Part shown: one piece after another, positions 1 to 51,189 of the stretch
Numbering within the stretch: the first letter of the stretch is position 1
Layout: each line of letters opens with the position of its first letter
NCBI GenBank assembly: GCA_964536195.1
Contig: CAZHVO010000002.1
Coordinates: 1 to 51,189 of the forward strand
DNA: 51,189 bases
Direction: 5' to 3'
Source of the DNA: an uncultured Planctomycetia bacterium
Lineage (GTDB): Bacteria; Omnitrophota; Gorgyraeia; Duberdicusellales; 4484-171
The notes under the pieces: generated by a model
Seen by the model: only the letters and a program-made list of their open reading frames with translations
Database searches by the model: none
What the model was told of the DNA's origin: nothing
Program-made: the position numbers and the translations under genes

Positions 1-35
1 TCAAACCAAAGCCAAGCTTAGATACTAAACAAAAG

Positions 36-107
36 TTGCCCCGTCTGGACTCGAACCAGAAATACTTGATCCAGAATCAAGGGTGTTACCGATTACACCA
101 CGGGGCA
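36..107 (-). tRNA. tRNA-Gln (anticodon CUG)
   Basis: The reverse complement folds as a cloverleaf. Acceptor stem TGCCCCG/CGGGGCA has U1-A72, as in bacterial tRNA-Gln. D stem GTGT/ACAC. Anticodon stem CTTGA/TCAAG with loop TTCTGGA (anticodon CTG). T arm TCTGG-TTCGAGT-CCAGA. No CCA is encoded. Confidence 0.9.
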
Positions 108-280
108 AGTTCCTATTATTGTAGTATTATCAACAGATTCTGGCAAGGAAGATTTTACTTGGTTTGCACCCCTAAACATTTGTGACTAAATTGTGACTAC
201 TAAGGGTCTCTGTAACTATCTACAAGATTATAATCCTCAGGAGATGATTCTATAAAGTATTTAATTTGTTAGGATTTCTA

Positions 281-1405
281 TCATAACGCAAAAATCCATT
301 TTTTGAAAAACACATCTATTATAGAATATTCATTTTTTTCTTTATCTACTAAATCTTTATCCCTGAGACTTTGCAAAATTCGTTGAAGCGTAGATGCTGA
401 CCCAAGATTATGCTTTTGAAGGTATTCATGAGAGAATATCTGTTCACCAGCCAAGGTTTTAGCTAAAGCTATAAGGGCTTGTCTTTGCCTAATAGTTAGT
501 GAATCCCAACATGCTTCATACGTAGACGAAGCTCGCTCTAGCAAAAGGTCTCTGCTTTCTGCAAAGTCTTGGCTTTCAATATTTTTTCTATCCATTGTTC
601 TTTCCCAAATAATATGACAAAGGTATTGAAAATAATAGGGGTGCGTTTCGCATTCTTTTATTACTTCACTTAGCAATTCTCTAGAAATAACTTTACCACT
701 TTGCTTAAATTTATGTTGTGCAAACTTCAAAAGCTCCTCGTCTTTTATTTTGCATAAAGGAAAAGATTTGCCACTCTTGTAGAAAGGTTTGCTGGGATTG
801 TTAAATATATCAAAAATAAGATGTTTCTTGCTCCCCATAAATATATATGAAATATTCTTATGTTTCTGAAACGAAGAACGCATCATTTTTTGGACTTTAT
901 CAGTTTTAAATAAACTTATCTGCTGAAATTCGTCAAAACAAACAACTACTTTTTTCTTTTTGGATTTGGAGTATCTCTCTACACTCTCTAATACGTCTCC
1001 TAACGAAGGGAGGATTTCGCTTTTCTTTACGTCTATACTCCAAGAATAATTGCCTAAGTTATCTATGCTAACTGTCGGTCTAATCCTTGTAAAAATCTTG
1101 CTAATATCTTTTACTTTTTTGGTGAATTTTCCATAAATTGTCTCTACTATAACTTTACCATAAAGACGAACAAAGTCCTCTTCTGTCAATACAGGGTATA
1201 AATCAACGTATATGGCAAGTATTCCTCCTCTTTGACACTTATCAAGAACCCTTTTAAGTAACGAGGTTTTGCCAAATCTCCTTTGGGAAAACACAATAAC
1301 ATTCTGACTGTTAAAGATATCACGACAGAGCTCTTTAGTTTCCTCTTCCCTGTCACAAAAGCTATCCCCAGAAACTTCTTTCCCGTATACGAATGGGTTT
1401 TTCAT
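281..1405 (-). CDS. AAA-type ATPase of the archaeal-ATPase (PF01637-like) family with a C-terminal winged-helix (DUF234-like) tail
   Basis: Walker A in QRRFGKTSLL and Walker B in KVVVCFDEFQ. The N-terminal NPFVYGKEV..F.DREEE motif is typical of this family. The C-terminal segment LQRILQSLRDKDLVDKEKNEYSIIDVFFKKWI looks like a wHTH. Confidence 0.7.
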   Translation of the reverse strand: MKNPFVYGKEVSGDSFCDREEETKELCRDIFNSQNVIVFSQRRFGKTSLLKRVLDKCQRGGILAIYVDLYPVLTEEDFVRLYGKVIVETIYGKFTKKVKDISKIFTRIRPTVSIDNLGNYSWSIDVKKSEILPSLGDVLESVERYSKSKKKKVVVCFDEFQQISLFKTDKVQKMMRSSFQKHKNISYIFMGSKKHLIFDIFNNPSKPFYKSGKSFPLCKIKDEELLKFAQHKFKQSGKVISRELLSEVIKECETHPYYFQYLCHIIWERTMDRKNIESQDFAESRDLLLERASSTYEACWDSLTIRQRQALIALAKTLAGEQIFSHEYLQKHNLGSASTLQRILQSLRDKDLVDKEKNEYSIIDVFFKKWIFAL

Positions 1406-1473
1406 AATATACCTCCATTGTATATACTATGCTATACAACATATGTTACATATGCTGTTTTATATACTACACA

Positions 1474-1504
1474 TTACGCATATTGCGTTACGCATCATGC
1501 GTAA
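1474..1504. promoter_or_regulatory. Two adjacent palindromes (ACGCA-TAT-TGCGT and TTACGCAT-C-ATGCGTAA); candidate operator upstream of the ATPase gene
   Basis: Perfect inverted repeats read directly from the sequence, about 70-100 bp upstream of the minus-strand start at 1405. The surrounding AT-rich region also contains duplicated TATATACTA and ACATATG words. Confidence 0.4.
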
Positions 1505-1691
1505 TATATCACAGCAATCCACGTTGTCAATGTATATATGACATATCAGTACTTTTAGGACAATTTTACACAACTTACAAGATTATTTTTAAGTACTAGT
1601 AATATTAGCCTGACTTAGAATCAATCGTACAACAAAAATCCCTAAAAAACAGAGAAAAAAGGCCTATTTCCCCCTAAACTTGAAAAAATCC

Positions 1692-1719
1692 TTGACAAAT
1701 AAGGGAAAAATGCAATATT
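1692..1719 (+). promoter_or_regulatory. Candidate sigma-70 promoter for the fibre locus
   Basis: TTGACA (1692-1697), 16-nt spacer, AATATT (1714-1719) preceded by TG at 1711-1712 (extended -10), about 130 nt upstream of the 1850 start. Confidence 0.35.
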
Positions 1720-1849
1720 GGCCTGTAAATGTTTTCAAAATATCACTAATATTACCTTGAAAAAACATAAAAAATATGTTACATTTTAAAGAATGTGTCT
1801 ATTTGATGGTGGGGGCGCATCAAAGGCAGATTTTTGATTAGGTTCTGTA

Positions 1850-3229
1850 ATGAAAAGAAACACGAGTTTAGTAACATTTTTATTAATCTGCTTTCTGCTT
1901 CCCCTGAACACATGGGCTGCAGCAAGCCTCTCAGTAACTCCTCTCGAAGGTGGTAGTAGCCTTCGCTTTGGAAGAATAACTTCCGGTAACACAATCAGCA
2001 AACAAGTCCGAGTAAGAGTTACTTCTGACTTAGGAGTAAAGTATCAGGTCGAACAAAGACTTCTTGAACCTCTACGAAACTCCAGAGGCGAATCATTAAA
2101 TACTGATGCTTTTACTTTCTATACCCTCAGAGGCTCAAACTTAACTGGCAGTCTTTATCAAGACACACCCTACAGAGCCGATACCTTCAGAAAAATTCTT
2201 TATGTTTCAGCTGCTGCCGGTACCGGTGATTCTTTTTCAGTTATCTATTCAATTGACCCCAGCAAAATAAATATCTCGGGAAGTTTCTCGGGCAGGATTT
2301 CATTTACTTTCACTCCTCTAGGCGCCACTGGTACCCAAAGAGAAGTTATCCTCAATGTTTACTTTGAAACTAAAAAGAACTTCCAGGCCAGCTTAAAAAC
2401 ATCTTCTCAAAGCTCTCGATCCTTAAGGCTCTCTCTAGATAAGGACCAATTAAAAGGTTACTTACAAATCAGCACTGAAGGCTCCCTAGGGCAAAAATAC
2501 GAGATAAGACAAGTGGTTCAAGAACCATTTAAAAATGAGAAGGGAGAAGTTATGCCCTTAGAACTAGTTAAAATCTCAGCATCAAGCAATAAAGGCCAAA
2601 TTTACGCTTCCTCGCCCACACCTCTGGCTAGAAAGCCCATCCTAGTATACGGTTCCCAGGCCCAAGGACAAGGCGATGAAATCACAGTTAATTTTGCTGT
2701 CGATACCAAAGACCTTGCAAATCTACCCAGTGGACACTTTAAAGCCCTAGTATTATATAATGTTGAATCTTCTGGTTCACTGGTCGAAAGACTTCCCCTA
2801 GATGTATCTTTAGAAGTAAAGCCTACATTTGATATTGAAGTCGTCTCTGAGTCAGTAGGTAGTCTATACTTTCGGAACTTAAAGCCAGATTCAGGTTCAA
2901 TAGAAAAAGAAGTACTGGTTAAAGTCAAAACTAATCTTAATCGGCCCTATAATGTTATTCAAAACCTAAACGCTCCGCTTGCTAATCAGAAAGGAAATAC
3001 TATACCTTTGAACTTCTTCCGCTTAAGGCAGGAGAAAGGCAAGGATAATCCAGGAAATATAATTTTTTCTCAATTTTCTCCTTTAAGTTTAGGAGATACT
3101 AGAGTTTTTGCTTCTAATTCAGCTGGTGATTCTTCAGAGTTTAAAATCATTTATTCTTTGGAGGTTCCAAGGGATATGGTTGGCGGAGACTACTTTACAG
3201 GGTTAAACTACTCTTTAGTAGAGAAATAG
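1850..3229 (+). CDS. Secreted three-repeat pilin-like / adhesin-like protein
   Basis: Signal peptide (LLICFLLPLNTWAAAS). Three repeats of roughly 140 aa each carry a K/P-Y-x-[IV]-x-Q core (VKYQVEQ, QKYEIRQ, RPYNVIQ) followed by P[LF]xNxxG. Each repeat ends in an alternating hydrophobic strand (GRISFTFTPL, GHFKALVLYNV, GDYFTGLNYSLV). Confidence 0.6.
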   Translation: MKRNTSLVTFLLICFLLPLNTWAAASLSVTPLEGGSSLRFGRITSGNTISKQVRVRVTSDLGVKYQVEQRLLEPLRNSRGESLNTDAFTFYTLRGSNLTGSLYQDTPYRADTFRKILYVSAAAGTGDSFSVIYSIDPSKINISGSFSGRISFTFTPLGATGTQREVILNVYFETKKNFQASLKTSSQSSRSLRLSLDKDQLKGYLQISTEGSLGQKYEIRQVVQEPFKNEKGEVMPLELVKISASSNKGQIYASSPTPLARKPILVYGSQAQGQGDEITVNFAVDTKDLANLPSGHFKALVLYNVESSGSLVERLPLDVSLEVKPTFDIEVVSESVGSLYFRNLKPDSGSIEKEVLVKVKTNLNRPYNVIQNLNAPLANQKGNTIPLNFFRLRQEKGKDNPGNIIFSQFSPLSLGDTRVFASNSAGDSSEFKIIYSLEVPRDMVGGDYFTGLNYSLVEK

Positions 3230-3262
3230 ATTATAAAATTAAGAAAAAGGAGGTGAATTAGT

Positions 3263-3892
3263 ATGAAGAAATTGATTGCAGCTTTAGTGTTAATCTCACT
3301 TGCAGTAGGCTCAATGAGTATTTGTCTGGCAGCATCGACAGCCAGCGTAGGCATTCAAGCTACTGTTCCAGAACAATTGGAATTAGTTAGCTGGATTCGC
3401 TATGCTCCTCCGGGAGTTGATCCTTACGGCACAGGCTCAGGGGATGCCACAAGTTTAGACTTTGGTACCCTGGTCTTTGATGACACCTATAATATATGGA
3501 AACCGACGAGATACTTTACGGTATTTCTTCTGGCTTCCTCATCAGGAAGGAAGTATAGGATTCAACAGACAAATATAGGCTTTTCTCTAGGTGCCACTGA
3601 TCTTAATAACAGCTTGATTGTGACTCCTGATTATCAGTCCGGTGACGAGATAGTAACAGGAACTTCTCAAGGTTCTATGCCGGGAGGAGACAGCTACGGC
3701 GCCAAGGATTTAGCTTTGGGTGTCAACAAGGTAGTTTATAATGGCAATTCAGGATTATCAAGAATAGTAAGAGCATACTATGGCCTAGCTACAGGAGAAT
3801 CCGGTGAGCCCACAGGGGCAGAACCAATCACTGCAGACCAACTCTCAGGAACATATTCGGGAACAGTAACTTTTTCTGCTGTTCTCCAATAA
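3263..3892 (+). CDS. Secreted single-domain pilin-like subunit, paralogous to the repeats of the preceding gene
   Basis: Strong RBS (AAGGAGG) and a signal peptide (LISLAVGSMSICLAAS). It has SLDFGTL, the RKYRIQQ core and a C-terminal strand GTYSGTVTFSAVLQ. That strand resembles the terminal beta-strand of chaperone-usher / SCPU-type pilins. Confidence 0.55.
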   Translation: MKKLIAALVLISLAVGSMSICLAASTASVGIQATVPEQLELVSWIRYAPPGVDPYGTGSGDATSLDFGTLVFDDTYNIWKPTRYFTVFLLASSSGRKYRIQQTNIGFSLGATDLNNSLIVTPDYQSGDEIVTGTSQGSMPGGDSYGAKDLALGVNKVVYNGNSGLSRIVRAYYGLATGESGEPTGAEPITADQLSGTYSGTVTFSAVLQ

Positions 3893-3940
3893 TGGTGAGT
3901 TGTAAAGACATAGTGTAAAGCTTTTAAAAAAAATATACTC

Positions 3941-4028
3941 TACAAAGATGGCCACCAGTAAATTGCCCGGATAAACACAAAAATTATGTGTTAATCTCGG
4001 TTTAAAAAGTACTGTGGTCATCTTTGTA
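3941..4028 (+). promoter_or_regulatory. Long-range intercistronic stem-loop between the pilin-like gene and the chaperone-like gene
   Basis: Arms TACAAAGATGGCCACCAGTA (3941-3960) and TACTGTGGTCATCTTTGTA (4010-4028) are complementary apart from a few mismatches. They enclose an inner hairpin AACACA-AAAATTA-TGTGTT (3974-3992). The element ends 13 nt before the GAGGAG RBS of the next gene. Confidence 0.5.
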
Positions 4029-4051
4029 TCTAGTAAAAGTGAGGAGATAGG

Positions 4052-4849
4052 TTGTTTAAAAGAGTAATTTTCTTAACTTTAGTCTTTTTGTTACCCTTGT
4101 CAGCATTTGCCTTAAGGATTGATAATCCTAAGGTCAAGCTCCAGCTCTCGCCAAGTGATAACTACCAGGGAGCTATTATTGTAGAAAACCCTTCTAGCGA
4201 TGAGGTTTCGGTAAAGGCATATTTAGAGGACTTTACCTATGTTGCTCCTTTTGACGGCGCTAAAGAGTTCTATGCCCCGGGAACAACAAAAATATCCCTT
4301 TCAAAATGGATAAATTTTTCTCCTCAGGAATTCACATTACGGCCTTTCTCACAGCGAAGAGTTAATTTCTCGGTAAGCCCTATGTCTTCTTTTACTTCTG
4401 TCCATTGCGGAGTTCTCTTCTTTGAGACATCTATTGGAACTACCTATGAGAATGGCCAAGCAATAAATGTCTTAGGCCGAGTAGGTTCTTTGTTCTTTAT
4501 TGAACCAAAAGATAAGAAAAAACAAGCAACTTTCACCGGGATCAAAGGTTCCTCTTACTCTTTAATCGGTGATTTTATTAATTCCGGTAATTCATTTATC
4601 CATGCTCAAGGCACCTCCTATACTCTGGACAGGGCAGGCATGGTCAAAGATAGAAGTGCTCTAGAGGAACTGTATCTTTTACCTAATGATAGTACCCGAT
4701 TGCAAATAGTCCTATCTGACGATTTAGGACCCGGTACCTATACGATGGTAATTACTTTTGATTTAGAAGAGGATAATTCTTTAATCAAAGAAATTGATTT
4801 CTCTCTTTCAGGTTCAGGAGAAGTTACCGTCCTAGATGAGAGAAATTAA
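4052..4849 (+). CDS. Periplasmic two-domain Ig-like protein; candidate pilus assembly chaperone (PapD-like / DUF916-like logic)
   Basis: TTG start 5 nt after GAGGAG, with a signal peptide. The all-beta pattern has two halves (IIVENPSSDEVSVKAY...FSPQEFTLRPFSQRRVNFSV...GVLFFE, then NSGNSFIHAQGTSYTL...LLPNDSTRLQIVL...GTYTMVITF). The position between subunit genes and the OM protein gene fits a chaperone. Confidence 0.4.
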   Translation: MFKRVIFLTLVFLLPLSAFALRIDNPKVKLQLSPSDNYQGAIIVENPSSDEVSVKAYLEDFTYVAPFDGAKEFYAPGTTKISLSKWINFSPQEFTLRPFSQRRVNFSVSPMSSFTSVHCGVLFFETSIGTTYENGQAINVLGRVGSLFFIEPKDKKKQATFTGIKGSSYSLIGDFINSGNSFIHAQGTSYTLDRAGMVKDRSALEELYLLPNDSTRLQIVLSDDLGPGTYTMVITFDLEEDNSLIKEIDFSLSGSGEVTVLDERN

Positions 4850-7815
4850 TGCCGAGAAAAATCAAAGTTTCCTTATTATTGTTAGTTTTCTTCTTTTGCT
4901 TCTCCTTCATCCTCTATCCTCAATCTCTCTCCTATAAGTATTTAATGGAATTAGGCCAATGGGAACTGAGAGAAAATAATTACCAAGAAGCTCTCCAGTA
5001 CTTTCAAATTGCTCAATTAATGGAGCCTGAGTCAGAAGAAGTCTTAAGCTATATTAACTTAATAAAGCGGGCTCTTGAAGGCAGAGTTATTAGTGATGAC
5101 TCATACGATCAGGGAGAAGTCGCCAGCTTAATGGGGTCTGTTCTAGAAAAGAAGAGTGACAGTAAGAGGAAACAGCGAGAAGTAGCCCGTGATGCTCTGA
5201 CTTCTTGGGAGAAAAAAATAGTTAAGACAAAATTAGATCAGACAGGAACCATTGTCCTTCCTCCTCTATATATTAAAACCAGCCAAGAAATAGAAGAAGA
5301 AAAAGAAATAGCAGAGATAAAAAGGAAAGAAAAAGAAGAAAGAAAAGTATTAGTGGAAGCGATGGAGCAGATCAAGAAGCCAATAACAAGAGAAAAAGAG
5401 GTAGCCTTACCTAAGGCAACAAAAGTGATAACTACTGGAAAAAAGAAAACAGCTAAGAAAGGCCAAGAAGAAGTAATCTACCTTACCTCTGAAACCAGGG
5501 GTGAATTCCCCCTAACTATAAAGATAGCTCCCAAAGAATCATTTATAATTGATTCTGAAACCCTAGAGAGATTTCTGATAGTCTCTCCCGGTGTAATTGA
5601 AGTAAATAAGCTTACTACCGGCACCCTACGGATTAAAGCCATTAATTTCGGCTCTTCCTACTTACATGTTTGGGATGATGTCGGCCGATGGACCTTTAAT
5701 ATAAAGATTATCCCTCCACGAGTAATAGTAAAGACAGAACAACTATGGGAAAAACCTGAAGGCTTTAAATTCATGTATAGTTCTGACTGGAGCCAGTATT
5801 ACCGGGGAGCTGACTTTGATGACATGGAGAGACAAACCTTAACCTATGATCAAGGAGCAGCTATCGTCGGACCAACCCCCTATGGAGAACTAGATGCTTC
5901 CGTGAACTGGTCACGCCTTGATCAGGAAACAGATGTAACCGGCTATACTGTAGGTTTAAGTAAGGGCCGTTTCTTGGATTTTAAAGATTTTTACATCCGT
6001 GGTTTTGATTTTAGAGAAAACTTATCGCCTTTATCCTTCCCGGGAGAAACCTTAGAAGGTATAATTTTTAAGTCTCCAGCTTTTAATGAAAAAATCGAAT
6101 ACACTCTACTTTACGGGCAACAAAAACAATACTCATCAGGAATCATCTCTCCAGGAGTTATCGAAGAAGAAGATGCTTATATTGAAGGCTTACGGCTAAG
6201 TTTATTCCCCTATGAGAAAAATAAGTTTTTCTTCACCTATGCTCATGGATATGGCAACGACAGAGAAGATTATCTTAAAAGTAAGGTTTTCTCTCTCCAA
6301 AGTGAGCATAATTTTAAAAATATTGATATTATAAGTGAGATAGCCTCAGATGAGGATTCTATAGGAGCTACCATTTCTTCGAGCCTGCGGCTTTCTCCTA
6401 AACTTAAGTTAAATCTCTCTTTTCGCGATATTGGGAAGGATTTTGTTACCATCTCAGGTAGACCGCCTAATATCGGAGAAATTGGAGGTATTATTGGCCT
6501 TGATTGGAATCCCAACGATAAAATCTCTTTAAACTCAAGCCTAGATGTCTATAGAGATAGAGAATTTTTTAATCCCGGCAGCGAAGATAAGCCTAACTTT
6601 AATTGGAATAATTATTTGAATCTAAGATTATCAGATACTTCAAGCTTAGCTACCAGCCTCTATTATATTAACTCTCCGGGCCTTCTCTCGCCCCAGAGAA
6701 GCGTAAATGCTACTAGTACCTATAGCAAAAGGTTTGATTGGAACTTCTTTGGCGATAGATCAGTTCACACATTCTTAGGCTATAATTACCAGAGAAGTAT
6801 TAATCCTCTCTCGCCAACCTCTGATTATACTCGTAATGGCCTATTGAGTGGTTTGCGTCTTCAGTTAACAAATGATCTCTATTATTACCTTAACTGCAAC
6901 CTCTCCTGGGTAGAAGAGCTCTCTACTAGTGAGAATACAAAACCCTTGATTACTGAGACCGGAGTAGATTTCTACCATACTTTTAATCCTACTCTTTCTT
7001 CTAATTTACGCATCAGCTACCGCGACGAAGAAAATGCAACTGCCCTACACTCTTTTCTCTCCGGAGAAGATAGCCTTGAAGGAAACATAAACCTTACCTA
7101 TAGCCCTAAGAAGAATACCGAGTTCTTCCTTAATGGAAGAATAAGAAATGTCTGGGCTGAGAATACTGACACAGAAGAATACATTGAAACTGAAATAAGA
7201 TTAGGGGCACGCTTGTCCTGGGATAGCTTCTTCAGCTGGTCACCGGAAGCAATAATAGAAGGTTTTGTATTTAAAGACTCTAATAATAATGGTGAAAAAG
7301 ATGATGATGAGGTTGGAATACCAGGAATAGAAATAATTGCCGGCCCTAAGAAGGCTATAAGCGCTAAAGGCGGAAAGTTTACTGCTAAGGTAAAGGCCAA
7401 AAAGGTAATTGCTAATATCAACTTTAACAGCATACCTAAGGGCTATATTTTGACTACTCCGGCATCTTTTGACCTAGATACCTCTACTGGCGATAGCTAT
7501 AGCATAAATTTTGGCATATCGCCTCAATCAGGTATATATGGGGTTGTTTTTTATGACTCTAACGGAAATGATAAGCTAGATAAAGAAGATACTACTATTC
7601 CGGGAATAAAGATAATCCTTGATCAAAAGAAAACAGCGATTACCAATAGTGAAGGTGTTTATTTCTTTGGTGGTATTCCTACTGGAACCCATAATTTAAC
7701 CTTTGATGTTAATTCTCTACCTTTAAAATATTTGCCTAAGGTTTCGATAAAAAAAGAGGTAGATGTTTCTGAAGGGCTTACCTACACCTACCATATCCCC
7801 TTACAAAAGAAATAA
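4849..7815 (+). CDS. Large outer-membrane protein: TPR, K/E-rich linker, secretin-N-like (pilus formation N-terminal) domain, predicted beta-barrel, two SdrD-B-like Ca-binding Ig domains
   Basis: Start overlaps the upstream stop (TAATG at 4847-4851) and a signal peptide is present. The TPR-like stretch is NNYQEALQYFQIAQLMEPESEE. LIVSPGVIEVNKLTTGTLRIKAINFGSSYLHVWDDVGRWTFNIKI resembles the CpaC/RcpA N-terminal domain. About 500 aa are rich in aromatic/Gly alternating strands. The C terminus has two repeats with FKDSNNNGEKDDDEVGIPGIEI and FYDSNGNDKLDKEDTTIPGIKI. Confidence 0.6.
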   Translation: MPRKIKVSLLLLVFFFCFSFILYPQSLSYKYLMELGQWELRENNYQEALQYFQIAQLMEPESEEVLSYINLIKRALEGRVISDDSYDQGEVASLMGSVLEKKSDSKRKQREVARDALTSWEKKIVKTKLDQTGTIVLPPLYIKTSQEIEEEKEIAEIKRKEKEERKVLVEAMEQIKKPITREKEVALPKATKVITTGKKKTAKKGQEEVIYLTSETRGEFPLTIKIAPKESFIIDSETLERFLIVSPGVIEVNKLTTGTLRIKAINFGSSYLHVWDDVGRWTFNIKIIPPRVIVKTEQLWEKPEGFKFMYSSDWSQYYRGADFDDMERQTLTYDQGAAIVGPTPYGELDASVNWSRLDQETDVTGYTVGLSKGRFLDFKDFYIRGFDFRENLSPLSFPGETLEGIIFKSPAFNEKIEYTLLYGQQKQYSSGIISPGVIEEEDAYIEGLRLSLFPYEKNKFFFTYAHGYGNDREDYLKSKVFSLQSEHNFKNIDIISEIASDEDSIGATISSSLRLSPKLKLNLSFRDIGKDFVTISGRPPNIGEIGGIIGLDWNPNDKISLNSSLDVYRDREFFNPGSEDKPNFNWNNYLNLRLSDTSSLATSLYYINSPGLLSPQRSVNATSTYSKRFDWNFFGDRSVHTFLGYNYQRSINPLSPTSDYTRNGLLSGLRLQLTNDLYYYLNCNLSWVEELSTSENTKPLITETGVDFYHTFNPTLSSNLRISYRDEENATALHSFLSGEDSLEGNINLTYSPKKNTEFFLNGRIRNVWAENTDTEEYIETEIRLGARLSWDSFFSWSPEAIIEGFVFKDSNNNGEKDDDEVGIPGIEIIAGPKKAISAKGGKFTAKVKAKKVIANINFNSIPKGYILTTPASFDLDTSTGDSYSINFGISPQSGIYGVVFYDSNGNDKLDKEDTTIPGIKIILDQKKTAITNSEGVYFFGGIPTGTHNLTFDVNSLPLKYLPKVSIKKEVDVSEGLTYTYHIPLQKK

Positions 7816-8079
7816 TTACTTTATCAAGACAGTCTTTAAAAGGACTTTTTCGTTTCCCCGGATTACCTCCTCTGTAGCTATCAATCTTTCTTCTTCAACT
7901 ACGACCTTATACTCTCTTTCTTGGCTGGCCTCTTCTTCCTCTGCCAGTGGAACAGCTTCTTTATTGATCTCGACCCTTGAAGGAATAGTAAAGGAAGCTC
8001 TAATGACTGCAGTATTACCGGCCGATGCAGATATAGGAATAATGAATAAAAGCATAGAGATTAAAATATACTTACTCAT
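7816..8079 (-). CDS. Small secreted protein (87 aa), function unknown
   Basis: Signal peptide (ILISMLLFIIPISASAG) and an acidic central stretch. Its ATG sits inside the last codons of the upstream ORF (GAGCATGAGTAAG), directly after GGAGGAG, which indicates translational coupling. Confidence 0.55.
   Translation of the reverse strand: MSKYILISMLLFIIPISASAGNTAVIRASFTIPSRVEINKEAVPLAEEEEASQEREYKVVVEEERLIATEEVIRGNEKVLLKTVLIK
7831..7850 (+). terminator. Weak candidate terminator after the 988-aa gene
   Basis: AGTCT-TTAAAA-GGACT followed by TTTTT. The stem is short and the element lies inside the 3' end of the convergent small ORF. Confidence 0.25.
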
Positions 8080-8311
8080 GCTCTCCTCCTTTCTTGTTAC
8101 TGATCTCTAATTTCAAATCCTGAATTATTTGCTTTTTTAACCAAAGATCTTTAGATACATGAACTATTTCTTTAATTACGTGGGAACGGGCAATCTTCTT
8201 GCCGGTTACAAAGTAGAGGTCTTTTATTATCTTGTCCAGAAAGTCCAATTCCTCCCTATTTATGAAGGAAACTACTTTGAAAAGTATTTGTTTTTTGTTG
8301 TATTCTTTCAT
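8072..8311 (-). CDS. Small ribbon-helix-helix-like protein (79 aa), candidate transcription regulator
   Basis: The pattern is beta-strand / helix / G-x-x-x-RS / helix: KQILFKVVSF - REELDFLDKIIKDL - TGKKIARSHVIKEIVHV. It is the first gene downstream of the riboswitch-like leader. Confidence 0.45.
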   Translation of the reverse strand: MKEYNKKQILFKVVSFINREELDFLDKIIKDLYFVTGKKIARSHVIKEIVHVSKDLWLKKQIIQDLKLEISNKKGGEHE

Positions 8312-8324
8312 CTTTCTAAAATTA

Positions 8325-8366
8325 AAAAAGCCCTTTTAAGGCACGTTCGACACCTAAAAGGGCTAA
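8325..8366 (-). terminator. Second terminator-like hairpin in the leader
   Basis: On the minus strand, GCCCTTTTAGG-loop-CCTTAAAAGGGC is followed by TTTTTTAATTTT. It ends 14 nt before the ATG at 8311. Confidence 0.5.
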
Positions 8367-8370
8367 CAAT

Positions 8371-8403
8371 AAAAAAAACCCTAAGGCAACTATCTTAGGG
8401 TTT
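8371..8403 (-). terminator. Rho-independent terminator; likely expression platform of the riboswitch
   Basis: On the minus strand, AAACCCTAAG-ATAGTTGC-CTTAGGGTTT is followed by an 8-T run. The left arm could alternatively pair with TTAGG at the 5' edge of the aptamer. Confidence 0.65.
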
Positions 8404-8411
8404 ACTAACTT

Positions 8412-8497
8412 CCCCCCTGGGTAACTCCTCTATCCTAATAGGACAGGTAGTTTTGCGTCTCCCAATTACTCGGGATTTGCCTTTATCCGAAGAGACC
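8412..8497 (-). ncRNA. Candidate c-di-GMP-I (GEMM-I) riboswitch aptamer
   Basis: The minus strand reads GGTCTCTTCGGATAAAGGCAAATCCCGAGTAATTGGGAGACGCAAAACTACCTGTCCTATTAGGATAGAGGAGTTACCCAGGGGGG. It contains the hallmark GGCAAA, a hairpin, GACGCAAA(A/G)C, a second hairpin (CTACCTGTCC / GGATAGAGGAG) and GTTACC, in GEMM-I order and spacing. This is a motif match by eye only. Confidence 0.6.
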
Positions 8498-8757
8498 TAA
8501 TTGTCAATCAGCTTACACTTAATTGATAACATATTTTTCGCAAAAAAGCAAGAGTATGAAAGGATAAAATTGCCCTTTTACCTTTTTGCACTCAGGCCAA
8601 AAAAGGTAATGCCTGCTTGGTCTTTCCACTCTAGTTATCTTGAAGATAGAACTCTGGGTAAATTTTTGGCGAAAGGGCTGGGAAAAAATACCTCAAAAGT
8701 GCTGGTTAGAGATTAGTCTATATTAGGGGGTAATTAGATGTGGCCAGTTTGGAAAGA

Positions 8758-9381
8758 TTATTTTTTAGCGAATTTTCTCTTAAATAGTCCTGTTCCCAGT
8801 AGGCCAATAGTGAGGAGAAATAAAGAAGCTGGTTCCGGTATCGGTTCGGTATGAATCTTAAGTATTATTTTTTGGTTAGTGAAATGACAGTCAGGATCAA
8901 AGCCAAGCCCGAAATTACCATCAGCTATTGCCTGGCTAAGTTTTGCTATTTCAAAGGGGCTAAAATTATAACTATAGTCCTCAGGAGGATTTACCAATCG
9001 CCCTAAATTTGAATCCCAATACTCATTATCATCAGTCCAGATAAAAAGCTGTTCACCGTTTGGTGCAAAATAATCTCCTGAGAAAAAGTCAAAGAATGCA
9101 CTAATACCTTCAGAAGCATCCTGAAACAAACGAACATACAGCCTATCGCTGTCTTCAATTATCCAATTATTAATATTGAGAAAATCTAAGGTTGCGCCGG
9201 TAATTACCTCACCAGTATCTAACTGCTGCCTAATGCCCCAGGAATAAGCCATTATGTGTGGTAAATCATACAAATCTTCTCGGGAGGGGATAAATGTATA
9301 GACAACAGCATAAGAGGCTTCAGGTATGGCCCCAAACATTAATATAGTCAAAAATAAAATTATGAGAAATCGCTTCATCAT
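8758..9381 (-). CDS. PEP-CTERM sorting-domain protein (exosortase cargo)
   Basis: N-terminal signal peptide. The C terminus IPEPASLFLLTIGLLGTGLFKRKFAKK is a PEP motif, TM helix and basic tail. RBS is AAGGAG. Confidence 0.8.
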   Translation of the reverse strand: MMKRFLIILFLTILMFGAIPEASYAVVYTFIPSREDLYDLPHIMAYSWGIRQQLDTGEVITGATLDFLNINNWIIEDSDRLYVRLFQDASEGISAFFDFFSGDYFAPNGEQLFIWTDDNEYWDSNLGRLVNPPEDYSYNFSPFEIAKLSQAIADGNFGLGFDPDCHFTNQKIILKIHTEPIPEPASLFLLTIGLLGTGLFKRKFAKK

Positions 9382-9426
9382 CTCTTATCTCCTTGCCTTA
9401 ACAGACCTCTTCCTACCTAAACTATA

Positions 9427-9442
9427 AGCAAGAACCTTGCCA
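9427..9442 (-). promoter_or_regulatory. Sigma-54 (-24/-12) promoter candidate
   Basis: The minus strand reads TGGCAA-GGTTC-TTGCT, with the GG and GC elements at the exact consensus spacing of TGGCAC-N5-TTGCW. It lies about 45 nt upstream of the PEP-CTERM start codon. Confidence 0.6.
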
Positions 9443-9526
9443 AAGTATTGGAAAGTGATAAAAAATTCATAACTGCTTATTTTTAAGGGATTTAAAGATT
9501 TTGGGAAATAAGGCCAGATTCCATAG

Positions 9527-9572
9527 ATGTCTAAAAAAGTGTAAACTTTACTGACAAATGTCTAAAAAAGTG
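9527..9572. repeat. Two perfect 15-bp direct repeats (ATGTCTAAAAAAGTG) spaced 31 bp; candidate enhancer-binding-protein site
   Basis: Copies at 9527-9541 and 9558-9572, 85-130 bp upstream of the -24 element. Confidence 0.5.
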
Positions 9573-9596
9573 GCAGTTTTATAATCTCCTAGAAAG

Positions 9597-9803
9597 CTAC
9601 CAATAATTCTCTTTAAACCACTGATCAGCCCGTTCAATTGCTTTCCAGGTATCGTAAGTATCGTCAGCTAAGCCTTTACCAAACCCACAGGCTGTTACCC
9701 CCACTCCTACAGCTACTCCGGTTGCTGTACCTTTTATAGCCTGGCAGCCGCTTATACCTACAACAAAGATAAGAAAAAGTAATCCAAAGACTAAATTACG
9801 CAT
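9597..9803 (-). CDS. Small lipoprotein (Gly-rich)
   Basis: The lipobox LIFVVGISGC follows MRNLVFGLL. I place the start at the internal Met (9803), which overlaps the end of gltX by 8 nt. Confidence 0.5.
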   Translation of the reverse strand: MRNLVFGLLFLIFVVGISGCQAIKGTATGVAVGVGVTACGFGKGLADDTYDTWKAIERADQWFKENYW

Positions 9804-11094
9804 CAGGGCCTCCTTGTTTCCAATAATCAATTAATTTACTCAACCGTTGGCAAACTTTATCTTTGCCTAAAACTTCCATTGTTTCAAATAATCCCGGGCC
9901 GATTCTCTTTCCGGTTAAAGCAATACGGGTAGGATGAACCAAATCTTTCATCTTCAACCCTAACTCTTTAATTATAGCCCTGAACTCTTTTTCAATCGCC
10001 TCAATATTAAAATCTGCGATTGCCTTTAATCTCTCCGATAAAGCCTTAACTTCTTTGGAAAGATCTCTTTCTAAAATGTCTTTTGTATCTTCGCTATAGC
10101 TAAAATCATCATAAAAGCAAAATCGGGCCCAGTCAACTAGGTCTGAGAGTTTAAAAATCCTTCCCTGGAAAAGAGAAGCAACTTTCTCTAGATAGCTTCT
10201 TTCTACTCCTGGGGGAAGAAACTCTTTAGTCTTTAGGAAATCTTCAACCAAATCGCTAAGCTCATCCTTTTCCATTCCCTTTATATACTCAGCATTTACC
10301 CAATTGAGCTTATCTATAGAGAATGCTGCTCCGGTCTTATTAACATTACTTATCTTGAAGATATCTTTAGCTTCATTTAAAGAAAATATCTCTTTATTAT
10401 CTCCTGGTGACCAACCTAACAGCAAGAGATAATTAGCTATAGCTTTAGATAAATAGCCCATTTCTCTATACTCTCTGATTGAAGTTGCCCCAAACCTCTT
10501 GGAAAGCCTTCCTCCTCCCGGAGATAAAATTAAGGGAACATGAGCAAATTGAGGCAGTTTAAAGCCTAAACCCTGATAGATTAAAATCTGCTTAGGGGTA
10601 TTAGATATATGATCTTCACCTCTTATTACACAACTTATCTTTATTAGGGCATCGTCAATACAACAGCTAAAGTTATAAGTCGGTGAATTATCACTCTTTA
10701 TGATTACCTCTTCGCTCTTAGGTAACTCAGTAAAGACAATCTTACCCCGAATTAAATCATCTATCTCTACTTTCTGGAAATCATACTTAAAAAATATTGC
10801 TCCTTCTTTATGATAAGCTTTGCCCTCTTTAACTAATTTGTTAGCATATTCACGATAAATATCGAATCGTTTAGATTGGTAATGGATTTCATCCCAATCC
10901 ATACCCAGCCACTTTATGCTCTCTAATATCTCATCAAGATATTCTTTCTTAGAGCGCTCTAGGTCAGTATCCTCAATCCGTAAAATAAACTCACCACCGA
11001 TATGCTTAGCATAGAGCCAATTAAACATACAGGTACGTGCTCCACCAATATGTAAATATCCTGTAGGAGAAGGTGCAAATCTTATTCTTGGCAT
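9796..11094 (-). CDS. gltX: Glutamate--tRNA ligase
   Basis: RFAPSPTGYLHIGGART (HIGH motif), RIEDTD and RLSKRFG (KMSKS-type motif). At 432 aa it is somewhat short. Confidence 0.9.
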   Translation of the reverse strand: MPRIRFAPSPTGYLHIGGARTCMFNWLYAKHIGGEFILRIEDTDLERSKKEYLDEILESIKWLGMDWDEIHYQSKRFDIYREYANKLVKEGKAYHKEGAIFFKYDFQKVEIDDLIRGKIVFTELPKSEEVIIKSDNSPTYNFSCCIDDALIKISCVIRGEDHISNTPKQILIYQGLGFKLPQFAHVPLILSPGGGRLSKRFGATSIREYREMGYLSKAIANYLLLLGWSPGDNKEIFSLNEAKDIFKISNVNKTGAAFSIDKLNWVNAEYIKGMEKDELSDLVEDFLKTKEFLPPGVERSYLEKVASLFQGRIFKLSDLVDWARFCFYDDFSYSEDTKDILERDLSKEVKALSERLKAIADFNIEAIEKEFRAIIKELGLKMKDLVHPTRIALTGKRIGPGLFETMEVLGKDKVCQRLSKLIDYWKQGGPDA

Positions 11095-11673
11095 TTATTT
11101 TTTCTCCTTATTCTTAGCTAATAAAGCTTGGCCTTTATCCAAAGCCTTTAAATTCTGATTTATCGTATTTTGGTTCTTAAATGTCTCTTTTATGGCATTA
11201 ACTAAAGTTTCCTTCTTAAAGATACCGGGATCCAAGGAAAGAAGTGCTCCTAAAGCAACTACATTGGCTACCCTTATATTACCACAATCAAGGGCTATTT
11301 TATTTAAAGGCAAACTAGTCCCTCTAATATTATCACCTGGATTCTTAGCACTTATAAGGTCAGAGTTAAGAATAAGAATACCACACTTTTTAAGTTCCTT
11401 TTTAAACTTATCTAGAGATGGTTGATTAAGAATCAAAGCGATATCAGGGTGGTCATAAAAAGGAGAAGCTATTGGTGAATCAGAGATCTTTACACAACAG
11501 TGAGCAGTACCTCCACGCACCTCAGCACCATAAGAGGGAAAGTAAGTTGTGCATTTGCCTTCCTTGAGGGCAGCTTTGGCTAAAAACTTACCTAAGCTCA
11601 TTATGCCTTGACCGCCAAACCCAGAGATTAAAATCTCTGTTTTCCTTTTTCCTCTTTTATCTTTTTTCTTCAT
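11095..11673 (-). CDS. 2-oxoacid:ferredoxin oxidoreductase, gamma subunit
   Basis: ISGFGGQGIMSLGKFLA...SYGAEVRGGTAHC is the typical gamma-subunit pattern, and the operon context agrees. Confidence 0.85.
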   Translation of the reverse strand: MKKKDKRGKRKTEILISGFGGQGIMSLGKFLAKAALKEGKCTTYFPSYGAEVRGGTAHCCVKISDSPIASPFYDHPDIALILNQPSLDKFKKELKKCGILILNSDLISAKNPGDNIRGTSLPLNKIALDCGNIRVANVVALGALLSLDPGIFKKETLVNAIKETFKNQNTINQNLKALDKGQALLAKNKEKK

Positions 11674-12410
11674 CCTTTATCCTTAATAATCCCTAAAGGG
11701 AATTCCTTTACCATCTCCTGATTCATCCATTTTACTGCTTCAATCGGAGTCTTTTTCCAAACAGTAGGACAGGGACTTAAGACTTCTACCATAGAAAAAC
11801 CTTTCTTCTCTATTTGATTAATAAAGGCTCTTTTTATATATTGATAAGTCTGCCTAACCCCTTGAGGTTTACTTATTGAGCTGCGAACAAGATAATTTAC
11901 TCCTTCTAAGGGAGCTAATAATTCACTTACCTTCAGAGGCCAACCATCACCAAAAGCCGGATTCCTACCCCAAGGAGTAGTGGTTGTCTTCTGTCCAATA
12001 ATAGTAGTTGGAGCCATTTGTCCTCCGGTCATTCCATAACAAGCATTATTTACAAAAATACAGGTTAAGTTCTCTCCTCTATTTGCTGCATGTAAGGTCT
12101 CAGCAATACCAATAGAAGCTAGATCTCCGTCACCTTGATAAGTAAATACTGTTAAGTTAGGCTGAGACCTCTTTATTCCAGTAGCAACAGCTAAGGCCCG
12201 GCCATGAGCAGCTTCAGTGACATCAAAATCCCAGTAATTATAAGCTAGAACTGCGCAGCCAACCGGAGCAATCCCTACTATCTTTTCTCTTAAGTTTAAC
12301 TCATCTATTACCTGAGCCACTAGGCGATGTAAGATTCCGTGGCCACAGCCAGGGCAATAGTGAGTGCTTATGTCGCGTAAAGATTTTGGTGGTAAGAGTT
12401 CCTTATTCAT
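11670..12410 (-). CDS. 2-oxoacid:ferredoxin oxidoreductase, beta (TPP-binding) subunit
   Basis: N-terminal YCPGCGHG and the TPP motif YQGDGDLASIG...NN. The gene overlaps both neighbours by 4 nt. Confidence 0.85.
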   Translation of the reverse strand: MNKELLPPKSLRDISTHYCPGCGHGILHRLVAQVIDELNLREKIVGIAPVGCAVLAYNYWDFDVTEAAHGRALAVATGIKRSQPNLTVFTYQGDGDLASIGIAETLHAANRGENLTCIFVNNACYGMTGGQMAPTTIIGQKTTTTPWGRNPAFGDGWPLKVSELLAPLEGVNYLVRSSISKPQGVRQTYQYIKRAFINQIEKKGFSMVEVLSPCPTVWKKTPIEAVKWMNQEMVKEFPLGIIKDKG

Positions 12411-13474
12411 AAATTTTTCTCTATAGCTCTTATGATCTCTTTTGCCTGAGGTACTCCTCCTCCGGCTTTACCTAAAAAATAAATTTCTTTATTAGGCAAG
12501 GCTAACTTCACATCTTCAATCATCTGGCCTAAGGATTGTTCGACAACCAAGACTTTCTTTACTTTCTTAGCTGTTTCTCTTAAGCCTTTCTCGGGATAAG
12601 GCCAAAGGCTTATCGGCCGAAATAATCCGGCCTTTATCTTTTGCTTTCTTAAAATATCTACTGCCTCAAGAGCAATTCTCGCCTGAGACCCATAGGCTAT
12701 GATCAAATATTTAGCATCTTTAGTCTTATAAGCAGAAAATCTCTGTTCATTCTTTCTTATTTTCTCCCACTTTTCTCTTAACTTCTCATTGTGCTTCTCG
12801 AGTGCTCTATCTCCTAGGAACAAGGACATTATGGCATTAGCCGGTCTATTTTTAGCTCCGGTTAAAGCCCAAGATTTTTTCGGTAGCTTTTTCCCAAACA
12901 CACTCTTAAAAGATAACTCAACCGGTTCCATCATCTGTCCGATTATTGCATCAGCTAAGATTAAAACCGGATTTCTATAGTAATCAGCTAAATCAAAACT
13001 AAGAACAACTAGCTTTATTGCCTCTTCTACACTCCAAGGGGCTAGGACCGGTGTAAAATAATCTCCATGCCCGCCGCCTCGGGTAGCTTGAAAATAATCA
13101 CTCTGACTAGAATCAATATTGCCCAGGCCAGGACCTCCACGCATTACATTGATTATAACTGCTGGAAGCTGACATCCGGCTAAATAAGAAATCCCCTCTT
13201 GTTTCAAAGATATTCCTGGACTCGAAGAAGATGTCATTGTCCTTACCCCTGAGACTGAGGCACCAAAGATCATATTAATAGCTGCTAGCTCACTCTCAGC
13301 CTGAACAAAGGTTTGACCTTCTTCTCTCATCCTCTTAGCCATATAAGCTGTTAGCTCATTCTGAGGAGTTATTGGATATCCGGCATAGAACTTACAACCA
13401 GCCTTAACAGCAGCCTCTCCCATTGCCTCATTTCCGCTCATCAATACCTTAGTTGGTCTTTTATTTTTTGCCAT
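12407..13474 (-). CDS. 2-oxoacid:ferredoxin oxidoreductase, alpha subunit
   Basis: MSGNEAMGEAAVKAGCKFYAGYPITPQNE is the typical alpha N-terminus. I prefer the ATG at 13474 (2 nt after the delta stop) over the TTG at 13492 used in the ORF track. Confidence 0.85.
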   Translation of the reverse strand: MAKNKRPTKVLMSGNEAMGEAAVKAGCKFYAGYPITPQNELTAYMAKRMREEGQTFVQAESELAAINMIFGASVSGVRTMTSSSSPGISLKQEGISYLAGCQLPAVIINVMRGGPGLGNIDSSQSDYFQATRGGGHGDYFTPVLAPWSVEEAIKLVVLSFDLADYYRNPVLILADAIIGQMMEPVELSFKSVFGKKLPKKSWALTGAKNRPANAIMSLFLGDRALEKHNEKLREKWEKIRKNEQRFSAYKTKDAKYLIIAYGSQARIALEAVDILRKQKIKAGLFRPISLWPYPEKGLRETAKKVKKVLVVEQSLGQMIEDVKLALPNKEIYFLGKAGGGVPQAKEIIRAIEKNL

Positions 13475-13475
13475 C

Positions 13476-13685
13476 TTACTTTTGTATCTCAATGCACCTA
13501 TCAGGACAAATTAGAAAACAAAAACCACATCCGCTGCATTTAGCGCCTTTCTTAAAATTAGCAGACTTAACTCCCCTCTTATTCAGGTTAGAAGAAAGTT
13601 CTAAACTCCCCAGGGGGCAGTAAAAAATACAAAGTTCACAACCCTTACATTTATCTTTCTCTATCTTTATTTTAGCCATGAGCAT
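13476..13685 (-). CDS. 4Fe-4S ferredoxin-type delta subunit of the oxidoreductase
   Basis: Two cluster motifs, CKGCELCIFYCP and CSGCGFCFLICP. Confidence 0.8.
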   Translation of the reverse strand: MLMAKIKIEKDKCKGCELCIFYCPLGSLELSSNLNKRGVKSANFKKGAKCSGCGFCFLICPDRCIEIQK

Positions 13686-15540
13686 TATCTTGTAATAACT
13701 TCTTTATTCTTTTGGCCAGAAAAGAAGCATTGAGTCCGTAAATATCAAAAAGCTTTTCCCTTTTCCCTGCTGGAATAAACTGATCAGGAAAACCAGCTCT
13801 TATTATCCTGGCCTTACCAAGAAGATTTTCCTTCTCGTAAAACTCTAGAATTGCCGATCCAAATCCGCAATCTAGGGCTCCATCTTCAACGGTAATAATT
13901 AAATTAAATTTATTGGCCAATTTCTTCAATAGATTTTCATCTAGTGGCTTTATAAAACGAGCATTTACCAAAAATGTACTCAGGCCCTCTTCTTTTAAGA
14001 GAGCAGCACACTCACCGGCTGTCTTTACCATTGAGCCTACGGCAATTATACAAACATCTTCACCTTCGCTTATAACTTGCGACCGGCCTAATTTAATTGG
14101 CTCTCTATTACCCAAGGAATAAGCATAACCCTTAGGATAACGAATGCTTACCGGGTGAGTGAGCCCTAATGAAAACTCTAACATATCTTCTAGCTCCTCT
14201 TTATCCTTAGAAGCCATACAAACCATATTAGGTATTAACCTTAGATACCCTAGATCAAATACACCGTGATGAGTAGGGCCATCCTCTCCGACTACCCCCC
14301 CTCTATCAACTGCAAAGACTACATTCAAATCTTGTAGGGCAACATCATGAATTATCTGATCAAATGCTCGCTGCAGGAATGTAGAGTAGATAGCTACAAC
14401 CGGTTTTAACCCTTGTTTAGCCAGACCACTAGCAAAACCAACTGCGTGAGCCTCAGCAATACCTAAATCAAAGAGCCTTTGGGGAAACTCTTCCTGGAAT
14501 AGAAGAAGGCCGGTTCCCTTAGGCATAGCTGCGGTTATAGCCACGATTCTCTTATCTTCTTTGGCTAAACTTTTGAGCTTTTTAGCAAAAACTTCACTAA
14601 AATCATCACCAGCTCTAGGTTTAGACCTGCCAGTAGCAACATCAAATGAAGAAATCCCATGAAAATTCTCAGGATTCTGTTCAGAAAACTTATAGCCTTT
14701 TCCTTTTTTAGTAATTACGTGTAGAACCTTAGGTCCTTTTAGGGAAATGATATTATTTAAAGTTGGAATTAATACATCTAAGTTATGCCCATCAATAGGG
14801 CCAAAATAGCGAAAACCTAATTCTTCAAAGAACAACCCTGGTACAATTAAACCCTTCACTGACTCTTCAAACTTCCTGGCTTTTTTAACCAACCTCTTAA
14901 TTAAAGAAAAGTGAGTTAAGAATTTCTCCAATTCATTTTTGATCCGGTTATAAATAGGAGCTGATATAATTTTAGTAAGATGGCTACTCAAAGCACCTAC
15001 TGAAGGAGAAATACTCATCTCATTATGATTAACAACTACCAGCATATCACTTTGTGAATGACCAGATGAATTTAAAGCTTCAAAGCACATCCCGCCAGTT
15101 AAAGACCCATCACCAATAACAGCAACAGTCTTAGAACTATCTTCATTTAACCGTTTTGCCTCTGAGATTCCCTGAACCCAAGAGATAGCTGTAGAGGCAT
15201 GGCCGGATATGTAAACATCATAGACAGATTCCTTGTAGTTGGGAAAACCACTAATTCCTTCATACTCCCTTAAGTTAAGAAAAGCATTTTTTCTGCCGGT
15301 AATAATCTTATGAGCATAGGTTTGATGGCCAACATCAAATACCAGGGAGTCCTTAGGCAAATCCAGGCAAATTGCCAAAGCAACACAGAGCTCTACCGCC
15401 CCCAGGGATGAAGCAAGGTGGCCTCCCTTTTTCGACACCACCTTAACAATCAAATCCCTTATCTCTTGGTTAAGGGTTTTTAACTCTTCCGAGGTTAGTT
15501 TTTTTAGATTTTCTGGGGAACTGATTCTTTCTAAAATCAT
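13672..15540 (-). CDS. dxs: 1-deoxy-D-xylulose-5-phosphate synthase
   Basis: GGHLASSLG, FDVGHQTYAHKIITGR, GHASTAIS, IGDGSLTGGM and the transketolase-like C-terminal half. Length is 622 aa. Confidence 0.95.
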   Translation of the reverse strand: MILERISSPENLKKLTSEELKTLNQEIRDLIVKVVSKKGGHLASSLGAVELCVALAICLDLPKDSLVFDVGHQTYAHKIITGRKNAFLNLREYEGISGFPNYKESVYDVYISGHASTAISWVQGISEAKRLNEDSSKTVAVIGDGSLTGGMCFEALNSSGHSQSDMLVVVNHNEMSISPSVGALSSHLTKIISAPIYNRIKNELEKFLTHFSLIKRLVKKARKFEESVKGLIVPGLFFEELGFRYFGPIDGHNLDVLIPTLNNIISLKGPKVLHVITKKGKGYKFSEQNPENFHGISSFDVATGRSKPRAGDDFSEVFAKKLKSLAKEDKRIVAITAAMPKGTGLLLFQEEFPQRLFDLGIAEAHAVGFASGLAKQGLKPVVAIYSTFLQRAFDQIIHDVALQDLNVVFAVDRGGVVGEDGPTHHGVFDLGYLRLIPNMVCMASKDKEELEDMLEFSLGLTHPVSIRYPKGYAYSLGNREPIKLGRSQVISEGEDVCIIAVGSMVKTAGECAALLKEEGLSTFLVNARFIKPLDENLLKKLANKFNLIITVEDGALDCGFGSAILEFYEKENLLGKARIIRAGFPDQFIPAGKREKLFDIYGLNASFLAKRIKKLLQDNAHG

Positions 15541-15896
15541 TTTTGATCGGAAATAGCGGCGTCTACAAAATTCTCTACTACTTTTCTATCTCTTTCGGCA
15601 ATTTCATAAAATTCTACACCAGTATCCCAAATATCAGCTTCGTCCTCATTGGAACCAACTTTTTTCACTACCCAGACTATTCTACCCTTGCAAATTATCT
15701 GGGTACCACTTAAGAATACCTCTAGCCCTACAAGAGAAGAGATATCTAAGCTCTCTTCAATTATGACCCTTACTCCTCCAGCTCCAATATTCTCGGTATG
15801 TGAAATAAGAACATGCTCTGCAGGAGTATAAATAAGTATTTTACAGGGAAAATTAGCTCTTATGAAATTTCTTTTTTCTAAACCATCCCAAGCCAT
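15537..15896 (-). CDS. PilZ domain protein (c-di-GMP receptor candidate)
   Basis: An RxxxR motif (EKRNFIRANF) is followed by N-x-G-x-G-G (TENIGAGGVRV). The stop overlaps the dxs start by 4 nt. Confidence 0.7.
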   Translation of the reverse strand: MAWDGLEKRNFIRANFPCKILIYTPAEHVLISHTENIGAGGVRVIIEESLDISSLVGLEVFLSGTQIICKGRIVWVVKKVGSNEDEADIWDTGVEFYEIAERDRKVVENFVDAAISDQK

Positions 15897-15911
15897 AATG
15901 CACCTCGTTTA

Positions 15912-25880: not shown

Positions 25881-26767
25881 TGTTCAAATAATCCTGTTAA
25901 GTTCTTGTAAGTAATTTTCTCTCTTGTTTGGGAACCAAGCTCATCTAAAGCTCTAAGGCTATCACCGACATCCGAATTAACCGGATAGTCTGAACCCCAA
26001 AGAATATGGTCTTGGCCAAATAAATCTAAAGCTAACTTTATATTGCCGACAGAAGCCCCTGAGGTATCGACATATACTTCTTTTAGAATTTCAGAAGGCA
26101 ACCGGCCTAAATCTTTAACTATCTCTCTTTTGCGTAACATTGTATAAACTCTATCGAATCTGTCTTTTAAGAAAGGGACAACTCCGCCTAAAGATGCCAG
26201 AATAAACTTTACCTTAAACTTATCTAGCACTCCCTGCATCATAAGGAGTCCGAGAAAAATAGATGTATCTAAACTGTACTCTAAAACCGGCGTAAGCAAG
26301 GGATCTTTTACTCTGTCGTAACCAATAGGATTAATTGTTTGAGCGTGAATGAAGATCGGTAAGCCATGGTTCTCGGCTGCTTCAAATAAAGGGAAAAGCT
26401 TATCAACTATAAACTCACCATCATAGCTTGAGGCCAGATTTATTGCTCTAAACCCTCTCCTTCTTAATTGGGCTAACTCTCTAGAAATATTGTTTAAGTT
26501 CTCTACATCAACTAGACAAGCTGCAATTATCTTAGAATTCTCCTTTAAAATCTTCTCTAACTCCCTATTGTAAATCTCACTAACCCTCTTAAAACCACCT
26601 AATTTAAGGTGAGCATCAGTAGAAGGATAGACTAGGAGAGCCTTATCAATTTTGCTACTATCTAAAAATTCATAGAGCTTATCCTTATTAGCCCAAATAC
26701 CCTTGTAAAAGGTAGTCTGGCTTGAGAGCTCCTCGGGGATAAGGTGGATATGGCTATCAGCTAACAT
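25877..26767 (-). CDS. Amidohydrolase-2 (PF04909-like) family protein; possible non-oxidative decarboxylase or hydrolase
   Basis: N-terminal DSHIHL, internal IHAQ and C-terminal WGSDYP are the metal ligand pattern of the ACMSD/LigW-type TIM-barrel family. Confidence 0.65.
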   Translation of the reverse strand: MLADSHIHLIPEELSSQTTFYKGIWANKDKLYEFLDSSKIDKALLVYPSTDAHLKLGGFKRVSEIYNRELEKILKENSKIIAACLVDVENLNNISRELAQLRRRGFRAINLASSYDGEFIVDKLFPLFEAAENHGLPIFIHAQTINPIGYDRVKDPLLTPVLEYSLDTSIFLGLLMMQGVLDKFKVKFILASLGGVVPFLKDRFDRVYTMLRKREIVKDLGRLPSEILKEVYVDTSGASVGNIKLALDLFGQDHILWGSDYPVNSDVGDSLRALDELGSQTREKITYKNLTGLFEQ

Positions 26768-26770
26768 AAC

Positions 26771-28231
26771 CTATACGTGCTTCTCTCCCTTGATTGCACC
26801 CTCTTCCCACTTAGTTACGCCCTTCATTACATCTTGAAAGCACAACTTAGCTAAAGGGTCAAAATTACTAGTCATAATCCTCTGGATTCGCCCTGGTTTT
26901 GAGAAAAACTCTCTCATACACCAGGCCCCTAATCTTCCATAATCTTCCAAGCTAAGGTGTTCTGTGGCCATTACCGGGTGTAAGAAATCCCACTTAAGAA
27001 AATCAATCTTTTTAGGATCGATCTGGCCTTTTTTCATCCTTTGTCTCCAAATTGGCGAGTTTGGTGCTGGAGTAACATAGCCTATCCACAAAATATCGGG
27101 ATCAACCTGATCAGTAAACTCAAACCTTTGTTTTATGATAGCTTCAGTATCATCATCAAAACCCATCATAATATCGGCAACAATAGCGATATTGTTCTTA
27201 CGCAGAATTTCAATGGTCTTCTTTATCTGATCAATAGTTATACCCTTAGCAATTTTCTTTAACTCTGAAGCGGTAGTGACTTCTATTCCAAATACTCCGG
27301 TAAACAAACCAGACTCTTTCATCAAAGGTAAAATCTCTTCACAATTAACCCAATCAATGGCCCTGCCTAAAGAAACCCATTTAATCGGGTTTTCTTTCTC
27401 TATTTTCATCCGACAAAACTTCTCTACTCGTTTAGCGTCGACATTAAAATTATCATCCTGAATTACTACTACCTTAACCCCATACTCTCTATGAAGCACT
27501 TCCAACTCCTCAATTACCCTTTCCGGAGATTTTGCTCGCCATTTTAAAAAGTCTTCGGGGTGCCTAGGATCATACTGGTCCCACTCATAGCAAAAGGTAC
27601 AAGCTGAAGGGCATCCTCGCGAAGTTACCATCTCAACAAATGGTTTCCAGTGAGTATGTCCAACATATTTATCCATCGGGAATAAATCATAGGCTGGAAG
27701 CGGTAATTTATCTAAATCCATATTCAAAAGTCTATGCGGACCCAAAACAGCTTCACCATCCACTCGCGAGCTCACTCCGGCAATATCCTTCGTCTGTTCT
27801 GATTTATCTAATCGATTAATTAAATCACAAAAAGCTTCTTCTTCCCCCATAACTACATAATCTATTGCCGGATTACTTTCTAAGGTCGGTACCGGCATTG
27901 AAGAATACCATAAGCCGCCGACAATTATCTTTGTATTAGGAAGAGCTTCCTTTACTAACTTTGCCGACTGATTAAAATAATGAAGTATAGCAAACCCGCC
28001 ATAGGAGTGAAGCATATCTCCTAAAACAACTATGTCAGGATTTTTTTCCTTCACTTTTTGAACCATTTCCTGGTTTTCTATTTCTAAGGCCTTACAATCT
28101 AAGACCTCTAAATCCTTATAGCCTTTTTCTCTAATATAAGCAGCCCATTGAGCATAAAGTTGATTAGGCCCTAAGTGTTTACCATGGGTTGCCCAAGCGC
28201 CCGATTTTGGTGTTAAGAATAAAATTTTCAT
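26771..28231 (-). CDS. B12-binding-domain radical SAM enzyme (class B)
   Basis: The N-terminal Rossmann-like B12 domain (KILFLTP...DIVVLGD) is followed by SRGCPSACTFCYEW, the CxxxCxxC radical SAM cluster motif. Confidence 0.85.
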   Translation of the reverse strand: MKILFLTPKSGAWATHGKHLGPNQLYAQWAAYIREKGYKDLEVLDCKALEIENQEMVQKVKEKNPDIVVLGDMLHSYGGFAILHYFNQSAKLVKEALPNTKIIVGGLWYSSMPVPTLESNPAIDYVVMGEEEAFCDLINRLDKSEQTKDIAGVSSRVDGEAVLGPHRLLNMDLDKLPLPAYDLFPMDKYVGHTHWKPFVEMVTSRGCPSACTFCYEWDQYDPRHPEDFLKWRAKSPERVIEELEVLHREYGVKVVVIQDDNFNVDAKRVEKFCRMKIEKENPIKWVSLGRAIDWVNCEEILPLMKESGLFTGVFGIEVTTASELKKIAKGITIDQIKKTIEILRKNNIAIVADIMMGFDDDTEAIIKQRFEFTDQVDPDILWIGYVTPAPNSPIWRQRMKKGQIDPKKIDFLKWDFLHPVMATEHLSLEDYGRLGAWCMREFFSKPGRIQRIMTSNFDPLAKLCFQDVMKGVTKWEEGAIKGEKHV

Positions 28232-28262
28232 CTCCCTTTCCTCCTTTTCTTTTGACTTATTA

Positions 28263-29030
28263 TTATTTTTTTGGGTGATCTTGCTTAAACGGTATAACTG
28301 GCTTCATCCAAGGCGTTTGCTGATTTATTACTGCCAACTCTAAAGGGCAGGCATTGCCGCTTTGAGTAAGAGCAAACAAAACTGTATCAGCTATTGTCTC
28401 CGGCTCCATCAATCTCCCGGTTTCCTGAGATATATCTTTTAGCTTACCAGTTAAAGGGGTTCTGGTTACTCCCGGAAATATTGAAGTAACTTTAATCCCA
28501 AAATCGCGCATCTCCCAGAAAAGCCCTTTAGCAAAAGCTCTTAAGGCAACTTTTAAGGAAGTATAGACTATGAAATTACGCGGTGGAGGGTCAACCATAA
28601 CTGAACCACTGGTAATATTTACAATATGCCCGTAGCCAGCATCTTTCATATGGTTAACAACTAAGCGCGAAAGCATAACGTAGCTGTAGTAATTTGTATA
28701 GATAATTTTTTCTATATCCTCTATCGGCTGCTGCCAAAAAGGATATTGGCTTGAGACTCCTGCTCCATTAATAACAATATCAATTTTCCCAAACTTATCT
28801 AAGGTCTTGCTGACTAAATTCTCTAAATCACTCTGCTTGGTAACATCACACTTAACAGAGGAAACTTTATCTTTATCAGGAAGGGACTTCCTGATATCTT
28901 CTAAGACCTCTACCCTTCTGGCAGCAAGAATTAGCTTACAACCTTGGCCAGCTAATTTTTCAACCAGGCTCCTGCCAATCCCACCACTTGCTCCGGTTAT
29001 AATACAAACTTTATCCTGTAACTTATCCAT
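28263..29030 (-). CDS. Short-chain dehydrogenase/reductase; candidate polyketide ketoreductase
   Basis: ITGASGGIGRS, NGAG and the catalytic YTSLK (YxxxK). Confidence 0.8.
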   Translation of the reverse strand: MDKLQDKVCIITGASGGIGRSLVEKLAGQGCKLILAARRVEVLEDIRKSLPDKDKVSSVKCDVTKQSDLENLVSKTLDKFGKIDIVINGAGVSSQYPFWQQPIEDIEKIIYTNYYSYVMLSRLVVNHMKDAGYGHIVNITSGSVMVDPPPRNFIVYTSLKVALRAFAKGLFWEMRDFGIKVTSIFPGVTRTPLTGKLKDISQETGRLMEPETIADTVLFALTQSGNACPLELAVINQQTPWMKPVIPFKQDHPKK

Positions 29031-30168
29031 ATTGCTCCTTTTCTTGCTTTATTACTCTCTTTAAATTAAAACCTAAAAAGAATAGACTTAAACATATTAC
29101 AATAAATAAGGCTTTAAACCCAGCTAAAGATACTAACAGCCCTCCTAGAAAAGCACCCAAGCCCCCGAAGCTAAAACGTAAAGAACTATTTAAACTTGAG
29201 GCATCACGCAGGAGGTTGTCAGGAAAATGAGTAAGATGGGAAGACAAACCAATATGAGAAAGAGCCATGCCTGCCCCCCATAAGGTTATCATTAAACAAA
29301 TTAGCTTATAATCTCTTATAAAGATAAGAGAAAAAGCAAACAGGCTCATTAGAATAAAACCAATGCTGCTTACCTTAATATTTCCGAAACGAGCGCTTAG
29401 GAAGCCTCCGGAAAACTCAAATATTATTGCCGCTAGAGTAGCGACGGTAAAAATTGAACTTATAGCCATCTGGTCGAGAGAAAAACTCTCGCTTAAATAA
29501 ACACCTAAACGTTGCTGCAGGCCATGGTAAAAAAGACTTCCCAACATAATAACAATAAAAAAATTGACCACTTTTTTATTTTTTAGAGTCTTAAGATAGC
29601 TTAACTTAAATTTATCAACTCTGAAATCAAAATCATCAAGATGAGTAAATACTAAAACAAATACTAATAAACTTAAAACAGTTGGTATCAAATATAGAAA
29701 TAATGGCGAACTGGCAAAGAAACCGCTTAAAAACACACTGACAAAACTTGAAAGATATGATAGAGCAAAGAATATTCCAATATATTTGGATCTCTTCTCT
29801 ATAGGAACAGCTTTACCTATAGTAATGAGGGCGACCGGAACAAAACTGCAGCCAAAGCAACCCATAAGAAATCTAAATATAAAAGCTTGCTCTATACTCT
29901 TTGATAAGCTAAAGAATAAAGAGGATATAAAAAATCCTAAAGTTGTAAAAAGAAGGATTTTTTTTACTTTAGCTATCCTTGAAAAAGGACCCCAGATAAG
30001 GGCAAATAATCCATAAGGAAGCATGTAAAGCCAAGTAAGCGGTAAAGCTTGAGTTTTAGCTATCCCGAAATAAACAGCTATTGACGGTATTAGAGCTGCC
30101 ATAGCTCCCACCCCAAAAGATACAGCAAAAAACATCAAACAAAATATATAGAAACTTAACTTAGGCAT
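29023..30168 (-). CDS. MFS transporter
   Basis: About 12 predicted TM helices with the typical hydrophobic periodicity. It overlaps both neighbouring genes. Confidence 0.7.
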   Translation of the reverse strand: MPKLSFYIFCLMFFAVSFGVGAMAALIPSIAVYFGIAKTQALPLTWLYMLPYGLFALIWGPFSRIAKVKKILLFTTLGFFISSLFFSLSKSIEQAFIFRFLMGCFGCSFVPVALITIGKAVPIEKRSKYIGIFFALSYLSSFVSVFLSGFFASSPLFLYLIPTVLSLLVFVLVFTHLDDFDFRVDKFKLSYLKTLKNKKVVNFFIVIMLGSLFYHGLQQRLGVYLSESFSLDQMAISSIFTVATLAAIIFEFSGGFLSARFGNIKVSSIGFILMSLFAFSLIFIRDYKLICLMITLWGAGMALSHIGLSSHLTHFPDNLLRDASSLNSSLRFSFGGLGAFLGGLLVSLAGFKALFIVICLSLFFLGFNLKRVIKQEKEQYG

Positions 30169-30598
30169 TAGCTTCTTTTTCTATTATCTGCTTAAATATC
30201 TTTAGATTATTCTGGGAGTGCTTATTTATTAATCCTTCAACTTGAGAGTCGGTATATTTAGCCTTAACGTCCATAGTAAAATCCTGAACCCAAGTCATTT
30301 CAACTCCGGCCTCTACTTCTCTGTAAAGCCAGATAATTTTCATATACTGAAAAGGAAACATCGGTTCTATTCGGCAAGCATAAGCAAATTTATCTTCCTT
30401 AAAAAGCAGACGAGAAGATTTCCAGCTATTTCCGTCCTTATTGGTAAGCTGAAAAGTAATCTTATTACCTTCTACCGCTAAAACATCTGAGGCTGAATAT
30501 TCATCAAATAGTTCTTTCCAACGGGAAATATCATTGCTAATATCAAATACCTTACTGTATGGTGCATTGATTATGATTGAATTCGCTGTATGTGCCAT
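30161..30598 (-). CDS. SRPBCC-fold polyketide aromatase/cyclase (TcmN ARO/CYC-like)
   Basis: From the internal Met, the sequence MAHTANSIIINAPYSKVFDISNDISRWKELFDEYS...FQYMKIIWLYREVEAGVEMTWVQDFTMD tracks the TcmN N-terminal cyclase sequence as I recall it. The ORF track instead starts 11 codons upstream, at 30631. Confidence 0.75.
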   Translation of the reverse strand: MAHTANSIIINAPYSKVFDISNDISRWKELFDEYSASDVLAVEGNKITFQLTNKDGNSWKSSRLLFKEDKFAYACRIEPMFPFQYMKIIWLYREVEAGVEMTWVQDFTMDVKAKYTDSQVEGLINKHSQNNLKIFKQIIEKEANA

Positions 30599-30617
30599 AA
30601 ATCCTCCTTTGTTAGTT

Positions 30618-31415
30618 TTAGAAAACCGCAACTACCCTTGCCCAAGCAGCACCGGTCTTTATTATTCTTACTGGAAAACAAATAACTTTAAACCCAAAAT
30701 TCGGCAGCTTATCTAAATTAGCTAATCTCTCAATATGGGCAAACTCTCTCTTTCGACCATGAAAATGGGCTGGCCAAAGATGCCGGGGGTCTCTATTCTT
30801 CAGAAAATCCTTGATCATGAACTTATAGGGCCTATCAATACCCATAGTATCTACCCCGAATATCTTTATCCCCTTATCAAGAAGATAATCTATGGCTGAT
30901 GAGTCTATTCCCGGGTAATCACTAAAATACTCAGGCTTGCCATGTAAGTGATCAGAACCAGTATGAATAAGAACAATGTCCATAGGCTTTAAGGTATAAT
31001 TTATCTTCTCTAAAGCCTTTTCTAAATCCTCTTTCTTAATAACCTCATCTGCTCCTTTATCGGTAAGGTCTAACTTTACTCCATCACGGTTACACCACTC
31101 TAAAGGTATCTGGTCAGCTGTCTTTGAAGGCTTACCTTCAGATTTACTCCCGTAGTGAAAGGAATAATCAAGGTGGGTTCCGCTATGCACAGAAGAGTGT
31201 ACTATTTCTAAAGATAAAAACTCTCCATCAGGCAAGTCTTCCCTTCCAATTATTCTCTTACCTAATAAATACTGAATCTTCCCCTTTAGGGTCTTAGCCA
31301 TCAATACCTTATTAAGCTTCTCAACCCCTTGTCTGTGGGATGTTCGTTCAATTTCAAGTTTATGAACCTCAAAGGCTTTATCGTCAATAGGCAAACTTAA
31401 ATCTACTATCTTCAT
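30618..31415 (-). CDS. Cyclase-family (PF04199, kynurenine formamidase-like) metal-dependent enzyme
   Basis: HSGTHLDYSFH matches the HxGTHxDxxxH signature of the family. Confidence 0.75.
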   Translation of the reverse strand: MKIVDLSLPIDDKAFEVHKLEIERTSHRQGVEKLNKVLMAKTLKGKIQYLLGKRIIGREDLPDGEFLSLEIVHSSVHSGTHLDYSFHYGSKSEGKPSKTADQIPLEWCNRDGVKLDLTDKGADEVIKKEDLEKALEKINYTLKPMDIVLIHTGSDHLHGKPEYFSDYPGIDSSAIDYLLDKGIKIFGVDTMGIDRPYKFMIKDFLKNRDPRHLWPAHFHGRKREFAHIERLANLDKLPNFGFKVICFPVRIIKTGAAWARVVAVF

Positions 31416-31433
31416 CTTATCAACCTCTTTAGA

Positions 31434-31667
31434 TTACCCTTTCTTCTTCTCGATTACCCCAACAATCTCATTGAGAGTGGAGAATTTGGTAATCTCATTA
31501 GTCTCAATCTTTACACCAAAGTGCTTATTAAAGGTAACCACTAACTCCACCATCTCTGTTGAGTCAACACCTATAGAGTCATATAATTTCTGGTCTTCTC
31601 CTATCTCGGCCTTTGCTATATCCAAAGTCTTGCTTACAACTTCAAAGACCTCTTCCTTTATACCCAT
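31434..31667 (-). CDS. Acyl carrier protein
   Basis: A 77-aa acidic protein with the phosphopantetheine site GVDSTEMVELV. Confidence 0.85.
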   Translation of the reverse strand: MGIKEEVFEVVSKTLDIAKAEIGEDQKLYDSIGVDSTEMVELVVTFNKHFGVKIETNEITKFSTLNEIVGVIEKKKG

Positions 31668-31676
31668 AAATACCTC

Positions 31677-32912
31677 CTATTTCTTCTCAATGGCTAAAAC
31701 AACATTTATCCCGCCCCGTCCTCTGGCAATAATCAGGGCTTTGTTTATCTTTTTTTGTTTAAGTTTATTTGGGGTGTAATCTAAATCGCAATAAGGGTCA
31801 CTCATTACCTGGTTAATCGTCGGTATTACTGTTGAGTTCTTCATTGAGAAAAGAGTGACAATTAGATCTAGGGCACTTTGAGCGCCTAATAAATTACCAT
31901 AAATACTCTTAGGAGCGCTAAGAGTAATATTTTTTATCTTTTCCCCAAAGACATTTTTTAAGGCCTGGGTCTCAAGATAATCTCCAACTACAGTTGCCTC
32001 ACCATCTAGACAGATGTAGTCTACATCTTCCTTATTCCACTTGGCATCCTCTAAACACTTCTCGATTGCATACTCTAGATCATCTGAACTAGGAGCATAT
32101 CTTGAGTAGTGATAGCCATCGGATGAGAAACCTATCCCTTTAATAAACCCGTAGATAGGAACTCCTCGACTTTTGGCTTTAGATTCTTTCTCTAAGACCA
32201 CTATTCCTGAGCCCTCACCTAAAACAAAACCATCTCTATCTAAATCATAAGGTTTATATGCTGTTTTAGGATTAAGACTATTCTTTGATAAACTACCACA
32301 AGTATTTGCGCTCAATAAAGCGTAAGGAGTAATCGGAGCTTCCATTCCTCCGGCTAATACGAAATCATTTTTATCCTGAGCTATTACCTTAGAACCATAC
32401 CATAAACTCAGAGCTGACGAGGCCTTATCGGCAACTATAGTCTTACTATAGCCTTTAAAGCCATAGTATATAGTGACCTGGCCTTGGGGCGCTGCTGGAA
32501 ACCAGGCTGAAGCCATATAAGGAGAAATTCCTTCCCTACCCTCTATATACATATCTCTTAGCTCAGTCTCAGCAAAAAGCCAGCCGCCAATAGCATTACC
32601 CATAAACACGCCGACTCTATCCTTATCAATTTTTTCTAAATCCATTCCAGCATCATTTATGGCCTGTTCTGAGGCAACTAGAGCCATATGGGAAAAAACA
32701 TCTATCTTCTTGACTAACCTTCCTGAAACATGTGAATAGTGATCAAGCTCATGAACTTGGCCAGCAATCCGAGAAGGATAAAGGCTGGCATCAAATCTCT
32801 TAATCTCATCAACAAAAGATTCACATTTTTTAAGATTAGCCCAAAAAGTCTCTTTTTTCAATCCACAAGGTGAAACTACACCTAGGCCGGTTATTGCAAC
32901 TCTATCACTCAT
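31677..32912 (-). CDS. Ketosynthase beta / chain-length-factor-like subunit (catalytically inactive KS)
   Basis: KS fold, but the active-site Cys position reads VADKASS, where KS-alpha has STGCTAG. The two catalytic His positions read LDGEAT and YGNLLG. Confidence 0.75.
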   Translation of the reverse strand: MSDRVAITGLGVVSPCGLKKETFWANLKKCESFVDEIKRFDASLYPSRIAGQVHELDHYSHVSGRLVKKIDVFSHMALVASEQAINDAGMDLEKIDKDRVGVFMGNAIGGWLFAETELRDMYIEGREGISPYMASAWFPAAPQGQVTIYYGFKGYSKTIVADKASSALSLWYGSKVIAQDKNDFVLAGGMEAPITPYALLSANTCGSLSKNSLNPKTAYKPYDLDRDGFVLGEGSGIVVLEKESKAKSRGVPIYGFIKGIGFSSDGYHYSRYAPSSDDLEYAIEKCLEDAKWNKEDVDYICLDGEATVVGDYLETQALKNVFGEKIKNITLSAPKSIYGNLLGAQSALDLIVTLFSMKNSTVIPTINQVMSDPYCDLDYTPNKLKQKKINKALIIARGRGGINVVLAIEKK

Positions 32913-32915
32913 TGA

Positions 32916-34163
32916 TTACCTCCACCTCTTAAACACAATAGAAGAATGAATTCCAGAAAATCCACTGCTAGTTTTAAGTATATACTCTGGTAAAAGTTGT
33001 CTTTTCTTATTAGGAATATAATCTAAGTCACACTTAGGATCAGGTTCTTCTTGATTAATAGTTGGCGGAAGATATCCTTCCTGGAATATCATGCAACACA
33101 ATACGCTCTCTACAGCATTAGCAGCTGCTAGGGGATGCCCAATCATCGACTTAATCGAACTTATTGGCACCTTATAAGCAAAATCTCCTAAAACTCTTTT
33201 GTAAGCATCAGTTTCAAAGGCATCATTCTGGCGAGTAGATGAGCCGTGAGCATTTATATAACCAATATCCTCATTGTTTATCCCTGAATTCTTTATTGCT
33301 TCCCGCATAGAACGAGCCATAGGCTCACCATCTTCAGGCAAATCAGTCATATGATAAGCATTGCAACTTGTCCCATAGCCGAGAATTTCAGCGTAAATAT
33401 GGGCTCCCCTGGCCTTAGCATGTTCTAATTCTTCTAAAATCAAAATTCCTGCTGCCTCGCTAAGAACAAAACCATTCCTCTTGTTATCAAAAGGACGACT
33501 AGCCTTATGAGGTTGCTGGTTATTTTTAGCTAAAACACTTACTACATCAAAAGCTCCAAAGGTAATCGGCGTAACTGGTGCCTCGGTTGCCCCGGCAATA
33601 ACTAAGTCTTGCCTCCCCTCTTGAATAAGTTCATAAGCAAAGCCTAAAGAATCAGTTCCAGCAGTACAACCGGTTGAAATTGTACAATTTATTCCCTTAG
33701 TCCCATAAATAGCACTTACTTCGGCACTAGGAGTATTAAACATAGCCGCATCGTAAAGATAAGGTCGCCCCTTTCGGGGATCAATCGGATTCTTACCCCA
33801 ATCAGTAACTAATAAAAACTCCTCTTCCATAAAACGGGTTCCGCAAATAGCATTTGCTAAAATCACACCACATCTACGTTTATCTAATTTATTAAGATCT
33901 AGATTGGCATCCTCTATAGCACCCTTAGCCGCGGCAATTCCAAATTGAACATATCTATCCATACGTATATGGTCAGTTATGCCAAACTTTAAGGGGTCAA
34001 AATTTAAATCCTGAGAAGCTATTTGTGAAAGAAATAAACTCACATCAAAATTCTCAACCCTCTCAACACAAGGTTTACCTTCAATCAAATTATTATAAAA
34101 TTCATTCTTTTCTTCTCCGGCGGCAGAAATAACTCCAATTCCAGTAATTACTACTCTCTTCAC
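32916..34163 (-). CDS. Type II PKS ketosynthase alpha
   Basis: Active site CTISTGCTAGTDSLGFAYELIQEG, IAGATEAPVTPITFGAFD, ASRPFDNKRNGFVL, and His motifs INAHGSST and SMIGHPL. FMEEEF..VTD and YLYD are KS-alpha-type rather than FabF-type. Confidence 0.8.
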   Translation of the reverse strand: MKRVVITGIGVISAAGEEKNEFYNNLIEGKPCVERVENFDVSLFLSQIASQDLNFDPLKFGITDHIRMDRYVQFGIAAAKGAIEDANLDLNKLDKRRCGVILANAICGTRFMEEEFLLVTDWGKNPIDPRKGRPYLYDAAMFNTPSAEVSAIYGTKGINCTISTGCTAGTDSLGFAYELIQEGRQDLVIAGATEAPVTPITFGAFDVVSVLAKNNQQPHKASRPFDNKRNGFVLSEAAGILILEELEHAKARGAHIYAEILGYGTSCNAYHMTDLPEDGEPMARSMREAIKNSGINNEDIGYINAHGSSTRQNDAFETDAYKRVLGDFAYKVPISSIKSMIGHPLAAANAVESVLCCMIFQEGYLPPTINQEEPDPKCDLDYIPNKKRQLLPEYILKTSSGFSGIHSSIVFKRWR

Positions 34164-34190
34164 TTATTTTTCCTCCTTAAAATATAAAAG

Positions 34191-34775
34191 TTAATCTTCT
34201 TTTCTGGTAACTTTAAAAATGATATTCCCGCCATCGGGACAGGTAACTGTATCTATAGAGTTTTGATTCTCCATAAAAGGAAACTTTGCTCCAAAATTTA
34301 GAGCAAACAAAGCTGGGAAAGCTACATGCCAGGCTGCCCCGCAAAACCCAGGGATACATTTTAAGCCTTGGGTTTCCCACTTATCCCCAACTTTATAATT
34401 ATAACTACACTTACCCTTAGCTTTAACAACCTCAATAATCATATTCTTAGGATTTGGCCCTTTAAAATCAGGGTCTTTATCAACTACATCAACCTTACCC
34501 TCTTTATTAAAAATCTCAGCCTTAAACTCTAGTTTTCCACCATCAGGGCAAGTTACTAGCAGAGACCTTTGATTATCCCTAAAAGGGAATTTTGCTCCAA
34601 AACTTAGACCGTAAATTACTGGAAATAATGCATGGGCTAGACCTAAACAAAAATGTTTAGGTGGATGAGTGAAATCCTCCAAAATAAGTTCATCACCGAT
34701 CTTGTAGCCATGATAGCAATGGCCGTAGACTTTATTTACTGTAAGTTTTAGTTTAGGAAAAGGTGTTTTAACCAT
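34191..34775 (-). CDS. Tandem-duplicated Cys/His-rich small domain protein (TIGR04076-like)
   Basis: Two ~95-aa halves share Y.(V/I)GD...FC...H..FP....L.FGAKFPF..NQ.S....CPDGG..(F/I)K. Confidence 0.5.
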   Translation of the reverse strand: MVKTPFPKLKLTVNKVYGHCYHGYKIGDELILEDFTHPPKHFCLGLAHALFPVIYGLSFGAKFPFRDNQRSLLVTCPDGGKLEFKAEIFNKEGKVDVVDKDPDFKGPNPKNMIIEVVKAKGKCSYNYKVGDKWETQGLKCIPGFCGAAWHVAFPALFALNFGAKFPFMENQNSIDTVTCPDGGNIIFKVTRKED

Positions 34776-34776
34776 A

Positions 34777-35772
34777 TCAGATCTCCATTTCTTTTACTAA
34801 TTCTTCCTTTTTAAAAAACTTCTTTGACTCCTCTACTCTATGAACCAACTCAACTATTTTACTATTTAATGGTGCTTGGAGATTATTTTCAGAAGCTATT
34901 TTTACAATTTCACCGTTGATGTAATCAATCTCTGAAGGCCGACCACTCTTTATGCTCTGTAATATTGAACCATAAAGAGGCTGTTTGCTCAAAGAGACCA
35001 TTACTTTTGAAAAAATACCAGAAGCTGCCTCTATATCCATTGAAACTAACCCCTCTAATCTGGCTAAAGGATAAGTAGGCAAATCAGCTAACTCTATACA
35101 GCTGTTTTTAACAACATCGAATGCCTCTTTGTTTATTCTTATTGCTAGTTTTGCTAAAGCTAAATCAGCAAAGGTCTCCTGCATTGATAAACCTAAAATT
35201 GCCGGAACACAATTATTAAGATTGATCAAAAGCTTAAGATATTTAGCTCCTTTTATTTTATCTAAAACCACAGTATCAAAACCCAATTTTAAAAAACTCT
35301 CTACTGCCTCGATATCCGCTGCTGCCTTATTAAATATATTACCTAATATTAAATTACCTTTAAAATTATGAACTATTTTGTTTGGCCGGTAAAATGTTGC
35401 TCCAAACATCACAATACTGCTTATAATATTCTCTTGAGAAAAATAACTGCCAAGAATATTCTCCGCTCTTACTCCATTCTGAGCACTAATTACAACTGCA
35501 TCTTTTAAATACTCTAAATTTTCCTTTACCAAAACCTCTAAATCACCAATCTTGCTAGCAAAAATAGCTAAATCTACCTTTTCTCTAAGCTGACTATCAA
35601 CCCTTACCTTATAGGTATTTTTATCTGTTTCGTTTTCAATGATTAACCCATTCTCAAGCAAAGGCTGCTTCTGATAATCTTTAACTACTCCCACAACATC
35701 CAGGTTCTGTTTTGAAAGATAGCCCAAAAATAATCCGCCAATTGCCCCGCAACCTAAAACTGCAGCTTTCAT
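34777..35772 (-). CDS. Ketopantoate reductase (ApbA/PanE) family NAD(P)H oxidoreductase
   Basis: N-terminal MKAAVLGCGAIGG Rossmann motif. Length and the C-terminal helical domain fit the family. Confidence 0.7.
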   Translation of the reverse strand: MKAAVLGCGAIGGLFLGYLSKQNLDVVGVVKDYQKQPLLENGLIIENETDKNTYKVRVDSQLREKVDLAIFASKIGDLEVLVKENLEYLKDAVVISAQNGVRAENILGSYFSQENIISSIVMFGATFYRPNKIVHNFKGNLILGNIFNKAAADIEAVESFLKLGFDTVVLDKIKGAKYLKLLINLNNCVPAILGLSMQETFADLALAKLAIRINKEAFDVVKNSCIELADLPTYPLARLEGLVSMDIEAASGIFSKVMVSLSKQPLYGSILQSIKSGRPSEIDYINGEIVKIASENNLQAPLNSKIVELVHRVEESKKFFKKEELVKEMEI

Positions 35773-36047
35773 TACTCTTCTGTCTTCCCCTGATCAACAT
35801 ATTGTGAATAATCAACATTTAGCTGAGTAAGCAACCTTTGGAGCATCCCTTTAAAAGCCGGGGGAACCTCCTGAAAAAAGGCGGTAATTAAATCTTTATC
35901 TTCAACTTCTTGAGAATTTCTTTTCTTGGCCAGCTCTTCAGATTTTTGTTTAATCAATTGCTCAGCGATTGTTCTGTGAAATTGCGGCAAATTTTCTATT
36001 ATCTTATCACGCTTAATCTTAGTTTCTTCTTTCCAAACAACTTCCAT
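35772..36047 (-). CDS. Small hypothetical protein (91 aa)
   Basis: The ORF is translationally coupled (its stop overlaps the next start). The W-KEE...IENLPQFHRTIAEQ stretch faintly resembles a PCP-reductase-type helical domain, which is not enough to name it. Confidence 0.35.
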   Translation of the reverse strand: MEVVWKEETKIKRDKIIENLPQFHRTIAEQLIKQKSEELAKKRNSQEVEDKDLITAFFQEVPPAFKGMLQRLLTQLNVDYSQYVDQGKTEE

Positions 36048-36065
36048 AATATTCTTTTCTCCTTC

Positions 36066-36800
36066 TTATAATTTGTCAACTACTCCAAAGGCTAAATCAG
36101 TCATTTTCATCTCAGCTTCAAAAAATCTATAATCAGCAAACCCTAAAGTTCCGGTTATGAGATTATCAGATACTGCTAAGACGGCCGCAACTTTTTTCTT
36201 ATAAATATTAGCTACAGTAACAAACGGAGATGTTACCATATCAACAGCAATCGCACCCTTTTTAATATAAGGATTAACTATCTCCTTGGTTTCCTTAAAT
36301 AATGCATCAGTTGTCCAAACTCCTCCTCGATGTATAGTGCCGGCGGTTTTGAAAACCTCTTCTATATTTGAAGTTAAATCGCTGTCAACTTTAGAAATAT
36401 AATTATCATCTACATAATACTTAGTTGCACCGTCACCACGAATAATATCAGTAGCCAAGATGTAATCTCCGACATTGATATCTTCTCTCAAGGCTCCACA
36501 AGAACCCAGTCTGATTAAAGTATTGATTCCGCCAACACATAAAAACTCAGTAACGAAGGCAGAATCGGGAGCATAAAACCCGCCATTGCCCACAGTTACT
36601 TTCTTGCCCTTATAAAACCCGGTCCAAAAGGTATAACCAAGAAAGGTAAAATTCTTAACACAATTTTCTAATTTATCTAAGCACATCTTTGCTCTATGTT
36701 GCTGCCCGCTAATTAAAGCTACTTCGCCAAAATCACCTTCCCTAAATTGTAGAGAGCCAAGAAGCTCTTTGGGGCTTAGATGGATATCTCTTTGCATCAT
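36066..36800 (-). CDS. PNP/UDP-1 family nucleoside phosphorylase
   Basis: GNGGFYAPDSA, RLGSCGAL, the GDG/ATKYY region and AVDMVTS resemble DeoD/Udp/MtnP-type phosphorylases. Confidence 0.7.
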   Translation of the reverse strand: MMQRDIHLSPKELLGSLQFREGDFGEVALISGQQHRAKMCLDKLENCVKNFTFLGYTFWTGFYKGKKVTVGNGGFYAPDSAFVTEFLCVGGINTLIRLGSCGALREDINVGDYILATDIIRGDGATKYYVDDNYISKVDSDLTSNIEEVFKTAGTIHRGGVWTTDALFKETKEIVNPYIKKGAIAVDMVTSPFVTVANIYKKKVAAVLAVSDNLITGTLGFADYRFFEAEMKMTDLAFGVVDKL

Positions 36801-38431
36801 AATTGTTCTCCTGTTTTGAGTTTTCCTTTATCAATCTTTCCGGTTCTATTTTTAGGTAAGCCTCCTACGAATTCAAAGTAATGGGGGATTTTAAAGTGAG
36901 CTAAGTGTTCTTTTAAGAAGTCTTTTAGCTCTTGCTCACTTAAAATCTCCTCTTGTTTAGAAACTATAAATGCTTTAGGAACCTCTCCGCGTAACTTATC
37001 AGCTACACCAATAACAGCAACTTCTTTTACCTTAGGATATCTATTTATCTTTTCTTCAACTTCAGCTAAGGAAACTATTTCTCCGGCCACCTTAATCATA
37101 TCTTTTTTTCTTCCGACTATATAATGAAGCCGGTCAGAGTCAACTCTGACAATATCCCCGGTCTTAAGCCAGCCATCTTCGGTTAATACCTCTTTAGTTA
37201 GACCGGGTTCCTTATAATACTCTCTCATAACCGCTGGGCCCTTAACCCAGAGCTCTCCTTGAGAAGGCCCCTCTAACTTATTACCAGCATCATCGACAAT
37301 TTTTGCCTCGAGATTAAAGTCAAAATAACCAATGCTTGAGATTTTACTATCATCAGAAGGAGAATAAGCATTCGGAGCAGAAGTCTCGGTCATGCCCCAG
37401 CCATTTAAAATTACAGCCTGAGGGCATACCCTATGAAATCTCTTCAAGAGCATTGGCGATGAAGGGGCACCAAAAACAACTGCATATCTTAAACAAGAAA
37501 GGTCAAATTTATCGTACCCTTTTAAGGAAAGAATGGCTACATACATTGCCGGAACAATACAGAATATAGTAACTTTATGGTACTCTATACTCTTTAGAAA
37601 CTCAAAAGGATTAAACCTACTCATAAGAACAAGTGGCGATGTAAAGGTAATCATAAGAAGTATGTAGTCTAACCCGCCAATGTGTGAGAAAGGAACTCCA
37701 CCGCATAAGAAGACATCATCTCCAGATAATCCCAGAAAGTGATCAATTGTCTGAGAAGGATTATCGAGATGCCTATACTCTAAACATACCCCTTTAGGAT
37801 GGCCGGTAGAACCCGAGGTATAAAATATAGCTGCCAAATCATCCTCCCTGTGCTCAACCGAAGGTTGATCAGGGCTACTTTCTTCTAGAGCTACATCCCA
37901 AGAAGTAACTTCGCTTCGCCGCAGGCGAAGTTCAGAACGAAGTTCTGCCGAAGTTCCTTGCGGTAGCTCTGATTGCAAATCAAAACCCTTATCTTTACTT
38001 TGACGTATTTCATGCTTATTCTTACCGCAAGAAAATTCTCCTGATTCTTGCCCACATACAATTATCTTCTCCAAACTTACACACTTAGTCTTAATATTAG
38101 CTAAATCGATTTTTACGGCAGCAATTAAAACTTTTGCCTGACTATGATTTATAAAATTAATTATCTCATTCTCAGTTAACATAAAATCCAGAGGAACTAC
38201 TGCTGAGCCTATAGTAAATACACCTAAAAAGGTGAATATAGCTTCAGGGGTATTGGGAAGGAATGTAGCAACTTTATCGCTGCTGGTTAGGCCTATTTTA
38301 AGAAGGTAATTAGCAAGCCTAAATGAAGAATCTCTAACTTGAGAAAAGGTAATTGCTTTACCTTGAAATAAAATAGCTGATTTTTGAGGATATTGTTCAG
38401 CCTGTTTTGTGAGTAATTTTCTTATATTCAT
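36797..38431 (-). CDS. AMP-dependent synthetase/ligase (acyl- or aryl-CoA/ACP ligase) with an internal insertion
   Basis: IFYTSGSTGHPKGV, GWGMTE, TGDIVRVD and PKNRTGKI are present. An extra ~40 aa precede the AMP motif. Confidence 0.85.
   Translation of the reverse strand: MNIRKLLTKQAEQYPQKSAILFQGKAITFSQVRDSSFRLANYLLKIGLTSSDKVATFLPNTPEAIFTFLGVFTIGSAVVPLDFMLTENEIINFINHSQAKVLIAAVKIDLANIKTKCVSLEKIIVCGQESGEFSCGKNKHEIRQSKDKGFDLQSELPQGTSAELRSELRLRRSEVTSWDVALEESSPDQPSVEHREDDLAAIFYTSGSTGHPKGVCLEYRHLDNPSQTIDHFLGLSGDDVFLCGGVPFSHIGGLDYILLMITFTSPLVLMSRFNPFEFLKSIEYHKVTIFCIVPAMYVAILSLKGYDKFDLSCLRYAVVFGAPSSPMLLKRFHRVCPQAVILNGWGMTETSAPNAYSPSDDSKISSIGYFDFNLEAKIVDDAGNKLEGPSQGELWVKGPAVMREYYKEPGLTKEVLTEDGWLKTGDIVRVDSDRLHYIVGRKKDMIKVAGEIVSLAEVEEKINRYPKVKEVAVIGVADKLRGEVPKAFIVSKQEEILSEQELKDFLKEHLAHFKIPHYFEFVGGLPKNRTGKIDKGKLKTGEQL
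37905..37960. repeat. In-frame GC-rich mini-repeat / hairpin cluster inside the ligase gene
   Basis: The coding strand carries GAACTTCG three times, followed by the inverted copy GCGAAGTT (an 8-bp perfect stem AACTTCGC/GCGAAGTT). It encodes SAELRSELRLRRSEV. Confidence 0.6.
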
Positions 38432-38526
38432 TCTTTAAATGGTAGTAAAATTTGAGTAGTAAAATTTTACTATTCATAGTTAATTAGTCAAGAAAAATAT
38501 GGTTTCGGCAGAAACAGATTTTTCTT

Positions 38527-38555
38527 GATCCTGATCCCCGAAGGGGATAAGGATC
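38527..38555. other. 13-bp-stem hairpin between the rlmD-like gene and the ligase operon
   Basis: GATCCTGATCCCC-GAA-GGGGATAAGGATC with 12 of 13 positions paired. No T-run follows on either strand. Confidence 0.5.
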
Positions 38556-38568
38556 TCCATATAATCCT

Positions 38569-39726
38569 TTACTTTATTAAGTTTTTCCGTCTCAGTAAGC
38601 TCAAGGCTTCAAGGTGTGGGGTGTGGGGAAAAAAGTCAAAAGGCTCAATAAAATCAAGGCTATATTGGTCTAGTAACCCTTCTAAGTCCCTGAAAAGAGC
38701 CTCAGGATTGCAGGATGAATAAATGATATTCTTAGGTTCCAACCTTAAAATAGCCCTTATTATCTTGGGTGAGAGCCCACAACGGGGAGGGTTTATGATT
38801 AGAAAATCAGTATTCTTATAGAATGAGCCTTGGGTATTGAGGAACTTTCGCGAATCAGCAACAAAAAAAGAAATATTCTCAATTTTATTAATCTTAGCAT
38901 TCTGCCAAGCTATATCAACAATTTCTTCTTCTCGCTCGACCCCCCAAACAAATTTTGCATCCCGGGCAAGAAACATTCCTATAGTTCCTACTCCGCAAAA
39001 AAGATCTAATACTTGCTCCCTAGAAGAAACTCCGGCATATTCTCTAATCTTCTTATAAAAATCTACTATAGCGTAAGGATTAACCTGAAAGAATGTATCA
39101 ATACCGATTCTAAAAGTTAAATCATCTAATCTCTCTTCGATAAAAGACTCACCATATAAAAGCTCCTTTTTATCAAAGACTACTGCATCGGAGAATGAAT
39201 CGCTAATGACCTGATAAATAGATTTAATAGTAGACTTTAATTTCAATGAAGTTAAAACTTTTATGAACTCTTTAACGTCTAAAGCCTCACTGCTGCTAGT
39301 AACTATGCCAATCATAATCTCTTTGGTGAATTTCGTCTCTCGAATGATTAAGTAGCGCAGGAACCCCTGGTGAGAATACTTACCATATACAGAGTGCTTT
39401 TTTTCCTTAAGAAAATCTTTAATTGCTTTTAGGACTTCTCCTAAATCTGGAGAAAAAATCAAACACTCCTCTATGTCTACTACCTTTCGCCTCTCTCTCT
39501 TACTATAAAGGCCACAAACAAGGCCCTCCTGATCAGCAAAACTAAACTCCATCTTGTTACGGTAGTACTCGCAAGGAGAGGGATTAATCGGTTTTAGCTC
39601 AATATCAATTTTATGGGAGATGGCTAAATCCTTAACCTTATCTTGCTTAGCAACAAGCTGCTCTTTATAAGGAATGTCTTGGAAGCGACACCCCCCACAC
39701 TCAGAGAAGTGCTTACAAATCTTCAT
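38569..39726 (-). CDS. RumA/TrmA-family RNA (uracil-5)-methyltransferase (no TRAM domain)
   Basis: N-terminal Fe-S cysteines (CKHFSECGGC), LDLFCGVGTIG, INPPRCG and YSSCNP. Confidence 0.8.
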   Translation of the reverse strand: MKICKHFSECGGCRFQDIPYKEQLVAKQDKVKDLAISHKIDIELKPINPSPCEYYRNKMEFSFADQEGLVCGLYSKRERRKVVDIEECLIFSPDLGEVLKAIKDFLKEKKHSVYGKYSHQGFLRYLIIRETKFTKEIMIGIVTSSSEALDVKEFIKVLTSLKLKSTIKSIYQVISDSFSDAVVFDKKELLYGESFIEERLDDLTFRIGIDTFFQVNPYAIVDFYKKIREYAGVSSREQVLDLFCGVGTIGMFLARDAKFVWGVEREEEIVDIAWQNAKINKIENISFFVADSRKFLNTQGSFYKNTDFLIINPPRCGLSPKIIRAILRLEPKNIIYSSCNPEALFRDLEGLLDQYSLDFIEPFDFFPHTPHLEALSLLRRKNLIK

Positions 39727-40217
39727 TTTACGATTAAATCCTTTAATCTCTTTCGCCTTGGCTTCTGAGGAGAATCAAGAGAGTATCCTAGAGCTAAAAC
39801 TGCTGCTAACTCTAGGCTCCTAGGGGTTTTTAAGCATTTGTGAACCTGGGATTTTTGATTTAGAATCTCACCTAACCAACAAGCTCCTAGCCCTCTAGAG
39901 TGGATAGAAATAAGCATATTCTGGATACAAGCACCTATTGCCATTAAATCTTTGTCGCGATTATAAGAGTCTTTTTTGTTAAAGAATACCAATATAAGTT
40001 TATCTGCACTCTTTACTATATGGGAATACTTAGTGTGCTTAGATAGAGAATCTTTAGCCTCTCTTCCTAAAACCATAAACTTCCAAGGTTGATTATTAAG
40101 CCCTGAAGGAGCCCAGCGGCCAGCTTCTAGGGTCTGGTCAATAATTTTTCTGCTAACATTCTTGTTCCGGAATATCCTTACTGACCTTCTCATTTTTATA
40201 GTTTCTAAAATATCCAT
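39723..40217 (-). CDS. Nitroreductase family protein
   Basis: RRSVRIF..., APSGLNNQPWKF and the small FMN-reductase size. Confidence 0.75.
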   Translation of the reverse strand: MDILETIKMRRSVRIFRNKNVSRKIIDQTLEAGRWAPSGLNNQPWKFMVLGREAKDSLSKHTKYSHIVKSADKLILVFFNKKDSYNRDKDLMAIGACIQNMLISIHSRGLGACWLGEILNQKSQVHKCLKTPRSLELAAVLALGYSLDSPQKPRRKRLKDLIVK

Positions 40218-40236
40218 GGTGATCGCCTCTGGTAAA

Positions 40237-41145
40237 CTAAGCCCACCAGTAACCTAATTCTTTTAATATCCGTGGCTTATCCTGCCAATCTCCTAAAACC
40301 TTAACCCAAATATCTAAAAAGACTTTTTTATTATAAATCTTCTCAATCTCTGGCCGGGCCCGGCTTCCTACTTCCTTAAGAACTACTCCCTCCGTGCCGA
40401 TAACAATTCGCTTTTGAGAATTTCTTTTAACATAGATATTGGCTTTTATCGAAACTATCTTTTTCTTATTGTTTATCTCCTCAATCTCAACTGCTATAGA
40501 GTGCGGTAATTCTTTCTTGAGCTGCAAGAAAAGCTTCTCCCTTATAATATCAGCAACCCGAAATTTAAGCGGAAAATCGGTTAAAGAATCAGTATCATAA
40601 TAAGGGTGGGACTCTGGCAAGTTCTCTAAAATAGAATCTCTTAATTTATCAACATCTTTTCCGGTTTTGGCTGATAAAGGCATATAATAAATTAAAGGGT
40701 TTCTCTTACTCTCTACTTTTTCGGCCCATAAATCAATGTAAGTATTAAGATACTTAAGCCCTAAATCAACCTTATTTAAAACCATAATTGTCTTAACCCT
40801 TTGCCCGGTAATAATCCGCATCAGCTCTTCTTCTTCCTTTCCCGGGCGCCGAGATATATCAACGACATAAATAACTAGATCACACCCCTCCAAAGCTCTC
40901 CTAGCAACTGTATTCAAATGTGAAGCTAACTTATCCTCAAAAGAATGAATACCCGGCGTATCAACAAAAACAATCTGAGCATTTTCGAGATTTAGGATTC
41001 CCTTTATCTGATGGCGTGTAGTCTGAGGAATAGGCGAGATAATACTTACCTTATTACCTATTAAAGCATTAAGAAGGGTAGACTTGCCTACATTAGGCCT
41101 ACCGAGAATAGTTACAAACCCTGATTTGAATTTTTCTTTTGGCAT
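40237..41145 (-). CDS. era: GTPase Era
   Basis: GRPNVGKST (G1), DTPG (G3), NKVD (G4) and a C-terminal KH domain. Confidence 0.95.
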   Translation of the reverse strand: MPKEKFKSGFVTILGRPNVGKSTLLNALIGNKVSIISPIPQTTRHQIKGILNLENAQIVFVDTPGIHSFEDKLASHLNTVARRALEGCDLVIYVVDISRRPGKEEEELMRIITGQRVKTIMVLNKVDLGLKYLNTYIDLWAEKVESKRNPLIYYMPLSAKTGKDVDKLRDSILENLPESHPYYDTDSLTDFPLKFRVADIIREKLFLQLKKELPHSIAVEIEEINNKKKIVSIKANIYVKRNSQKRIVIGTEGVVLKEVGSRARPEIEKIYNKKVFLDIWVKVLGDWQDKPRILKELGYWWA

Positions 41146-41282
41146 ACCGCCTATTGTACCGCAATTCTTTAAAATGTGAATAGTTCTGTTTTATCTCAGA
41201 ATATGTTATAATACACCTATAATTTACGGTTAATCTGGTGTTTATCTATTGTTAGATAAAAAATTAGACAGGAGGCGAAGAA

Positions 41283-41912
41283 ATGAAAAAATTAACCTTT
41301 ATCGTACTTTCGTTCCTATCATTTTATTTACTCACTAGCTCTGGTTGTACAAAAGCAGTTGACACATCTAACTTGCCATTTACTTCAGCGATCATTAAAT
41401 ATATGTATACCGGGGCAAGAAACGGAAGTGAAACGGTTTATATAGACCTAAAAGCTAATAAAATTGCTGTGGAAAAATCTATAACCACGACTTTTCAAGG
41501 TATAGTTGATAAAGACGAGACACTAGATATTTACGATGGAAAAGTTGCTTATGGTATCCATTTAGGTAGAAAACAAGCAATTAAAATGGTCCGGAAAGGT
41601 AAAATAATTCCTGAGATGTTTGGCGAAAAAAATTATTCAGGCTATTACAAAGAAGAAGATTCTTTTTTAGGGAAAATATGTAAGGTCTACCAAACTCCCC
41701 AGGCAACAATCTACTTTTGGAATGGTATCTCTTTAAAAGAAGAAATGACAGTTCCCCTTATGAATGTTGAATATAGGAAAGAGGCGATAAGTATTGAGTT
41801 AAATACCCGCATCCCCGGGAAAAAATTCAAACTTCCTTCCGGAATCAAAGTTACAACAACAGAAAAATTAATTAAAGAGTTTAAGAAAAAATCTAAACAA
41901 CTCCGGAAATAA
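41283..41912 (+). CDS. Hypothetical lipoprotein
   Basis: Lipobox LLTSSGC and RBS AGGAGG. An extended -10 element (TGTTATAAT) lies at 41204-41212. Confidence 0.55.
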   Translation: MKKLTFIVLSFLSFYLLTSSGCTKAVDTSNLPFTSAIIKYMYTGARNGSETVYIDLKANKIAVEKSITTTFQGIVDKDETLDIYDGKVAYGIHLGRKQAIKMVRKGKIIPEMFGEKNYSGYYKEEDSFLGKICKVYQTPQATIYFWNGISLKEEMTVPLMNVEYRKEAISIELNTRIPGKKFKLPSGIKVTTTEKLIKEFKKKSKQLRK

Positions 41913-41998
41913 TATTCAAATTCAGGACAGATCACATTAAGACTTACCTTGTCAGGCTTAGCTTTTTTTGGGTAGGATCTGTCTCGACGGATAATTAT

Positions 41999-42391
41999 TT
42001 ATTCTTTTAGCTTTTTTAGTTTAGAGAAAAAAATCTTACACTCCGGTAACTTCCTCACATTCTCTAAATCTGAGTCTTTAAACATGAAAGAAAACTCATC
42101 ATAGCCAAGCACAACTGCTTTTTTTAACTTTGCTAAAGCCTCATTTGGCCGGCCAACTAAAGAAAGACTACAGGCAAGATTATAATGAACAACTGGGTCA
42201 TTGGGCAGTAGCTGGGTTAGCTTTTCATCTACAGCTAAACCCTCTTTGTAGAAACCTTTGCGGGTATAAACATCTCCTAGAGGAATAAGCACGTTGATAA
42301 AATCTGGTTGTTGCTTAAGAAGCTCTTGATAAAACTTTATTTCGAAATCTTTTCGTTTGGTTGTTTTCTGAGGTTTATTACTTTTTATCAA
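41999..42391 (-). CDS. TPR repeat protein
   Basis: TPR-like helices (GFYKEGLAVDEKLTQLLPNDPVVHYNLACSLSLVGRPNEALAKLKKAV). Confidence 0.6.
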   Translation of the reverse strand: MIKSNKPQKTTKRKDFEIKFYQELLKQQPDFINVLIPLGDVYTRKGFYKEGLAVDEKLTQLLPNDPVVHYNLACSLSLVGRPNEALAKLKKAVVLGYDEFSFMFKDSDLENVRKLPECKIFFSKLKKLKE

Positions 42392-42405
42392 TACTCTTTC
42401 CTTGA

Positions 42406-44760
42406 TTATTTCTTTTCTAAGATGGCTTCTTCACGCAGAAGATAGAGGGCTTTTTTAAGATGTCCTTTAAAATCCTTATATTCTTCTCTCTCTACGAATC
42501 TCTTCTTAACTCTAAATGCTTGATTGAAAATAACCGAATTAGACTTTTCTTTATAAGAAACCTCAAGTGAAAACCAAGGATTATCTAAAGTAGTAGAACG
42601 AGGTAAGTATTTAACCTCTAAATTCTTCGGCAAGGCTATGTTTACATTTGCCCTAATAGTGTATATTCCATCAAAATCAACCGGATATTTCCTATCCTCT
42701 TTGCTGATTAAAGCATGATCAAGACCTATTTGATCTAGAACCGGGACGATCCGTAAATCTCTAGCTGGATTAAGAAATTCTTCAGTTTCAAATCTATAGG
42801 TAAGCGCAGGCACAGTATCAAAATCATCAATATCGCTTACCTGGTAATCAATTAACTTAGATAAAGATGATATTTGCATCATCTTTTGCTGGATTTCTTC
42901 CTTTATTGTCGCCGGATGGGTATACTTTAAATACCAGCGGTAAGAGGAAGAATAAAACCCTTGAGTTGATACTCCCCGGGTAATCGCGGCACTCTCATCC
43001 TCGCTAATCATTATATCCATCTTATAGTCAAGCTCATTGTCCTCTATAATGTTAGTCTTAGCTATACGCCAAGTCTCATCTGTGAATACTAATACCATCC
43101 TATCTTGATCAGCAAGAGGGATATATTCAAAAGCTGTAGTTTCAGCTGTAGGATCCATAAAAATCAATCTCCCCTCTAACTCAACAGCACAAATAGCATG
43201 GTTAAAGATAACAGCTGGAAAATCTTCGCTCATAGGGTAAGCACCGCGAGTAGGTATGAGCAGAGGGTATCCTTTTAAACCAGCATATTTCAGCATTGCC
43301 GCTAAGAGGACTGCTTGGTCTTTGCAATCACCGTACTTATTTCTAAATACTTCATTGGCATAGTGCGGCTCATGACCACTTTCTCCATACTCTATAGCTA
43401 CATAGCGAATATCTCTAGCTACAAATTCACACAATTTCTTTGCCTTATCATAATCAGTAGTAGCATCTTTGATAAGCTTTTTCACAAAGTCTTTTACTTC
43501 CTTGTTTAACTTAAGTTTATCTTCATAGAGAGACTTCCACCACTTGTAAATCTCATCCCAAGAAGAAAAACTTGAAACCAAGATCGAAGGATTGATATAA
43601 GAAGCTTTGGGCATGCTATACTCAGGAATAATAGACTCTATTTTATCAAATCTCCAAGAGTATATCTTTTTGCCTTGTTTCTCAATCAGCTTAGGTTCAA
43701 GGTTAATACCCTCTGCATACTCTTTATTTAGAAACTTAAAATTGATATCACGATTACTGGGAATGACCAGATCAAATTTAGCCTTAAACATAGGGTACTT
43801 TTCGCGAAGGCGATAAACAAAACTAAAATCTTCTTCATTAATTAACTTAGAAGAATTAATTTTTACCTTATACTCAATAAAAGAACCGACTTCTACCGAA
43901 GGCATAGAAACAATAAAAGCTCGGGAGTTACTATAGAGAGGGAAATTAAGATACCGGCTTACGTCACGAATACTCTCCCCTCCGGCATAGATTACCTTAC
44001 CATCTTTGGTTATTGTCCGGGCATACTCTAGCTCTATCCTCTCATAGGTAGAATCATAGCCCATTTCGACCTCAGCTAAACCTTTACCTCTCTCTTGAAG
44101 AACTTTCTCTATAACGTGTATCGTCGACACAGAAGTATTATCGGACTTGATCTCGACTTTCTCATCAACCAATAGATATATTGCAGCCTCATCTTCTAGG
44201 CCCTTAATAAATTCTTCGGCTTGCTTAGATACAGCTACTACTTCTTGGGGAATCTTATCGTCTACCCTACCCTTAATTAATTTTACTTTTTCTACAGCCT
44301 TGTTCTTAAAAGGGGCCCCTACCTTCTTATATATTTTAAGAGCCTTAGGGAATAAGTTTTTCTCTTCCAAGACTTGCCCATAAAGATAGAGGTATTCACT
44401 ATCTTTGGGAATAGGCTTTAGTTGTTCGAAGATCTCAATAGCATGATCATATTCCTTTGCCTTAACTAAAGCCTTTACTAAAATTATCTTTGCCTCTCTA
44501 TTATCTAGGCTTCTAAGAATTTCTCTTACCTGTGAATAATCTTTAAAGTCATAGTAAACTTTAGCTAACTTAAGCCTTAACTCCAAATCATCGGGATTAT
44601 TCTTTAAGAGTTCTTGGTAGTCGTTAATTAATCTTTCATAATTACCCTTAAGCTCTTCTAGGCCAACAACGCTCTGGGAAGACTCTCTAGCTTGAGTACA
44701 ACCAAGCAAATTAAGAAGAAGTATTATTACTATTGACTTAGACAATGATTTTAAAGACAT
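42406..44760 (-). CDS. TPR + DUF3857-like + transglutaminase-like cysteine protease core protein
   Basis: Lipoprotein-type signal (LLNLLGC), N-terminal TPRs and the transglutaminase core KYGDCKDQAVLLAAMLK...FNHAI....D. Confidence 0.75.
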   Translation of the reverse strand: MSLKSLSKSIVIILLLNLLGCTQARESSQSVVGLEELKGNYERLINDYQELLKNNPDDLELRLKLAKVYYDFKDYSQVREILRSLDNREAKIILVKALVKAKEYDHAIEIFEQLKPIPKDSEYLYLYGQVLEEKNLFPKALKIYKKVGAPFKNKAVEKVKLIKGRVDDKIPQEVVAVSKQAEEFIKGLEDEAAIYLLVDEKVEIKSDNTSVSTIHVIEKVLQERGKGLAEVEMGYDSTYERIELEYARTITKDGKVIYAGGESIRDVSRYLNFPLYSNSRAFIVSMPSVEVGSFIEYKVKINSSKLINEEDFSFVYRLREKYPMFKAKFDLVIPSNRDINFKFLNKEYAEGINLEPKLIEKQGKKIYSWRFDKIESIIPEYSMPKASYINPSILVSSFSSWDEIYKWWKSLYEDKLKLNKEVKDFVKKLIKDATTDYDKAKKLCEFVARDIRYVAIEYGESGHEPHYANEVFRNKYGDCKDQAVLLAAMLKYAGLKGYPLLIPTRGAYPMSEDFPAVIFNHAICAVELEGRLIFMDPTAETTAFEYIPLADQDRMVLVFTDETWRIAKTNIIEDNELDYKMDIMISEDESAAITRGVSTQGFYSSSYRWYLKYTHPATIKEEIQQKMMQISSLSKLIDYQVSDIDDFDTVPALTYRFETEEFLNPARDLRIVPVLDQIGLDHALISKEDRKYPVDFDGIYTIRANVNIALPKNLEVKYLPRSTTLDNPWFSLEVSYKEKSNSVIFNQAFRVKKRFVEREEYKDFKGHLKKALYLLREEAILEKK

Positions 44761-44792
44761 CTTTTATTGGTTAGTTAGGTTCTATTTGAAAA

Positions 44793-45941
44793 CTATAGCT
44801 TACTTAAAAATCTCTCTATTCTTACTGTAGCTTCTCTTAAGTTTTCTAAGGAATTAGCATAAGAAATCCTTATATAAGAGTCAAACTCTGCGCCAAATGC
44901 TGTCCCGGGAACTACAGCAACTTTTTCTTGAACCAATAGCTTCTTAGCGAAATCTAAAGCATTTATTTTATATTTCTTTAGTGAAGAGAAGCAGTAAAAT
45001 GCTCCCTGGGGATTAACCGTAGAAAGCCCTAGACGATTGAGTTCCTTGACTATGAAACCCCTTCTCTTATTGTATTCTCTTTGCATCTGGTTTACTTCTT
45101 TTCTTGCCCCTAAAGCTTCTATCGCAGCAACCTGAGACACAATAGGACCGCAAAGCATTGAATATGAGTGTATCTTAGTCATCGCTGAGATGATCTCCTT
45201 ATTAGCACAAGCAAAGCCGACCCTAAAACCAGTCATAGCATAACCTTTAGAAAATCCATTAAGTAAAATCGTTTTCTCTCTTGCTTTTTTACTCAGAGAA
45301 GAAAATGGAACATGAGCTTGGCCATAGCTTAACTCATCGTAGGTCTCATCGCTAATAACAATTATATCTTTCTTGGATAAAATATTCCAAATCTGGCTTA
45401 ACTCTCCACGACTATAGGTTACGCCGGTAGGGTTAGAAGGGTAATTCAATATTATTGCTTTAGGATTTTGCGAAAGCAAGTTCTTCAAACTCTTAAGATT
45501 AATCTTGAAACCCTCCTCTTGTCTAGTTGGCAGATAAAGCACTTTACCGCAGCATATCTGAACTAAAGCCGGATAAGCAACATAATAAGGGGTAATTACA
45601 ATAACCTTATCCCCAGGATCTAAAATAGTTCTCAAAGCCAAATCCATGCCTTCGCTAACCCCGACTGTGATAAGGGTTTCTTCCTCGGGGTTATAGTTTA
45701 AAGAATATTTCTTCTCCAGGAAGTTGGTAATGCCCTTGCGCAAAAGAAAAAGGCCCTGGTTAGAGGTATAAGATGTTAGTCCTTCCTCCAGAGCAGTAAT
45801 CGCCCTTTCTCTAATCCTCCAGGGAGTGATAAAGTCAGGCTCGCCAACACCTAAAGATATTACCTCAGGCATCCCCAGAACTAAATCAAAGAATTCCCTT
45901 ATCCCCGAAGGGGGTATTTTTTTTACTCGTTTTGATATCAT
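44793..45941 (-). CDS. Class I/II PLP-dependent aminotransferase (aspartate aminotransferase-like)
   Basis: NYPSNPTG and the PLP lysine region GFSKGYAMTGFRVG. Confidence 0.85.
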   Translation of the reverse strand: MISKRVKKIPPSGIREFFDLVLGMPEVISLGVGEPDFITPWRIRERAITALEEGLTSYTSNQGLFLLRKGITNFLEKKYSLNYNPEEETLITVGVSEGMDLALRTILDPGDKVIVITPYYVAYPALVQICCGKVLYLPTRQEEGFKINLKSLKNLLSQNPKAIILNYPSNPTGVTYSRGELSQIWNILSKKDIIVISDETYDELSYGQAHVPFSSLSKKAREKTILLNGFSKGYAMTGFRVGFACANKEIISAMTKIHSYSMLCGPIVSQVAAIEALGARKEVNQMQREYNKRRGFIVKELNRLGLSTVNPQGAFYCFSSLKKYKINALDFAKKLLVQEKVAVVPGTAFGAEFDSYIRISYANSLENLREATVRIERFLSKL

Positions 45942-45942
45942 A

Positions 45943-46422
45943 CTAATAGGTTATTGGTAATCGTTGGTTTTTCTCTGCCTTTACCAAGATTACCCCATCT
46001 TCTTTGTATTTCTTAAGCATAAAGTGAGTAGCTGTGCCTCTTACTGAACTCAAAGGTGATAACTTCTCAGAGACAAAACTTGCTACTGTATTTATATCTT
46101 CCCCACAAACCTCCAGAAGCAAATCGTAAGTACCGGAGAGCAGATAACAGTTTTTTACCTCCGGAAATCTGTAAATTCTCTGAGCGACTAAATCAAAGCC
46201 AACATCTTTTTGAGGGGCTACCTTGACCTCAATTAAAGCAACTACCCCTTTACTGTCGATCTTCTGTTTATTTACAATTGTTTTATACTTTACGATCACT
46301 CCTTTCTTCTCATAGTTCTTCATTGCCCGCTCAATATCTTTCTTACTCTTGCCAGTTAGTTTATGCAAATCCTCTAAAGAAATTCGGGCATTCCCTTCCA
46401 AAATCTCTAATATATCATCCAT
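45943..46422 (-). CDS. Lrp/AsnC family transcriptional regulator
   Basis: N-terminal HTH (ILEILEGNARISLEDLHKLTG) and a C-terminal RAM-like domain. The stop is 1 nt from the aminotransferase start. Confidence 0.8.
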   Translation of the reverse strand: MDDILEILEGNARISLEDLHKLTGKSKKDIERAMKNYEKKGVIVKYKTIVNKQKIDSKGVVALIEVKVAPQKDVGFDLVAQRIYRFPEVKNCYLLSGTYDLLLEVCGEDINTVASFVSEKLSPLSSVRGTATHFMLKKYKEDGVILVKAEKNQRLPITY

Positions 46423-46512
46423 AACTACCTCCTTTAATAATTAGTGATATTAACAAATACCCCTAACAATACTCATCTATTTTATCAAAATAATCCTTAA
46501 ATTAATAGCAAA

Positions 46513-47346
46513 TTAATTACCTTTAGGCTCTTCTACTCTCAAAATACGAGTTAATTTTATACTAGAAGAACCCTTACCCTTACCCCTGCTCTGACATAAG
46601 AGGTAAGAATACCTATCTTCTTGGAGAATGCGCAGGGGCAAAACCTCATCCTCTTCTAGGGTATTATTTGGAGAAAAATACTTTATTCCTAAAACTGCTC
46701 CCTTCTCTATAGCCGCATTCAGAAGAAAGGTCTTCTTCTCTTCCTTTGATTTAAAAATTTCATTATTTAGGCCATAGAGAGAGATAAATTCACCAAGCCC
46801 TCCTATTCTTTTTTCTTTAAAAATATCAAGGAGCTTTATAAGAATCTGATAAGCAACCGAAGTATCACTTAAGGCTCGATGTAAGCCTTGGCTACAATCA
46901 ATATTAAAAGATTTAGCTACCGCCTCTAGATTGTATCGAGGCAACCTAAGAGCATCTCTGGCCATAGAAAGAATATCTACTGCTGGTAATTCTAGGGGTA
47001 GCCGGTTAGTTTTCTTTAGATGATTATTAATAAAGCCCATATCAAACCTAATATTGTAAGCGCAGATTACCGACTGATCTAAGAATGAAACAAATTTATC
47101 AGCTACGTCTTCAAAATAAGGAGCATCTTTTAACTCCTGTTCAGATATCTTATGAACATTATAAGCTTGCTCAGGCATGTTTCTGTTAGGATTAATTAAG
47201 CTGTGAAACTTATCAATAATTTTTCTGCCCTTAACCTTAAAAGCCCCGATCTCGCATATAGAATCTCCAGTAACTACATCTAGGCCAGTAGTTTCTAAAT
47301 CAAGGATTACTAGATTAAAATGTTCGATATTTCTGGTTAAATCCAT
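46513..47346 (-). CDS. DnaQ-like 3'-5' exonuclease with an extra C-terminal domain
   Basis: Exo I ILDLETTG, Exo II AYNIRFDMGF and Exo III HRALSD. The C-terminal ~90 aa are unassigned. Confidence 0.8.
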   Translation of the reverse strand: MDLTRNIEHFNLVILDLETTGLDVVTGDSICEIGAFKVKGRKIIDKFHSLINPNRNMPEQAYNVHKISEQELKDAPYFEDVADKFVSFLDQSVICAYNIRFDMGFINNHLKKTNRLPLELPAVDILSMARDALRLPRYNLEAVAKSFNIDCSQGLHRALSDTSVAYQILIKLLDIFKEKRIGGLGEFISLYGLNNEIFKSKEEKKTFLLNAAIEKGAVLGIKYFSPNNTLEEDEVLPLRILQEDRYSYLLCQSRGKGKGSSSIKLTRILRVEEPKGN

Positions 47347-47356
47347 CTCTTAAAAT

Positions 47357-47767
47357 TTAGGTAATTATTTTAGCGACAATTTCCCTATCTCTAGCTCGAG
47401 TATCAAAATCAATTAAAACTACCTGTTGCCAAGTTCCTAAATCAAGTTTGCCGCCAGTTACTGAGACAAACAGTTGTGTTTTAATAAAGGAGCTGCGCAA
47501 ATGGGAGTGACCATTATCATCTGACCAGGTAAGATTATGAGCGTAGTCATCCCGGTAAGGCAAAACGGTTTCCAATGTATGTTTTAAATCTCTTACTAAA
47601 CCCCCTTCATATTCCATGGTGGTAAGAGCAGCGGTTGAGCCAATGACTGATAAAAAGATAATACCCTCCTTTATCCTCTCCTCTTCCAAGCTCCTCTGCA
47701 ACTGCGGGGTAATATCTATGATATCACTATTACCCTTTGTTTTCACCTTTATGTATCTTGTTTGCAT
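47357..47767 (-). CDS. yjbQ: YjbQ (UPF0047) family secondary thiamine-phosphate synthase
   Basis: Size and motifs HTTAAL-like (GSTAALTTMEYE), DDNGHSHL and GTWQ. Confidence 0.75.
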   Translation of the reverse strand: MQTRYIKVKTKGNSDIIDITPQLQRSLEEERIKEGIIFLSVIGSTAALTTMEYEGGLVRDLKHTLETVLPYRDDYAHNLTWSDDNGHSHLRSSFIKTQLFVSVTGGKLDLGTWQQVVLIDFDTRARDREIVAKIIT

Positions 47768-47785
47768 AAGTTTGGTTACAGGACC

Positions 47786-48106
47786 CTATCTTATCAGGCT
47801 TCCGACAGCTACTTCTTTATCTAAAACTATTAAGCTAACATCATCCTTGCCTTGAGCAGCTAGTACCATGCCTTCAGACGGAACTCCTCTAATATTCTTT
47901 TGTTCTAAATTGGTCAGAACAACTATGAGTTTATTCTCCAATTGCTCCGGGGTATAAAAAGGCTTAATTCCAGCTACCAGCTGAATCACCTTCTCTCCAA
48001 TATCGACCTTTAATAAATATAGCTTCTCAGCATCAGGATGAGGGTTAACCTCTAGTATTTTACCTGTTTTTAGTTCCAGTTTAGAAAAGTCATCAAAATT
48101 TACCAT
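47786..48106 (-). CDS. tRNA-binding (CsaA/EMAP-type OB fold) protein
   Basis: LKTGKILEVNPHPDAEKLYLLKVDIGE...NIRGVPSEGMVLAA. Confidence 0.8.
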   Translation of the reverse strand: MVNFDDFSKLELKTGKILEVNPHPDAEKLYLLKVDIGEKVIQLVAGIKPFYTPEQLENKLIVVLTNLEQKNIRGVPSEGMVLAAQGKDDVSLIVLDKEVAVGSLIR

Positions 48107-48258
48107 TGTTCTCCTCTTTTTATCTCTTGTTTAAATACCTATACTCTATCGGCAATCCCCTGTTTTAAAGGAATATTTTAGCAATTCTGATAATTAAAGC
48201 AAATAATTTCTTATTATTGCATTATTGGGAATTTAGACAGGTAAGAGGAGGATGATCG

Positions 48259-48573
48259 CTAGAGGCCGGTGGACAAATCTTTCAGTATTACCCAAAGTAA
48301 GATAATAATTACCATTGCTGAAGCTAGATAAAAGTCATTAAAATACAGGAATTCTCTTACTCGCCCTAAAGAGCGGTCTTTCTTCTCAGGAATATTATAC
48401 TTTTTCTTTATTACCGGTTTAATTCTTAAGATATCTTCTCTCCTGAATCTTAAGAATTCCCCAGCGACTTTAAAGTGAGGAACAAGATTTTTATTAGCTA
48501 AATTAATAACATCTTTCTCAGAGATACCTAAGGAATGGGAAACCTCTCTGGTGGTAAAAAGCTTCTCTTTCAT
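48259..48573 (-). CDS. Excisionase-type HTH protein with a C-terminal transmembrane helix
   Basis: LFTTREVSHSLGISEKDVINLANKNLVPHFKVAGEFLRFRREDI (HTH_17-like), then the TM helix FYLASAMVIIILLWVIL. Confidence 0.6.
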   Translation of the reverse strand: MKEKLFTTREVSHSLGISEKDVINLANKNLVPHFKVAGEFLRFRREDILRIKPVIKKKYNIPEKKDRSLGRVREFLYFNDFYLASAMVIIILLWVILKDLSTGL

Positions 48574-48784
48574 CGTGTATTTATAATAGTTTTATATATT
48601 GCTTTCACTTTTTTATCTTTTTAAAACTCATACTGACAATTCCAGGACTACGATGGATACAATATATTGTTGAGATTTGATCTCAGCAAACTTGCTTCGC
48701 AAGATTGTATACATTTTTTTAGTTATAATATTTTATATATATCGGGGGTCTACTTCAATAAGATTGAGGTCTATAATAACCTTT

Positions 48785-49273
48785 TTAAGGCTTCTGAGCG
48801 ACCCAACTTTCTACTTCCCTACGATCAAACAATAATCTATTGCCTTCTTTTTCTACGGGAATCTTTCCGCCTTCAACCCACTCTACAATCTTCTTCTCTT
48901 CGACAGAAAGATAATCAGAGAGCTCTTCTAAAGAAATTCTTGCCTCAGCTGTCCTGCACTTACCATTAAAAATTGCTCCCTCATCAATAGAAATTTTAGG
49001 CACTTCTATATTGCCGACAACCTGAGCAGTAGAAAGAAGTTTGACAACCTCTGTTGCTTTGATATTACCCCTTATAGTCCCGCCAACAATTATGCTTTCA
49101 CCGATAATGTCAGCCTTTATTTCTGCGGCCTGGCCAATAGTAAGTTTTCCTTTTGTGTTGAGATTACCTTCAAACTTCCCATTTATCCGTAGATTCACAG
49201 GGTCGGAGAAAACTAAACTTCCCTGCATTGCGGCATTTACATCGAGAATTTTTTCTTCTTTTTGTCTAGCCAT
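48785..49273 (-). CDS. Bactofilin domain fused to a C-terminal excisionase-type HTH
   Basis: The beta-helix repeat pattern (LVFSDPVNLRINGKFEGNLNTKGKLTIGQAAEIKADIIGESIIVGGTIRGNIKATEVVKLLSTAQVVGNIE) is followed by SLEELSDYLSVEEKKIVEWVEGGKIPVEKEGNRLLFDRREVESW. Confidence 0.7.
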   Translation of the reverse strand: MARQKEEKILDVNAAMQGSLVFSDPVNLRINGKFEGNLNTKGKLTIGQAAEIKADIIGESIIVGGTIRGNIKATEVVKLLSTAQVVGNIEVPKISIDEGAIFNGKCRTAEARISLEELSDYLSVEEKKIVEWVEGGKIPVEKEGNRLLFDRREVESWVAQKP

Positions 49274-49293
49274 TTTTCACCCCCTATAATTAT

Positions 49294-49722
49294 CTACAGT
49301 GCCTCTTTCTCTAACTTTTTTAAAAGCGAAAGGGCTAGGTAAGAAGCACCTGTTACGATTATCGCTGCACTAAAGTATCCACAGCCAACAGCTAAGCCAA
49401 TTGCCGCGCTAACCCAAATACTTGCTGCTGTAGTTAAACCGCGAATCCCCTCTTTGCTCCTTATGATCGTACCTGCGCCTAAGAAACCTATTCCGGTGAT
49501 TACTCCGGCAGCAATCCTCCCCGGATCAATAGTGCCACCTTCTCTTTGATAATTACCATAGATATAAAGAGAAGTCAACATTACCAAAGTTGAGCCGACA
49601 GTAACCAAAATGTGGGTCCTTAAGCCTGCGCTAACGCCCTTTTTCTCGCGTTCTAGGCCAATCACGCCCCCTAAAATAAAGGCCAAAGATAACCGTATTA
49701 TTGTAGAAAATAAGTTTACCAT
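49294..49722 (-). CDS. mgtC: MgtC/SapB family membrane protein
   Basis: GLEREKKGVSAGLRTHILV, four TM helices and 142 aa in length. Confidence 0.8.
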   Translation of the reverse strand: MVNLFSTIIRLSLAFILGGVIGLEREKKGVSAGLRTHILVTVGSTLVMLTSLYIYGNYQREGGTIDPGRIAAGVITGIGFLGAGTIIRSKEGIRGLTTAASIWVSAAIGLAVGCGYFSAAIIVTGASYLALSLLKKLEKEAL

Positions 49723-49803
49723 CTAAGATCCTTCGTCGTTTTACCCCCTTCGGGGGCAAGCTTCTTCAGGATGAGCCCTTCAAATAGATACTTCCCAGAG
49801 AAC

Positions 49804-50793
49804 TCAATTGGCTTGAGCTTTTAACTTTATAGTGCTCTTCTTTCCTTTTATATTATACAGGTAAAACCCCAACCCTGCAACTATTGCTGCATTATCGCCT
49901 GAATACTCAAAAGGTGCAAGAAAAACCTTTATTCCTCTTCCTTCTTCCTCTCTAAGGCGTTTTCTTAAGTACTTATTAGCAATAACGCCCCCTCCGCAGA
50001 CAATCCTTTTCATCTTGAACTTATCTTTTGCCTCTAAAATCGTAGTTATGATTGTTTCCAAGGCTGTATACTGAAAAGAGGAAACAAGCTTTCTCTTAAC
50101 TTTTGAGTTAAAAAGACCTTTTTGCTCGATTTCGTTCTTCTTGTAGATAAGAGCAGTCTTAATACCGCTAAAACTTAAATCAAGACCTATCTTTCCGCAC
50201 TTAAACTTAAAATCATCTTTGTATTCAGCCTTAAAAAGCTTGTCAATGACTGGCCCTCCGGGATAACCCAAATTATAAGCTCTAGCTATCTTGTCAAAGA
50301 CCTCTCCGCAAGCATCATCGCGAGTCTGTCCTAAAATCTTTATTTTATCAAAGTCATCTACCTGATAAATCTCAGTGTGGCCGCCGGATATTACTACTCC
50401 TAAAAAGGGAAATTTTAATTTCTTGGGGCAATTTAAAAAAGGAGCAAAAAGATGAGCATGAAGATGATTAACCCCAATAAAAGGTCTCACTAGAGCTAAA
50501 GAAAGAGCCTTAGCAAAATTAAGCCCAACAACTAAGGCTCCGACTAAACCGGGTTTATACGTTACGGCTATTAAGTCTAGTTTCTTCAATGATATTCCAG
50601 CCTCTTTGCTAGAGGCTGCTAGAACCCTATCAATATTTTTAAGGTGAGCCCGAGTAGCTATCTCCGGTACTACTCCTCCATATTTTTTATGTTCTCTTAA
50701 AGAGGATAGAGTTACATTGGAAAGGACTTGGTAATCTTTTAGGATTGCACAGGAGGTCTCATCGCAAGAAGTCTCAATGCCTAAAGTATACAT
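49804..50793 (-). CDS. tsaD: tRNA N6-adenosine threonylcarbamoyltransferase
   Basis: LGIETSCDETS, GVNHLHAHL, ISGGHTE and GGGVIAN. Confidence 0.95.
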   Translation of the reverse strand: MYTLGIETSCDETSCAILKDYQVLSNVTLSSLREHKKYGGVVPEIATRAHLKNIDRVLAASSKEAGISLKKLDLIAVTYKPGLVGALVVGLNFAKALSLALVRPFIGVNHLHAHLFAPFLNCPKKLKFPFLGVVISGGHTEIYQVDDFDKIKILGQTRDDACGEVFDKIARAYNLGYPGGPVIDKLFKAEYKDDFKFKCGKIGLDLSFSGIKTALIYKKNEIEQKGLFNSKVKRKLVSSFQYTALETIITTILEAKDKFKMKRIVCGGGVIANKYLRKRLREEEGRGIKVFLAPFEYSGDNAAIVAGLGFYLYNIKGKKSTIKLKAQAN

Positions 50794-50835
50794 GCTGTTA
50801 AAGGTTAAGGGTAGAAGGAAAAAGGGGGAATATCC

Positions 50836-51189
50836 TTATTCCTCACCACTTAATATAAGAAGACCTTTGATTAGATCTAAGGCTCTTAATATCTGGTTAT
50901 CGTCTTTGTAATCAATTTCTTTCTTCTTATCTAAGTTCTCAAAAACATCCTCTTTTACCTCCTCAGTCACCTCTTTGGAAACCTCAATGTCTGGATCAAT
51001 CCCTTTCTCATGAATGCTCTCACCACTCGGTGTATAATATTTAGAGGTAGTAAGACGCATTGCTGAGCCATCAGCTAAGGGGAGTATTGTTTGAACCGAC
51101 CCCTTACCAAAGGTTGTCTCGCCGAGCAATATTGCCCGATTATTCTCTCTTAAGGCAGCAGCAAGAATCTCGCTTGCTGACGCACTTCC
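50836..51189 (-). CDS. S41 C-terminal processing peptidase (partial; N terminus lies beyond the window edge)
   Basis: The reading frame is open to the window edge. Translated from the edge it gives [33 protein letters not shown], the S41 catalytic Ser/Lys region. Confidence 0.85.

What the first reader, a model, noticed from the sequence alone, without database searches (positions are those of the whole stretch)
1850..7815. Four-gene secreted-fibre locus with chaperone-usher logic but no recognisable usher
Four co-directional genes all encode signal-peptide proteins:
- a three-repeat pilin-like protein;
- a single-domain paralogue whose C-terminal strand (GTYSGTVTFSAVLQ) resembles the terminal strand of chaperone-usher / SCPU-type pilins;
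- an all-beta, two-halved periplasmic protein in the position where a PapD-like chaperone normally sits;
- a 988-aa outer-membrane protein, translationally coupled to the third gene through TAATG.

The order subunit(s), chaperone, pore is the architecture of archaic (Csu/SCPU-type) chaperone-usher pili. The pore candidate, however, has none of the usher features I can recognise. It combines TPR, a secretin-N-like domain, a barrel and SdrD-B-like domains. This could be an undescribed surface-fibre assembly pathway in an uncultivated diderm lineage.
Basis: partly seen in the sequence, partly recalled or inferred. Interest (0 to 1): 0.78.

Follow-up and report, generated by a model that had tools for sequence, protein, structure and literature searches.

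The report
Divergent chaperone-usher fibre locus in Omnitrophota
This is a surface-fibre assembly gene cluster found across the uncultivated phylum Omnitrophota: no sequence model recognises it, but predicted structures show a pilus chaperone and an usher-like outer-membrane pore, and a c-di-GMP riboswitch always sits next to it.

Summary
The 459-aa protein has three homologous repeats. The 209-aa protein is a profile-level paralogue of one repeat. The third and fourth genes overlap in TAATG.

No Pfam, NCBIfam or PDB sequence search finds a chaperone, usher or pilin. Structure prediction changes that picture:
- The 265-aa protein (pLDDT 94) has a two-domain Ig fold. Its best PDB matches are enterococcal WxLIP and the chaperone-usher (CU) chaperones CfaA, FimC, Caf1M, EcpB and CsuC.
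- The 988-aa protein's 11 best PDB matches are all FimD or PapC ushers. It shows no plug-sized insertion and carries an atypical TPR plus PF13629 N-terminal module.

So the claim "no recognisable usher" is true for sequence only.

The cassette is conserved in at least 78 Omnitrophota genomes with differing flanks, and it is larger than reported. A convergent ~87-aa secreted mini-protein follows the usher-like gene in 73 of 78 loci, sometimes with a ~79-aa gene. Its N-terminus resembles the N-terminal strand of the 209-aa subunit. A c-di-GMP-I riboswitch precedes it in 73 of 81 sources, usually with an intrinsic terminator.

Verdict: a deeply divergent, phylum-specific chaperone-usher-type pathway, not a new kind of pathway. 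Donor-strand exchange and the mini-protein's role are inferred, not shown.

The parts
1692..1719 (+). Promoter-like site (TTGACA, 16 nt, AATATT, with TG) about 130 nt upstream of the first gene.
   Evidence: Consensus scan, 10/12 matches. The number of such sites in the region is not above the shuffle expectation, so this is only a candidate.
1850..3229 (+). Large subunit, 459 aa: signal peptide plus three homologous Ig-type repeats (about 24-175, 176-325, 326-459). Repeats 1 and 2 are each followed by a ~17-aa strand-like tail. Repeat 3 ends at the F-strand-like motif. Proposed tip or fibrillum subunit.
   Evidence: ORF. Repeats: BLASTP E 2e-10 to 5e-8 and hhalign 99.3-99.8%. Tails and ends. 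The only PDB profile hit is the engineered donor-strand-complemented CfaE-CfaB fusion 3f83, E 0.054. No Pfam hit.
3263..3892 (+). Small subunit, 209 aa: signal peptide, an N-terminal strand (SVGIQATVP), one repeat-type domain, and a C-terminus that ends at the invariant G-x-Y-x-G-x-V-T-F motif. Strong Shine-Dalgarno sequence (AAGGAGG). Proposed polymerising major subunit.
   Evidence: ORF and RBS. Family of 52 close and 557 representative proteins. Invariant G196, Y198, G200. Homology to each repeat at 93-96%. No Pfam or PDB match.
3936..4034 (+). Long stem-loop in the 159-nt spacer between the small-subunit and chaperone genes. Possible transcript-stabilising or attenuating element that sets the subunit to machinery ratio.
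   Evidence: RNA fold: -41.9 kcal/mol, z = -3.9 against shuffles. No U tract follows. The spacer length varies widely among loci and conservation of the hairpin was not tested.
4052..4849 (+). Periplasmic chaperone-like protein, 265 aa, TTG start after GAGGAG. Two Ig-like domains and no C-terminal membrane helix.
   Evidence: AF2 pLDDT 94.3, pTM 0.83. Foldseek: WxLIP 9i1y/9i25 at E 8e-12, then CfaA (TM-score on target 0.66), FimC, Caf1M, SafB, EcpB and CsuC. The family profile hits EcpB 5dfk at E 0.011 across the F1-G1-like hairpin. 11/52 members hit PF06030.
4849..7815 (+). Usher-like outer-membrane protein, 988 aa. N-terminal hydrophobic helix; TPR-like helices at about 25-76; low-confidence charged region 79-206; PF13629 beta domain 208-287; barrel 307-792 with about 26 long strands and no plug-sized insertion; two SdrD_B beta-sandwich domains 801-988.
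   Evidence: AF2 pLDDT 81.3. The 11 best Foldseek matches are all FimD or PapC. Pfam on 32 members. No usher is found by sequence.
7816..8079 (-). Convergent 87-aa secreted mini-protein (p87). It has a signal peptide, a conserved N-terminal strand (consensus G-x-S-x-T-I-x-V-S-C-T-I-P-x-I-P-G-V-N), a variable acidic linker and a short conserved C-terminal strand. Its stop codon abuts the stop codon of the usher-like gene.
   Evidence: ORF. Present downstream in 73/78 loci; stop-to-stop gap has a median of 10 nt. Alignment. The mature N-terminus aligns with the mature N-terminus of the small subunit: hhalign 71%, E 3.7e-5. The p87 HMM hits the small subunit at E 4e-8. No Pfam hit.
8072..8311 (-). 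79-aa cytoplasmic-looking protein (p79) that overlaps the p87 start. Conserved core RVVTFLNREEVDFLDK...SR. Possibly a small DNA-binding regulator; this is by eye only.
   Evidence: ORF. Homologues in 30 of the 78 loci with the usher-like gene, always between the riboswitch and p87. No Pfam hit.
8330..8403 (-). Two tandem intrinsic-terminator hairpins with U tracts, between the aptamer and p79. This is the expression platform.
   Evidence: Terminator scan and own scan. The aptamer and the first terminator coexist in the minimum-free-energy fold.
8416..8490 (-). c-di-GMP-I-type riboswitch aptamer. It scores best as the GGC variant, RF03167.
   Evidence: Rfam: 60 bits against a gathering score of 59, E 1e-11. 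The same element is found at the same place in 73 of 81 sources.

Best explanation
The locus encodes a deeply divergent chaperone-usher-type pathway that builds a surface fibre in Omnitrophota.

**Proposed mechanism (inferred throughout)**
1. Both subunits are exported by Sec.
2. In the periplasm the 265-aa two-domain Ig protein holds them by completing their Ig folds, which appear to lack a final strand.
3. The 988-aa protein is the assembly pore. Its PF13629 beta domain, possibly with the TPR module, would take the role of an usher N-terminal domain. Its two C-terminal beta-sandwich domains would take the role of CTD1 and CTD2. The ~26-strand barrel would be the conduit.
4. The 459-aa protein would enter first, as a tip. 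Its first two domains are completed in cis by the ~17-aa strand that follows each. It has no spare N-terminal strand. Its last domain ends at the F-strand motif, leaving a groove open.
5. The 209-aa protein would polymerise behind it, using its extra N-terminal strand as the donor.

**Proposed regulation (inferred)**
A c-di-GMP riboswitch with an intrinsic terminator drives a convergent unit whose transcript must run into the 3' end of the usher-like gene. That unit encodes an 87-aa secreted mini-protein. It carries a subunit-like N-terminal strand but no pilin body, so it is a candidate chain terminator or cap. In 30 of the 78 loci with the usher-like gene the unit also encodes a 79-aa putative regulator.

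**Shown:** the folds of the chaperone-like and usher-like proteins, the repeat structure, the synteny, and the riboswitch with its terminator.

**Inferred:** donor-strand complementation and exchange, the order of assembly, the role of p87, and the direction of the switch.
For: **Chaperone**
- AF2 model: pLDDT 94.3.
- Foldseek probability is 1.00 for WxLIP and for more than 30 CU chaperone chains, including CfaA, FimC, Caf1M, SafB, EcpB, DraB and CsuC.
- The family profile hits EcpB at E 0.011, with R-[IV]-G-[ST]-[IL]-x-x-x-x-P aligned.
- PF06030 is found in 11/52 members.

**Usher**
- The 11 best structural matches are all FimD or PapC, E 1.8e-20 to 6e-14. The next class, TonB-dependent receptors, starts at E 1e-10.
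- Full-length ushers score far better than the barrel-only entries 3ohn and 2vqi (4e-10), so the flanking domains contribute to the match.

**Subunits**
- There are three homologous repeats plus a single-domain paralogue.
- Repeats 1 and 2 have a strand-like tail. Repeat 3 and the small subunit stop at the invariant G-x-Y-x-G strand.
- The only PDB hit of the large-subunit profile is the engineered cis-donor-strand CfaE-CfaB fusion. Its F strand, linker and donor strand align at both repeat junctions (E 0.054).

**Operon**
- TAATG coupling and Shine-Dalgarno sites.

**Conservation**
- 115 GTDB genomes encode a relative of the usher-like protein; the best 80 loci were fetched and 78 sources were analysed for gene order.
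- The order big, small (one or two copies), chaperone, usher, then convergent p87 holds in nearly all loci that are long enough.
- The flanks differ between loci.

**Regulation**
- The riboswitch is present in 73 of 81 sources.
- A terminator follows it in 48 of 56 cases examined.
- The p87 N-terminus aligns to the small-subunit N-terminus.
Against: - No sequence method links any of the four proteins to CU families. There is no PF00345, PF02753, PF00577, PF13953, PF13954, PF00419 or PF05229 hit. No usher is found even with the family profile against PDB.
- Global TM-scores to ushers are low (0.29 on the query, 0.40 on the target; barrel-only 0.49). Foldseek is permissive for large barrels.
- The barrel appears to have about 26 strands rather than 24, with no plug domain between strands 6 and 7. 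A defining usher feature is therefore missing or replaced.
Their incomplete Ig fold is inferred from sequence patterns and from two marginal hits: E 0.054 and E 0.097. The second was not reproduced with another profile.
- The best structural match of the chaperone-like protein is WxLIP. WxLIP is described as a stable partner of WxL proteins, not as a recycling chaperone.
Confidence: 0.65

Rival explanations
1. A diderm counterpart of the Gram-positive WxL cluster, not a pilus. The 265-aa protein would be a stoichiometric WxLIP-like partner that stays bound to a large and a small surface protein. The 988-aa protein would only export or anchor the complex. No polymer is made.
For: - WxLIP (9i1y, 9i25) is the top Foldseek match of the 265-aa model.
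- PF06030 is found in 11/52 members.
- WxL clusters are defined as one small WxL protein, one large WxL protein and one WxLIP (PMC10599100; PMC9772566). This mirrors the large, small and Ig-pair content here.
- AF2 predicts that WxLIP donates a strand to WxL.
- One subunit profile weakly hit the WxL chain of 9i25 at its C-terminal strand (E 0.097).
Against: - The 265-aa protein has no C-terminal membrane helix, whereas WxLIP has one.
- There is no W-x-L motif and no WxL-domain (PF13731) hit in the subunits.
- The weak WxL hit was not reproduced with a mature-only profile.
- TM-scores are higher to CfaA (0.54 and 0.66) than to WxLIP (0.47).
- An usher-like pore is translationally coupled to the gene. 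Monoderm WxL systems have none.
Confidence: 0.15
2. An ordinary member of an already described chaperone-usher clade (for example archaic Csu/SCPU or alternate CFA/I) that merely looks odd because of low G+C content and divergence.
For: The fold matches to CU chaperones and ushers, the gene order, and the C-terminal G-x-Y-x-G strand.
Against: - None of 52 chaperone members, 32 usher-like members, about 77 small-subunit members or 19 large-subunit members reaches any CU Pfam model, even at lenient thresholds.
- The family profile of the usher-like protein finds no usher in PDB.
- The N-terminal TPR plus PF13629 module, the SdrD_B C-terminal domains and the absence of a plug insertion are not features of the usher structures matched here.
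Confidence: 0.07
3. The 988-aa protein is a substrate-uptake or export channel unrelated to fibre assembly, of the TonB-dependent, SusC-like or polysaccharide-export type. The upstream Ig-fold proteins would be binding proteins or accessory lipoprotein-like factors.
For: - CarboxypepD_reg-type domains (30/32 members) also occur in SusC-like transporters; that association rests on my own knowledge.
- TonB-dependent receptors are the second class of structural matches.
- A PEP-CTERM protein lies nearby.
Against: - Ushers outrank TonB-dependent receptors by about 10 orders of magnitude in E-value.
- The beta-sandwich domains are C-terminal rather than N-terminal, and no plug-sized insertion is seen in the barrel.
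- The tight co-occurrence with a PapD-fold protein and paralogous secreted subunits is unexplained by this reading.
- The PEP-CTERM neighbour is not conserved in other loci.
Confidence: 0.05

Closest known systems
Alternate / class 5 chaperone-usher pili (CFA/I: CfaA chaperone, CfaB major pilin, CfaC usher, CfaE tip) and the E. coli common pilus chaperone EcpB
   Same: - CfaA gives the highest TM-scores of all chaperone matches (0.54 on the query, 0.66 on the target).
- EcpB is the only PDB sequence hit of the chaperone profile (E 0.011).
- The large-subunit profile's only PDB hit is the CfaE-CfaB donor-strand fusion. The G-x-Y-x-G-x-I F strands and the following donor strands align.
- Subunits, chaperone and pore are encoded together in one co-directional operon.
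   Different: - There is no significant sequence similarity to any CU Pfam family.
- The tip-like subunit consists of three tandem pilin-type domains, apparently completed in cis, and not an adhesin domain plus a pilin domain.
- The usher-like protein has TPR and PF13629 at its N-terminus, SdrD_B domains at its C-terminus, about 26 strands and no plug insertion.
- Here both subunit genes precede the chaperone gene. My recollection that the CFA/I operon runs cfaA-B-C-E, chaperone first, is from memory and was not checked.
- It is found in Omnitrophota. Every chaperone and usher structure matched here is from Proteobacteria.
Classical chaperone-usher pili (Fim, Pap: FimC/FimD, PapD/PapC)
   Same: - FimD and PapC are the 11 best structural matches of the 988-aa model.
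- FimC and related chaperones match the 265-aa model.
- The layout of N-terminal domain, barrel and two C-terminal beta-sandwich domains is shared.
   Different: - Global superposition is poor (TM 0.29-0.40).
- There is no PF00577 signal.
- No plug domain is seen.
- Presence of the conserved Arg8/Lys112 cleft pair could not be checked.
WxL clusters of Firmicutes (small WxL, large WxL, WxLIP = DUF916 + DUF3324 + membrane helix)
   Same: - WxLIP is the best Foldseek match of the 265-aa protein.
- PF06030 hits occur in 11/52 family members.
- Both have a content of one large protein, one small protein and one Ig-pair protein.
- WxLIP is predicted to donate a strand to its partner (PMC10599100).
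   Different: - WxL systems are monoderm, bind peptidoglycan and have no outer-membrane pore.
- WxLIP is membrane-anchored, whereas the 265-aa protein has no membrane helix.
- The subunits here have no W-x-L motifs and no WxL Pfam hit.
Archaic (sigma) chaperone-usher pili: Csu, CupE, SCPU/spore-coat-U type.
   Same: - CsuC is among the chaperone fold matches (5d6h, E 1e-7).
- Several subunit genes precede the chaperone and usher genes, as in csu. The csu order is from my own knowledge.
- Both have a C-terminal G-x-Y-x-G-type strand.
   Different: - There is no PF05229 (SCPU) or DUF4402 hit in about 77 small-subunit or 19 large-subunit members.
- CsuC ranks well below CfaA, FimC and Caf1M.
- No Csu pilin or usher turns up in any PDB search.
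c-di-GMP-I (GEMM-I) riboswitches upstream of pilus or adhesin genes, and antisense-oriented c-di-GMP riboswitches
   Same: - The aptamer passes the Rfam gathering score and is followed by an intrinsic terminator.
- c-di-GMP riboswitches have the strongest tendency of any riboswitch class to lie antisense to a neighbouring gene (PMC9943018).
   Different: - Here the riboswitch does not precede the fibre operon. It precedes a convergent mini-gene whose stop abuts the stop of the usher-like gene.
- That arrangement is fixed across the phylum.
- The window's copy scores best as the GGC variant, so its ligand is less certain.

Membership tests
Chaperone-usher pathway | Periplasmic chaperone with two Ig-like domains (PapD fold). 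| tested here: met
   AF2 pLDDT 94.3. Foldseek probability 1.00 to CfaA, FimC, Caf1M, SafB, EcpB, DraB and CsuC.
Chaperone-usher pathway | Chaperone recognised by the PapD sequence families (PF00345 PapD_N, PF02753 PapD_C). | tested here: not met
   No hit in the window protein or in any of 52 family members. There is only a marginal profile hit to EcpB, E 0.011.
Chaperone-usher pathway | Conserved basic pair in the chaperone cleft (Arg8 and Lys112 in PapD) that anchors the subunit C-terminus. | tested here: inconclusive
   K71 and R201 are invariant and R143 is nearly invariant. R143 aligns with the Arg of the G1-like strand of EcpB. Model coordinates could not be inspected.
Chaperone-usher pathway | Outer-membrane usher of family PF00577, with PapC_N and PapC_C. 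| tested here: not met
   No hit in 32/32 members at E <= 0.1. The family profile against PDB finds only TPR and SdrD domains.
Chaperone-usher pathway | Usher architecture by fold: periplasmic N-terminal domain, large barrel, two C-terminal beta-sandwich domains. | tested here: met
   Model layout. The 11 best PDB matches are all FimD or PapC, over about 800 columns. Caveat: TM-scores are low and this is a predicted structure.
Chaperone-usher pathway | 24-strand barrel gated by a plug domain inserted between strands 6 and 7. | tested here: not met
   DSSP of the model gives about 26 long strands. The largest internal loop is 426-443, 18 residues. What occludes the lumen is unknown.
Chaperone-usher pathway | Subunits with an Ig-like fold that lacks the last strand, ends at the F strand, and has an N-terminal donor strand. 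| tested here: inconclusive
   - The small subunit and repeat 3 end at the invariant G-x-Y-x-G strand, while repeats 1 and 2 carry an extra strand-like tail.
- There is a marginal alignment to the donor-strand-complemented CfaE-CfaB fusion (E 0.054).
- No structure model of the subunits could be made.
Chaperone-usher pathway | Subunit, chaperone and usher genes in one co-directional operon. | tested here: met
   The order is conserved in nearly all of the 78 loci.
Chaperone-usher pathway | Donor-strand complementation and exchange, and a surface fibre, demonstrated. | not testable with these tools
WxL cluster (Firmicutes) | WxLIP: DUF916 (PF06030) plus DUF3324 Ig pair. | tested here: inconclusive
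   WxLIP is the best fold match (E 8e-12, TM 0.47). PF06030 is found in 11/52 members (best 2.7e-5) but not in the window protein.
WxL cluster (Firmicutes) | C-terminal transmembrane helix on WxLIP. | tested here: not met
   The protein ends in beta strands at residue 265.
WxL cluster (Firmicutes) | Small and large partner proteins carrying a WxL domain with two Trp-x-Leu motifs (PF13731). | tested here: not met
   No WxL Pfam hit. The homologous position reads T-F-S or T-F-T. A weak hit to 9i25_A (E 0.097) was not reproduced.
c-di-GMP-I riboswitch (RF01051 / RF03167) | Aptamer sequence and structure reaching the Rfam gathering score. | tested here: met
   The window scores 60 bits against 59 for RF03167. 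Related loci score up to 76 bits against 35 for RF01051.
c-di-GMP-I riboswitch (RF01051 / RF03167) | Binding of c-di-GMP and ligand-dependent control of the downstream genes. | not testable with these tools
   Needs in-line probing or reporter assays. The GGC variant label leaves ligand identity open for the window's copy.

The most novel reading that the evidence does not exclude
The convergent 87-aa secreted protein is a donor-strand-only mini-subunit. Its pilin-like N-terminal strand would fill the open groove of the last subunit and so cap, terminate or release the fibre.

Its synthesis, together with antisense transcription into the 3' end of the usher-like gene, would be switched by a c-di-GMP riboswitch. 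The second messenger would then set fibre length or presence directly, through a chain terminator. No such mechanism is described for any chaperone-usher system that I know of.

In addition, the Omnitrophota chaperone family would link Gram-positive WxLIP proteins and Gram-negative pilus chaperones as one ancient strand-donating superfamily.
Probability: 0.2. Interest if true: 0.85.

Novelty: new variant of a known kind. Interest (0 to 1): 0.64.

Why it matters
**Reach of the pathway.** Every chaperone and usher structure matched here comes from Proteobacteria. Here a CU-type machine occurs across an uncultivated phylum of mostly ultra-small, possibly host-dependent bacteria. The main genomic survey of that phylum discusses only type IV and Tad pili (PMC10066038). 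That gives Omnitrophota a further candidate attachment organelle.

**Annotation.** Four or five protein families are currently labelled "hypothetical". The subunit family alone has 557 representative clusters. All of them gain a testable functional assignment.

**Mechanism.** The usher-like protein has no plug insertion and a TPR plus secretin-N-type front end. The tip-like subunit looks like a natural version of the cis-donor-strand fusions that crystallographers engineer. Both would show which usher and pilin features are dispensable.

**Evolution.** The chaperone's equal resemblance to WxLIP and to CU chaperones bears on how monoderm and diderm strand-donation systems are related.

**Regulation.** The invariant pairing with a c-di-GMP riboswitch on a convergent mini-gene is an unusually clean, experimentally tractable case of second-messenger control of a surface fibre.

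Tried and rejected
**Sequence searches that found nothing useful**
- Direct Pfam and NCBIfam scans of all four proteins gave nothing beyond SdrD_B, weak PF13629 and weak TPR.
- phmmer of the 265-aa and 988-aa proteins against PDB gave nothing relevant.
- Small-subunit profiles against Pfam and PDB gave nothing. One profile (A5) gave Fab hits, which are signal-peptide artefacts, and a weak WxL hit at E 0.097. A mature-only profile (A6) gave no hit at all, so I do not rely on the WxL link for the subunits.
- The profile of the usher-like family against PDB gave only TPR and SdrD domains.
- Pfam scans of p79 and p87 gave nothing. The ribbon-helix-helix reading of p79 is by eye only.

**Attempts that failed technically**
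- I tried to build a WxL family alignment for a profile-profile test. tblastn of a 9i25_A fragment against plasmids hit only one record (CP069367.1, labelled Klebsiella). That record has frameshifted, fragmented ORFs, so I abandoned the test.
A 10-sequence alignment, A4, worked.
- One Rfam call exceeded the size limit and one script timed out.

**Readings considered and rejected**
- Secretin or Tad component. Only the small PF13629 domain is shared, and the barrel matches ushers, not secretins.
- TonB-dependent receptor. It ranks second and no plug-sized insertion is seen in the barrel.
- A further family member elsewhere in the window. There is none. The 209-aa ORF at 41283-41912 is unrelated.

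**Not settled**
- The direction of the riboswitch. The aptamer and terminator are compatible in one fold, which argues for an OFF switch. No convincing antiterminator was identified.

Full report
**1.

The four ORFs lie exactly where stated, all on the + strand: 1850-3229 (459 aa), 3263-3892 (209 aa), 4052-4849 (265 aa, TTG start after GAGGAG) and 4849-7815 (988 aa).

- Genes 3 and 4 overlap in TAATG.
- A strong AAGGAGG precedes gene 2.
- Each protein starts with a basic then hydrophobic segment. I read this from the sequence; no signal-peptide predictor was available.
- The three repeats of the 459-aa protein are real. Pairwise BLASTP gives E 2e-10 to 5e-8 and family-profile hhalign gives 99.3-99.8%.
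- The 209-aa protein is not recognisably similar to the repeats by BLAST. Its family profile matches each repeat profile at 93-96% probability, E 1e-7 to 1e-9. "Single-domain paralogue" is therefore supported.
- Its C-terminal G-x-Y-x-G is invariant.

**2. Sequence methods see almost nothing**

- Pfam and NCBIfam give no hit for the first three proteins. For the fourth they give only SdrD_B (1.4e-11), weak PF13629 and weak TPR.
- Scanning every member of the family alignments confirms the domain list of the 988-aa protein: SdrD_B in 32/32, PF13629 in 29/32, TPR_2 in 23/32. None of the 32 hits Usher, PapC_N or PapC_C.
- The family profile finds only TPR and SdrD chains in PDB.
- For the 265-aa family, 11 of 52 members touch PF06030 (WxLIP_PGBD, formerly DUF916; best 2.7e-5) and several touch other Ig-like families. 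None touches PapD_N or PapD_C.
- That family's profile hits a single PDB chain, the pilus chaperone EcpB, at E 0.011. The alignment runs across a long hairpin, with VLFFE against IVWFD and RVGSLFFIEP against RIGTILVVAP.
- The subunit families have no Pfam match.

**3. Predicted structures change the picture**

*The 265-aa protein.* With a 52-sequence alignment it models at pLDDT 94.3 and pTM 0.83, as two all-beta domains with no C-terminal helix. Foldseek against PDB gives:
- WxLIP of Enterococcus faecium first (9i1y and 9i25, E 8e-12, TM 0.47);
- then a long run of CU chaperones: CfaA (TM 0.54 on the query, 0.66 on the target), FimC, Caf1M, SafB, YadV, EcpB, SfaE, DraB and CsuC, all at probability 1.00.

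*The 988-aa protein.* With 32 sequences it models at pLDDT 81.3. The layout is:
- an N-terminal hydrophobic helix;
- TPR-like helices at about 25-76;
- a low-confidence charged stretch at 79-206;
- a small beta domain at 208-287, which is the PF13629 region;
- a barrel from 307 to 792, with about 26 long strands by DSSP and no insertion larger than 18 residues;
- two beta-sandwich domains at 801-988.

Its 11 best PDB matches are all FimD or PapC ushers, with E 1.8e-20 to 6e-14 over about 800 columns. Barrel-only usher entries score 4e-10 (TM on target 0.45-0.49). The next class, TonB-dependent receptors, begins at 1e-10. Global TM-scores are low (0.29 and 0.40), as expected for a multi-domain comparison, and Foldseek is permissive with barrels. 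I therefore treat this as good but not conclusive evidence that the protein is an usher analogue or a remote homologue. The layout of N-terminal beta domain, barrel and two C-terminal sandwiches parallels NTD, barrel, CTD1 and CTD2. The plug insertion that defines ushers is not seen.

**4. The cassette is phylum-wide and larger than reported**

*Taxonomy.* Named homologues are all Candidatus Omnitrophota. A scan of one genome per GTDB species found 115 loci that encode a relative of the 988-aa protein. Of the 80 retrieved, nearly all are titled Omnitrophota. Some are auto-named "uncultured Planctomycetia" or "Planctomycetales". One contig is binned as Methanosarcinales and one as Margulisiibacteriota, which are probably binning errors.

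*Gene order.* HMM-based gene calling on these loci gives the same order almost everywhere: large subunit, one or two small subunits, chaperone-like, usher-like. Flanking genes differ between loci, so the cassette is the conserved unit.

*p87.* In 73 of 78 loci a small convergent gene follows at once. It is 87 aa in the window, at 8079-7816 on the minus strand. The gap between the two stop codons has a median of 10 nt. It is 10 nt or less in 37 loci, and the genes overlap in 6. The two transcription units therefore almost certainly overlap at their 3' ends.

*p79.* In 30 of the 78 loci a second small gene (79 aa, 8311-8072) lies just upstream of p87 on the same strand.

**5. A c-di-GMP riboswitch is part of the unit**

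- Rfam finds a c-di-GMP-I-type aptamer at 8490-8416 on the minus strand. It scores 60 bits against a gathering score of 59 for the GGC variant.
- The same element sits at the same place in related loci, mostly scoring as standard c-di-GMP-I at up to 76 bits.
- A covariance model built from 12 copies finds it upstream of p87 or p79 in 73 of 81 sources. Five of the eight without it are contigs that end too early. L039, L023 and L035 carry tandem copies.
- In 48 of 56 cases examined a strong hairpin with a U tract follows within about 100 nt. The window has two.
- In the window the aptamer, with an extended P1, and the first terminator coexist in the minimum-free-energy fold. That is the layout of an OFF switch. 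I could not identify the antiterminator, so the direction remains an inference.
- In L059 and L074 an extra copy on the + strand precedes additional fibre genes.

**6. What the sequences suggest about the subunits (inference)**

- In the profile alignments, the F-strand-like motif (a-G-x-Y-x-G-x-I-x-Y) of repeats 1 and 2 is followed by about 17 further residues with an alternating hydrophobic pattern. Repeat 3 and the small subunit terminate at that motif.
- The mature large subunit has one strand before its L-R-F-G motif. The small subunit has two, so it has one extra N-terminal strand, SVGIQATVP.
- The large-subunit profile has a single PDB hit, at a marginal E of 0.054. It is 3f83, an engineered fusion in which CfaE and CfaB of CFA/I pili are completed in cis by the CfaB donor strand. 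At both repeat junctions the alignment places F strand, linker and donor strand (AGQYMGNIKITFTP...VEKNITVTASV) opposite the repeat's F strand and tail.
- Taken together, this suggests the 459-aa protein is a naturally cis-completed three-domain tip with an open last groove. The 209-aa protein would be the polymerising unit.

**7. The mini-protein**

p87 homologues share four parts: a signal peptide, a conserved strand right after the cleavage site (G-x-S-x-T-I-x-V-S-C-T-I-P-x-I-P-G-V-N), a variable acidic linker and a short conserved C-terminal strand. With signal peptides removed, the p87 profile aligns from its residue 1 to residue 1 of the mature small subunit (hhalign 71%, E 3.7e-5). With them included, the p87 HMM hits the small subunit at 4e-8.

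One reading is a protein that carries a pilin N-terminal strand but no pilin body. That would make it a candidate cap or chain terminator, made only when the riboswitch lets transcription through. This is the most novel reading and it is unproven. p79 has a conserved core (RVVTFLNREEVDFLDK...SR) that looks to me like a small DNA-binding protein, but Pfam gives nothing.

**8. Comparison with known systems**

*How it works.* The best fit is a chaperone-usher pathway.

*Membership.* The fold-level features are met: the PapD-type chaperone, the usher-type domain layout and the operon. The sequence-family features and the plug are not met, and the subunit features are inconclusive. I therefore do not file it in any described CU clade.

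*Nearest relatives.*
- By the weak signals available, the nearest is the CFA/I and ECP type.
- The chaperone-like protein resembles WxLIP of Firmicutes equally well. WxL clusters also consist of a small protein, a large protein and an Ig-pair protein that is predicted to donate a strand (PMC10599100 and PMC9772566).
- Differences from WxL systems are the missing membrane helix, the missing W-x-L motifs and the presence of an outer-membrane pore.

*Literature.* I found no description of such a system in Omnitrophota. The main survey mentions type IV and Tad pili, and has no occurrence of 'fimbria' or 'c-di-GMP' in its main text.

**9. Verdict**

This is a real, conserved, phylum-specific cassette. 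It is a new variant of a known kind, not a categorically new pathway. The main rival is a non-polymerising, WxL-like surface complex (about 0.15).

Noticed in passing
window 8416-8490 (-), 8330-8403 (-), 8072-8311 (-), 7816-8079 (-): A c-di-GMP-I-type riboswitch (GGC variant by score) with two tandem terminators drives a 79-aa and an 87-aa gene convergent with the usher-like gene. The arrangement is conserved in about 73 related loci.
   Followed up: yes
window 3936-4034 (+): A long, stable stem-loop (-41.9 kcal/mol, z -3.9) lies in the spacer between the small-subunit and chaperone genes. No U tract follows it. It may set the ratio of subunit to machinery transcripts. Its conservation was not tested, and the spacer length varies from under 0 to over 300 nt among loci.
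   Followed up: partly
window 7815/7816; related loci: The stop codons of the usher-like gene and of convergent p87 abut. The median gap is 10 nt and the genes overlap in 6 loci. This leaves no room for terminators, so convergent transcripts should overlap and antisense interference is possible.
   Followed up: partly
L059 1411-1535 (+) and L074 2281-2412 (+): Additional c-di-GMP-type aptamers lie on the fibre-operon strand. Each is followed by a conserved 111-aa ORF (MRDLVFKNL... / MREMVLRNL...) and then by subunit genes.
   Followed up: partly
L039 11480-11723, L023 11413-11600, L035 6556-6731: Tandem riboswitch aptamers lie upstream of the p87 homologue in some genomes.
   Followed up: no
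L063, L073, L074, L061, L076, and L015/L016/L017/L020/L050/L057/L064/L081: Some genomes duplicate parts of the cassette. Some have extra modules of small subunit plus chaperone. Others have two chaperone genes or two small-subunit genes in tandem.
   Followed up: no
L008 2008-4707, L066 11578-14325, L075 1055-3748: A second, very distant relative of the usher-like protein (about 900 aa, E 8e-6 to 3e-13 against the family HMM) lies next to the cassette in three genomes.
   Followed up: no
window 8758-9381 (-): A 207-aa PEP-CTERM protein lies just beyond the riboswitch (PF07589 2.9e-5; NCBIfam PEP-CTERM models), which implies an exosortase system in this organism. It is not conserved next to the cassette in the other loci inspected.
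   Followed up: no
window 281-1405 (-) and 35-107 (-): A STAND/ATPase_2-type NTPase (374 aa) has weak similarity to NCBIfam anti-phage models (DS8, 2.8e-5). It sits next to a tRNA-Gln, upstream of the cassette. The tRNA is also present in the closest relative, L001.
   Followed up: no
L019 (JAIWAR010000056.1) and L080 (DATJPP010000070.1): Complete cassettes lie on contigs binned as a Methanosarcinales archaeon and as Margulisiibacteriota. These are most likely binning errors. An Omnitrophota-host association or gene transfer was not examined.
   Followed up: no
L087 (CP069367.1, 91823-106052): A plasmid record labelled Klebsiella pneumoniae carries a 98.7%-identical copy of an Enterococcus faecium WxL-domain protein fragment, with frameshifted, fragmented ORFs. 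This is probably contamination or misassembly in the public record.
   Followed up: partly

Follow-up and report, generated by a model that had tools for sequence, protein, structure and literature searches.

The chain-length factor (CLF) of an Omnitrophota aromatic polyketide operon, in a genome labeled as uncultured Planctomycetia, has Lys at the position that faces the catalytic Cys of its ketosynthase (KS) partner. This Lys is real and makes the protein an ordinary member of a little-studied, non-actinobacterial CLF branch. An earlier note on the window (the whole stretch of 51,189 nucleotides that was analyzed) combined three arguments, Lys in place of Gln, loss of both catalytic His residues and the presence of an AMP-ligase, to propose priming with an activated acid rather than acetate. 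The ligase argument is the better supported one, and the arguments from Lys and from His loss fail. The explanation that best accounts for the data, and that we consider probable, combines a lineage-typical Lys with a ligase that supplies the primer from a nucleoside-derived acid made by the same operon.

The ketosynthase pair and its register

All operon genes described here lie on the minus strand. KS-alpha (32916..34163, 415 aa) has an intact catalytic triad of Cys166, His306 and His343, encoded at 33666-33668, 33246-33248 and 33135-33137, respectively. The triad of the CLF, or KS-beta (31677..32912, 411 aa), is dead and consists of Lys163, Asp303 and Asn340. Both ketoacyl-synthase Pfam domains, PF00109 and PF02801, are present in each protein, so that the CLF, which retains both domains and lacks the catalytic Cys, has the hallmarks of a KS-beta. 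The codons GAT AAG (32424..32429) specify Asp162-Lys163, the Lys codon AAG occupying 32424-32426.

BLASTP aligns KS and CLF at 34% identity (E 9e-79) with no gaps near the site. CLF TIVADKASS pairs with KS TISTGCTAG, which puts Lys163 opposite Cys166; LDGEAT lies opposite AHGSST, replacing His306 with Asp303, and YGNLLG lies opposite IGHPLA, replacing His343 with Asn340. The register is unchanged when FabF and the actinorhodin CLF (PDB 1TQY chain B) are aligned by MAFFT and HMMER; the actinorhodin CLF, reached via P0230 with its register transferred by MAFFT, has a Gln opposite the Lys. These alignments bear out two observations made earlier by eye, that the CLF has Lys opposite the KS Cys and that both catalytic His residues are gone. 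They also dispose of the concern that a proper alignment might place a Gln at the priming position, as the residue is Lys in every one.

The gene order agrees with this assignment. The CLF start codon is 3 nt past the KS stop codon, and a gene for an acyl carrier protein (ACP; 31434..31667, 77 aa), found in a 30-aa ORF listing and encoding a GVDSTEM motif with Ser36, begins 9 nt past the CLF. It is followed by genes for a PF04199 "Cyclase" family protein (30618..31415) and an SRPBCC polyketide cyclase/aromatase-like protein (30161..30631), giving the KS-CLF-ACP-cyclase order expected around a KS-beta, and then by genes for an MFS transporter (29023..30168) and a short-chain dehydrogenase that is a candidate ketoreductase (28263..29030). 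By homology to the textbook pairing, KS and CLF would form the heterodimer of an aromatic (type II) polyketide synthase (PKS). The operon takes up 16 kb, more than 1% of a 1.17-Mb genome. A scan of the operon genes found no KSIII, acyltransferase or phosphopantetheinyl transferase (PPTase) gene; elsewhere, the genome encodes FabD, subunits of acetyl-CoA carboxylase and a single AcpS.

Basic residues in non-actinobacterial CLFs

The expectation that classical CLFs carry Gln at this site is confirmed for the actinorhodin CLF, which reads vaEQagg, and for six of eight actinomycete plasmid CLFs, the other two having Glu and Gly; the eight, from uncharacterized systems, were drawn from the top 25 listed of 267 matching records. 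The query context, A-D-K-A-S-S, departs from the classical [ED]-Q-A-G-G. The actinorhodin KS/CLF shares the fold family and gene pairing of the present pair, and its CLF likewise lacks the Cys and both His residues. It has Asp at the first His position, as here, but Glu-Gln rather than Asp-Lys at the site and Arg rather than Asn at the second His position. Both His residues are also missing from 8/8 of the plasmid CLFs, which have the same Asp and Arg in their place. Loss of the two His residues, which had been taken as a sign of a non-acetate starter, therefore carries no such meaning. Against the query CLF, the actinorhodin CLF (3.2e-59) scores below FabF (3.6e-84).

Conservation of a basic residue at the site is evident in both close and distant relatives. 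Among the query and 120 Omnitrophota homologues of at least 70% identity, position 163 is Lys in 78 and Arg in 43, Asp162 is invariant, and Asp303 and Asn340 are each found in 120 of 121. Because Lys or Arg is kept in 121/121 of these sequences, Lys163 is not a chance substitution. A second locus scan found a basic residue in 76 of 79 scored CLFs, and Asp followed by Arg or Lys occurs in 120/120 relatives of the cyanobacterial-type Gloeocapsopsis CLF. The site reads VADR in the Clostridium beijerinckii and C. puniceum clostrubin-type CLFs and VCDR in the Laceyella sacchari locus and in cyanobacteria; Ktedonobacter and Archangium CLFs also carry the basic residue typical of the branch. A search of representative sequences was dominated by multi-KS type I PKSs, and the 35 of its 150 matches that are shorter than 900 aa were used. 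With Asp-Lys at the Cys position and PF04199 and SRPBCC cyclases nearby, the query CLF shows the features of this non-actinobacterial branch.

A quick tree, the only CLF phylogeny built, groups the Omnitrophota CLFs with those of Syntrophobacter/Dehalococcoidales and Thermodesulfobacteriota, and places actinorhodin-like CLFs in a clade of their own (SH-aLRT 99) with the Omnitrophota CLFs outside. Most CLF sequences, which are related rows rather than independent cases, pair a basic residue at position 163 with an acidic one at position 303. The pairing is broken in Ktedonobacter-type CLFs, which combine Arg with His, and in actinorhodin-like CLFs, which combine a non-basic residue at 163 with Asp at 303. 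Across CLFs, this distribution is at most suggestive of a charge pair between the two sites.

Several described systems share parts of this architecture. The loci of C. beijerinckii and C. puniceum are called clostrubin clusters here from the organism names and from PMC7693217, in which the PKS of these organisms is named ClrA/ClrB. Their CLFs are 41-42% identical to the query CLF and have Asp-Arg at the site. Besides KS and CLF, the clostrubin-type locus shares TIGR04076-like, PF04199 cyclase, SRPBCC and Amidohydro_2 proteins with the window, and the host is an anaerobe in both cases. The tandem TIGR04076-family protein of the window (34191..34775) has its C. puniceum homologue directly after the CLF, the PF04199 proteins are 46% identical, and the Amidohydrolase_2 family protein (25877..26767) also has a homologue in the locus. 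On the other hand, the C. puniceum locus has a distal ACP and its own PPTases, and its CLF has Glu at the first His position and keeps His at the second. Its 17-kb stretch is devoid of phosphorylase, MtnA-like, aldolase, aldehyde dehydrogenase, B12 radical SAM and ApbA genes, and no AMP-binding gene was found among its 18 ORFs, 8 kb on either side. The carbon skeleton of clostrubin is all-acetate.

The thermorubin locus of Laceyella sacchari and 18 cyanobacterial loci combine Asp-Arg CLFs with an ANL ligase and with PF04199 and SRPBCC cyclases. Their CLFs are 36-39% identical to the query CLF, and, in contrast to the operon described here, these systems have no nucleoside-trimming module. Passages of PMC11744666 describe thermorubin as salicylate-primed and show ligase-dependent ACP priming in vitro for the Gloeocapsa system. 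According to the same passages, the gloPKS of Gloeocapsa sp. PCC 7428 yields salicyl-primed products only when the cluster ligase is added; given nothing but malonyl-CoA, the minimal PKS forms C24/C26 products built entirely of malonyl units. Judging from its relatives, the tested Gloeocapsa sp. PCC 7428 CLF presumably has Arg at the site.

Comparisons outside this branch also bear on the role of the residue. Excerpts of PMC6638757 give Asp at the site of the Photorhabdus CLF AntE, in the legend to the authors' alignment, for an all-malonate pathway. They further report that the cluster ligase AntG raises the yield of the all-malonate octaketide 13-fold, so a cluster ligase need not imply a non-acetate primer. 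Photorhabdus AntDEF with AntG is thus a non-actinobacterial system with a Gln-less CLF and a cluster ligase, a likeness drawn from that legend. Among solved structures, chain B of PDB 6SMO matches the query CLF at 1.8e-49, and the best CLF-like match is chain B of PDB 9S5H (2.5e-60), which we guess to be the same protein as that of the anammox preprint cited next. In the anammox proteins amxFabF2/amxFabFmut, Val or Thr occupies the site and malonyl-ACP is still decarboxylated, as stated in part of that preprint (10.64898/2026.05.19.726425). As described there, the anammox heterodimer resembles the present pair in joining a KS to a dead KS partner in an anaerobe with B12 radical SAM genes nearby, but makes fatty acids rather than aromatic polyketides and has no cyclases. 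PMC13685256 and PMC10698177 contain nothing on the CLF residue opposite the KS Cys, and neither Gln nor Arg is mentioned in a Ktedonobacter preprint.

If Lys-for-Gln and the loss of His disabled self-priming, ligase priming with a non-acetate unit would be obligatory and the residue would be diagnostic of the starter. The strict conservation of Lys or Arg in the 121 close sequences, the retention of the ligase with the cluster and the fact that salicylate-primed systems of the thermorubin and Gloeocapsa type have both the branch Arg and a ligase are what such a switch would predict. The proposal is nevertheless very unlikely, because the actinomycete CLFs dispense with the same two His residues, the clostrubin-type locus has Arg but lacks a ligase within 8 kb, self-priming is reported for the Gloeocapsa minimal PKS, and neither Asp in AntE nor Val or Thr in the anammox heterodimer prevents use of malonate. 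Conversely, the actinorhodin and tetracenomycin minimal PKSs, which have Gln, can receive primers other than acetate from a foreign initiation module, as described in PMC12664062.

Since the Arg/Lys branch includes both a ligase-free clostrubin-type locus and a self-priming Gloeocapsa system, Lys is not diagnostic of the starter. The reading of Lys as a sign of a non-acetate starter does not hold, given that the residue is Lys or Arg in all 121 close Omnitrophota sequences, in the 120 cyanobacterial-type CLFs and in the ligase-free clostrubin-type CLF. By alignment, Lys appears to be a conservative variant of an ancestral Arg, which characterizes this old CLF branch outside the actinobacteria irrespective of the starter, and the KS-CLF pair would represent a PKS of this branch related to those of clostrubin and thermorubin. 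Lys163 would sit in the dead pocket beside the invariant Asp162 and opposite Asp303, and most likely it is a buried charged or structural residue that does not determine which starter is used, a catalytic or substrate-binding role being less likely. The Gln that marks the "active site" of actinomycete CLFs does not extend to CLFs in general. In genome mining outside actinomycetes, neither the absence of Gln nor the loss of the two His residues predicts a non-acetate starter.

The AMP-ligase and its linkage to the cluster

The ligase gene (36797..38431) encodes a 544-aa AMP-binding (ANL) enzyme with the motifs YTSGSTGHPKGV, NGWGMTET and PKNRTGKIDK intact. Within the window it opens the co-directional run of genes, as originally noted, but it is not always first in relatives. 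In the 137-bp gap upstream of it is a promoter-like site, TTGACT-16-TAAAAT (38464..38491, minus strand), although a promoter scan of this gap is at chance level (one site found, 1.2 expected in shuffles). Downstream of the ligase are genes for a PNP_UDP_1 nucleoside phosphorylase-like protein (PNP, 36066..36800), which is its most constant neighbor, a cluster-conserved 91-aa protein (35772..36047) that has a weak DUF2621 match and, showing no Ser motif, is not an ACP, and an ApbA/PanE-family NAD(P)H oxidoreductase (34777..35772).

A housekeeping origin of the ligase, which had been named as grounds for rejecting its link to the cluster, does not fit the data. It is the sole PF00501 (AMP-binding) gene in the 1.17-Mb genome, its score of 407.7 bits for NF004837, the nearest "long-chain-fatty-acid--CoA ligase" model of NCBIfam, is below the cut-off of 476 and so places it outside that family, and it is linked to the cluster across Omnitrophota. 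Of the 42 close loci that include 7 kb or more of upstream sequence, 40 carry the ligase, and in 5/5 deeper-branching Omnitrophota genomes it lies 2-3 kb upstream of the cluster locus. The 80 best ligase relatives have titles naming Omnitrophota, "uncultured Planctomycetia/Planctomycetales", "bacterium" or "uncultured bacterium", and most are surrounded by the same operon neighbors. With intact adenylation motifs and conservation with the cluster, the enzyme has the attributes of the ligases of ligase-primed PKSs of the EncN, AuaEII and gloSCL type; EncN and AuaEII are given as ligase-type primers in sections of PMC12664062. The ligase truly belongs to the operon and is conserved in it.

It is linked most tightly to the phosphorylase and aldehyde dehydrogenase module, and not to KS-CLF. 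Of 77 ligase loci, 51 have a PNP gene no more than 1.2 kb downstream of the ligase, and in 11 the ligase follows an aldehyde dehydrogenase gene. Four ligase loci have no cluster gene within 9 kb of the ligase, and on two chromosomes a ligase-PNP-91-aa protein-ApbA group lies hundreds of kb from KS-CLF. This separation would also fit a salvage or a tailoring role. In a Syntrophobacter metagenome-assembled genome, the homologous core has beside it two ligases, with 44-45% identity across the C-terminal two thirds, and an aldehyde:ferredoxin oxidoreductase; the nucleoside module is absent.

The top solved relatives of the ligase are generic, comprising 4-coumarate-CoA ligase (1.6e-60), feruloyl-CoA synthetase, FadD5 and luciferases, with anthranilate-CoA ligase 4WV3 (6.6e-45) below 4-coumarate-CoA ligase and FadD5. 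Identity to solved relatives is ∼30%, and the alignment replaces Tyr239 and Ser243 of Nt4CL2, which we take to be substrate-pocket positions, with Gly and Tyr, respectively. Identity to the Laceyella and cyanobacterial locus ligases is 23-28%, too distant for orthology to a characterized primer ligase. Because the solved relatives are generic and the locus ligases this dissimilar, the substrate cannot be read from the sequence.

A proposed nucleoside-derived acid as primer

The remaining operon genes suggest where an acid for the ligase may come from. They encode a B12-binding radical SAM enzyme (26771..28231; top NCBIfam model BchE, below its cut-off), an MtnA-like (IF-2B family) sugar-1-phosphate isomerase (24930..25880), a class II aldolase with a weak C-terminal SCP2 match (23939..24937) and an aldehyde dehydrogenase (22449..23942), the gene for which is directly upstream of the ligase in other arrangements. 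The MtnA-like protein scores 231.6 against a cut-off of 271 for NF004326 but exceeds that of the eIF-2B_rel subfamily model (191.3 against 185.85); scores for the aldolase and for the phosphorylase are far under every NCBIfam cut-off of the salvage models. Top family matches identify the aldehyde dehydrogenase as the ordinary oxidizing kind. Phosphorylase, isomerase, aldolase and dehydrogenase would probably act in succession to convert a 5'-substituted 5'-deoxy-nucleoside to DHAP and X-CH2-COOH. The AMP-ligase, the operon's only candidate initiation enzyme and one wired to these nucleoside-trimming enzymes, most likely adenylates a carboxylic acid and passes it to CoA or ACP as the thioester that primes the PKS. 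Chain extension would proceed from malonyl-ACP, supplied via the genome's own FabD and acetyl-CoA carboxylase. Although both the ligase substrate and its link to priming are inferred, priming by a ligase-activated acid is plausible.

The nature of the primer would depend on the nucleoside: 5'-deoxyadenosine would give acetate, and methylthioadenosine or another adduct would give a non-acetate primer. In the latter case, methylthioadenosine or an adduct that the B12 radical SAM enzyme forms much as adenosylhopane or aminofutalosine is formed would, as a 5'-substituted 5'-deoxyadenosine, undergo phosphorolysis, isomerization, cleavage to DHAP and an aldehyde, oxidation and ligase loading. That the operon makes its own primer from a SAM-derived nucleoside, and that the ligase loads it on the type II PKS to serve as a starter other than acetate, is a speculative extension that we consider unlikely.

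Two other roles for the ligase compete with priming. The same enzymes might serve salvage or detoxification, taking 5'-deoxyadenosine released by the operon's radical SAM enzyme to DHAP and acetaldehyde, then to acetate and acetyl-CoA, while the PKS self-primes and the ligase has no specific part in priming. The ligase is indeed contiguous with the PNP, MtnA-like, aldolase and aldehyde dehydrogenase genes in two of three arrangements, the ligase-PNP part is distant from KS-CLF in two genomes, and the enzymes match DHAP-shunt families, if at sub-threshold scores. A salvage function is still doubtful, because a second PNP_UDP_1 gene elsewhere in the genome makes the operon PNP an extra copy, the module accompanies the PKS genes throughout the phylum, in three different orders, and in the Syntrophobacter relative ligases adjoin the core with no PNP, MtnA or aldolase. 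The ligase also has Gly in its motif NGWGMTE at the place of the pocket-closing Trp of acetate-specific acetyl-CoA synthetases. Alternatively, the ligase might act late, activating the carboxyl of the released polyketide or an acyl donor for tailoring, or might aid ACP loading or activation as has been proposed for AntG. Beyond the AntG precedent in the excerpts of PMC6638757, this role would suit the last-gene position of the ligase in arrangement C and the Syntrophobacter cluster, where an aldehyde:ferredoxin oxidoreductase could reduce an activated or free acid. However, the operon has no PPTase gene for the ligase to partner, and an oxidizing-type aldehyde dehydrogenase implies conversion of aldehyde to acid, a position upstream of the ligase, so a late role is quite improbable.

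Ligase priming, if true, would add a new origin of starter units and give a first way into the chemistry of a phylum that is uncultured; a starter derived from a SAM-derived nucleoside, if true, would be without described precedent in the literature examined. The CLF is present in 84 of 301 sampled Omnitrophota genomes.

The chain-length factor and its branch

The ketosynthase KS-alpha (KS; 32916-34163, minus strand) and the chain-length factor (CLF; 31677-32912, minus strand) are 34% identical (BLASTP, E 9e-79), and their alignment is gap-free near the site where the KS motif TISTGCTAG lies over TIVADKASS in the CLF. The KS retains an intact Cys166, His306, and His343 triad, and the CLF has Lys163 (AAG, 32424-32426), Asp303, and Asn340 (31893-31895) at these positions. 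MAFFT and HMMER alignments give the same register, so an earlier note correctly described a Lys opposite the KS Cys and the loss of both His residues. A conserved basic residue occupies this site: across the query plus its 120 top homologues (identity 70-94%), Lys occurs 78 times and Arg 43 times, and the preceding Asp162 is invariant. All of these homologues that carry a source name are labelled Omnitrophota or Omnitrophica, which identifies the source of the window as an uncultured Omnitrophota bacterium. CLF orthologues (E <= 1e-100) are present in 84 of 301 sampled Omnitrophota genomes and 60 of 210 genera; they are common in some families (38/46 and 7/8) and were not found in other sampled families (0/18 and 0/15).

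The basic residue extends well beyond this phylum. A search of 50%-identity representatives yielded 12 other CLF-like proteins, single or fused, with Asp-Arg or Asp-Lys at the site (Glu-Arg in two). Cluster look-ups place among them proteins of Clostridium beijerinckii (P0138, 42% identical, with a C. puniceum member in the same cluster), Ktedonobacter racemifer (P0171), and Archangium (P0190). C. beijerinckii and C. puniceum are reported to produce clostrubin, and their CLF is named ClrB (PMC7693217). Scanning genomes with an alignment of these CLF-like proteins returned 80 loci, and a length filter kept the CLFs of 79. Arg or Lys follows Asp in 76 of these, among them CLFs of C. puniceum, Laceyella sacchari, Orenia, 18 cyanobacteria, Thermodesulfobacteriota, one MAG each of Syntrophobacter and Dehalococcoidales, and a second Omnitrophota group that branches deeper; the sole exceptions are three Nitrospirae CLFs (L085, L088, and L089), with Asp-Ser at the site and Asn at the first His position. 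Every one of 120 relatives of the Gloeocapsopsis CLF likewise has Asp-Arg. A quick maximum-likelihood tree places the Omnitrophota CLFs beside those of Syntrophobacter/Dehalococcoidales and Thermodesulfobacteriota; in it, the clostrubin-type and thermorubin/cyanobacterial CLFs form a neighbouring clade, and actinorhodin-like CLFs form a separate one. The CLF of the window is an unremarkable representative of a branch that is known but has received little study, and together these comparisons make Lys163 a conservative variant, in one Omnitrophota subgroup, of the Arg that marks this whole old, non-actinobacterial branch.

The actinorhodin CLF (1TQY chain B, its register transferred via the Ktedonobacteria protein P0230) differs in having Glu-Gln at the site, with Asp replacing the first His and Arg the second. 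Eight actinomycete plasmid CLFs, fetched from 267 matching records, have Gln (six), Glu (one), or Gly (one) at the site, and in every one of them Asp and Arg replace the two His residues. Loss of both His residues is thus the normal state of a CLF and uninformative about priming, although the earlier note had counted it among the signs of a non-acetate starter. Even actinorhodin-like CLFs do not all have Gln, as evidenced by the Glu and Gly variants and by 111 proteins (within P0314-P0432; a biased sample, retrieved with P0230) that all lack it, having Ala (100), Gly (8), Ser (2), or Thr (1).

A structural role for Lys163 would fit these patterns. Positions 162, 163, and 303 read acid-base-acid in old-branch CLFs and acid-Gln-acid in classical CLFs, and the second His position is Arg in classical CLFs (1TQY chain B and loci L244-L251) and Asn or His in the old branch. 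A shift of the basic residue from one position to the other seems to separate the two branches, and would be consistent with a dead pocket that holds a buried network of charges, its base placed differently in each branch. The sequences behind this pattern are related rather than independent, and exceptions include a Ktedonobacter CLF that has Arg with both His residues kept and Nitrospirae CLFs with Ser and Asn.

The site residue and the starter unit

On the evidence of the following cases, the residue at this site does not track the starter. Clostrubin reportedly derives its carbon wholly from acetate, and the C. puniceum locus, whose CLF has Arg, contains no AMP-binding gene among 18 ORFs in a 17-kb stretch. 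The minimal PKS of Gloeocapsa sp. PCC 7428 is reported to make C24 and C26 products from malonyl-CoA alone, with all carbons shifting when 13C-malonyl-CoA is supplied, and to make salicyl-primed C29 products when the cluster ligase, ATP, and salicylate are added; the same paper likens the cluster to that of salicylate-primed thermorubin in Laceyella sacchari (PMC11744666). Its CLF probably has Arg at the site, judging from the 120 relatives. Other residues give a similar picture: an anammox KS/CLF-like heterodimer with Val or Thr at the site is described as still decarboxylating malonyl-ACP (preprint 10.64898/2026.05.19.726425), a figure legend places Asp opposite the actinorhodin Gln in AntE of Photorhabdus (PMC6638757), and the actinorhodin and tetracenomycin minimal PKSs, with Gln, are reported to accept propionyl or isobutyryl primers delivered by the initiation module of R1128 (PMC12664062). 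The proposal that Lys in place of Gln indicates a non-acetate starter is therefore wrong, as the basic residue is found branch-wide, including in the ligase-free C. puniceum locus and the self-priming Gloeocapsa type; with it falls the whole residue-based inference of the earlier note. Full-text searches and term look-ups in the papers covered found no discussion of Arg or Lys at this CLF position, nor was a publication on type II PKSs in Omnitrophota found among 12 of the 14 papers that mention both.

The operon and its ligase

ORF listing and family searches define a co-directional run of minus-strand genes between 38431 and 22449. The encoded proteins are, in order, an AMP-binding ligase (36797-38431), a PNP_UDP_1 phosphorylase (PNP), a 91-residue protein, an ApbA/PanE-type reductase, a tandem TIGR04076 protein, the KS, the CLF, a 77-residue ACP, a PF04199 cyclase, an SRPBCC cyclase, an MFS transporter, an SDR, a B12-binding radical SAM enzyme, an Amidohydro_2 protein, an MtnA-like isomerase, a class II aldolase, and an aldehyde dehydrogenase (ALDH). 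The conserved 91-residue protein (35772-36047, minus strand) weakly matches DUF2621 and travels with ApbA in every operon arrangement. The tandem TIGR04076 protein (34191-34775, minus strand) has a 38% identical homologue immediately following the CLF at the C. puniceum locus (L077:9262-9789), with others in Thermodesulfobacteriota, Syntrophobacter, and Dehalococcoidales clusters, and may belong, so far unrecognised, to the core of old-branch aromatic PKSs. antiSMASH 'ladderane' clusters have been reported in Omnitrophota MAGs from the Cariaco Basin (PMC9902471); this operon, with its radical SAM gene (26771-28231, minus strand) next to KS genes, may account for those predictions.

The ligase has intact adenylation motifs when aligned to solved relatives, and it belongs to the cluster. 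A stray housekeeping FadD was ruled out: the ligase scores 407.7 bits against a curated cut-off of 476 for the nearest NCBIfam model, a 'long-chain-fatty-acid--CoA ligase' subfamily, and it is the sole PF00501 match in the 1.17-Mb assembly (124 contigs, 91.7% complete), where no Acs- or FadD-type gene was found. It is strongly linked to the cluster: 42 of 56 close Omnitrophota loci include 7 kb or more of sequence upstream of the CLF, and the ligase is present in 40 of them. The other two are chromosomes with a split operon (CP070807, L040/L171; CP070684, L032/L204), in which ligase-PNP-91aa-ApbA lies hundreds of kilobases from TIGR04076-KS-CLF-ACP and the rest. In the deeper Omnitrophota group, five of five genomes encode a 50-59% identical ligase at a distance of 2-3 kb upstream of the cluster locus. 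Within the genome collection, the best 80 relatives of the ligase have Omnitrophota titles or labels such as 'uncultured Planctomycetia/Planctomycetales', 'bacterium', or 'uncultured bacterium'; the operon neighbours are the same in most of them.

Three gene orders recur: that of the window, ligase-PNP-MtnA-aldolase-ALDH-rSAM-...-KS-CLF (rSAM, the radical SAM gene), and ...-PNP-MtnA-aldolase-ALDH-ligase. Of 77 new ligase loci, 51 have a PNP gene that begins no more than 1.2 kb downstream of the ligase, 11 have the ligase placed after ALDH, and 38 also contain a KS or CLF gene; four long loci have no cluster gene. From this adjacency, the nucleoside-trimming enzymes seem to be the closest functional partners of the ligase. 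Acid activation is tied to the PKS core as well, since in a Syntrophobacter MAG (L258, G308:C2:12000-31000) two AMP-ligases, with two small ORFs between, precede a homologous KS-CLF core where there are no phosphorylase, MtnA isomerase, or aldolase genes. These ligases are 44-45% identical to that of the window over the C-terminal two thirds, and DUF374, an amine-oxidase-like flavoprotein, FMN reductase, B12 radical SAM, aldehyde:ferredoxin oxidoreductase, and ApbA also precede the core. MMPL and LolA-like genes lie upstream in the same locus. Four Omnitrophota-labelled loci (L208, L209, L214, and L216) have a 46-49% identical ligase relative with no other operon gene within 9 kb; these may be paralogues or further split operons.

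Possible roles of the ligase in priming

Neither a KSIII nor an acyltransferase is among the operon genes, leaving the ligase as the only candidate initiation enzyme. The genome has only three ketosynthase genes, the KS and CLF of the operon and a FabF on another contig, and it encodes FabD, acetyl-CoA carboxylase subunits, and one AcpS elsewhere. Precedents for ligase priming have been described for the Gloeocapsa type within the old branch (PMC11744666) and for EncN and AuaEII (PMC12664062). Priming by the ligase is thus a reasonable idea on genomic grounds, and we give slightly better than even odds that it feeds a primer to the PKS. A role in salvage or tailoring only is rather unlikely, though the link to nucleoside-trimming enzymes would also fit it. 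That the primer is something other than acetate is possible, but we lean against it. AntG is a cautionary case of a cluster ligase that is important even though the pathway is all-malonate (PMC6638757). These judgements overlap and are looser than confidences given to rival explanations.

By the simplest chemistry, the phosphorylase, isomerase, aldolase, and ALDH acting in turn would convert a 5'-X-5'-deoxy-nucleoside to DHAP and X-CH2-COOH. Were the nucleoside 5'-deoxyadenosine, the acid would be acetate, so a priming ligase need not mean a non-acetate starter. The substrate of the ligase cannot be read from its sequence: its best solved relatives (about 1e-60 to 1e-55) are 4-coumarate-CoA ligases, feruloyl-CoA synthetase, FadD5, and luciferases, and it is only 23-28% identical to the ligases of the Laceyella and cyanobacterial loci. 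A second PNP_UDP_1 gene lies on contig C41 of the same genome (G000).
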